DNA of 62,432 bases from Aplysia californica (taxonomy: Eukaryota): contig NW_004797725.1 in NCBI RefSeq assembly GCF_000002075.1, forward strand, positions 298,527-360,958, read 5' to 3'. Positions within the stretch are counted from its first letter, which is position 1. Every line of letters starts with the position of its first letter. A program made the position numbers and the translations under genes. This document shows, piece after piece, positions 1-62,432 of the stretch. Under the pieces are notes generated by a model. That model worked only from the letters and a program-made list of their open reading frames with translations. It searched no databases and was not told the origin of the DNA.

Positions 1-1
<1 letters not shown>

Positions 2-49
<48 letters not shown>
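2..49. repeat. (GA)n microsatellite
   Basis: Perfect GA run. A similar run at ~1873-1911 borders the first N-gap. Confidence 0.95.
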
Positions 50-53
<4 letters not shown>

Positions 54-1911
54 GCACCCCACTCGTTCATTCGTATTCTTCTTTTCGGGTACAACTCGTC
101 TTTTTAATCCAAATAAAAGACGGAACAAAAAGGGCTCAAGCGATTAGAAAACCGGGCATCAATGCACTTAATTTTTATTAGCATTTTTTTTCTTCCGAAA
201 AGCGTTTGAAACGTTCATGGCCACGAAGATCCGTTTGTTTCCCTGTGTCGGCTTCTCTCGCCTAACACCATGATCTACATTGATCGTCAATGAATAACGC
301 CTCAGCCCCTCAAAACGCACTCCAGGGTTTTAATTCCCCATTCGTGGGGCACCCCGGGATTGAGAGCAGATTTGTTCGTATCTGTCACGGAAATCCTATA
401 ATATAAAGCAGTCCTTCGAAGGCAGGGAAATCAATTCGATAGGGAGATTAAAAACCGAAGATCAAGGAATATTCGTCATGATTCAAATTTAATTTCCACG
501 ACTGACGTCAGTGCATGCTCTTAATCTGCTACTGTGTGTGTCAAAGTGGTGCCGTCGACATTTTTCCTGCTCTATTTAGAGGGGTCTCTCTTCGCGATTC
601 GAGTGATTCTCGAGACCGTTGAGGAGCTTGTTCTCTCGAGTGTTTCGGTCCAGCAAACAGCGGCACACAGAACAGCCCATGCCCTGCACTACACGGGCAG
701 CCATAAATCTGTTCAAGGAGTATTGTAAATATTCCAGCGTCACCAGGGCCGGCGGATCGATGAAGCGTATAAACAAAGAGATCGATCTTTATCGGCTTCG
801 ATGGGGGGGAATCGAGACTTATCGAAGAGACACCCTCCTATCATTGCTTTCAGCACTGTCATGGAGAGGAAGGCGCTTTTCCGGGCTCAACAGTCACTCT
901 GATTAGTCGTTTGGAACAGCGAAAAGAGCACGTAAGACCCACTCCCACAAAACATATTGAAAAGGCTCTTCTACGGTAGATGGTTGTGTATGCCCCATAA
1001 AATATATACAGAGTCGGGAAGTACAAAATGGTTTTTCTTGACAAGAGTCAAGACGGATAAGCGGAATAAAGGAACACAATGAGAGGTTATAATAGTGTTT
1101 GGCACAAGAGAAACACGATAAGACATAATTGGAAAACTGGTTGGGCCTAGGCCTCGCTCACAAAGCAACACAGACAACACATATACACGTATGTAGGACT
1201 AGGGCAATAGTACGATAGTTCACGGTACTGCTATGGATCCACGTACTCGAAAGTTAAGTTAGAAAATTCACAATTAAGCTGGAAGCTATAAAAACATTAA
1301 GACGATATAAACGCAAATAAATTCCCGTCATCTTCACTGAATCCACATGAAATTTAAAAATGGAGATCAGTGCCTCCATTTCAACGGTTTAGATTATATG
1401 GTTCTGTGACCAAAGCAAATGTCTTCCAAATAAATCATAAATAAAATTTTAAAAATAATAACTATCATGTACACCTCAATAACTAGGAAAGAAAAGAAAG
1501 GAAGACAAACCAGATGAGCACATAGTACTTGTACAAATAAGTAAATAATCTTCTTTTCGTTTGAGGAGGAGGGAAGGATACAAAACCTGCCAACGGTGGG
1601 TTTGGGGTCTCAAAAAATACAATGTACTGGCCAAACTCAAGAATAGTATGAGAAACGGCTACCACCACCAATAAAACGCAACAAAATCCGAACCTAAGCC
1701 TTTGTGTTGGCGACAGCGCTGCTCTAAGGCATTGACTTAGATCCCAACTGTCTCAATATAATACTAAAAATAATATACTTTAATTAAGATAAAAACAGCA
1801 CCTGGGACATGTTTAGAAATGCAATTTGACACACATATCGGTGCGTCAATGTTCGTTTTATGGCTTGGCACAAGAGAGAGGGAGGGAGAGAGAGAGAGAG
1901 AGAGAGAGAGA

Positions 1912-2903
1912 NNNNNNNNNNNNNNNNNNNNNNNNNNNNNNNNNNNNNNNNNNNNNNNNNNNNNNNNNNNNNNNNNNNNNNNNNNNNNNNNNNNNNNNNN
2001 NNNNNNNNNNNNNNNNNNNNNNNNNNNNNNNNNNNNNNNNNNNNNNNNNNNNNNNNNNNNNNNNNNNNNNNNNNNNNNNNNNNNNNNNNNNNNNNNNNNN
2101 NNNNNNNNNNNNNNNNNNNNNNNNNNNNNNNNNNNNNNNNNNNNNNNNNNNNNNNNNNNNNNNNNNNNNNNNNNNNNNNNNNNNNNNNNNNNNNNNNNNN
2201 NNNNNNNNNNNNNNNNNNNNNNNNNNNNNNNNNNNNNNNNNNNNNNNNNNNNNNNNNNNNNNNNNNNNNNNNNNNNNNNNNNNNNNNNNNNNNNNNNNNN
2301 NNNNNNNNNNNNNNNNNNNNNNNNNNNNNNNNNNNNNNNNNNNNNNNNNNNNNNNNNNNNNNNNNNNNNNNNNNNNNNNNNNNNNNNNNNNNNNNNNNNN
2401 NNNNNNNNNNNNNNNNNNNNNNNNNNNNNNNNNNNNNNNNNNNNNNNNNNNNNNNNNNNNNNNNNNNNNNNNNNNNNNNNNNNNNNNNNNNNNNNNNNNN
2501 NNNNNNNNNNNNNNNNNNNNNNNNNNNNNNNNNNNNNNNNNNNNNNNNNNNNNNNNNNNNNNNNNNNNNNNNNNNNNNNNNNNNNNNNNNNNNNNNNNNN
2601 NNNNNNNNNNNNNNNNNNNNNNNNNNNNNNNNNNNNNNNNNNNNNNNNNNNNNNNNNNNNNNNNNNNNNNNNNNNNNNNNNNNNNNNNNNNNNNNNNNNN
2701 NNNNNNNNNNNNNNNNNNNNNNNNNNNNNNNNNNNNNNNNNNNNNNNNNNNNNNNNNNNNNNNNNNNNNNNNNNNNNNNNNNNNNNNNNNNNNNNNNNNN
2801 NNNNNNNNNNNNNNNNNNNNNNNNNNNNNNNNNNNNNNNNNNNNNNNNNNNNNNNNNNNNNNNNNNNNNNNNNNNNNNNNNNNNNNNNNNNNNNNNNNNN
2901 NNN
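1912..2903. other. Assembly gap (N run); other gaps at ~12207-12306, 13783-14038, 16198-16380, 18894-18993, 21135-21304, 22564-22663, 28677-29214, 43034-43133
   Basis: Runs of N, usually bordered by microsatellites, homopolymers or repeats. Confidence 0.98.
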
Positions 2904-4014
2904 GGGGGGGTATTCCACTACAAAAGAAGTTCTGTACGACGCACATTCGTAACTCTTTGCGGTTTCACGAGATGCACGAAATAAATAAAATAAAATAAAA
3001 CGCATGGTCATGAAGAGCCGACGATGGTGTTTTCAAATGCATCGAAAATACGCAGCGAACGCAGACCGAAGTATGGAGACAAAGCTGTCTTGGGGCCAAG
3101 TTACAAGCATAGATGCCACATTCCTTACGTTATACACACACTTTCTTCCCTCACGACAGTTATTGAATTGATTTTTTAAAAGTGTTTCTATTTTGCGCAT
3201 GCCATTAGCCCAATCAGAATCTAAAGTATCTAGCTCAACAATAATGAAATGCGGACTGTCCAAGTTCAAAAATGACCCCCGGAGCATTCAACCAAGTCTG
3301 TTATATGTGGGTCATCTCTATCAGAAATGAACACTGAAGCAGAAGTACCACCCCTTATTATGTTGATTGGGGGAAAAAAAAGGGGGGGGGGGGGCAAAAA
3401 AAATCATTCCATTCAATGGCAAACCCTTCTCCTCTTTCTCATTTTCCCGGCTCTCATCCCAACTTTTCTTCCCCATTTATATTCTTTTTCTGCCCTTTCT
3501 CTTTCTCATTCTTATCGCAGACCTTTCTCTGCGACCATTAGGTAAATGATCCGTGCTTTCGAGGATTATGTTACGTATAAAACAACTGCAGTCCGGTGTA
3601 AGGACAGCACTTACAAGCCTTGTCAACCCGTGCAAGCGATCCGGGGGGCTTAAAGCCAATCCACCGATCTGCTCCCGCTGCACAGAGGCGTATCGCAGAT
3701 GTGACCCACAGTGGGTTCTCCAGTCGACTCTGACACAGTTATTTCTACTAAGTAGCGGAAACCGTTAGAGTAACACTTACCATGCCCGGTGCCGGCAGTA
3801 ACTAATGGCGGGACAACAGCCCGGCCACACATGCAGGACCGAGGGCGAGGGGCGGGCGCTGCCGGGAGGCCGGCAGACCGGCACAATGTGACGGACATCA
3901 ACCAGAACGTTTTACGTACAATAACTTATTATAAATTATAATGCAGTTGAGAAAGAGACTGAAGAGTGAGATAAAAAAGAAAAAGAAATGAAGGGTAGAT
4001 AGTAAGACACGCGT

Positions 4015-4015
<1 letters not shown>

Positions 4016-4093
<78 letters not shown>

Positions 4094-4101
4094 GGCAGAC
4101 A
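4016..4101. repeat. (GACA)n microsatellite
   Basis: About 21 GACA units. Confidence 0.95.
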
Positions 4102-4385
4102 GTGATTAAGGAGAAAAAAACAATAGTGAGATCTTCAATATTTTTCATATATTCACACTGAATAATTTATGCCATGATCAGGTAACAGGTATTCCTTATT
4201 TCAAGGTAGACAGACTATCCCTGAACTGAACAAGGACTACTGTCTGGAGCATCTTGGCCCCAACACATGTACCAATAGACCTAGAGCATTTGAAGCAAGC
4301 CATTCTGGGAATCTTTGACAACTAATATATCATGTATACTACAAAGTACTACAAGAAGTTTTGAGAAAACTCATTGCACACTCAC

Positions 4386-5157
4386 CCAGATGGTGTGGTC
4401 TCATTTCCATCATCTTCATCATTCAGATCACTGTCCTCAGCATCGTCATCATCTTCTTCAAGATCATCATCCCAACTGGGCATCTTTGAAGCAGTAACCA
4501 TCTTTTTCTCAACATTGCGGAAATTTTTCGCTGGAGCTCCATCAGCCTTTGGTCTGTGCTCTAAAGCCGACAAAACAGGCCCTGGTTTTGCCCTGCCTTT
4601 CAGATTGCTGAGTGAGTGCGCATGGCGGGGAGCAAGAGGTTTGGACGCAGGAGTTACAGGAGTTCTGCCAGATTGCTTGGTGCCCAAGGGCTTTGCTTGA
4701 GTGATTGATTTTTTGGGGTACTGTTTCTCATCTACTGACCCAGCCCTGTCAATGGAACCCTGACTCAAAGACAGTCTCTTCTCTTGAGACAATGGTTTAT
4801 TATGCAACTGTATACTAGCATTAGAACGCTCGAAAGGAGGGCGGCTAAGAGGTGGCTTGCTGGTAACCTGAGAAACAGAGCTCAAAGCAATTTCTGCATG
4901 AGAAACAGAAGAGTCAGCTTTGTTAGCACTTTCTGCTTGCTGCTCATCTGCAGTGAGTTGGCCTGATGTAAAAGATCCATTCTGGGCTTGTAAGGCTGCT
5001 GAAGATGGGGTAGTCTTGTAAGACAAATGATCAGACAAACTTGCTTTCCTATAATACAAAGTTCCAGTCAAAGTATTTGTCACTGGCATCTTTTTGAGAG
5101 AAGATATTTCCGAGACTTTAGATTGGTTGTCTGGGGTCTTCTGATATGTGGCTTCTT
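4386..5157 (-). CDS. Unidentified low-complexity protein, coding exon 2 (Ser/Lys/Pro-rich, ends in acidic tract WDDDLEEDDDDAEDSDLNDEDD)
   Basis: Acceptor ttttCAG before 5157 and donor GG|GTGAGT after 4386. The phase-1 junction from exon 1 keeps it in frame with ORF 4382..5089. 772 nt open. Confidence 0.8.
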
Positions 5158-6553
5158 CTGAAAAATGTGTAATAGTGAAGTTTGAAAACAGGTATTCTGC
5201 ATTTCAGTTGAAATGAAGCTTGTTACACATCGCAAAACATGTCAGTACAAAACTTTATGAAATGTATTGAGCTGAAATTTTCTGGTAGAAAATCGATACA
5301 TTTCTCAATTTTCCATTACAGAAAGCTATTGATCATCAAATACCCCGACAAAAAAACTACCAATAATAAGCCTTAATCTCATGAAAATGTGGTTGCAAGC
5401 TTATTTACCTAAACACACAGGTGGAGTAAATTTTAATCCTGATTTTCTCAAGAGTAAAATGGTTCTCTTCTGGAATCCTAAGAATAAATGCTGACAATAT
5501 TAATTTCAGCGCCAAAAGATCTTGCCAGGTCAGCAGTATAATGAGACACTTCACAGAAATAAGGTGTCTGAACCTGCCTCACAAATGCTACATACTACAA
5601 TGAAAAAAACCGATTGTCATACAACATGTGTAACCTCTAGAAGAATACAGATTTTCAACACAAAAACATCATGTATGTCTTGATAAATGAATTTTCAGAT
5701 GCCAAATATTAAAAAGTACCAACTTACAATATGAAAAAAGTGCTTCAGTGGAAAAAAGTATAAAATTACAATGACAACTGTGATCTCAATATGAATGGGC
5801 AAAAAATAAAACAGTTCATGGAACTTTCAACAATGCAGTAGCATTCTTTCTACTTTCGTCACATGTTTTTTGACAATTAAGAAAAGGCAAGGAGAAAACA
5901 AAACTAACATCAGGCCAATTTCTTTACAGATATCTCCAATTAAACTGCACTCCTTCCAGTGGACTTAATTCTGAAAAACTACTCATTATGACTGGCACTG
6001 GGAACAATCATAACAATCCTCTTCAAGCATGAACAAAGATAGCTATTTAATACTGATGAAACAGAACATTTTTTTTTCATCTCTAGACTCAAGAGGTTCC
6101 TGTGCTACTTTTTTTTTGCATCAGCTGTCACAGATTCCTGTCCCCCTAATTATATTTTGGATTTAGAGGAAGCCTTTCAATTTTATCCATCCTTGATTTT
6201 TAAGAAATATATAAAAAACATTTTTAAAAACTTCCATCCTTCAAGTATGTGTTTGTCCATTTATATGGAATACTTATTATGAGGGGACCAAAATGCTTTA
6301 AATATTGATCTAATTTGTCATAGAGAGATACTTGTGCCCAACTGCTTGCCTATTTAGTAGCCACATTTGAAAGTTTGAAAGTCTATTGACAGTGACATGA
6401 GGCTACTCAAAGCAATGGATACTGCTCAAAGACGTTTTTATTTTATTTTATTTTATTTTTTACTTTGGGGGTGGGTGGGGGGTGTTCACCTTAGTAGATA
6501 ATCGCATTCACTATCACCATTTGTCTATGATAAGTAATAAAAAAAAGAATTAC

Positions 6554-7568
6554 CTGCAGCGTTATTTGTTCTATTCGGTTTGTGACCATATGTGTTACCA
6601 TCCCTGTTTTCAGAAGAAGCCTTTGTCATATTGTGCGGCGGTGCAGTGTAGCAAGTGTAAGATTCAGGACTAGACTCCTTGCTTGAGACATCCTCTTTGT
6701 AAGGTTTGTTTGGACTGTAGTCTGGGTTTCTCACAGGCGGGGACACATAGCCTTGAGAAGCTGAGGTTTGGCTGGGTTTCTTAGGTAATGCTGTATCGCT
6801 GACTTTGTTGACAACACTAGATACTAAAGGAGTGGACAAAGAAGAGGAAGCTGTGCTGGCAAACTGGAACTTCGTCTTCATCATAACTTTGGATTCATTG
6901 TACTGCTTCACCGAGGATTCAGACCCAGAACTATTTTGCCTTTGTAGTTGTGAATTTGGTGCATCACTTGGAGATTGACTCTGTTTCTTGGTAAGCGATT
7001 TGTCCTTGTTTCCTCCAATTCCACTCAATGGTCTGAGGAACGAATTTCTCTGCAAAGAATGATTGGTTACATCTGTTGAGGTCTTCTCTGCAACTGTTGA
7101 AATTGTGCTTTCAACCATCTTTCTAGCCTTCTCCCCATTGATATTAGCAGCCACTTCAGTCGCACTCACAGGTCTGACGTAGGGATTAGAGGCGTTGGAA
7201 GTTCTTCTGTTCACCCCCTGGGTCAAGGCATGCTGAGGAGCTTTTGGAGTTGTTGATGTACTTTCAAGTGTGAGTATTTGGTGTGCAGCATTGATGTTGC
7301 CTGTATAGTACATCCCACTAAAATTGTAACTATTAACCCCTCCTGGATCTTTACTGATCATCCCTATGTCTCCCTGGTTAAATAGATGCACTGACTGCGT
7401 CTTAGATGTGTTGTACTTGAACATTGGCTTGTTTGCCTGTTGCCTTAGAGGCAACTGTTTCTTGAGCGACAATTCATCAAGACCAGCAGTAACCTTCATT
7501 GCCTCCTGGTTTCCATCATAGGGAATACTGCTCCTATCCATTGCATCTCGATATGCATCTGGATTCAT
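6554..7568 (-). CDS. Unidentified low-complexity protein, coding exon 1 (MNPDAYRDAMDRSS...)
   Basis: 1015-nt open exon. Acceptor ttcttttttcAG at 7640-7639 just upstream of the ATG; donor CAG|GTAATT after 6554. Candidate non-coding upstream exon donors at ~10290 (GTAAGT) and ~10705 (GTGAGT). Confidence 0.8.
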
Positions 7569-7824
7569 TTTTCCTCAATTTTATCTACTCTGACAGTATC
7601 CCACTCATATTTGCCTGAAGAGCACAGGCTAAAGGGCACTGAAAAAAGAAAAATTAAAATTCAATGCAAAAACAAGATCACTGTTTTACCCAAACAAAGA
7701 TTATAAACTATAAATAGGCTATGTCTGGGAACTAAAATAAATTGACCAGAATCTGGAAAAAACTGTCTTATAATATAAAAGGGAAAAAAGCCTTTTTCTC
7801 AAATGTGACTCCTTTCAAGATAAT

Positions 7825-8261
7825 TGTGAGGTATCGTGCTGAAATTAGGCACTCATCAAAATAATTAAATCAAAGATATCGCCAGTTTACAATTTCTATT
7901 GAATTTTGGTTCTTTCGCTCAACACCTTTGGCTTTTATGCCAATTTAAAAACAATTTTTTTGAGTGTATTTTACAGAAAAAATGTTGATTAAAGGCTTAA
8001 AAATATAAATATTCAGTTTCCAAGGACTCTCATGCTATGGAAAAATACCAAATGCTGGCAGCCATTTTCTCGCTACTTTTACCTCATAAACCAGGCAACC
8101 CCACCTTGTTCAATTGCAAATATCTCGACTTCTGTTCAAGATAGATGGGTATTTTTTTCATTGAAACATAGACAAATGAACAAGTTTTAAAATGATACCA
8201 ATAACCTCCCCTGCCCAAAAATTGAGGAGCGCCTCATTCCTCTGCGTTTTATTGTAACACA
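7825..8261. mobile_element. ~430-bp MITE family A (TGTG...CACA ends, subterminal inverted GAAATCAGGCGCTCGTCAA motifs); other copies 9154-9587, 20696-21129, 23464-23590, 23812-25070 (interrupted), 27567-27626, 49549-51571 (interrupted), 57181-57600
   Basis: The same sequence recurs eight times in both orientations with imperfect inverted ends. Superfamily not determined. Confidence 0.75.
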
Positions 8262-11131
8262 ATTTCTTAAAAAGCTGTATTTAAACTTAGTACAAGTTCC
8301 AATAATGTTGAGGATGAATATTATATCAATGAACAGCAACTTAGTCCCAAAAATATTATTGCATTGACCTTTAATTAAAAGCCACAATAATGTGGTAAGA
8401 ATAGACTTTATAGACTATTAACCTGCAAATTATCTGTTTTTTGTTTTTAAAAAATACAAAGGTTGGGAATGATTGTGAAAATGAATTCCACACATAGACA
8501 CAGTCATATAAAATGTGATAATAAAAATAAGCCTGATATAAATTCAGATGATTCAGTAGAAACACCTTGATCACCAGACTGGAGTAAGCAGAATAACAAT
8601 TTCTGATCCTTCTCCCAAATTAAAACACAAAGCCGAACAAAAGAATTCGCCAGTCAAACATAATATAATGCATACACATGGGAAAGACAAATTCAAACAT
8701 CCATAACTAGAAAAAACTTTTTTATCTCAGGATACCTCACTCCCATCTCCCCCCTCCCTATATAAATTCCTCATATTTCTATATCTTCTAGACAATATAT
8801 ATGGTAGTAAATGTAGCTTTTTGACCCCTTGTCTTTGCACATCAAAAAGGGTAAAAGTTTATCTGATGTCTCCTCTCAGAATATGCTCAACTTACTAAAC
8901 ACACCCAGTGTCTCCCTCTCTCTGTTGAGCCAACATGGAGGTAGCCATGCCTGTCAGGCATGAAAGAAGATTTTAACTTTTATGTCGCATAAGTCATTTT
9001 ATGAAGGGAAACTTCACCTAAACTTTACCCAAAAAATGTTGGCAGCATTATAACAGTAAATTTAAAGGCATAGGGTGAAACAATGCTTCTCACTCCTAAG
9101 GTAGCTCAGGTTATTATGTGATTTCCACTCCAAAGTGAAATTAACACATCATTTGTGTCACGACACAGTGGAATCAGGCACTTGTCAATTTTGGGGCATA
9201 TGGAGTTATGTATCATTTTAAAGCCAGTCCATTTGCCTTTCTTTTGATGGGAAAAAAATATGTTTATATTTCGCGTAAAAGTTACGTTGGCAATTGAAGG
9301 AGGTGGGGGGTCACGTAGCTTGAGAGGTAAAATAAGCGAGAAACAGCCGCCAAAGTTGCGTTATTTCCTTAGCTTGAAAGTCCCTGGAAACTGAAAAATT
9401 ATATCTTTTATGCCTTTAATCAGCGTTTTTCAGTAAAATCCACAAAGAAATGTGTTCTTTAAAGGGCATGAAAGGTGTTCAGCCAAAAAACAAAAATTCA
9501 GAGAAAATTCCAAAATCTACGCGGAAATGCCAGTTTCTTCACTGTCATTCTTTTGACGAGCGTCTGATTTCCCCACGCTGCATCATATTTTATAACGAAA
9601 CAGAAATGAATAAAACTTGCAAATTTTTATTTAGGCTCCTTTTCATAATTTTGCCGTGTGAGAATTGCTCACTTCCATGGAATCACTACACAGTACAGAA
9701 AAAAAGCAATGCTAAAGTGACTTGAAATTTATGCACAAAAAATATCACAACTGTAGCAAAAAGTGAAAATGTAACTTCATATTTATCATGGTATTCTTAT
9801 AAAACTCACGATATTTCATGCATGACAAGCATAAACAAGAAAAAAACAAAACCAAACCAAAACCTAAGATTTCTGTTCAAATATAAGGCCTCATGAAATA
9901 TCATCTTCTGTACAAATGAAAATGTGCGTATCTACAGAGAACTATAGATCATGTTCTATTCGTTAATAATCTAGCTGTTCAATAGCTCACAAAATTTTAT
10001 GATAAGGTGAACATTTGTTAATGACCAATCTATCATAGAATCTACCATTCCAGTTCTCTCAGTATATATCATACAGAGCCTAGATTCCAGTGCCTAGCTT
10101 ATAAACCAAAATCCATCCTCTCTATTTCTGTCCATTACAAAGTAGCCTACCAATGAGCATAAAATTGGGGTTCTAAAACACATCAAAAGTAGACCTAGGT
10201 AGCTTAATTACTTTCCAAAGGACATAACTTAACTTCAACATATCCAGCCCCAAGGCAGCTGGAGATCAACATCAAACCTCTCATACTTACTTGCTATAAC
10301 ATTGTTCTATAGACTAGAGGCTGTGCACCTCGGACACCTGCTGCGGATATTATTATAGGGGTACAATATTCAATTCTAATCTATGGCCAAGTATTACATC
10401 ATCAGCTGATGGGTTAGCATTTTGGGGGGGCAACATACAGGAGGAACAGTTAATCTATAATCCACAAAGAAGGAGCAGAGATGGGCCTTAAAATTTAAAG
10501 GGTCACGGCATGGGGCTTATTTTTCCAGATTCCAACACTTTATCACTTTTACAGAATTTGGGTATTTAACTACCACATTTCCAGATAATGATTGTTTTGG
10601 GTAGTGTTCTATATACAAAATTGTCCCTTTGCACTAAAATCTCCCCCCTTTTCCCTTTTATTTGTGCGCTGGAATGAAAGTTTGAGAAAGTAAAAATTTA
10701 CTCACAGTTCCTGAGATATTTGGATTTCAAAGCAGTTAAGCATAGATCTATATATACCCAGAATTGTAGTAGTAGATCTAGTATATATAGACTACCCGAA
10801 TTTTTTATATATTTAAAGTGAATAAAACGTAGAAATCTAGATCTAGAAATATTCCATAGATCTAGATCTACTAGATTCTACTTAGATCTAGATCTAGATC
10901 TAGTTTCGCTCTTTGACTTTGAACTCAGATATATGTCATTTTATTATAAAATATTATATTTATATTATAATGTATATAATTAAGTAGATTTCTAGCTATA
11001 GTATAGAGACTAGGCCTATACACTATAGAAGATCTAAATCTAGACCTAGATTATATCTAGTGTTTCTTAACAGCTAGGTTTCCATCTGTATTTTTGGGGG
11101 GTAGAGGGTGGGCATTTACAATGAAAATAAG

Positions 11132-11332
11132 GGGAGGACTTCTGTAACAAGCGACCACTGTGAGACATATCAGAATTGAAGGCTAGGGGTAGGGGTAGGG
11201 GTAGATATACGGGTAGGGGTAAGGGTAGGGGTACGGGTAGGGTTAGGGTTAGGGGTAGGGTTATGGTTAGGGTTCTAAGGCCTCTTCTTTATTGTGTTTG
11301 ATGGGGTGGTCGCTCGTTACAGAAGTCCTTCC
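11132..11332. mobile_element. Merlin-like MITE with internal (GGGGTA/GGGTTA)n array
   Basis: TIR GGGAGGACTTCTGTAACAAGCGACCAC / GTGGTCGCTCGTTACAGAAGTCCTTCC. 8-bp TSD AAAATAAG at 11124-11131 and 11333-11340. GG termini with an 8-bp TSD fit Merlin. Confidence 0.75.
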
Positions 11333-12166
11333 AAAATAAGAACCACAATGATAATGAAAGAAAGCAGGCTTTCATAAATGCGTTTCCTTATTACATGACA
11401 TGATTAATGAAAGGGTGGCTTTCACTTTCGTTCATTATCATGTATGTGGTTTTTATTTTCACTATACTGTGCCTGTTTCCCCACTACCCTAGGAATACGG
11501 CACGGTATGGACAAAAACTTCTCGCTAAGTAACACCCGAGTTCAAAGCTTCCAAGTCAAAAGAACTAACAAAGTATTTAAGTAACTAGATCTAGTCTAGT
11601 ACTACTATAACCATTAATTGACGCCATTGACTCTAAACCTAGATCTAGAATCTCTACATCTCTAGATCTAGAATCTAGATTCTAATCTCTATTCCTTGAC
11701 GTTGGAGGAGTGATCAACGTTGATGATTTATTACATGACATTGGGACGACAGAATGGCTGTCGCCCAACATTCCTTGTGATTATGCGTCCCCCTCATTTA
11801 ATATGAAAGTGGAGTTCATAAACATACCTACCAACAAGTGTCAACTATCCATTCAGCTTCCTTATTTTGAAAAAGACACTGAAAAAAGTTCCAATGGGGA
11901 TCTACCCCACTCCCATTGTACCGCTTTCCTCCATTCATCAACAGTGCGTATCGATGCTAAGATACAGCGGAATGCTGGAAGTCGACCAATCAAAACACAC
12001 AGAGAAATGTTATGTCACCAATGGGAAACCTCAAGATTCAAGGGCAAGTACTCTAATAAAACAGGAAAAAAATCCATCGCGCATGTTTTCTTCTGTCCCT
12101 TCTTTTTGTCCATAATAATTATTATGAACAGGAGCTGTTGTCTCTTGTGATGTGTGCCTTTCTTTT

Positions 12167-12206
<40 letters not shown>

Positions 12207-13060
12207 NNNNNNNNNNNNNNNNNNNNNNNNNNNNNNNNNNNNNNNNNNNNNNNNNNNNNNNNNNNNNNNNNNNNNNNNNNNNNNNNNNNNNNNNNNNNNN
12301 NNNNNNGGGGGGGGCGGGGGTCTCTCAGTCTGATGATCACTGAGTGACTCGACAGCAGGCCGTCTTGGTACTTCACGGACAGCAATCCCTTCGTGGAGCC
12401 TGGCAAGGGCTCGTCCCCTGTCGACGTTGCTCAGACGTCTTCTTGAAAGTTCTTGGAGGCATTGTTAAAAATCGCTTAATGTGACCGCATTAAATGCCCC
12501 TAACACCGTCAAACTCACTAAGGCATTAGTGTAGGAAGCGTGAATTCCCCTGAGTTGGTTTTTAACCCACACCACTCACTGAAAATCACGTGAGTGATTG
12601 TCAAATACAGTTTCGATTTTACGGGAAATTATCCCCCCTTTCACCCTGTCTAGGCAGCGTAAATTAACCGACATGTGTCAAACCTGTTCATTATTGTAAA
12701 TATCGATGACCCTTCCTTACAATGACATAAACTCAGTCACCTAACTTCTCAATATTTGTTTGTCACACAGTCTCAACATACTATAGTGAAAACTGTAGTG
12801 ATCCCTAACTTGCTTTGAGTAGTACTAGTAGGCCTCTATATAATTTGGAATATCATTACATGTATAATCTTTGTGTCCTACCTTTAATTAACTGCAGGGG
12901 AGCTTTCTGAACTCATCTCTTTGGAGTCTTTGTGTATAATCGGAACTGTCCAAAAGCTCCTTATTGTGCATCAAGCTGAACTTATCTAATAAATCTTACT
13001 GGTCTTCTTCTGATATTGGCTGATTCATGTTCATTCCCTTTTCATCGTGGGTGGTTGTAG

Positions 13061-13104
13061 CAAAGATTCTCTACTAGTTTACTGCATGTAGTAGAGAATC
13101 TTTG
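13061..13104. mobile_element. 44-bp ultra-short palindromic MITE, P-element-like
   Basis: 16-bp perfect TIR CAAAGATTCTCTACTA/TAGTAGAGAATCTTTG. 7-bp TSD GTTGTAG at 13054-13060 and 13105-13111. Confidence 0.75.
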
Positions 13105-13744
13105 GTTGTAGGGCGCTTCCACAGTGGATCCTACATTTCTTTCCCAGTCTTTTCTGTTTGCCTTACTTTTCACACGCTTTAAATAGCCATTATTGTGTTT
13201 CAATGAGTTTCTCTCCACTCAAGGTCCAGTTTTCCTTTATCATTTCAGTGTCATTATCATCAGTGAGCAAGCCTATACAACTGGTGGTTTTCTCTCCCCC
13301 CCCCGAATCTATCTCTTCTTTGTTATTTCTTGGCAATTGCCCATTTGTTTGAGCACGTTGTAGGCCTAGACATACCTCAATGGGGTCTTCCAGTACTTGT
13401 ACTTCCACGTAATTTTGTGCGTTCTTTACTCATGCTCTCATGCTAAAAGAAGTACTAGAGTCTGTACGTAGAAGTTAATTAAAAACCCTTTCCCATGACA
13501 ATTAGAAGACTTGAGTTTGATTTCTGAATGGGGAAGTTAAAAAAAAACAAAAAACATGTAGGCCTATCTATTAATATTAAAACGTGTAGGCTGTCTTCCA
13601 GAAAGATGAATGGTCTACAAGAAGAATACCCGAGCACGACTGTATGAATACCTACTATAAAAACCCTCTTTTTTACTACATTTTGTATAAACCTCCATTA
13701 TGGACTCGGGGATTTGTAAGAGATCGGACTCGGGGATTTATGGA

Positions 13745-13782
<38 letters not shown>

Positions 13783-16700
13783 NNNNNNNNNNNNNNNNNN
13801 NNNNNNNNNNNNNNNNNNNNNNNNNNNNNNNNNNNNNNNNNNNNNNNNNNNNNNNNNNNNNNNNNNNNNNNNNNNNNNNNNNNNNNNNNNNNNNNNNNNN
13901 NNNNNNNNNNNNNNNNNNNNNNNNNNNNNNNNNNNNNNNNNNNNNNNNNNNNNNNNNNNNNNNNNNNNNNNNNNNNNNNNNNNNNNNNNNNNNNNNNNNN
14001 NNNNNNNNNNNNNNNNNNNNNNNNNNNNNNNNNNNNNNGGGGGGTTCAAAGGCCCAGCCGGTGGGATCAAAGTAAAATTTCAAAGATCGCTTGTCCTATC
14101 GGCAAGCAGTGGTCAAAACTTCACACCTCTCAATTGCTATCCTGTCTGATAATGACATGCGTCAGTCTTACTTATCCAATTACCACCAGTGCTTGCTTTT
14201 CACAGGACCACTGTTTGACCTATTAAAAACAGAAACATTTGAACATCTCCATTACTTCCACCCTTAGCCCCACCCACTGGTGTAACAAGCACAGTCAACC
14301 AATGCCATCCCTCACTGCCATCATGTAATTGTTAACAACGATTCGAGGAACTCTTTTCTCGGCTGGTCGTACGATCAGGGTGGCAGGCATTGGTCAAACT
14401 AATTTCACACCTCTGGCTTCTGGCTACCCAGGAAAGTTTGCGTAGTGGCTCGCTACTCCAGCACTCTCATGGGCAGTAGTGAGATTTCCCATCCACACTA
14501 CACTGCTGACCATCTGCATCGCTCAGGGCTCACATGAGGGGTAACATCCATCCCCAAATTGCACCCATACTCCCCTTCCTCGCCCGCGGCATGGTCATAG
14601 CGTTAAGTTTAGAGCCGGCGGAACCAAACTTGCAAGATTTGTTTCAAATCAGGGCTGAACTGCCAAAGCATTTTCCGTCTTAGACAGGTGAAACCCTCGG
14701 AAGGGAGCGGATTTTTCTTTCCGTTCCCGCGTTGGACAGGTTTCCGTTTTATACAGGTAATTAAAGAGGAAATATCAAGGGGGGAGCGGGGAGATTCCGT
14801 TAATGGAGGTTTCCGTTAAGGCAGGTTCGACTGTAGGCTACTTACCAGCCCCGTTTCTTCTGTTGGCACGTGAGCTTAACAAGTTTCAAACAACTTATAC
14901 TGTCACATGTTCTATGTTTTCCCAATTCTATCAGTGTAGGCCTACACATTAATCAGAGACCTAGCAATTTGTTTACATTGCAAGATCTCTGCATTAATCC
15001 AGGAAGAACCCCCACCCCCCTTCCCAATACCTAGACTCTACTAATACTAATACTTCCAAAAGTATACTCAAGTCATAGATCATATAGATAGAAGGCATAG
15101 ATCTATCAACCACTGTTGAAAAGGATTCCGTTTTGCTACATTGGGGCTCCTGATCTTGTTTCCAAAGTGACTTTCACCATTGAAAGATGCTGAAGTCAAA
15201 TGCCCCTTTTCGCTTCGACTTACTCACTTAGAACATGAGTAGGCCTCTATAAGTTCGTTTGAAACAGACTGGGTCCGCGCTTGAAAGAGGGTATTTTTTT
15301 TTGTCGTTGCGTGGGACTTTAGTGGGAGCAAAGTTTAGGTGGCTGATTGACGACAGCGCTCCGTTTTTCTGTTGCTGGAAAGGTAGGCCTATCTCTTGCT
15401 TACAGAGAATTGAAACTAAACACTGTAGTAGTATACATCACGTACATTAGTGGGCTACATTGTTCTAGTAGTAAGGCACCTTCCTTGATAACGAAAGACT
15501 GTCACTCAAGAGCAACAAAGCCTCGTGAATGTCCATGTCCATGCTCTTGAAAGTGCACCTGTGCAGGAGGAGAGTCCCAGTCGTCCTACATTTTAAAACT
15601 TTGTTGTTGTTTTTTTTTCAGCCCCTCCCTTCACATTCACACTACACCTATATCAGCACACTCTCCCCCTCCTTCTTTCTTTCCCCCAAGAGGATGCGTA
15701 CGAATGTGTCACATCTTCCACACCCACGCCACGCCTCAACATTTATAGTTTCAACAGCACTAGATTCTAGTAGTAACACACGTATATGATATTATGTAGC
15801 CTACATGATGACGTGTCTAAATAAAGAGTAGGACCTCCGTATAAAAAATCAATTTCTGGATGCGGAATGGAAACCAAAGAAAACTCTTACATGATGTACC
15901 ATAAAGCCTATACTTTGAACACTGACTGATGGTCACAGATAATGCGCTCTGCACGGTATCAACAGCAGTGGCAACAATAAAGCCACCAGTAACATCAAAT
16001 TAATTACTACATGTAACATCCAAATTGCTCACAGACTCACAGTCACAGCTACTGTTGAAATAGGATTCTGAGATTTAAAAGTAAAAGAAAAAAAACTCTT
16101 TACTTACTTTGCACTCAGAAAACATAGAGCTACCCCCCCCCCCCCCGTTTTTTCAGTGCAGTATAGAATATTATCCACTTTCGTAGGAACAATCATANNN
16201 NNNNNNNNNNNNNNNNNNNNNNNNNNNNNNNNNNNNNNNNNNNNNNNNNNNNNNNNNNNNNNNNNNNNNNNNNNNNNNNNNNNNNNNNNNNNNNNNNNNN
16301 NNNNNNNNNNNNNNNNNNNNNNNNNNNNNNNNNNNNNNNNNNNNNNNNNNNNNNNNNNNNNNNNNNNNNNNNNNNNNNNNAGGGTTGTTGGCAGAGTTAG
16401 CATATATTTATATATATATAGAATTTATATGTTGTATCATGCATCTCCCCTCGACTCTCAATAACGGCAACAGAGGATGAAAAGTAAAGAGAAAGGAAGA
16501 ACTATGAGGGCAGAACTACTATGTCAAAGTGTGATAGTTGCTAAGGTCGGCTCACAATTTAATTGACCACCAAAATAGCAGTTCGTGATGTGGTCTCAAT
16601 GTAAATATTGAAATGTTCCCAATGATTGAAAGACATATTCTGTGATGATGAAAGGATGCTTATGAACTCAAAAGTGTTCTTCAGTTTAAGTTTTATAGCA

Positions 16701-17501
16701 CTTGGGGCAAAAATAAGGCATTTAGGTGCTGTAGAATAGAGGTGTTTACTAGAGAGAAAAAGCACCCCGCCCCCCGCCCCCCAAAAAAGGGAGGAAAAAA
16801 AATAATAAAATAGGGTGCCAGGCTAACCAAGAACATGGTAACTGGAGTACACTGTTTATACAACTTAGCCAAATCTTGAATTATCTTGACAGAATTAATT
16901 AATAAAGATTCCCTGGAGAAGACTAGAATAACCTCTTTAATCTGTTGACAGTGGCATACATCATCTACGTAAAAGTAAAATGACTTTTAAAAAAGCCTCA
17001 TTGTCTTTAACTCTTTGAGTCGTGACCTCCTGAGGCTACTGTGCCCCTTTGCTGCCTGAGTACCTGAGCAATATGATGTTGTACTAACATTCATGTGATC
17101 GTCAGAATCACATTCCACACACGGTAGTCCACATCATTACTAGCAAGCATATTATTCAGAAAGATCTTCAAAATAATTAGTAACGTCCTGAGTAGTAAAC
17201 ATGCTACATGGTTTCCAGCGCATGTTTTGTTCCAGGCGGGTTGCGCTGGGGATAGGGTCTCGCTCACTGCAGTACCAGTGGCTAGACATATGGGCAGTTT
17301 TACGCGCCACCAGTGAGGGCTCAAAGAGTAAGTTAAAAAATCCCCACAGAATATGCATGCACGCATGTAGCCTAGATGTATCATATATAAAAAATAATCC
17401 AGTTTGTTTCAAACGTCATCTTTAATTTCTTAACCAAAGCATTTCTGGAACACGAAAAACATACAGAGAAAAGGTACGATACAGAAAAAAAATCTGTACA
17501 T

Positions 17502-17507
17502 TTTATT
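17502..17507 (-). terminator. Candidate AATAAA poly(A) signal of HIGD2A
   Basis: tttatt on +, ~600 nt downstream of the HIGD2A stop codon. Confidence 0.35.
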
Positions 17508-18112
17508 TTAACCCATCGTCATGACATTAATAAAACATTTTTACAAAGGCAGACAGCTTAGATTTCGCTGTAAAATAATTTTAACAATTCCGTACACACG
17601 AAAGTACGAAAAAGCAGAAAGCAAACACTTAGCAAACAGGTCTGCATTTTCATTTTTCCACACTTACTTTCATTCTATCTAGCACTTCTCAGACAGGGAG
17701 ATTATATATACAATTTACCAGTCATTCATTCTACCATCATCTGCTAATAAAAATACTAAAGTACCGTTCTAATCACACTAGATAAGAGGTACATAATGCA
17801 TAAACATGACATTGATACCAACAGGAATTATTTTATGAGCTCTGTTTCCATTTTTCACTTCCTTCCTGGGTTAGTTTTTCATTTCCACAGAGCAAAGGTG
17901 TGTCATCACACTGACAGGCTTTGCAGCCCACCGAAGAAAATTATGGCGGGTCTACACATTGTCAACTGTCACGGGTAATCTTTCTTTACAGTAGTGAGCA
18001 AATGAGACTAGTGACATCCATACACCTAGGCTTTCCTTCCTGCTATGAAGATAAGATTATAGGCCTACCGTACTTAGGCAAAATAATTCAGACTCACAGA
18101 TGTTCAAAAGGC

Positions 18113-18285
18113 CTATGAATTGTTATTTGATCCTTTGGTATTGTAGTACACTCCAGCCAACATAGCAAACACAGCAAAAGCTTGACCACCAACTCGAAGA
18201 CGCATTAACAGTTGTGTTTTCTTGGCATTCCCTGTTCGCAATGTTGACAAGCCCATTCCTAGGACAACAGTAGTAAAAACGACAC
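18113..18285 (-). CDS. HIGD2A: HIG1 domain family member 2A, exon 2
   Basis: Acceptor ttcctttctCAG. Translates (G)VVFTTVVLGMGLSTLRTGNAKKTQLLMRLRVGGQAFAVFAMLAGVYYNTKGSNNNS*, with the HIG1 QxxMRxRVxxQ motif and two TM helices. Absent from the ORF track. Confidence 0.93.
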
Positions 18286-19082
18286 CTGAGAAAGGAAAAA
18301 AATAAATTTGAATTTTAAATGCTAGAAAAAAATTAACTGCTTTGCATAGATCTTAATGTCTCTATGAGAAAAAACTATCATATTGGCAGAAGTGCAATGT
18401 TATCTATGTTAAAATCAATGGCCTAAAATCGAGTTGTTTTCAAAATGGTGAAGCAATCCCAACCGGTTACTTAATCACACAAAGAGCCAGTCGGGAAACC
18501 AACAATAGCTGCCAGGTATGCTGATGATCCTCAGTGGGAATGACAATACATAGAATTTTTTTTTTTTTAAACCCAGAAGACCACTAAACCCAAAGAATAA
18601 ACAGAATCGACCCCCCCCCCCCCCCCACATCCCTTTTCTCCCTATCACTCAGGGAAGGAAAAATTAACAGCTAATCAATCATTTCACATTGGCTTAAATT
18701 CTTAGATCATTATTTATCATGGGGTCACAAAATTAGGGCAGATGAGCCAGTACGGCCCACAAGCAGGGGCGGTTCGTGGGTCTAAAAAGTGGGCGTGCAC
18801 AATTAAGCTATCTTAGGCTGAAGATAATCAAGGGCAGAGTAAATGGGATGGTGTATAATTTTAGGATCTTTGGGTTGGTGAAGGAACACCTTGNNNNNNN
18901 NNNNNNNNNNNNNNNNNNNNNNNNNNNNNNNNNNNNNNNNNNNNNNNNNNNNNNNNNNNNNNNNNNNNNNNNNNNNNNNNNNNNNNNNNNNNNTTTTTTT
19001 TAGTACAAGCTGCTATGTACAGCTCATCCAAGTAGGAGAATGTAGATGTTGTTGGAATTTATGATGTCCTTATTGTTTTCAG

Positions 19083-19163
19083 ATCATTGGGTCCCTCCGT
19101 CATCTCTTCATCCCTGTATTCTTCAACTGCCTGCTTGCCAAAACTGCCATGCAGAATATGTTT
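19083..19163 (+). CDS. KCNT1: KCNT/Slo2 (Slack/Slick) Na+-activated K+ channel, S4-region exon
   Basis: ttgttttcAG ... |GTAAGT. 81 nt, phase 0/0: IIGSLRHLFIPVFFNCLLAKTAMQNMF, matching the KCNT motif LRNLFIPVFLNCWLAKxALENM (recalled, not searched). Confidence 0.85.
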
Positions 19164-19429
19164 GTAAGTTCTTAGCTTTTGTTTCCACAAGGTTCAAAGT
19201 GTTATGCCAAGAATGTGAACTGCAAAATTTAAGTATCTACATCCTGAAAAGTGCTGCGACTATTTTTAGTGGATGTAAATGCTAGTACAGAGTGGAGTAG
19301 ATGTCCATGATCGCCCACGCCAGTCGGCAAGGCACCGGATAATGATGATGGAATGCAAGTACAGCTGAACCTGATGAAGACTATCATCCATTGTTGAGGA
19401 GAAAAGTAGTCATCTGAGACAGGTTTTGT

Positions 19430-19605
19430 TTAGTTAGTAAGAGTTTAACAGCAATTGCAACACAATAAGGCCATATATGTGCCGAAGATTAGAGGTGTTA
19501 CGAGAGAGTAACAAACATAAAAAGGAAGGAGGAGAGATCAGGACGACAGATGTTTGGTAAGAAAGAAGGAGCAAACCACACCAGAGCACCCGCTAACCAC
19601 CCATA
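19430..19605 (-). mobile_element. ~185-bp retroposon family B (no tRNA head, LINE-like 3' tail); other copies ~22835-22890, 23085-23225, 25756-26732 (split), 28505-28676, 39525-39698, 40590-40780, 47505-47687, 59595-59765
   Basis: Recurrent sequence. On - it starts GTGGGTGGTTGGCGGG and ends GGCGCTCATATGACCTTATGCAGTTGCGAGCGCCGTAAAACC plus a short-repeat tail. TSDs visible at two copies. Confidence 0.8.
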
Positions 19606-20575
19606 CTGAGACAGGTGACCCTCAAGAAGAATTAATGTCTTAAGCTAATGGACTCCTGACCCCGATATAATGAGGTGCAGCTAAAATGGTCGCTTTTAGC
19701 ATAAGGGAGCTATCCTGATGCTGTTTTGAGAAAATCGAAGGTTAAGTTTTTGCCCCTAGCCTTGTTCAGTTTTTTAAAAAGACAAAGAGCACTTCTCCTA
19801 TTGGTAGGGTAATTCACACTTTTAGTGTGGGTCAAAATCTGGGTAGCCCGCTTGTCCATAAAAGCGACCAAATTATGTCCTTGCCCCGAGACCTGGATAT
19901 TTCAGGGTTTGGGGTAACCTTTTTTTCCCACGCATCTACCCAGAAGTAGACAGACAAACAGGTTGACACACCAAACAGCAGTATTGGAGATAGGAGGGTG
20001 GGAACAAATTTATTACTTTATGTGTTTTGCAGGAGTACTTATGCAATACTAACTAGCATGCCTGCTTTTCTTGAATTTTTCTTGAAAACTCGGGGGTGGG
20101 GGGGGAGAGTGGTTTTTAGGCCAGGGAGTCTAGCGTTCGTTGGGTTTTCATTGTTCTCCCCATACTTAACTTGGTCTTTTTGCAGGAGGATTTGAAACTG
20201 TTAGGCCACACCTTTTAACTCTTTGAAGACGTAGCGCCCACATAATTCTGTCCGACCATCAGCACATAAAAGGCAATGTTGCTGCACTTTCGAAATCATC
20301 ATGCACAAATCAGAGACTTGAGCTTTTCATTCTTTTTTTTTTTTTTTTGCTTTCCTCATTAAAGTTGTAGACAACTGCAAAAGAATCGAAAAATCTACAC
20401 GAATAACGAAGTTATGGATCTTTTTGAGAAAAAAAACACTTCAAAACAGCACGTCCCCATTTGTCAAGTGGTGTTGAACACATACAATCATCAGACTACA
20501 GCCTGAAATCTTTTTTTTTAAAATTAACCTAGCATTTAATCACTTTTTTATGACTTTTTAATACCTTTTTCTCAG

Positions 20576-20670
20576 AATGACCTTCATCGGGTGATGCAGA
20601 AGTCCCAGTCTGCCCTCGCTCAACAGCTGTTGGTCCTGGGTGCTACCATAGGCTGCCTCGTCTTCATTGG
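20576..20670 (+). CDS. KCNT1: KCNT/Slo2 K+ channel, S4-S5 linker/S5 exon
   Basis: tttttctcAG ... GG|GTGAGT. 95 nt: NDLHRVMQKSQSALAQQLLVLGATIGCLVFIG, matching invertebrate Slo2 NDLHRAMQKSQSALSQQL..L..CLVF. In frame with the previous exon. Confidence 0.87.
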
Positions 20671-22189
20671 GTGAGTCAGAGTTTGACAGAGTAATTGTGA
20701 GGCATCGGAGTGAAATCAGGCGCTCGTCAAAATAACAAAATTGGAGCAACAGGCATTTTCCCACCAGTTTCGCAATTTTAATCTTATTTTTTTTTTGGTC
20801 CAACCCTTTTATGTCCAAATAAAAACACATTTCCATGTGAATTATATTAAAAAGCGTTGAATAAAAACTCCAAATATGTAATTTTTCAGATTTCAAGGAC
20901 TCTTTAGCTAATTAAGTTACCAAACTTTTGTGGCCATTTTCTCGCTATTTTTACCGCTGAAACCAAGTGAACTTATCTCTTTCAATCACAAATATCTTCA
21001 CTTTTTCTCAAGATAGATAGGTATTTTTTTCATCAAAAGCAAGAAAAATTAACAAGCTTTGAGATAATACCAATAACTCTACATGCACAAAAAATTGACG
21101 TGCGCCCGATTCCGCCACGTGGTGACACAATTGTNNNNNNNNNNNNNNNNNNNNNNNNNNNNNNNNNNNNNNNNNNNNNNNNNNNNNNNNNNNNNNNNNN
21201 NNNNNNNNNNNNNNNNNNNNNNNNNNNNNNNNNNNNNNNNNNNNNNNNNNNNNNNNNNNNNNNNNNNNNNNNNNNNNNNNNNNNNNNNNNNNNNNNNNNN
21301 NNNNTCTAAAAAGTGGGCGTGCACAATTGAGCTTTCTTAGACTGAAGATAATCAAGGGCAGAGTAAATGGGATGGTGAATAATTTTAGGATCTTTGGGTC
21401 GGTGCAGGAAGAACTAGTGCTTTTATTTTCATTCTTTTTACTTGTGGCTTTGACTTCTAGAACTAAATCTGTTTGTTAGCTAAACTTCAATTTCATTCAT
21501 CCTGCATTAGAACTGAACACTCAAGTAATACCTTTCACCACTCCACTACAAAACCGTTCAAAAGCACAACTCATAGGACGGTGACTTAAGTATGTCACGT
21601 TTACCTCCCTCAGGTTCACGGTCACAGAGTCACTTAAAATAGCGACAAGACAATGAACCAATCACAATTCTCTTGAGCACTCCGCTGGATTGCTCCGGGG
21701 CCCACATAATTTTGGCATGGAATAGTGCACAGTCTATGGTGTTTATTTTTAGATTGCCTACCATGGGCTATGTTTCGACGCTATGCAGCAAGAGCACATT
21801 TGAGATGTGCCGTCTTATTAATATTAATGTACCGCCAAACTCACTACAAGTGTCGTCATCGCTTGGGTTATCCCAAAGAGCCATTTATAGGTCAGGTTTC
21901 CACTGTTGACTATCCTGTTATGTTTAGATACAGCGCATGAACTTAGGAATGGCATAGTAGATTTTTACGACGCTATAGAATAGAAATGACAGTTACAGCG
22001 CCAGCGAGGGCCTTGTTTTGATCTAATATTTGGCTAGTGTTTGTTCCTGGCGTCTTTTATTCTATTATTGTGGGTGCTTTACGTCATAGAACATTAAAAC
22101 ATTGTGGGCAGCACTGCACGACCGTGCTCTATGGACGAACCGCCCTGATGATGATGATGATGACGACGACGATGATGATGATGACAATG

Positions 22190-22515
22190 ATAATAATAGA
22201 TCTTGTTTAGCGCAAATCCCAGCTCAACAGCAAGCTCTATGCGCTTCACAATCTATACTATTACCCCAGAAGACCTGGGAGCATTCTGAAATAACCTCAA
22301 CTTCCTGGAAGCTGCAAACAGCCTTTTATAAGCACTAAAACTCTAACATACTGACATGATCTTTCGCTGTTTATGGCCAAGTACCTATTTTCACCTGGGT
22401 GAAGTGAGGAAAATTCGTGTACAGTACCTTTCCCAAGGACACAACGTCGGGCCCGCGGCTGGCGGGAACCCCCGAACCCACAGCCTCACGATTACGAGAC
22501 CGGTAGCCTAACCAC
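22190..22515 (-). mobile_element. tRNA-derived SINE with conserved core and L2-type tail; a second SINE head starts on + at ~22518
   Basis: On -: tRNA-like head (GGTTAGGCT...GGGTTCG), core GTGTCCTTGGGAAAG...TTCACCCAGGTG, tail TGTGAAGCGCATAGAGC...ATTATTAT next to a (GAT)n tract at 22147-22195. Confidence 0.6.
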
Positions 22516-22663
22516 ATCGTTGGTCTAGTGGTTAGACTGCTGGTCTCACAACCAAAAGGCTGTNNNNNNNNNNNNNNNNNNNNNNNNNNNNNNNNNNNNN
22601 NNNNNNNNNNNNNNNNNNNNNNNNNNNNNNNNNNNNNNNNNNNNNNNNNNNNNNNNNNNNNNN

Positions 22664-22822
22664 GGGTGTACCATCTGCTGTCTGATGTGACGGACAGTGC
22701 AGGTTCGAGTTGCCACGGCTGTTCTGGTTATAGCCCGGTCCTCTCGTCGTGTGGTGCACGTGGCGGTCCGGATCTTTTTCGCTCAACAGCAGTTCCAGTT
22801 GCAGCAACCTGGTCTCTCAGTC
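22664..22822 (-). mobile_element. Tc1-type transposase HTH fragment, frameshifted
   Basis: Translates LRDQVAATGTAVERKRSGPPR / TTRREDRAITRTAVATRTCTVRHIRQQM, matching the Tc1 pattern TG..DRxRSGRPRxTTxREDR. Confidence 0.65.
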
Positions 22823-23920
22823 TTTTAGCTTTTAGTTTTAGTAGAGGGTTTTACGGCGCTCGCAACTGCATAAGGCCTTCTTATGAGCGCCAAGGGGTGG
22901 GTGTCAACAAATCTTTACAGGGAATCAGACACTTTGCTCACCTTTCTAGATTCTACAGCACAAAGTCTGCTTTGACTATCAAGGCACCCCGGAAATAGCA
23001 GGTCACAAGAGTGATAAACACACAAAAGAAGTAGAGGAAAATGACAATAGTAAGGATTAGGAAGTTGTTGTGTTTTTGTTTTTTGTTTTTAAGTGTTTTA
23101 CGGCACTTGCAACATAATAAGGTCATATAAGTGCCGAAGATCAGAGGTGTTACAAGAGAATAACAAACATAAAAAAAGAAGAAGGGGAGATAAGGACGAT
23201 AGATGTTTGATAGGAAAGAAGAAGTAAAAAAAAAAAAACAAACTTGGAAGATGTGTCTGTAGTGGTCTCAAGACTTGGTCCCCAATATAATTTTGTCATT
23301 TCATTGAACTCTTCACTGAAATTTAAGAAGCTTTTATAGACTTCATAACTTATTCATAACTTATGAACAACATCTCATTATAATTTTCTTGCCTATGACT
23401 ATGAAACTTCAATTATTAGACATCTAAAGTAAAACTATGTCATGACAACAATAAATTCATAAGAGTCACGACGCGGTGGAACAAGGCACTCGTCAATTTT
23501 TTATCATGAGGAGTTATTGGTATTATCTAAAAGTTTGTTCATTTGCCTTGTTTTTGATGAATAAAAAATACCCCTGATTGAAGAAGGTGGCGGTCATCAG
23601 GTTCAGAGGTAAAGTTAGCAAGAAATTTTGACCACTGCTCGCTGACCGGACAAGCAACCCTTGATCCCACCGGCTGGGCCTCTGAACCCCCCCCCCCCCC
23701 CCCCTTTCCATCTCCCCCTAAAATCCTGCCTAAGACGGAAAATGTCTAAAACTGAATTTTCTTCTCTCTGGCTCCCTTGCGATTCCGTCTTACACAGGTT
23801 CAACGTATATTATGAGGCAGAGTGGTGAACTAAGGCGCTCTTAAATGAAAGAAATCTGCATTTATTTTTGGGCCGACTGGCAATTAAAAAAAAATTGGGG
23901 GGCTTAACACCTTTTAAATA

Positions 23921-24737
23921 CAGTCCGTGCTGGCTATAAGCACGCCGGCTTAAAGCACGTTTTGGACTTAAGCACGCTAAACGGCTCTTACCGAATTTTT
24001 GCTATATATGAATTACACGCCTTTAAGCACGTTAACTTTGGCTTTAGGCACGCTTCATTACAACAACAAGACAGTCAATACTTTCACATTGACCCATCGA
24101 AGTTCGAACACAGTCTACACCGCAGCAGTGGAGTGTGATAAGAGAAACACAGAGAACGCAAGTGATGCCAGTGATGGAGACACACACTCACATGGGCGGA
24201 GAGGAAGGCAGAGAGATGCACACAGCCACGCGCGTGGACATAGGATCTAGCCTAGGGCAAAGTTACACACAGACTGAAAAATACAAAGAGAGTCGGGGAG
24301 ACGAGAAAGGGCGGCTGGCTGCGATTTCACCTTTGACCCTCGCTATACTATCCATTAATCCTGATTGTGTATCACGCACGAGGTGGGATGAAGGCGGTGG
24401 TATGAATGTGGCACAGCGGGCAGTGGTACGCACAGGCAGCGTGTAGGCCTAGTGTGCTGTATGGTGACTGGCTGTCTAAATTAAGTTTTCATTTCCCATT
24501 CGACCACAAAACAAAAACAAACAAGCAAACAAAAACTACCATGGCGGGTAAAAATACCAGTGCACACTTTTGCAGGACCGCTATAGTATAGGCCTACTTA
24601 CAAACAAAGGGAAATAGCACGCGAAATTTTCTACCTGAAAATCTCTGGATTATGTCTACTTCGCACTCAAGCACGCTTCGGATTTAAGCACGCTTATGCT
24701 TTCTCCCGATGACTGTGCTTAAAGCCGGCATGGACTG
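23921..24737. mobile_element. pogo/Tigger-like MITE nested in a family-A MITE
   Basis: TIR CAGTCCGTGCTGGCTATAAGCAC / GTGCTTAAAGCCGGCATGGACTG, TA on both sides, subterminal TTAAGCACG repeats. Confidence 0.8.
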
Positions 24738-25438
24738 TACCCATTTAAGAACGTTTTTTGTGTGGATTTTACTGAAAAACATTGATTAGGCACAAAAAAT
24801 GTAAATTTTCAGTTTCCAAGGACTCTCAGGCTATAGAAGTTACCACTTTGGCAGCCATTTTCTCGCTTATTTTACCTCTGAAACCAGGCGACCCTTACCT
24901 ACTTCAATTGCAAATATTTCGACTTCTATTCAACATACATGGATATATTTTTTTTTCACCAAAAGGAAGGCAAATGAACAGGTTTTACTCTGGTTTTAAG
25001 ATGATACCAATAGCCCCATATAATATGCCCAAAAATTGACGAGCGCCTGATTCCACCACATCGTGACACATATATAAAATATCTGGTCTATTTTTAGAGT
25101 CATGACGTACAATGAGGGGGTAGCAAGTATATGATGCCATATATTTGCTTAATTGTATAAGACTAAAGCCACCAAGTTCCGAATGTATGAAAGAATGTCA
25201 AATACAATGAATGAAGATTACATGATAGGCGACTCATGCCACTGGCTAGCCATGTTACTGAGAGTAAAAAATTTGTCATGCTGACGGTTCCCTATTTGGG
25301 TTACGACGGGCTGGGAGAGTTAATTCTAGTATCACTGAGCATGGATGGGGTACAGAATATATCAGTAGCAATCAACTCACTGCATACATACTGATCTCTC
25401 GAAGTAGAAAGGCAGTTAAAGGAAGAAAGGTTGTTGGG

Positions 25439-25476
<38 letters not shown>

Positions 25477-25838
25477 CTTATTTATATAATCATATGATTA
25501 GCTGACATTCTGACAAATAACTGTCAGCGGTTTATGAAAGTCTGAATGATATGAAGTCTATCCCACTGGAGAACCTTACCGGTGCATTTTTCTGTAACTC
25601 ATCCCATTACGACAAGGAAAACAACTTTTATTTAGTGGAAGACTCTGAGTCAACTGAGTGAGCGGGATGGAGGACGGAAAAGTAATCATACAAGGGTAGA
25701 TAAGAACCGAAGGGTAAGATTTGATTCCGTGCGTGTGGTGGCTGAACCAAGTTGTTGGTTTAGTTTTAGAAGAGGTTTTACGGCGCTCGCAACTGCACAA
25801 GGTCATATGAGCGCCAGAAGATTAGAGCTGTTACAAGA

Positions 25839-37949: not shown

Positions 37950-40900
37950 ATAATCAAATGGCCATGGTTGATGTTTATTCTGTTAATCTGTTGTACAAAC
38001 ATTTCAATTTGTTGGCAAAGAAAACAGTAATATAGAGTGTATTGCCTCTGTGTTTGAAGGCGAGCATTATAAAGACTACAAAGCTTGACATAATTTAGGT
38101 TAATGAATTTTACGCAAAAAACAATAAAAAGTTTTTAAAAATCTTTGCCTTTTTATATTAAAGAAAAGGACTTTTAAGCTTGAACACGTTAGAAATTCGT
38201 GCTCATATTTTCAACATTAGAGATGTACATCTACTTCATACCATGTTTTGGTTTTTTTTACATACTGTACTGGAACCTTGATCATTGATTAGAGTAACCT
38301 TGCTATGAATTACGGTGAACATTGTAAAGCTTAATGGTATTGTCATAGCTGAGATGTATGTGGCCAAAACTAAACTTCCATCTTGATGATATGTGTTTTG
38401 TAGCTTTTTCCTTTTTCGTTCTATGCGCCTTTAGTTTTCGAATTGGTGAATGTACATTATTTCTATGTAGCAAGCGAAGAATGGAAAAGAAGAAAAACCT
38501 CTACCTATCAGTCAGCAAGGGTTTATTAATCTAAAGGAGTAATGAAATACAGTCCAAACATAATTGCCTTTCATCAGTATTATTATTATGTGCATAGCTT
38601 TAGAGTTTGTGCCATTTTTAACAAAAACTTAAACTATCTTGGATGCGTTGTTGCAATCTTTATCTAAAATAATGACTTTACTGTCTCCTTTTATATCCCA
38701 TTTTGCAATTTCTTGTGTATATATATAACTATTTTCTCTCTTTTCTGGTGTTGTGTCATAAAAATAATGTGACAATTGTGTTGGATTTTTATTTCTGTTT
38801 TATTATAGCTGTTGGCAATCATTTCCCAGATCTGAGAAATCAGTATAGCAAAAATAAAACATCTTTTTTTTATTTGAGAGTCAGTTTTTTAAATGTTGTG
38901 CAGTCTCAAAAGTGATAGATCTTAGTCTTAGTATAGCTGAAGATGAATACACTTGAATGCTTTGTAGTTGAAGTTTTACTAAAGGCTACAAGGCTTATTT
39001 TATGTCCTTGAACCAGAAGGGCAAGCAGAGGGTCACAGTCCGCTATAGAGAAAAACTTGGATTTCTTACTACCAGTACCAAGCATATTTAAATCATTGTG
39101 GAATTCAGCAGATAAAAAATTGACCTCTTTTCCTTGTGATTAAGTAGCACGTGTGAAAAAATTCAATGATTGTCAAGTTAATAAAGCCAAAAGCAAATGA
39201 ACCCATGAAAACTGAAGAAAAGAATTTGGTCTAAAAACTTTCTTTTTTGGACTGGTCATATGCCATTAACATTATCTTGTCTTGTCTTTCTGTTACATAG
39301 TGAGAATACAGGTAAACCAAAATGAAGTAACTCATTTCAGTGCTTTTTGTTATCTAGTCGAAGCAAACAAGACAAAAACTTTCCACGTTTGTTAAATCAC
39401 TTAAACAGGAACCATTATTTTCACAGTAGACAGTTTTCCCTGAGAGTGTTTGGAGACAATGGAAGCCTATTGAAGCCTGACTGAGGAACTGTTTTGTTTT
39501 GTTGAGTATGATTAAAATTTGTTTGTTTTAGTAAGTGCTTTACAGCTCTTGTAAAGCAATAAGGTCATATAAGTGCCAAAGATCAGAGGTGTTACAAGAC
39601 AGTAACAAACACAAAAAAGAAGGAGGGGAGATAAAGATTATAGATGTTTGATAGGAAAGAAGAAGCAAACCACACCAGAGCACCTGCCAACCACCCACTG
39701 AGTATGATTTAATGCCCTTCTAGACACTAATCCTTCTGAAGACAGGGCACTTAGCCCACAGGGAAAAGTAGAGAAGGAAAAGAGGATAATAAAGAAAACA
39801 AGAGATAATAGACCAATGTTAATACTACTGAACAAATCATAGCACAGAGCTGTTCCACCACAAGAGAAGAGTTGTTCTGCTGCAAGTGCACAGTGCAACC
39901 ACTTAGATTTGATTAGAATGACTTGTCTATAGTCTATACTGAATATGAGCAGTAGCAGGTCGGTCTTGTCAAACAAGACTGATGGCCCAAGAAAGTTATG
40001 CCGATATAATGTCTCTCTCCCAACTGTGAAGGAAGTTAAGTATGATGTTGTGGTTGGTTGATGAAGAGTAAGGTGTATGCATTATTCATTGTGCATCATC
40101 TTATGCGGTGTTATCTTCTTAATCTACTCACTGTAACTTAAATGACCCAAAAGTGGGACCATGAATGGCATGGTACAGCTTCAGTTTAAATGATAAAAGA
40201 TAAAAGGGCAAATTGTAGTACTCTGTAACTGTAACTTGGAAAACCCTTTTTGGATTATTTCTGAGGGTTTCAATGTCAGGACATTTGGCTGAAAACTGAG
40301 AGGAAATACTCTCAGAAAGACAAGAAAAGTTTGGATCCCAACTCAAATTTGATTCCCAAACCTCCATTTGTTGGGCCACTCCAAAAAGTAACTGGGTCTG
40401 AGCTGGAGGCTCTAACTTTAATAAATTATGAAATTATGAGAAAAAAAAAGTTTGCTACTCAGACTGTTTGTGAAGAACTGCATGGACCTGAGGTATACAG
40501 CAGAACATTTATATCCACAAAAAAATCTACATCATACTTAGTCAAATGACAGCCATTGAACCTCATATAACATAAAGGTTGGTTTACTTCAGTTTTAGTT
40601 AAAAATTTTACGGTACCGTACTTGCAACAAAAACAAGACGTTTATGTGTCGAGGATTAGAAATGATACTAGAGAGTAACAAAACATACAAAGAAAAGAAG
40701 AAGAGGTTTATAAGAATAATAGATAGCCTATCTTACAGGGAAAAAGGAACAAATCAAACAAGAGCATCAGCCCAGCACCTACAAAAAAAGGTTGAGAGTC
40801 TATACAAAATAAGAGCAGCAAAGATGGGGTGTAAAGGACTGCATGAGGGTTAAGAAAATTGGAGTTCACAAAACAAAACAAAAAAAGCTGGAAGCTGATG

Positions 40901-42119
40901 GCACTAACAGATCTATTTTAGCCTTATACAGTAGGCTTCTGCAAGCAAGTTAACCCTCAGAACCCCCAAAAAACAACAACAACAAACAAACAAAACCAAC
41001 CAAAACCAAACAGTCCCCCATTGAATAGATCTAACCCAATTTTATGCGTGTTGAATTTAAGGAAGGAAACGAAGCTCAAATTATGTCTTTGAACTTTACA
41101 TGAAATTCTCATTCAGAAAAAGGGCTTCAAAGAGACATAGCAATTCATGAATATTGGTGGAGCATTACAATGGGGTTCTACTGTGTGGAGGCAGTCACAT
41201 GCGTCTCTGTACATCTGATGCCTGAAATGTAACAGGAAAGCCAGTCTGTTACATAACAACATATCAGATGATATTGCCCACATAATTCCGCTGAAGGAAC
41301 AACAGTGTGTTTGAGCTTAGTATTGTTTACAATTACCCTATCTCATTATTCCTGCAGCAATGTTGAGGTAGAATAAGAACAAAACAAGATTCTCTCTACT
41401 AACTAAGTAATTCTTAATCACACTTTGAGATAAGAAAGGTCCGAACAAGGGATAGTTTTGAGCATTTTAATACACAATCTCATAATAAACAATTTTGTAT
41501 AAAAATAAGACAGCATGCACTCTAAAGGACAGAGAGGAGCTAAAGGCACAAGCTCTCACTGCTGTAAATGGAAGCAATGTTTTCTCTCTCTAGGTTCTAA
41601 TCAAAATCAAAGCTGGAACCTGACAGCATAGTGTATTTGTAACACACACAGACCCACTCACATAAACTGAGACATATACAAACAAGGCATAGAGAAATCT
41701 TTAAAATAAAGAAAGCTAATAATTAATAACAGAAGTCTATTTCTATCAAAACTTTGTAGCTGTGGTTATTGACTTGACTTTACAATTTGAAGCACAATAA
41801 AATTCACCTTACAAATAGGTGTACTAATTTACAATTAAAATACATCACATTTTTAAACTGAATACCAATAATCTTGAGCCATTTTCCAGCTGTTAACTAT
41901 GTCTTTCAAAGTTTTTGACCGACAGGTGCAGTGCGCTGTACAATGTATTGTGATGAGGGACTGCGACAGACACTGTGCATTATGTGTTGTTGAAAGGTAG
42001 AGGGCTTGGCCAAGGACGGAGACAGTATTGTGTATGGGAGTGAGATGGATGAAGTGAAGTTTCCACACTTGAACCCTGACTTAACTTCCACTATTGAGAA
42101 TTGAAAGTTTGAAAATTAA

Positions 42120-42559
42120 CTCAATCAGCCCTGAGCCCGAGATAGTCTGGTTGCGCACTTCTGCACCGAGCCCGACAGTATCGAGAAGGAAATTTCTACT
42201 GTTAATAACGTTAATACATATCAAAGAAGATCATACATATATGCTTTATAAGTGACCCCTGGCCATTTCTTCACGAGAAATGGATTATTACAAGGGCAAA
42301 AGTTGCTTTCTTGACCTACAATTGAAAATAACTTTGCATGGTAACGAAGTAGGAAATGAGAATGAGTCTTGTTCTCATAGACTATCTAATATTTTCAAAT
42401 TCTGTTAACAGCAATAGTCCATGTAATACCTAAACAAATTGTGTGTGAAATATTATGGCGATTGAATTTGATTTAGTATTTTTACCGATTTTTTCAAAAA
42501 CACCTGAAACCACTAGGCACAGCCAGTAGATCGGGTCCTTGGCCCCAGGGCTGAGTGAG
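42120..42559. mobile_element. piggyBac-like MITE in or near the TMEM19 3' UTR
   Basis: TTAA on both sides. TIR CTCAATCAGCCCTG / CAGGGCTGAGTGAG. Confidence 0.75.
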
Positions 42560-43504
42560 TTAACCTTTGTATATCAGGGCCCAGCACCACCATAAAAAAT
42601 GTTTGCCAGTTCAGGCACCATGGTCATCAAATAAAGATACACGCTTTTAACTGAAATACAGTATTTCTTTTCAAAAGGACATAACTCTCTAAAAGGGACC
42701 AAAAACAAACTGAAATAACTCATAAACCTACATCTAAAAAGCCCATACCCTTGATTTAAACAAAAACATCATTATAATTTCTTGAACACAATACACCTTT
42801 ATCCTTTATCATACTGAGCACTAGAACACCTATTAATTGTTTCAGGAAAGTAATAGAAATATATATGCTTCTTACCACAAAGACAATATGAGGCTACCAC
42901 TGATTTGTAGAATCTTTTTAACTTTCAATGTATCATTCGTGTCAGCTGTCTTGCTTCCATCTCAGCATTGTGGTTGACCACTAGAGTGTCAGTAGTTTTC
43001 TTTTGCCCAAAAAGAAAACAAACAACCCCCCCCNNNNNNNNNNNNNNNNNNNNNNNNNNNNNNNNNNNNNNNNNNNNNNNNNNNNNNNNNNNNNNNNNNN
43101 NNNNNNNNNNNNNNNNNNNNNNNNNNNNNNNNNCCCCCCCCAACAACTCATCCTCCATCTCTCTCTTTAGAGCATTGAGGTCTACAAACCAGACAAACCA
43201 GAGCATTGCTTTTTTAAACACAGAACATTTGAATACACAAAATTAGGTCCAGCTTAAAAATACACCACGGGCACACTACCAGTAGTTTCTTTAATGACAA
43301 GAACACACAATATATATTAAAAACTGATATCCTCAGTGCATGCTCACCCACAATTGTCACTTTCACCTCTTTCTTCTTACATTTTTGCTTTCGGGCTTAT
43401 ACAAAGATTGCAAAGTTCACACTCTGACAGCGTTCAGATTTCAAAGTAATAATAGTAATATTGCTGTACAAGATTTACTACTAAGTCATATAAACAGAGA
43501 CATT

Positions 43505-43671
43505 TCAGACAAACCAATTCCATGTTTCTGCTGCAATATATGGCATAATAATCCCAGTCAGAAGTGATGCTAGAAGATTTACCGAATGATTATCTAATAT
43601 TTCAAAACCACTTATGTGTTCAATGTTGGGCCCTTTACTTTCCACAATACAGCCCAATGTCTTGTGCCTTC
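43505..43671 (-). CDS. TMEM19: Transmembrane protein 19, exon 7 (last)
   Basis: GRHKTLGCIVESKGPNIEHISGFEILDNHSVNLLASLL...WFV*; DUF92 LDNxxVN motif. Confidence 0.93.
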
Positions 43672-44332
43672 CTGAAATGTGAAATAAGAAGTCATGATTA
43701 AATCCTGTACTTATTACAAAGTTGTGGTAATATGCAATAAAAGTGTTTAAACAATCTGGCACCCTAATATCTTTCTAAGTTACTACAGGAGTATATTCAA
43801 TCTACAAATTTTCTCTTGAGACAACCCTTAAATAAACCAATCTTTAAACCTTGTACCAAATAGATTTTTGCTAACACCTTTAGGAATGTAATAGTGGAAT
43901 AGTTCAACTTTGATTTTCTGATATAATTGCATTTTTGACATGTGATCACTTTTACATCTTTATAGGCCTCTCCCTCGAAATTGACTTTAACGACATATGG
44001 GCCCCCCTTTTCACAGGCACAAATATATTCAGTGTTGTATCCTCTGTATATCAGAAACTTTTTTAAAAGGAAAAATGGTGGAAGGTTACTCATGATTGTA
44101 AAAGCTAAAAAAATCCTGACCAAAACAATCTGTGAACTGTTACATTTTACAACTGTTTGTGGGTAAAATATCTAATTAAGCTAAACCTAAGGAGTTCAAC
44201 TGCAATCATGTGCTGAAGTTATATTACATATTTCAGAAAATAAATTAAGTTTTACAGAAACTTTATGCCTCATTGTTTTCCAGCTCAGTGCAAAGACTAC
44301 AATACAAAATGTTTTTTAAAATGCACTCCTAC

Positions 44333-44548
44333 CTGAAAATTGCAAGGTAGCACCTAGAATGGAATCAATGAGAGAGCCCATCAATCCTGCTAGAACAGCA
44401 TACAGCAGAATGGGCCACTGGGGTGGGGAGTCTTTTAAGACAGTCCATTGTGATGTTAAGAGGACAGTAAAATAACAAGGTATTCCAACAACGGCCCCTC
44501 CAAACATGCTGCTCAGTGTGCCCACCAGTGATACTCCACCGTTTGTTC
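44333..44548 (-). CDS. TMEM19: Transmembrane protein 19, exon 6
   Basis: GTNGGVSLVG...PQWP...GSLIDSILGATLQFSG; canonical splice sites, phase 1/1. Confidence 0.95.
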
Positions 44549-46156
44549 CTGAAAATAACACGGACGGTTACTATACTAATATTTGGATTTTAAAAAAATT
44601 ATTTTTTTAATACACTGACGCACTTGTCAAGCAATGCCTCACCCCAAAGCTGACAACTGTTTCTCAACAGTTGATAGCTACTCTCACAGTAAAAGTGCTC
44701 CCTGTTGACATTCAAATTTTTGATAATTGAGAGACACTCCAGTTGAAAATTTTTTATCAACCATCACTTAACATTAGCTTCATGAAGGATGGAGCACTAA
44801 ATTTTCATCATGAACAGTGAGCTTTGTCAAGATATGAGAGTAGACCTCAGAACTCTTCTTTTCCATTTTCTATTTGATGACTTCACGAAACTAGTCCTCT
44901 ATCGTACACACAAAAAATTGAGTTGGATCTGCTTCAGAGGTACAAAGCAAATCGGGTGTAAAATATCTGGAGATGCACTTGAGCTGCAAATTCACTTTTT
45001 GAATGTGAAGCTTACTTTGTCAAAAGATATACTGGGTACACAAATTCACGAAAACATCTGAAACTTTAAATAAGCAGCATGCAATTCATTCAGTTTCAAA
45101 ATCGTACAAAATATTCTTAGAGCTCTTAGATAACTAAACATCTTCCAGCTACGAGATGTACTATGATATTTTCTCCTGTTCAATCTTCTATTTTAGCTTC
45201 TTCTTCCCCTACTTTGTCTTCAGTGACAGATCTTTCTACTCAGCTATGACATTTAATCATAATATGAAAGATGCAATTTTCAATCTTTTAACAAACAATT
45301 TCACATTTGATACCAAAAGCTAAACAGAATAGAACTGTATAGAATATGCAAAATTAAGAAAGAGAAAAAAGTGGGTAGAGAACTTATCTACAAAGCATGA
45401 TAGTAGAGGCTTTTCTTTATTCTCTATGCCAAGCACTCTCTGTAAAGCACTATGAAAGTTGACCACATGTTTTCAGAATTTGAAAGATTTTAAACTACAT
45501 GGTAGAAACTGGTTACAAGTATGATAGTAACAATCAAATGAAGATAAAAATATAAAATAGGCTTGAAATAAAAGTAAGAACAAATACTAAATAAAAACTT
45601 CAAAGTCTAACCCCCCCCCCCCCCCCCCCCCCCTAAAAAAAAAAGTAACATCTTGGTGAACTCATGTTTTGCTTGATCTTTAGCATGTAGCAATATGCAA
45701 AAAATCAAGTAACAGACCAATGGCGGCATACTTCTTAAAATATGTTATTAAATTAAGCTTCCACTTCTTGTTCCCTGCAATACTGCAGCATTATTTTAAA
45801 AATAATTTTATAAGTCTGTACTTTCCAGATGGCGTATTTCTTTTCTGCATTGATACAAATGCACAAAAGTGAAGGAAAAAAGGGCAGCAAAATGCACTTT
45901 ATTTGGTAAATTAAGACATGGACCTATTGACAAAATGTATGACCACAGAAATGTACAATAAATACATCCATGCACTGCATACACAATATTACTAGTTACC
46001 ATGAACACTATGCCCACTGCTTACTTTTGAGAAGTAGTCAGCACATATTAACCACGCAAACATCCCTAAGCCATCAAAATGGCATTATCTGTCCGACAAA
46101 CAAAACAGTGAAGAACAAACAATAAAAGTTATATTATAGATCAAATATTTGCCTAC

Positions 46157-46334
46157 CTCGAGGGACACGTCTAAGCGTAATGATGTGCACAGGGTCTAGA
46201 TTTCCTACTACAGTGCCAATCTCTGAAGCAAAAGTGTCTCCGGAGGCACATGCAATTGCGGACATAACTGCCACGCTATACCAAGAAGCTGAGTAAGTGG
46301 ACAAAAAATTGAAGGGCAGGTTCACACACCCAAC
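46157..46334 (-). CDS. TMEM19: Transmembrane protein 19, exon 5
   Basis: VGCVNLP...YSASW...ACASGDTFASEIG...RVPRG; phase 0/1. Confidence 0.95.
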
Positions 46335-46960
46335 CTGAGAGACAGAACAAATAACCATGAAAATTTTTAATAAATTGCCAGCATGTAATCAATCAACCTT
46401 TTTAAGGCACAAAAAAAAAAAAACACTGGCAAAAATATTTACTGTGATTCACTTGTAAGTTTAGGGTGAAACAGAAAAACAAAGATATGATAATTGCCAT
46501 TTGCAGCTCGACAATAGCAAAATAGAGAGACAGAATCAAAACGAGAGATAAATTCTAAATTCCTTCATCTCTAAATCATCCCCACCTAGTGTACCTACTC
46601 AAAGTTACCCCAACAACAATGAAGCTGGCTGAGAGAATGTTTCATGACGCTGAGCGTCACTTGTAGTGGAGCAGTTTCCAAATACAGAACCAATCTGTAG
46701 AACAAAGGTTTCTCTAGGGGCATGCGCGAATTGACATACAATAACAACAGCTCTACCAAGAAGACCAATCTGGATATGAGTTCTCACCAAAGTTACTGAG
46801 TTTTTTGGGGTTTTTTTTTAAGCCTTGAAATGTTTTAGTTGTACTTTTTATTTCTCGATATTTCACACAGGTCTGTCTCTTCCTTTTTGTTTGTGATAGT
46901 TATTTATCATATCCGTAACAAGTTTCTACTGTATACTTTTATATTCTTACATATTTTGAG

Positions 46961-48010
46961 GGGGACTCTCGTGGTCTAGAGGTACAGTGTTCATTTCTCA
47001 TTCAATAGGTATTGGGTTTGAAAGCTGATGCTGACAGAAAATTTTCTTCTCTATAAAGATATTCTCTTTTCACCTCCCTTCCTGCTCTCATCATGTTCTG
47101 TCATCTGCTTTCATCTCCACTTTTTGCCCCCCCCCCCCCTCCTCCCCGGGCTCCTGACTCTTTCTACAGCTAATTCTTGGCTCCTTCTTACTGCTGTCTT
47201 TCAGCCTCACCCCTGATCTTTGGGTAGGTAAGCTTGAACACCTAGCCTTCATATGACCTTTTTTTTTTTCCTTCTAAGTGTGTTACGGCACTCGCTACTG
47301 CATGAGGTCATATGAGCGCGCGGGACACATTAAACATTTTCAGTTGGTAGGAAATTTTGAATTTTGCCCGGGTGGCAGCCGAAGCCTACTCTACTTTAGA
47401 CCACCAAGGGATCATTAAAGTGCGCAGCTTGCACACTGGACCTCCCAGATTTTTCGCCCTTGTCCGAGAAGGCTAGGTGTAGATCTTTCCTTCCAGAAGA
47501 TCAGAGGTTTAAGTTTTAGTAGAGGTTTTACGGCGCTCGCAACTGCATAAAGTCATATGAGCGCCACAAGATTAGAGGTGTTACAAGAGAGTAACAAACA
47601 TAAAAAAGAAGGAGGGGAGATAAGGACGATAGGTGTTTGATAAAAAAGAAGAAGCAAACCCCACCAGAAAACCCGCCAACCACCCACGAAGATCAGGGGT
47701 GGGGCTGAAAGAAAGCTGTAAGCAGCCAGCGAGTTGCAGTAGAAAGGCTGCAGAAAGAGTCAGGAACCCAAGGGAGGGGGCAAAGGAGGTGATGGGGTGA
47801 GGGCAGAAAGTGGAGACGAAAGCAGACGACAGAACATTGCTAGAGAGCAGGAAAGGAGGTGAAAGGAGACCATTACAGAGAAGAAAATGTTTCTGTCGCC
47901 ACCTGGATTCAAACCCGAGACCTTTGAATGAGAGGCGAACACCTTAACCTCTAGGCCACGAGAGCCCCCCCCCCATATGACCTTTTCAATCGCGAGCCCT
48001 GATAAATACT
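46961..48010. mobile_element. Triple-nested retroposon cluster: tRNA-SINE (+) interrupted by the same SINE (-, 47263-47973), itself interrupted by family B (47505-47687); a third copy of this SINE lies at ~60240-60620 (-)
   Basis: Heads GGGGCTCTCGTGGCCTAGAGG...GGTTTGAATCC (A/B boxes). TSDs CATATGACCTTTT (47250, 47974) and GAAGATCAG (47496, 47688). Confidence 0.8.
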
Positions 48011-48321
48011 TACCAAAACAAACACATTTTGAAAATATGTCTTCGACTTGAGTGAAGGGTTACTTTCATTAATCAAAGTCTTCATTGTTGAAATACAATA
48101 AGAATGGTAGCATGAAAAGAGTAGATTTGGAAAATTTGAGGTTCACATTCAAAATGAGGTTCAAACTTTTCTTGTATCGTTCCTGAAGTAGTTTTCTTCT
48201 TAACTTAGGCACTCTAATGACGACTAAATGCTGCGCCTCCATGGTGACATACTTTTTGTCCAAAGGGTATCAAACTTTGATTTTTAAAATCCCTACAAAG
48301 AAAACATTGAGCAAAACTCAC

Positions 48322-48398
48322 CTCCCACATATAAAAAATGGCTAACAACGCAGCTGGGCCACCATTACAGATGACTTGAATCCAGTTTCTTTGCCCAC
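48322..48398 (-). CDS. TMEM19: Transmembrane protein 19, exon 4
   Basis: GGQRNWIQVICNGGPAALLAIFYMWE; phase 1/0. Confidence 0.95.
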
Positions 48399-48519
48399 CT
48401 GTAATAGAAGGTATCATAACATTCTAAAATCATCTTTTTCCATCATATACTAGCATTGTAATATTTCTGCAAAATCCATAGCCACAAAACCATTGGAAGC
48501 AGACATACAGCTACATATA

Positions 48520-49512
48520 CAGTAGTCTCCGCCTAAGATCCCACCGCTTACGATCCCGGCTCGCTTATGATCCCGCTGTTTTAAGAAAACAGAATTTTTA
48601 CTATACAAAAGTCACCCCTAAGATCCCACTCTGATTCACTCTGAAAGTCTACCTTCGGCTAAGATCCCACATTTCAGATCATAATTTACGGAACAAAAAC
48701 CCGGGCGGGCACAGCCGATCAAGCAAGAGTGAAAAGTTGAGATCAATAAACTGTCCGTCGCGTCAAAGATCAGCCACTATCGTGAATTTGATCACATACA
48801 CGTTGTAAAACTCGATGAAGCGATACAATGTTTGCCCCCGACGAGATCACACCGGGGTATGAACTGACCGACGCGTTTGTTTTCCCCACGCATCGCACTC
48901 ACACCTGAGCTCTCCCCCTAAACTTACATCACTCGCTGGGTGGGTAGGGCTTACACGTTCGTTCCAGGTGGGATCACATCGAACTGTGAACTCTTCCCCG
49001 ACCATTGCAGAAGTTGTCTCTACCCCCGAATTTGTGAGACAGACTGAATTTTAATTGGTGTGTTCACAACATAATGGTGTGTAACGACAAAGGCTGTTTG
49101 GGGGGGGGAGTATGTGCGTATGTATGAATATGTGTCTCTGTCTGTCTGTGTGTCTGTCTGTGTCTCGGTCAGAGATGGAATACTATAAATTTTCGACAGG
49201 TAAGGGGGAGGGGCAACTGGATACGCGTAGATCTTGAGACTCATGATAGGATAAGTGACAATGGCACGCCTCATCCCACTATGCACTGTGATAGTTCACC
49301 AAGGTTAACCACTCTTTGCTCGCATACGTCATAAACCCACCAAGCAGTCATGTCAGTTCATTTTAGAGTGGAGGGAGACCATTGTACCTATTGCGAGCCT
49401 TAGCATGTGTCACCATAGGTTCTTCCCTGGGTTCGTCGGTTAAGATCCCGGTTCGCCTAAGATACCGCATTTCCTTGCTCCCGAGCACCAGGATCTTAGG
49501 CAGAGACTACTG
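48520..49512. mobile_element. pogo/Tigger-like MITE
   Basis: TIR CAGTAGTCTCCGCCTAAGATCC / GGATCTTAGGCAGAGACTACTG, TA TSD, subterminal TAAGATCCC repeats. Confidence 0.85.
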
Positions 49513-49928
49513 TAATAAAATTTAAGTTAGTTATTAATCTCATATGAGGTGAGGCAGCTTGGTGAAATCAGACATTTGTCGAAATAATGAAAGTCAAGAA
49601 ACTGGCATTTTTCAGCAGGTTTGGTAATTTTTATCCAATTTTTGTTTTTTGGCTCAACGCCTTTCATGCCTTTTAAGAATACATTTCTGTTAGGATTTTA
49701 CTGGAAATGCGTTGATTAAAGGCATAAAAGATATACATTTTCAGTTTTCATGGACTCTCAAACTAAGGAAATAACTCAACTTTGGCAGCCATTTTCTCAC
49801 TAATCCTAGCTCTGGGAAACCAGGCGACCCCCACCTCCTTCAAAAGCCATTATCTTGACTTGTATCCAAGATAAATCGATATTTTTTTTTCATCAAAAGC
49901 AAGGCAAATGGACAGGCTTCAAGACAAT

Positions 49929-51507
49929 CACAGCGGATAAAATACCGTCCAGACCGCTCACTTAGTTTTCCTTCCCCGGTTCCTCCCCGACCATCCTCAC
50001 CACCCTGCCCGCCCCGCCCGACAGCCCAGCGCGAAGTCATAAATCACTTGTCAGAGGGGTTAATTGGGGTGACCGCAGCGCCACTCCTCCTGTGCCGGGG
50101 CAGTAGTAAATATGGCGTTTTAGTGCGAATTGAAAGCCTCCTAACTCTGAAACTATAAATGCTACAAGGCCGATTAAGATTTCATTGTAACGTGCTATGT
50201 TTGACCTGTAGGCCGGTATAACTTGTTTTCTTGTAAGTCCGATTATATCAGTTTTACAAGGGATTTAAGTAAGTCTGTGATTTTCAAACTGGCATCTTCA
50301 ATGTTTAGAACTTTTTCAGTTTGGATTTAGATATTTCAATCCGGCCCCCAACGATTTAAACAGAAATTCATGTATCAATTGTGGTGACAATTTTCATTTA
50401 CATGTGCAAGTTTCAAATGCACGAAGTTATTCTATGATTTTCTGTGATTTTGAAAAAATACCAACCCACCACTCTGAACATTCATTCTTGCTGTTTTTAG
50501 TTTTCTTGCCTCTACATCTGATTTTCGTTGTCATTTTGAACAATATTTTTGTCATGGAGTGCCACACTCAACATGATCACATGGTGGGCATTGTGCTCAA
50601 ACATCATCGCCTTCTTGAGGAGGCTGCACATGATATACATGTACAGCTGGTCCATCAATCTATGGAGAATTGCACGCCTGGAATAGGACAAAATGTGCAT
50701 ATCTACGGCAAAAAATGAAAGAGGGCTGGAAAAAAACGAGGAGGACATTCAATTGTTACAGGGCTGTCAGATTTTGTCGGATAATCCACGAGAAGCAGAG
50801 AGATTTGAGAGGAAGGGTTCTAGTGTACATGATCAGCTGTCAGAGTTAGAGTTTGAGGAGCTTATTCCAAGGTCAAGTCCTGCCTGCTCTGAATTTGATA
50901 ACATCCTCAAACAACACAACATCACACCACAGGCCTACAACAGCCGTTCATTTATAGGAAGCCACTGCCATAAATTCATCACAGCCCATGTGTACAGACA
51001 GCTAGCATCATTTTTAGCAAAAGGAACAGTTGCATGTACACGAAATCAAAGCATAATAGACACTGCATTAATTGTTCTGAGAGAGAAATTTGTTCACGTA
51101 AAAGACACCTTCAAAGATATCCACACAGTAATTGCACATGGAAAGCCAATCACTTTAGAGAGAATACCACATATTCAGTCATGCATCACATGATATATGT
51201 CTTTATACAGAAACCCCTTTTTGAGAACTTCACAGCTTCTAAGTGTAATGTACCATGTTCTTCCGATTTCTTCATTTTCTTCCTTAATATGTTGAATATT
51301 TACGTGGTCTTTATCAAAATATGCATCTTACATTAGCTTTGGCTCACTGTGCTGGTAAACTTTGCAAAAAATACAAGAGCGCTGCCGGTGTTCGGCTGAT
51401 TAGGGAAATCCCCGGCGGCGCAGGTAAATGACCCCGTGACCTGGGGAAGCGAGGGCTTGCTTGCCTCGCGCCAGCCGAAACTAAATGGGCGCTCCATAAC
51501 CGCTGTG
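49929..51507 (+). mobile_element. Chapaev-like (CMC; Transib/RAG1-related) DNA transposon, internally deleted, with transposase remnant
   Basis: Ends CACAGCGG / CCGCTGTG with 4-bp TSD CAAT; splits a family-A MITE. Remnants GIVLKHHRLLEEAAHDI and FDNILKQHNITPQAYNSRSFIGSHCHKF (ORFs 50404 and 50693). Confidence 0.75.
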
Positions 51508-51895
51508 CAATACCAATAGCTCCATATGTCCCAAAATTGACAAGCGCCTGATTCCACTGCGTTGTGACACATATTGCTGTGGGTCCTGTAAGTAACCACA
51601 TTGCAAGGTAATGTTTTTGACTAGCCAAACAAGTGTTGTGATCCAAGTCAAATGATTAATGGACATTCCGTCAGTGGAAATTCATTTGAAATGTAAAGTG
51701 ATCCATTTTGTGAGAAATTTAAACCTCTCTTGTTACATTAATGATTTATTCGATGTGATATGTATATCACATGAGCATTTCTATGTCATATGCCATTATA
51801 ATGTTAAGTAGTGAAACATGATTACACTTCTATATTGAACGGCATGATATTTCCTACAGAAACAACTTATAATTTTCTGTACAAGTTCCACTTAC

Positions 51896-52033
51896 CTTCC
51901 TTGAACTCAGCTTCCAGCTTTTTCTTTTTTGACGATCTAAACTTTGTCGCTTTTGATGCAAAGATGAAGAATGACAGAAGTGAAGCCATGAAATTAAAAC
52001 TGCTCACAGAGAGGAGAAATCCAACAATAAGGC
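51896..52033 (-). CDS. TMEM19: Transmembrane protein 19, exon 3
   Basis: GLIVGFLLSVSSFNFMASLLSFFIFASKATKFRSSKKKKLEAEFKEG; phase 1/1. Confidence 0.95.
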
Positions 52034-52506
52034 CTGAAAATAGAAAGTAGAAGAGAAAAAAGCAATGAACATAATGAACATTTCTTCTCAGTAAACTTTA
52101 CTCAATCCACTAGGAAACCTGATCATCCTCTCATTGATAAATAACTTAAACTACGTTAATTAGAGTGAGTCACTGCTTTGGTAAAAACATGATAGAGTGA
52201 TCTTAATACCACAATGAGATTGACTTAAAAGAAATCTTTTTAATTTACACCCTTCTCTCTCTCTCTCTCAGCATGCAGGAACTCAATACTCTGCATCTTA
52301 CCTAAGGAACTGACTTGTGTAATGTTATCCTGAAGGAAATTTTATTGCATTATAATGAAATGCAGATAACCAAAAAATGACAGCTGCCCAGGAGTTCGTC
52401 TCCCCCCACTATTTTTCCTCTCTTCTTAGAGGAACAACTAAGGGTTTCTAACCACGGTCCATGTCCACCAATACCTTCTTTCTAGCAAATGTTCAGCCTC
52501 ACTTAC

Positions 52507-52617
52507 CAGCAGCAGCACCAGAACGATCAAGACTCTTTTTTCTCAGGCCATACAGTGCAATAATAAGTGGGGCTATGATGCCCACGGCCCAGTGCAGTGC
52601 AGAAGGAGACCTGAAAT
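52507..52617 (-). CDS. TMEM19: Transmembrane protein 19, exon 2
   Basis: DFRSPSALHWAVGIIAPLIIALYGLRKKSLDRSGAAA (KKSLDxSGA motif); phase 1/1. Confidence 0.93.
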
Positions 52618-53133
52618 CTGAAATACAAAGAGGAGAATAACATAATTAGTTAACAAAAATCATTGTACTCGATTGCACAGGATGAAACACCATGACAAAC
52701 CTTAAAAAGACAAAATCAGAGAAAAAAGCAAATTTTAAAAAAAGGATGTGGGAGACGAGAGGAAAGAAAAACGAAAGGAACATAAAGATGGGAGATTATT
52801 CTTTTTTACATCACGAATTTCAACTCTTTAAATGGTTTCTGAACCCTATGGAAAGTAAAGTGTGACGATAACAGCAACAGACAAAAAGAGAAACAGCTGG
52901 CGTATTGATTGAAAAATTCCAGGAAAAGTACCAAAACTAAACGAGAGAAGATCAATGCCCAGAACAAACGCAAAGAATTTAAAAAAGTGCTTGACTCAAA
53001 ATATCTGGTGCAGGGACGGACCAGATTTATGAACCAACTTTGAGGTATTCAATGAAATCAATGTACGCAGCTGATGATGGCTTCACAGGTTTCATAATTT
53101 TGCTGATGGTTTGTGGCGCAGACTTCCAGTTAA

Positions 53134-54023
53134 CTCACCACACGGTGAAGTAGTACACATATACCTCCAGTGATCTCGTCATGTACTCGAACTTGTGAAA
53201 AACGTGTGGCGAGTTCACCATGGATTGGCAGGCAAACCAACACATGTCAACCTTTAATTTAATAATTAATATTTTAAAAAAGCAAAAACCAGAGTTAATT
53301 CAATCAAAATCTACACATGTTAACCTTTCTGTTTCAACATGTTAAAAAGATAACGGACACATTTTGGGGTGCAATATAAAACCAGTTAAAAATGATCTAT
53401 AATGTAAGCAATAACAAATCTAAAATGGTATAATTCTTAAGATGACTGGTCTAAGTGGTGTGACGAGTCCACTGTTATTTGGATACTTTTTTTTTTCCGG
53501 TGAACTTGCCACACATTTTTCAGCTATGTTGAATTCACCGAGTGACGAGTTCTCTGGTTTCGGAGGTGCAATAGCACATTACGAACTTCAGATCCTCAAA
53601 AGTATTTCCTGTGGCCAAGTAATGCAGTGTAATGCTCCGTAGGAGGGGCTCACGTATCGGTAGTTTGCTTTCTGATCAGGGGCTCAACCATTTGCAACAG
53701 CTCATTTAATTGTAGGACCGGACATCCATGCAGAAAGTTTTGAAGTTTTGAAAATCCTGAGGCTCATATATGTTTGAGTTCACGTAGTAATAATTTTTGT
53801 GTGTATTCAAACTTTGAACACTGCAGAAACCATTCTTTTGACTATTCCGCACGTTTCCTTTTTGGGAAATCATCTTCGTTTTCTGCAGCAAGAGCAAGAA
53901 CTGCCAGCTGGGTCAAAATCCCCCATCCTGTCTCAGTGGGTTGCAATCTAACCAAAATGTCCAAAATGAGCCTGGTTTGAGCAATTAAATCGTCAATTTT
54001 ATATTGAGCTGTGTACCGTGTGG
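53134..54023. mobile_element. Possible decayed DNA transposon
   Basis: Short inverted ends CCACACGGT / ACCGTGTGG; TTAA on the left only; no clean TSD. Confidence 0.3.
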
Positions 54024-54458
54024 GTAACCTAAAAACTGTCAATTTATTGTGCAACCAGGACGGCACAATAATTGATCGTGTATGGGCTGTTTTACTATTT
54101 AGGCTCGAACAGCTACAGAGACTTGACCATTGCGAGTTCGAGTACTAATTGCTTGATATCAATTTTTATTAGTAAAATCATCATTTTATAGGTCACAGTA
54201 GCCTAGTCTGCACAAAGTTGCAAAAATAATTGATGATGGGACTGCACTAACTGCAGACTGCAGAGTGTCGTTACACATTGACAATGTCAGTCGCAATTCG
54301 TACTAGATTTAACTACCAGAATCGTAGTTTAACTACACTCTGAAGACTAGATTTTCTAGATCCGTATCAAATTATTATATTCAATTTAAATTCTAAGATG
54401 ATAATGAACGTTCCAAATTCAGATCAGCAGAGTCAGTATCAGACAAGAAGGCACTCAC

Positions 54459-54546
54459 CAGGTTTGAATCCTGAATAAATTGAAGTCATTGCCCACAATA
54501 AGCCAAGTAAAAACAGCATAAAAGAAAGGAAAACAGCAAAGCACAT
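54459..54546 (-). CDS. TMEM19: Transmembrane protein 19, exon 1
   Basis: MCFAVFLSFMLFLLGLLWAMTSIYSGFKP, donor CTG|GTGAGT phase 1. The full CDS is 975 nt = 324 aa. Confidence 0.82.
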
Positions 54547-55471
54547 TATTCCATTGCGGTAACTAGATCTAGGGGTGGATTAACCTTCTTTTTTTTTTTT
54601 TTGTAAGCACTTTGAAACACTTAGATCTAGGCCTAGGCTATCTGCGCACTCTCTTCACATCTCTATTCAAATACAAGACAAGCTGCTGAACGATGTCTGA
54701 CCGGCCGCCGAGTCAACCAACGACTTCTCAGTCAGTAGGCCAAGTGGCCCGAAGTTCTCATCTCAGAAGTTTTCAGACTGAGCAATAACACAAACAATGA
54801 CCAAAGACCAAAGTTAAATACGGAGACGTAAGGCGGGGGGAGCTAACTCTCCGCAATTTGCCAAATTTATATTTAAAAAAAACAACAGTGTAGGCTATAC
54901 ACACTACACTACTACACACTAGATCTAGGCCTCTAGGCCAACTGTAGAATACTGTAGATCTTCATATTACACGCACCACAGTCAGTCAGTCAACACAGCA
55001 AATCGGCCTCTAGACGTCTAGTTCAAGCCTCAAGATTGTGTGGTTCCTCTCTCGGATTAGATTCTAGTAAATACATTATTGAATGAGAATGTATTGTTGT
55101 AACCCCCCCACCCCCTTGCGGGCGCACTGACATCTCTGGACAGTTAATACACAACTAAATCACAAAAAAATCCCTCCTATGGCCCTGTGTCTCGCTATTC
55201 CAACCCCCTCAGGTGTGCTAGCAAACAGTAGGCCTATACTACAGTCTATAGACACTCACAGAACAGCACAGAGAATAAGTTGTTGAGATAAGTTTCAGGT
55301 TTAGTTTATGGCAACGAACTGGGTGAAGGCCATTTCACCCCATCATCCATGAATCATGAACAGCTAACAACAGTGAAAAAAACACACACACACAAAAAAA
55401 ATAGACTAGAAATCTAGTCTAGATCCATCTAGATATCTAGATATTCTAGATCAGTAATCTATGGATGCAAG

Positions 55472-56298
55472 CAGTGGCGGTGGGTAGTGAAGGGCTTACG
55501 GGCTTGAGCCCCTCACCCCCGCCCCCTCTCCGCCCCAACTCTATCCCTTAGTTACTGAAAGTTTCTTAAATAACGAAATAATAAGCAGTTGAAACCGTCA
55601 TGATCGCACGCAATGAACACAGTTATCAGCTTGGTGGCTTGCCCGTTTATCCAATCATTGTTGTCACCACTTACAACTATAGTAACCTAACAGCCAATCA
55701 AATGTCATTAGTTAGGGCTCAGAAAGAATAAGCCGGTTCCCACGCCCGTCTTTAATGAAACTCTTCTTGTTAAAAGGTAGAGAAGACTTTTACAAAATTA
55801 CACTGCACAGAGGGCTCACGCTCTCCCAGCCCTGACAATGGGGTGAAAGTTTACGACACACTTTCCCCCAGTGACACAGATACCTATGCGCCCATTGGGC
55901 CTTTGTTAGGCGCGTTCTATTTTCCGCAACAACACGACCCTATCCACCTCATAGAACGTATGTGTTTGGAGTGCTGTGTGTTTGTGCCGCTGAGATTTAA
56001 CAGTTATTAATTACATCAAACCACTTTTGAGGCAACTTTTTCTTCAGATAAAAACTAATTAGAGAAATTTGGAGGTGAAACAGCTTCGTCCCCACCATCC
56101 AGAAGAGCTTAACTTTAACTAAGAGCAAAGAGATGGAAGACAAAGGTGACTTCTCGTTTGAAAGGTTCTCAAAATGCCGTGGCTCGCAGTGAGTATAGAA
56201 AAGTTATCACTGTTTTGTTCTTATTGCTTGCTTTTTGGTGATGAAGAAGTGGGAGAAACCTAAACCCCACCCAAATCTTGGTCCACCCACCGCCACTG
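55472..56298. mobile_element. hAT-type non-autonomous element between TMEM19 and GPN2
   Basis: Perfect 14-bp TIR CAGTGGCGGTGGGT / ACCCACCGCCACTG. Perfect 8-bp TSD GATGCAAG (55464-55471, 56299-56306). Confidence 0.9.
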
Positions 56299-56566
56299 GA
56301 TGCAAGGACAAAATGTCAAGACTCAAGAGCAGAACGTAGATACCTACGGGTCCTCACAATTATAGATCTAGATTCTATCGCCTCATGCCCATGCTCACAC
56401 CGGGGTGGGGGTGAGAATAGCGGGTCATGAGCTATTCTCACCAGGGGTGAGAATATATAGAAGTGGCCATATAAAGTCAGTTTAAACTTTGAGTATTGAT
56501 ATATTCTATGTTATAAGTGTCGTCTTTATTATCTTTTCTTTTTCAGGCTGCTGAATTTATGAAACG

Positions 56567-56624
56567 ATGTTTGGGCAGATAGTCATTGGTCCTCCAGGGG
56601 CAGGGAAAACAACATACTGTCATG
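56567..56624 (+). CDS. GPN2: GPN-loop GTPase 2, coding exon 1
   Basis: MFGQIVIGPPGAGKTTYCH(G) P-loop. Acceptor at 56546 implies an upstream non-coding exon. Donor G|GTGAGA. Confidence 0.93.
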
Positions 56625-58442
56625 GTGAGACCGAAATTTAAAGAAACTAAAATGAAACTGTAGTGTGGAGTATTACCAGATACTGATTCTTTTTAAATTT
56701 TTACAACGATTAAGTGTGGTAGCATGAGGACTGACTCTCTGAATGCTACTCAATTGGCCACTACTGTCAAAGAAAATATTCTGCTAAGCTAATTAGTCAA
56801 TGACTGTCTAAGTTCTGAAACTCAAAATCTGCCTGAAAAGGAATTAATTATCTTTCATCTTGAAATTTTTGTTTTTGTCATTTCACTTCAACAGTTTGTC
56901 CTTTTAATTCTGGGCTTTTACAGAGCTTCTTTTGAAAGATACAGTTCTATCACCCACACCCCTGTCTCCCTTTTAGTTGTTTTTTTTCTTGCTTTTTATA
57001 TCACACATCTTTTTAAATTCATTTAGTTTTTTAAAGAGGTGGCTGTGTGAGCATAAAAATGTACGTTTTCATTTGCCTGTATCCATGTATGTTCCACTAG
57101 TCCTATCGCAATATGAAGGGGACTCTACATATTAAATAATTAATGTTCATGTGTCGTTGGACTAGTAGATCACCATGACATGTGTCACGACGTGGTGGAA
57201 TCAGGCACTTGTCAGTTTTTGGAGCATGTGGAGAATTGGTCTAATCTTAAAGCCTATTCAATTACCTTGCTTTTGGTTTTAAAAAATACCCATCTATCTC
57301 GAATTGAAGTCGAAGTATAAAATTTACAATTGAAAGTAGGTGTGGGCTGAAAAAATGGCCACCAAACTAGTGGTTTCCAAAGCTGCACTGTCTGATGAAA
57401 CTGCAATTCTACAATTCTTGTGCCTTTGATCAACGATTTTCTATTAGAAAATCCATGGAGGAATGTGTTTTTAAATGGACATAAGAGGTGTTGAGCCCAA
57501 AGTAAGAAAATTGATAAAAATTCCTTAACGTGCAGTAAAATGTAGATTTCTTTGGTTTGATCATTTTGGCGAGCACCTGATTTCACCATTATGCCTCACA
57601 TACACGAGCAAAAGTGAGCACTCACTTTCGTAAGACCACACAGTCAAATGCTACACACTTGCAGGCTACAAAAAAAGAGCACAGGTTCCACAGTGTGGTC
57701 ATATCGGACTGAAATTCTTGTCAGTCTGTTTCATGAACCTCTTTCTCTTTTTTTTTTTTCGTAACTTAAAATTTCCTTTCTTCTTTTGGAATTTGTTCTG
57801 AGTTCTATAAACGTTTCAATTTTCCTGTTATGATTCTACCTTACAAAATTAATTTTATATTCATTTTCTGTAGCTGTTATGATTTATTGACTTGAAGTAG
57901 TTGAAGTGTATGTAAATCTAGCCATATTTTGCAGATGTTAGGCACAGCTTAAGTCTGTAGTTGTTAGGTTTTTAATTTTTTTTATTATTGATTTTATTAT
58001 AGATAATGGCCAAGATTCAGCTTCTAGGCCCAAACGTACCTACTTATGTAACATTAAGTAATGAATGTGGGAGGAAGTGAACATAGCTGCAACCTGGTAC
58101 TTGTACCATGATGGATGTCTTGATTATAATAGAAAATAAACTATTTTTTTTAATGTGGGCACATGCTGATTGTTTCATCAGTCCAAACAAGTTCAAAATA
58201 TAACTATGGTTTTCACTCATGGTAATGTTTGGTACCTCTACTCTACATCACAATCACATCTCCTTGTAATCAAATGTTCACTTTGACACAATTAACTCAC
58301 AGACATTACCTTAATAAAAAAAAGAAGTGTTTTGCTTTTAAAGTCTTTTTGTGCTTATTAAGGTCTCCTCTTCACTGACAAGCAGTGGTTTTGATTTTAG
58401 TTGTTTTTTTTAAAGAGCTTTTGTATGATTCCTCTTCTCTAG

Positions 58443-58702
58443 GCATGCAACAGTTTCTGTCTTCCTTGAAACGTGAGGTTGCTGTCATAAACATGGACCC
58501 AGCAAATGACATCCTTCCTTACCCATGTGATGTGGACATATCGGAGCTCGTGTCTTTAGAGGATGTGATGGCCCATCTGCGTCTTGGGCCTAATGGTGGG
58601 CTTGTATATTGCATGGAATATTTGGAACAAAATATTGACTGGTTAAAGGCAAAGTTGGATGGGTTAAAAGACAAATACCTGCTGTTTGACTTCCCTGGAC
58701 AG
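58443..58702 (+). CDS. GPN2: GPN-loop GTPase 2, coding exon 2
   Basis: VINMDPAND...[14 protein letters not shown]...LFDFPGQ (GPN loop, G3); phase 1/0. Confidence 0.96.
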
Positions 58703-59837
58703 GTGAATGTATTTCATTGTTTCTTTGTGTGTATTAATGCTGTTTCTTTAAGCTGTATTATAGATCAAGGTTAACCTTAAGTACTGACTTTGTGAAAGTT
58801 AATTTGTGTTTAGCAAGAAGAATTGAATGGAAATGCCTTCTGATAAATATAAGCAAGAGCTGGTCTCCACAATGGGCGACATGTTGCTATTTTATTCAGT
58901 TCCATTGATAAGTTAAGTTTTTTAAAAACTAAATGAATGGGAACTTGGACCTAAAATACAGTGGGATCAACCTTGAAACTGGGGAAACTGCTCATGAAAG
59001 GTGTCTTCAAATAAAATGCTTTAGAGTTCATCATCAAAATGGACAAGCTTTGATTCCATGAATCTTCCTTGTGTTCTTGAGCATTTGAAGAATAAATTTG
59101 AAAAAAAGTATGTTAAAGAAATTGTTGTTCTTTTTAATTCTATGCATTTTTTTTGGTAATAAAAACCCCCATAAAAATTAGTAGTTGGTTTTATTTACAG
59201 TCTCTTTTTCCGTTGTTTTCAGTTGCACACAAATGTAAACTCCATATGGCAGCATATGACAGTGCTTTCAGTCATACATATTTTTACGGGAATCTGTACA
59301 TCCTGAAAATCCCATAGAACATATGTTTTAGGTGTAAATGAAGAAATCAGATAAAATGAGACAAACTTGTGAAAATTTGGGATTTGTGGGTTGTTGGCAA
59401 TCCTTCCAGACATGCTCCCAAATGCCTTTTTCAATTCTTTGAATACACAAAATTTCAATTTCTTTTGGGGTTTTGTTCCCTGAACCCCCCACCAGGATGC
59501 TGTCCGTGGACCCTGAACATCACATATAATTTTCCCTACTTTTCTGCTTTGTCTGTTGGAAGCACTGACACTTACATGTTTTGTTTGCTTTTTTTGTAAG
59601 AGTATGGCACTTGCAACACAATATCATATAAGTTCCGAAGAATAGATGTGTTACAAGAGAGTAACGTATATATACAAAACGGAGGAGAAATTTTATATAA
59701 GGATGATAAATGTTTGATAGGAAAGAAGGAGCAAACCGCACCAGAGCACCCACTAACCACCCACACTAAGATGTTTGAACTTTATTAACTTTTAGTTGAA
59801 GTTTCGATATGTTGTGTTTTTATTTGACCTGTATCAG

Positions 59838-59999
59838 GTAGAGCTGTTCACCCACCACAACTCTGTGAAGAATATTCTTGAGAAGTTGACTTCATGGGAT
59901 GTCCGGCTAACTGCTGTCCACCTTGTGGACTCTCATTACTGCACTGATCCCGGGAAATTTGTGGCTGTTCTACTGACATCCCTGAACACAATGTTACAG
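59838..59999 (+). CDS. GPN2: GPN-loop GTPase 2, coding exon 3
   Basis: VELFTHH...[15 protein letters not shown]...TMLQ, a GPN2-type sequence. Confidence 0.96.
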
Positions 60000-61316
60000 G
60001 TAATACAAAATGATCCTCTTGAATTTGTAACATACTTCCTCAATTTTTAAAGTTACATGATTTCTTTCACTGCTCTTTGAAAACATTGTCTCTTTTATGT
60101 TATTTATGTTCTCATGTACCATAGCAGAGCTGTAACTGGTAATCTTTGTATAGCTGAAGTGACAAAATATGTGAACATTTTAAACTTTATACATGTTACT
60201 CTCCCCAAGGGTTGCACACTGGTTGCCCTTCCCTTTTCTTTAGTTTTGGTAAGGGTATTACGGTGCTCAATACTGCATAAGGTAGTATGAGCATGCCAGC
60301 AGTTTTGGCAGGAATTAATTTTGAATTTTGCTGGGATGGTGGCTGAAACCTACTCTTATTCATTTTAGGACCACCAAGGGATCTTTAACATGTGTAATTT
60401 GCACAGGGGACCTCTGAGATTTTTTCGCCCTCTTTTGAGAAGGCAAGGTGTTCGATCTTACCTACCCAAAGATCAAGGGTATGGCTGAAAGACAGCAGGA
60501 AGAAAGAGCTAGGAGTAGCAATGGAAAGAGTCAGGAGCCAAGAGGAGGGGGGGAGTGGGGAAAGGGGGGGGGGCAAAATGAGGCAAACACTGTACCTCTA
60601 GACCACGAGAGCACCCCCCCCTCCCCCTTTCCCTTTTTCTCTGCTAAGTTTTCTCATTTTGATGATGAAATGAGGATTATATTTCACGCTGAACAACAAG
60701 ATCACTTAAAATTTGTTGAAAGTATTTGCTGCTTTGTTTTTATGATGGTGGTTGCTTTTGTTGCTGTTGTTGTACTGAAAGCAGTATACTCAAAGATATT
60801 ACAAGACAAGATGGGCCACTCAGCCTAAAAAGTGTCCGCAGGAAGTATGCTCTTTGCTTCAGATGGCGCTGCAGTCTGTTTTGAAGCTCTCTTTCGTTTT
60901 TCCAGAAGAAGAATAGGAATAGCACCTCCTTGCGTGCGCAGATCGACTGCTGTTCATCAGCAGTTCGAGTTCGTTCAGTGCAGAGTTTTAGGTTATTTAT
61001 ACTTTAATGACCTCTCGCCTTTCATTCTAAAGTCAAATTAAACGAAGAAAACAATCACCCTTTCCTCCGGAAGAGGTTTTTTGTCAGCGTAACCATTTTT
61101 AAAAAGCGTTCTTCCGAAATTTATCCCAAAACTTGCTAGTTTCACTTTGATTTTTAAAAACTCAAGTAGGGTAACTCTGTTCGCAAAGAGTGCGCTTTTG
61201 TGAAGAGGGCGCCACCAAATTTTGAGGACACTTTTTTAATTGGCTCAAAGAGAGAAGTGGCCCATCTTGTTATGTACTATCATTGGTATACTGATGTCAT
61301 GTTATTTTTGTTTCAG

Positions 61317-61442
61317 CTGAGTTTGCCTCATGTGAACGTGTTGTCAAAAGTTGATCTAATTGAGAAACATGGCAAACTTGCATTCAATCCTGATTTCTAC
61401 ACTGATGTGCTGGATCTGCAGTTTTTGCTTGATCTTCTTCAG
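61317..61442 (+). CDS. GPN2: GPN-loop GTPase 2, coding exon 4
   Basis: [14 protein letters not shown]...FYTDVLDL; phase 0/0. Confidence 0.96.
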
Positions 61443-61664
61443 GTGATTTCTTTCAAACCTTTATGAATATTAGTCATCCCATGTCTTAACCTAGGAAGAT
61501 GATTAGTTAACATAGTTCTGGAAATATAAACTAACTCTTGATGTCTCACTTTTTGTAAAACGTATCTGCAACAATTGAGTCTTTTTCATTCATAGCGCCT
61601 GCGGTTAGTTAAAGATTCTCTTTGATTACAATTTAATCATTTTAAATGCCTTAATTCTTTGATA

Positions 61665-61843
61665 CAGTCGAAATTGTCCAAGACAGCCACCCAGTGTTGA
61701 TGACAAAAGTGGTTGTCTTTGAAAAAGTCTTGAACAGTATCATTATTATGTAGCAAAAACACAATATGAAAGTGGGAAGTGGTTGTTAGTACAGGTGATT
61801 GTCTTGGACAGATGGTTGTTAAAGCAGGTTTGCCTGTTGACTG
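61665..61843. mobile_element. Short Tc1/pogo-type MITE
   Basis: TA|CAGTCGA ... TTGACTG|TA with internal GACAGCCAC/GTGGTTGTC motifs. Confidence 0.55.
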
Positions 61844-62247
61844 TATGTGTGCTCATTGGTTAATTGTTTATTTTTACTCATTTAGAATCATATATTTGAA
61901 AAATGCTTTTGTTTAGAAAAAGTTCTCAAATATAAATGACCAGGTGTATTCTTTGAATTATAAACTCCATTCCTCACACTCTCTGATGCCTTTTGGTACC
62001 TTGATTATTTATTTTGTTCATTTTGAATATTTATCATTCTACAGGTTACTACACTCTAGTAAAAAAAAATCATATGTAAAATGTGCTGAACAAAGAATAA
62101 CAGAGTTAAATGGGAAGGTTAAGAAAATGTGCTCCTGTTTGTTATGTATGTTTCACATCATTTACATTTTTTAAAATATTTGTTTCCTGTGGTTCACTGA
62201 CTCGGAAGTTGTTCTCTAATTTTCTTTGTAATTGACCTTGTCTGCAG

Positions 62248-62346
62248 GATGATCCTCTGCTGCACAAGTACAAAAAACTTAATGAGGCTCTTGTGGGCAT
62301 AGTTGAAGACTACAGCCTTGTGAGTTTCTTGCCCCTGAGTGTTGAG
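62248..62346 (+). CDS. GPN2: GPN-loop GTPase 2, coding exon 5 (gene continues beyond window)
   Basis: DDPLLHKYKKLNEALVGIVEDYSLVSFLPLSVE|GTGAG. Confidence 0.95.
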
Positions 62347-62432
62347 GTGAGCAAGTTTTTTTCTTCTTCTTTTTCTTCTTCTCCTCCTCCTCATCCTCCT
62401 CCTCCTCCTCCTCCTCCCCCTTCCTCCTCCTT

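What the first reader, a model, noticed from the sequence alone, without database searches (positions are those of the whole stretch)
19083..20670. Two intact KCNT/Slo2 potassium-channel exons antisense inside the HIGD2A intron
Seen: two + strand exons with canonical splice sites splice to IIGSLRHLFIPVFFNCLLAKTAMQNMF-NDLHRVMQKSQSALAQQLLVLGATIGCLVFIG, the S4 to S5 region of Slack/Slick channels, within the single 13.5-kb intron of - strand HIGD2A. I found no preceding exon and no pore exon (TFSTVGYGD) elsewhere in the window. Possibilities: (a) a very large KCNT gene interleaved with HIGD2A, which would also have to contain same-strand genes; (b) a duplicated or TE-captured channel fragment; (c) a misplaced contig. 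If real, a hypoxia/respiratory-supercomplex gene interleaved with a metabolically sensitive K+ channel is notable.
Basis: partly seen in the sequence, partly recalled or inferred. Interest (0 to 1): 0.75.

Follow-up and report, generated by a model that had tools for sequence, protein, structure and literature searches.

The report
Misplaced duplicate contig carrying potassium-channel exons
The two potassium-channel exons are real, but they sit in a small gap-bounded piece of assembly that duplicates part of the true channel gene on another scaffold, so the "channel exons inside a hypoxia gene's intron" are most likely an assembly artefact and not biology.

Summary
Observation confirmed. Window 19083-19163 and 20576-20670 (+) are two canonical-splice exons matching consecutive KCNT1/Slack residues (S4 to S5). 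In the assembly they lie in the 13,549-nt intron of a minus-strand HIGD2A-like gene.

The interpretation as biology is not supported. The exons sit in a 3.57-kb block (18994-22563) bounded on both sides by 100-N gaps. The block is colinear and 96-97% identical to G000:C824:289317-292904. There the same two exons are contiguous with the preceding channel exons and are followed by 15 more matches running through the RCK region (Pfam BK_channel_a included). Scaffold C455 has no other channel exon.

No contig in three DNA runs joins HIGD2A-intron sequence to the block. Block-like sequence has about single-copy depth (0.85-1.07 of the flanks). Sites that distinguish the two assembly copies are mixed differently in different animals. 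The left contig ends in a high-copy transposon of the family that the block also carries, a plausible cause of mis-scaffolding.

Best reading (0.85): an uncollapsed alternative haplotype of the channel locus, mis-scaffolded. Main rival (about 0.08): a real recent or polymorphic 3.6-kb duplication. Low interest.

The parts
19083..19163 (+). KCNT/Slo2-type exon (S4 and S4-S5 linker region), 27 codons, phase 0 at both ends
   Evidence: PDB phmmer hits KCNT1 only, E 3e-4, 5u70 residues 210-231. DNA identical to the C824 copy.
20576..20670 (+). KCNT/Slo2-type exon (S5 region), 31 codons plus 2 nt
   Evidence: PDB phmmer hits KCNT1 only, E 1.2e-4, 5u70 residues 233-264. 77% identical to P0026 residues 203-232. 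One synonymous difference from the C824 copy, at 20659.
18994..21134 (+). First contig of the redundant block; twin of G000:C824:290748-292904 (minus strand)
   Evidence: 97% identity over the full length. 48 substitutions and 18 indel columns in 2158 columns.
21135..21304 (.). 170-N run inside the block; its length equals the 170-bp spacing between the two matched stretches on C824
   Evidence: The letters were not looked up.
21305..22563 (+). Second contig of the block; twin of G000:C824:289317-290577 (minus strand). About 21305-22150 is a copy of a high-copy transposon.
   Evidence: 96% identity over the full length to C824 only; at least 38 other loci match only the first ~845 nt at 93-95%.
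18894..18993 (.). 100-N scaffold gap, left edge of the block
22564..22663 (.). 100-N scaffold gap, right edge of the block
18757..18893 (+). Start of an independent copy of the same transposon family, at the end of the HIGD2A-intron contig; the likely false link to the block
   Evidence: At least 39 other loci at 95-98%. 93% identical to 21305-21415. The junction contig in X5 (18612-18793) has single-copy depth 40.6.
20693..21134 (+). ~440-bp dispersed repeat inside the block
   Evidence: At least 38 other loci at 84-88%.
19176..19963 (.). Very high-copy repeats in the intron between the two exons
   Evidence: Word depth 6e3 to 1.8e6. Direct-repeat family D2, 19424-19523 and 23076-23175.
18113..18285 (-). 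HIGD2A-like exon 2 (HIG_1_N domain, stop at 18113-18115)
31835..32000 (-). HIGD2A-like exon 1 CDS (ATG at 32000, donor GT at 31834-31833)

Best explanation
The block 18994-22563 is most likely an uncollapsed alternative haplotype (a short 'haplotig', here two contigs) of the real KCNT/Slo2-type channel gene on scaffold C824. The scaffolder dropped it into a gap in the HIGD2A-like intron on scaffold C455. Shown: the exons are genuine KCNT exons. The block is a colinear 96-97% twin of C824:289317-292904. On C824 these exons are physically contiguous with the preceding exons and in order with the following ones. Both edges of the block are N gaps. The C824-side left boundary abuts a dispersed repeat. 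The HIGD2A-intron contig ends in a high-copy transposon of the family the block also carries. Block-like sequence has about single-copy depth in three DNA runs. Inferred: read pairs anchored in transposon copies caused the wrong placement. In the animal the HIGD2A intron therefore holds a transposon copy and no channel exons, and is about 3.8 kb shorter than the assembly shows apart from the unassembled remainder of the transposon. Nothing functional follows: the exons work only as part of the C824 gene.
For: Twin elsewhere: the full-length matches are self plus C824 only. The 170-N run equals the C824 spacing. True locus: P0026, which carries Slo-like_RCK, BK_channel_a and Ion_trans_2, gives 21 colinear HSPs on C824 from q23 to q1171, with q170-202 and q203-232 being the two exons. 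16 of the 33 genome matches are on C824 and 1 is on C455. BK_channel_a exons lie at C824 279-280 kb. C824 287856-301525 has no N. Allele-like divergence: there are 48 substitutions and 18 indel columns in 2158 columns. Exon 1 is identical and exon 2 has one synonymous change. Other animals differ from the window by 0.8-1.9% in the flank and 1.6-3.3% in the block (table 8; my arithmetic), which is the same range. No junction: no listed contig in X1, X5 or X6 links unique intron sequence to the block (table 8). Depth: block pieces against flanks are X1 14.5/14.1/9.9/8.85/10.9 against 11.9 and 9.92; X5 49.4/44.4/36.6 against 52.8 and 45; X6 40.7/20.2/32.2 against 39.8 and 33.2. The ratios of means are 1.07, 0.89 and 0.85. 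Two loci would give about 1.4-2 by my rough estimate. Mixed haplotypes: X1 is C824-type at 19256, 19287, 19920 and 19937 but window-type across 20211-20659. X5 and X6 are C824-type at 19256, 20494 and 20532, window-type at 19287, and share a variant (19247) found in neither assembly copy. Control: 0 of 2 other gap-bounded contigs of the window (12307-13782, 14039-16197) have a full-length twin.
Against: The DNA runs are Logan contigs, which drop variant paths. One contig per place is therefore weak evidence, and the depth is a contig-wide mean. X1, probably the assembly's own sample, has only about 12x depth, and one block piece lies at 1.2x of the flank. A heterozygous extra copy in that one animal is therefore not excluded. 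No long read or read pair was seen spanning 18.6-23.3 kb. The reason for the scaffolder's placement is inferred. The C824 flanks of the block have no second copy, so the supposed haplotig is very short. That fits a short-read assembly but equally fits a small real duplication.
Confidence: 0.85

Rival explanations
1. A real, recent 3.6-kb segmental duplication of part of the KCNT locus (two exons plus intronic repeats) into the HIGD2A intron. It could be fixed, or polymorphic and heterozygous in the sequenced animal. It would be a non-functional gene fragment antisense to HIGD2A.
For: Two copies exist in the assembly at 96-97%. The duplication is limited to the block, whose C824-side left boundary abuts a dispersed repeat. 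X1 depth (0.74-1.22 of the flank) does not exclude one extra heterozygous copy.
Against: Neither junction exists as sequence; both are N gaps. No listed contig bridges them. In X5 and X6 block-like depth is 0.5-1.0 of single copy with one contig per place, so a fixed duplication is unlikely. The exons carry 1 synonymous change in 176 nt against 47 substitutions in about 1965 non-exon nt, which suggests both copies are under the same constraint, although the difference is not significant.
Confidence: 0.08
2. Transposon-mediated capture or transduction: the ~860-bp element carried flanking KCNT sequence into the HIGD2A intron.
For: The block contains a copy of a young, high-copy element, and the intron contig ends in another copy of it.
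Against: The block extends on both sides of its element: 2.3 kb upstream and 416 bp downstream, all colinear with C824. The intron's element copy is a different copy, 93% identical to the block's but 98% identical to many others. No target-site or junction sequence exists. Depth is single-copy.
Confidence: 0.03
3. A very large KCNT gene whose exons are interleaved with HIGD2A and neighbouring genes.
For: Only the intact exons with canonical splice sites on the + strand.
Against: Scaffold C455 has no other KCNT exon. C824 carries the same exons on one uninterrupted contig together with the preceding exons q49-179, and in order with 15 downstream matches.
Confidence: 0.01

Closest known systems
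Uncollapsed haplotypes (haplotigs, artefactual duplications) in assemblies of heterozygous genomes, as targeted by purge_haplotigs, purge_dups and HaploMerger2
   Same: A second copy at allelic-level divergence, bounded by contig ends, with depth that sums to one locus. Passages of PMC8178825 describe such artefactual duplications and the half-coverage criterion.
   Different: That paper treats long-read contigs left as separate sequences. Here a very short alternative contig pair was also inserted into the wrong scaffold, apparently through a repeat. I could not measure half-coverage directly because only popped-bubble contigs were available.
KCNT1/Slack (Slo2.2) sodium-activated K+ channel
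   Same: The two exons align to consecutive KCNT1 residues 210-264 of chicken Slo2.2. The full gene on C824 has the RCK/BK_channel_a exons. A review notes that Slack S4 lacks charged residues and that a native Slack current was studied in Aplysia bag cell neurons (PMC3850776, passages).
   Different: The window copy is only 2 exons with no pore and no RCK domains, so it is not a gene. The exon 1 peptide does contain R, H and K residues. Which residues form S4 was not mapped here.
HIGD2A / Rcf1 (HIG1 type 2) respiratory supercomplex factor
   Same: The host gene has a HIG_1_N domain and, by eye, a Q-x3-R-x-R-x3-Q stretch (QLLMRLRVGGQ). That motif is recalled from memory as typical of type 2.
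   Different: Nothing unusual apart from the intron being inflated by the misplaced block.

Membership tests
KCNT/Slo2 channel (the exons as sequence) | Specific similarity of the S4-S5 region to KCNT1, in consecutive order | tested here: met
   the significant PDB hits are KCNT1 only, residues 210-231 and 233-264 of 5u70. P0026 q170-202 and q203-232.
KCNT/Slo2 channel (window copy as a gene) | Pore and tandem RCK/BK_channel_a exons on the same scaffold and strand | tested here: not met
   no further KCNT exon on C455 or in the window; no BK_channel_a match on C455.
KCNT/Slo2 channel (C824 gene) | Colinear exons covering the transmembrane part and the RCK domains | tested here: met
   21 colinear HSPs from q23 to q1171. 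BK_channel_a at 54.3 and 38.7 bits.
KCNT/Slo2 channel (C824 gene) | Pore exon with a K+ selectivity filter | tested here: inconclusive
   q233-294 was not found on C824. A 1598-N run (286258-287855) lies where it is expected.
KCNT/Slo2 channel | Na+-activated K+ current | not testable with these tools
   Needs electrophysiology.
Mis-scaffolded uncollapsed haplotype | Full-length near-identical twin at the true locus, at allelic-range divergence | tested here: met
   The allelic range between animals comes, table 8.
Mis-scaffolded uncollapsed haplotype | No sequence-level junction with the host locus | tested here: met
   100-N gaps on both sides. No bridging contig among those listed.
Mis-scaffolded uncollapsed haplotype | The two copies together have single-locus read depth | tested here: met
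   ratios of means 1.07, 0.89 and 0.85 to the flanks. Caveat: these are contig mean word depths, and X1 is only about 12x.
Mis-scaffolded uncollapsed haplotype | Sites distinguishing the copies segregate as alleles in other individuals | tested here: inconclusive
   mixed haplotypes in X1, X5 and X6, but Logan contigs pop bubbles and may mix paths.
Mis-scaffolded uncollapsed haplotype | Long reads or PCR span the host locus without the block | not testable with these tools
Real segmental duplication | Doubled depth, or both variants present in every individual | tested here: not met
   one contig per place. In 0 of 33 cells (11 listed unique-region sites x 3 DNA runs) are both letters seen.
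HIGD2A (HIG1 family) | HIG_1_N domain | tested here: met

The most novel reading that the evidence does not exclude
The block is a real, very recent and possibly polymorphic 3.6-kb duplication of the S4-S5 exons of the Slack-type channel gene into the HIGD2A intron of the sequenced animal. That would place intact, splice-competent channel exons antisense to a respiratory-supercomplex gene, where they could yield antisense or chimeric transcripts.
Probability: 0.08. Interest if true: 0.3.

Novelty: not a real feature. Interest (0 to 1): 0.07.

Why it matters
The finding matters mainly as a caution. In this gap-rich short-read scaffold assembly, an exon fragment of one gene inside another gene's intron can be a redundant allelic contig put in the wrong gap. 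Gene models, copy-number counts and 'nested gene' claims around window 18.9-22.7 kb should ignore the block. The real Slack-type gene should be annotated on C824, where its pore exon appears to be missing from the assembled letters. If the minority reading (a real duplication) held, it would be a minor example of a young gene fragment nested antisense in an intron.

Tried and rejected
1. A Pfam scan of each exon peptive gave no family (0 families for the 27-aa and 32-aa pieces). The PDB sequence search was informative instead.

2. phmmer of exon 2 against 1.84 billion representatives gave 34 hits. Most were fragments of 63-406 aa. One 1221-aa hit (P0009, 6 stretches, 54% identity) was not used. 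Only P0026 (1407 aa) was used as a full-length Slo2-type protein.

3. RNA evidence was uninformative. X21 (polyA, single-end) has 0 depth in the bin holding exon 1 (18979-19175). The depth in the bin holding exon 2 is confounded by the adjoining repeat. X21 reads pile up only at 17600-17796, to the 3' side of the HIGD2A stop codon, so the library looks 3'-biased. No statement on expression or on splice partners of the channel exons can be made.

4. I rejected it as evidence because it is the in-register continuation of a multi-copy transposon.

5. I looked for a second allelic contig of the HIGD2A intron, or of the C824 flanks, elsewhere in the assembly. None was found; only repeats matched.

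6. A tRNA-derived SINE check of 18400-23600 found 0 genes.

7. Searches of earlier scan notes for haplotype or misassembly notes found nothing (one search returned an error because the word occurs in no finding).

8. Supplementary files of papers were not consulted.

9. The two exons were always searched separately. The joined (spliced) peptide was never built or searched.

Full report
**What is there.**
- The + strand of the window carries two short exons with canonical splice signals.
- Exon 1: AG at 19081-19082, coding 19083-19163 (27 codons, IIGSLRHLFIPVFFNCLLAKTAMQNMF), then GTAAGT.
- Exon 2: AG at 20574-20575, coding 20576-20670 (NDLHRVMQKSQSALAQQLLVLGATIGCLVFIG with the next base), then GTGAGT.
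- I searched each exon on its own against all PDB chain sequences. Each hits only KCNT1 (Slack/Slo2.2) significantly.
  - Exon 1 matches residues 210-231 of chicken Slo2.2 (5u70), E 3e-4.
  - Exon 2 matches residues 233-264, E 1.2e-4.
- Two consecutive stretches of one protein, in the right order and splice phase, are far more than chance.

- A HIG_1_N exon lies on the minus strand at 18113-18285.
- Its first coding exon lies at 31835-32000, with donor GTATGT.
- The intron between them (18286-31834) is 13,549 nt.

**What surrounds the exons.**
- The exons lie on a 2141-nt contig (18994-21134) between a 100-N run (18894-18993) and a 170-N run (21135-21304).
- The next contig (21305-22563) ends at another 100-N run (22564-22663).
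- The first contig has exactly one other full-length match in the window's own genome: G000:C824:290748-292904, minus strand, 97%.
- A local blastn shows that the second contig continues the same colinear match: 21305-22563 equals C824:290577-289317 at 96.2%.
- The 170-N run is exactly as long as the 170-bp spacing between the two matches on C824.
- I did not look at the letters under the N run.
- The whole gap-bounded block 18994-22563 is thus a twin of C824:289317-292904.

**Where the real gene is.**
- BK_channel_a (PF03493) exons lie on C824, minus strand, at 279-280 kb.
- phmmer of exon 2 against 1.84 billion representatives returned 34 hits, mostly fragments.
- One hit, P0026 (1407 aa), carries Slo-like_RCK, BK_channel_a and Ion_trans_2.
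- Genome-wide, P0026 gives 33 matches: 16 on C824, 8 each on C137 and C84 (other Slo-family loci), and 1 on C455, which is exon 2 of the finding.
- A local tblastn gives 21 colinear HSPs on C824 from q23 (323.9 kb) to q1171 (252.3 kb).
  - q49-75 lies at 298.1 kb, q112-152 at 294.7 kb and q138-179 at 293.9 kb.
  - q170-202 lies at 292.8 kb (exon 1) and q203-232 at 291.3 kb (exon 2).
  - q295-350 follows at 285.2 kb, and the series continues from there.
- The window has only the two exons plus two non-colinear noise hits (E 0.14 and 0.23).
- C824 has no N between 287856 and 301525. There the two exons are physically contiguous with the three preceding exons.
The true locus has its own copy.

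**Nature of the two copies.**
- The first contig differs from its C824 twin at 66 of 2158 alignment columns: 48 substitutions and 18 indel columns.
- Exon 1 is identical in DNA. Exon 2 has one synonymous C/T difference, at 20659.
- The C824 flanks of the block (292905-296400 and 287856-289316) have no second copy in the assembly.
- C824 292905-293319, directly next to the block's left boundary, is a dispersed repeat with at least 39 copies.
- The block itself carries several repeats:
  - a ~440-bp repeat at 20693-21134 (at least 38 copies at 84-88%);
  - an ~845-nt young element at 21305 to about 22150 (at least 38 copies at 93-95%);
  - very high-copy repeats at 19176-19963.
- The HIGD2A-intron contig ends (18757-18893) in the first ~135 nt of that same young element family (at least 39 copies at 95-98%).
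- That end is a different copy from the block's element: 93% identical to it, against 98% to many others.
- This explains the 111-nt direct repeat across the gaps.
- As a control, 0 of 2 other gap-bounded contigs of this window (12307-13782, 14039-16197) have a full-length twin elsewhere. The block is the exception here, not the rule.

**Reads.** I laid three DNA-type runs and one RNA run on 17600-23500.

| Run | Nature |
|---|---|
| X1 | Logan contigs, probably the assembly's own sample |
| X5, X6 | Logan contigs from other animals |
| X21 | polyA RNA, raw reads |

1. No listed contig joins unique intron sequence to the block.
   - Contigs stop at 18611-18626.
   - In X5 a single-copy contig (depth 40.6) runs 18612-18793 into the transposon start. 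The transposon insertion in the intron is therefore real.
2. Block-like sequence has about single-copy depth.
   - Everything at least 95% alike is laid, so the C824 copy is included.

   | Run | Block pieces | Flanks | Ratio of means (my arithmetic) |
   |---|---|---|---|
   | X1 | 14.5, 14.1, 9.9, 8.85, 10.9 | 11.9, 9.92 | 1.07 |
   | X5 | 49.4, 44.4, 36.6 | 52.8, 45 | 0.89 |
   | X6 | 40.7, 20.2, 32.2 | 39.8, 33.2 | 0.85 |

   - With 31-letter words and 3% divergence, I estimate about 0.7-1.0 for one locus and about 1.4-2 for two loci.
3. The sites that distinguish the two assembly copies are mixed among runs.
   - X1 is C824-type at 19256, 19287, 19920 and 19937, but window-type at all substitution sites from 20211 to 20659.
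   - X5 and X6 are C824-type at 19256, 20494 and 20532 and window-type at 19287.
   - X5 and X6 share 19247 A>C, which neither assembly copy has.
   - At the 11 listed sites in unique parts of the block, 0 of 33 run-by-site cells show both letters.
4. Other animals differ from the window by 0.8-1.9% in the flank contig and 1.6-3.3% in the block. A 3% difference is therefore within the allelic range of this species.
5. The joins 18885 to 21417 and 18892 to 21417 exist in all three DNA runs, and in 4 RNA reads.
   - They are offset by exactly the repeat register (2524).
   - Their depths are 180-870, with one X1 contig at 19.9.
   - They are transposon reads and not a locus-specific junction.
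6. RNA says nothing about the channel exons.
   - Depth is 0 in the exon 1 bin.
   - The library looks 3'-biased.

**Caveats.**
- Logan contigs drop variant paths, and their depth is a contig-wide mean.
- X1 is shallow, and one block piece lies at 1.2x of the flank.
- A heterozygous extra copy in the sequenced animal alone cannot be excluded.
- 54 further difference rows and most contig pieces were not shown.

**Conclusion.**
- The most likely explanation (0.85) is an uncollapsed alternative haplotype of the C824 channel locus. The assembler broke it off near repeats, and the scaffolder put it into the transposon-caused gap of the HIGD2A intron.
- The mechanism of misplacement, through read pairs in transposon copies, is inferred and not shown.
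- A real small duplication keeps about 0.08, transposon capture about 0.03 and an interleaved giant gene about 0.01.
- This kind of artefact is well described. Passages of PMC8178825 discuss artefactual duplications from uncollapsed haplotypes and the coverage criterion.
- The gene family is well known too. Passages of the review PMC3850776 report a native Slack current in Aplysia bag cell neurons.
I did not test that.
- The other papers were seen only as search listings.
- There is nothing novel here. The value of the result is that the block should be ignored in annotation and that the channel gene belongs on C824.

Noticed in passing
G000:C824:285265-291202 (loci L014, L015): The real Slack-type gene on C824 has no detectable pore exon (P0026 q233-294). 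A 1598-N run (286258-287855) lies exactly where it should be. The only pore-exon matches in the genome are those of the paralogous loci on C137 and C84. The gene model there will be incomplete.
   Followed up: partly
G000:C137:325-365 kb, C84:1042-1080 kb, C259:328-329 kb: There are further Slo-family loci. C137 and C84 each give 8 colinear matches to the Slo2-type protein, including pore and RCK exons. C259 has BK_channel_a exons only in my searches.
   Followed up: no
window 18757-18893 and 21305-22150: A young, high-copy ~860-nt element. At least 38 copies at 93-98% identity were scored out of thousands of first-look candidates. Its class was not determined, and no tRNA-like head was found.
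   Followed up: partly
window 19373-19766 and 22722-23312: Extremely abundant short repeats, with word depth up to 1e6 and above. They are also the most RNA-covered parts of the stretch in X21 (50-150 reads deep on both strands), with polyT/polyA-like loose ends at 22839-22847. They look like transcribed SINE-like elements.
   Followed up: no
window 21135-21304: The 170-N run has exactly the length of the corresponding spacing on C824. It may be a size-estimated gap or a deliberate mask. The letters were not looked up.
   Followed up: no
window 17600-17796 (-) and 18113-18285 (-): X21 polyA reads cover only the stretch to the 3' side of the HIGD2A-like stop codon (depth 9). The coding exon has about 0 depth. 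Exon 2 contains QLLMRLRVGGQ, which fits the Q-x3-R-x-R-x3-Q motif that I recall for type-2 HIG1 proteins. A second HIG_1_N gene lies at G000:C73:1867816-1867968.
   Followed up: no
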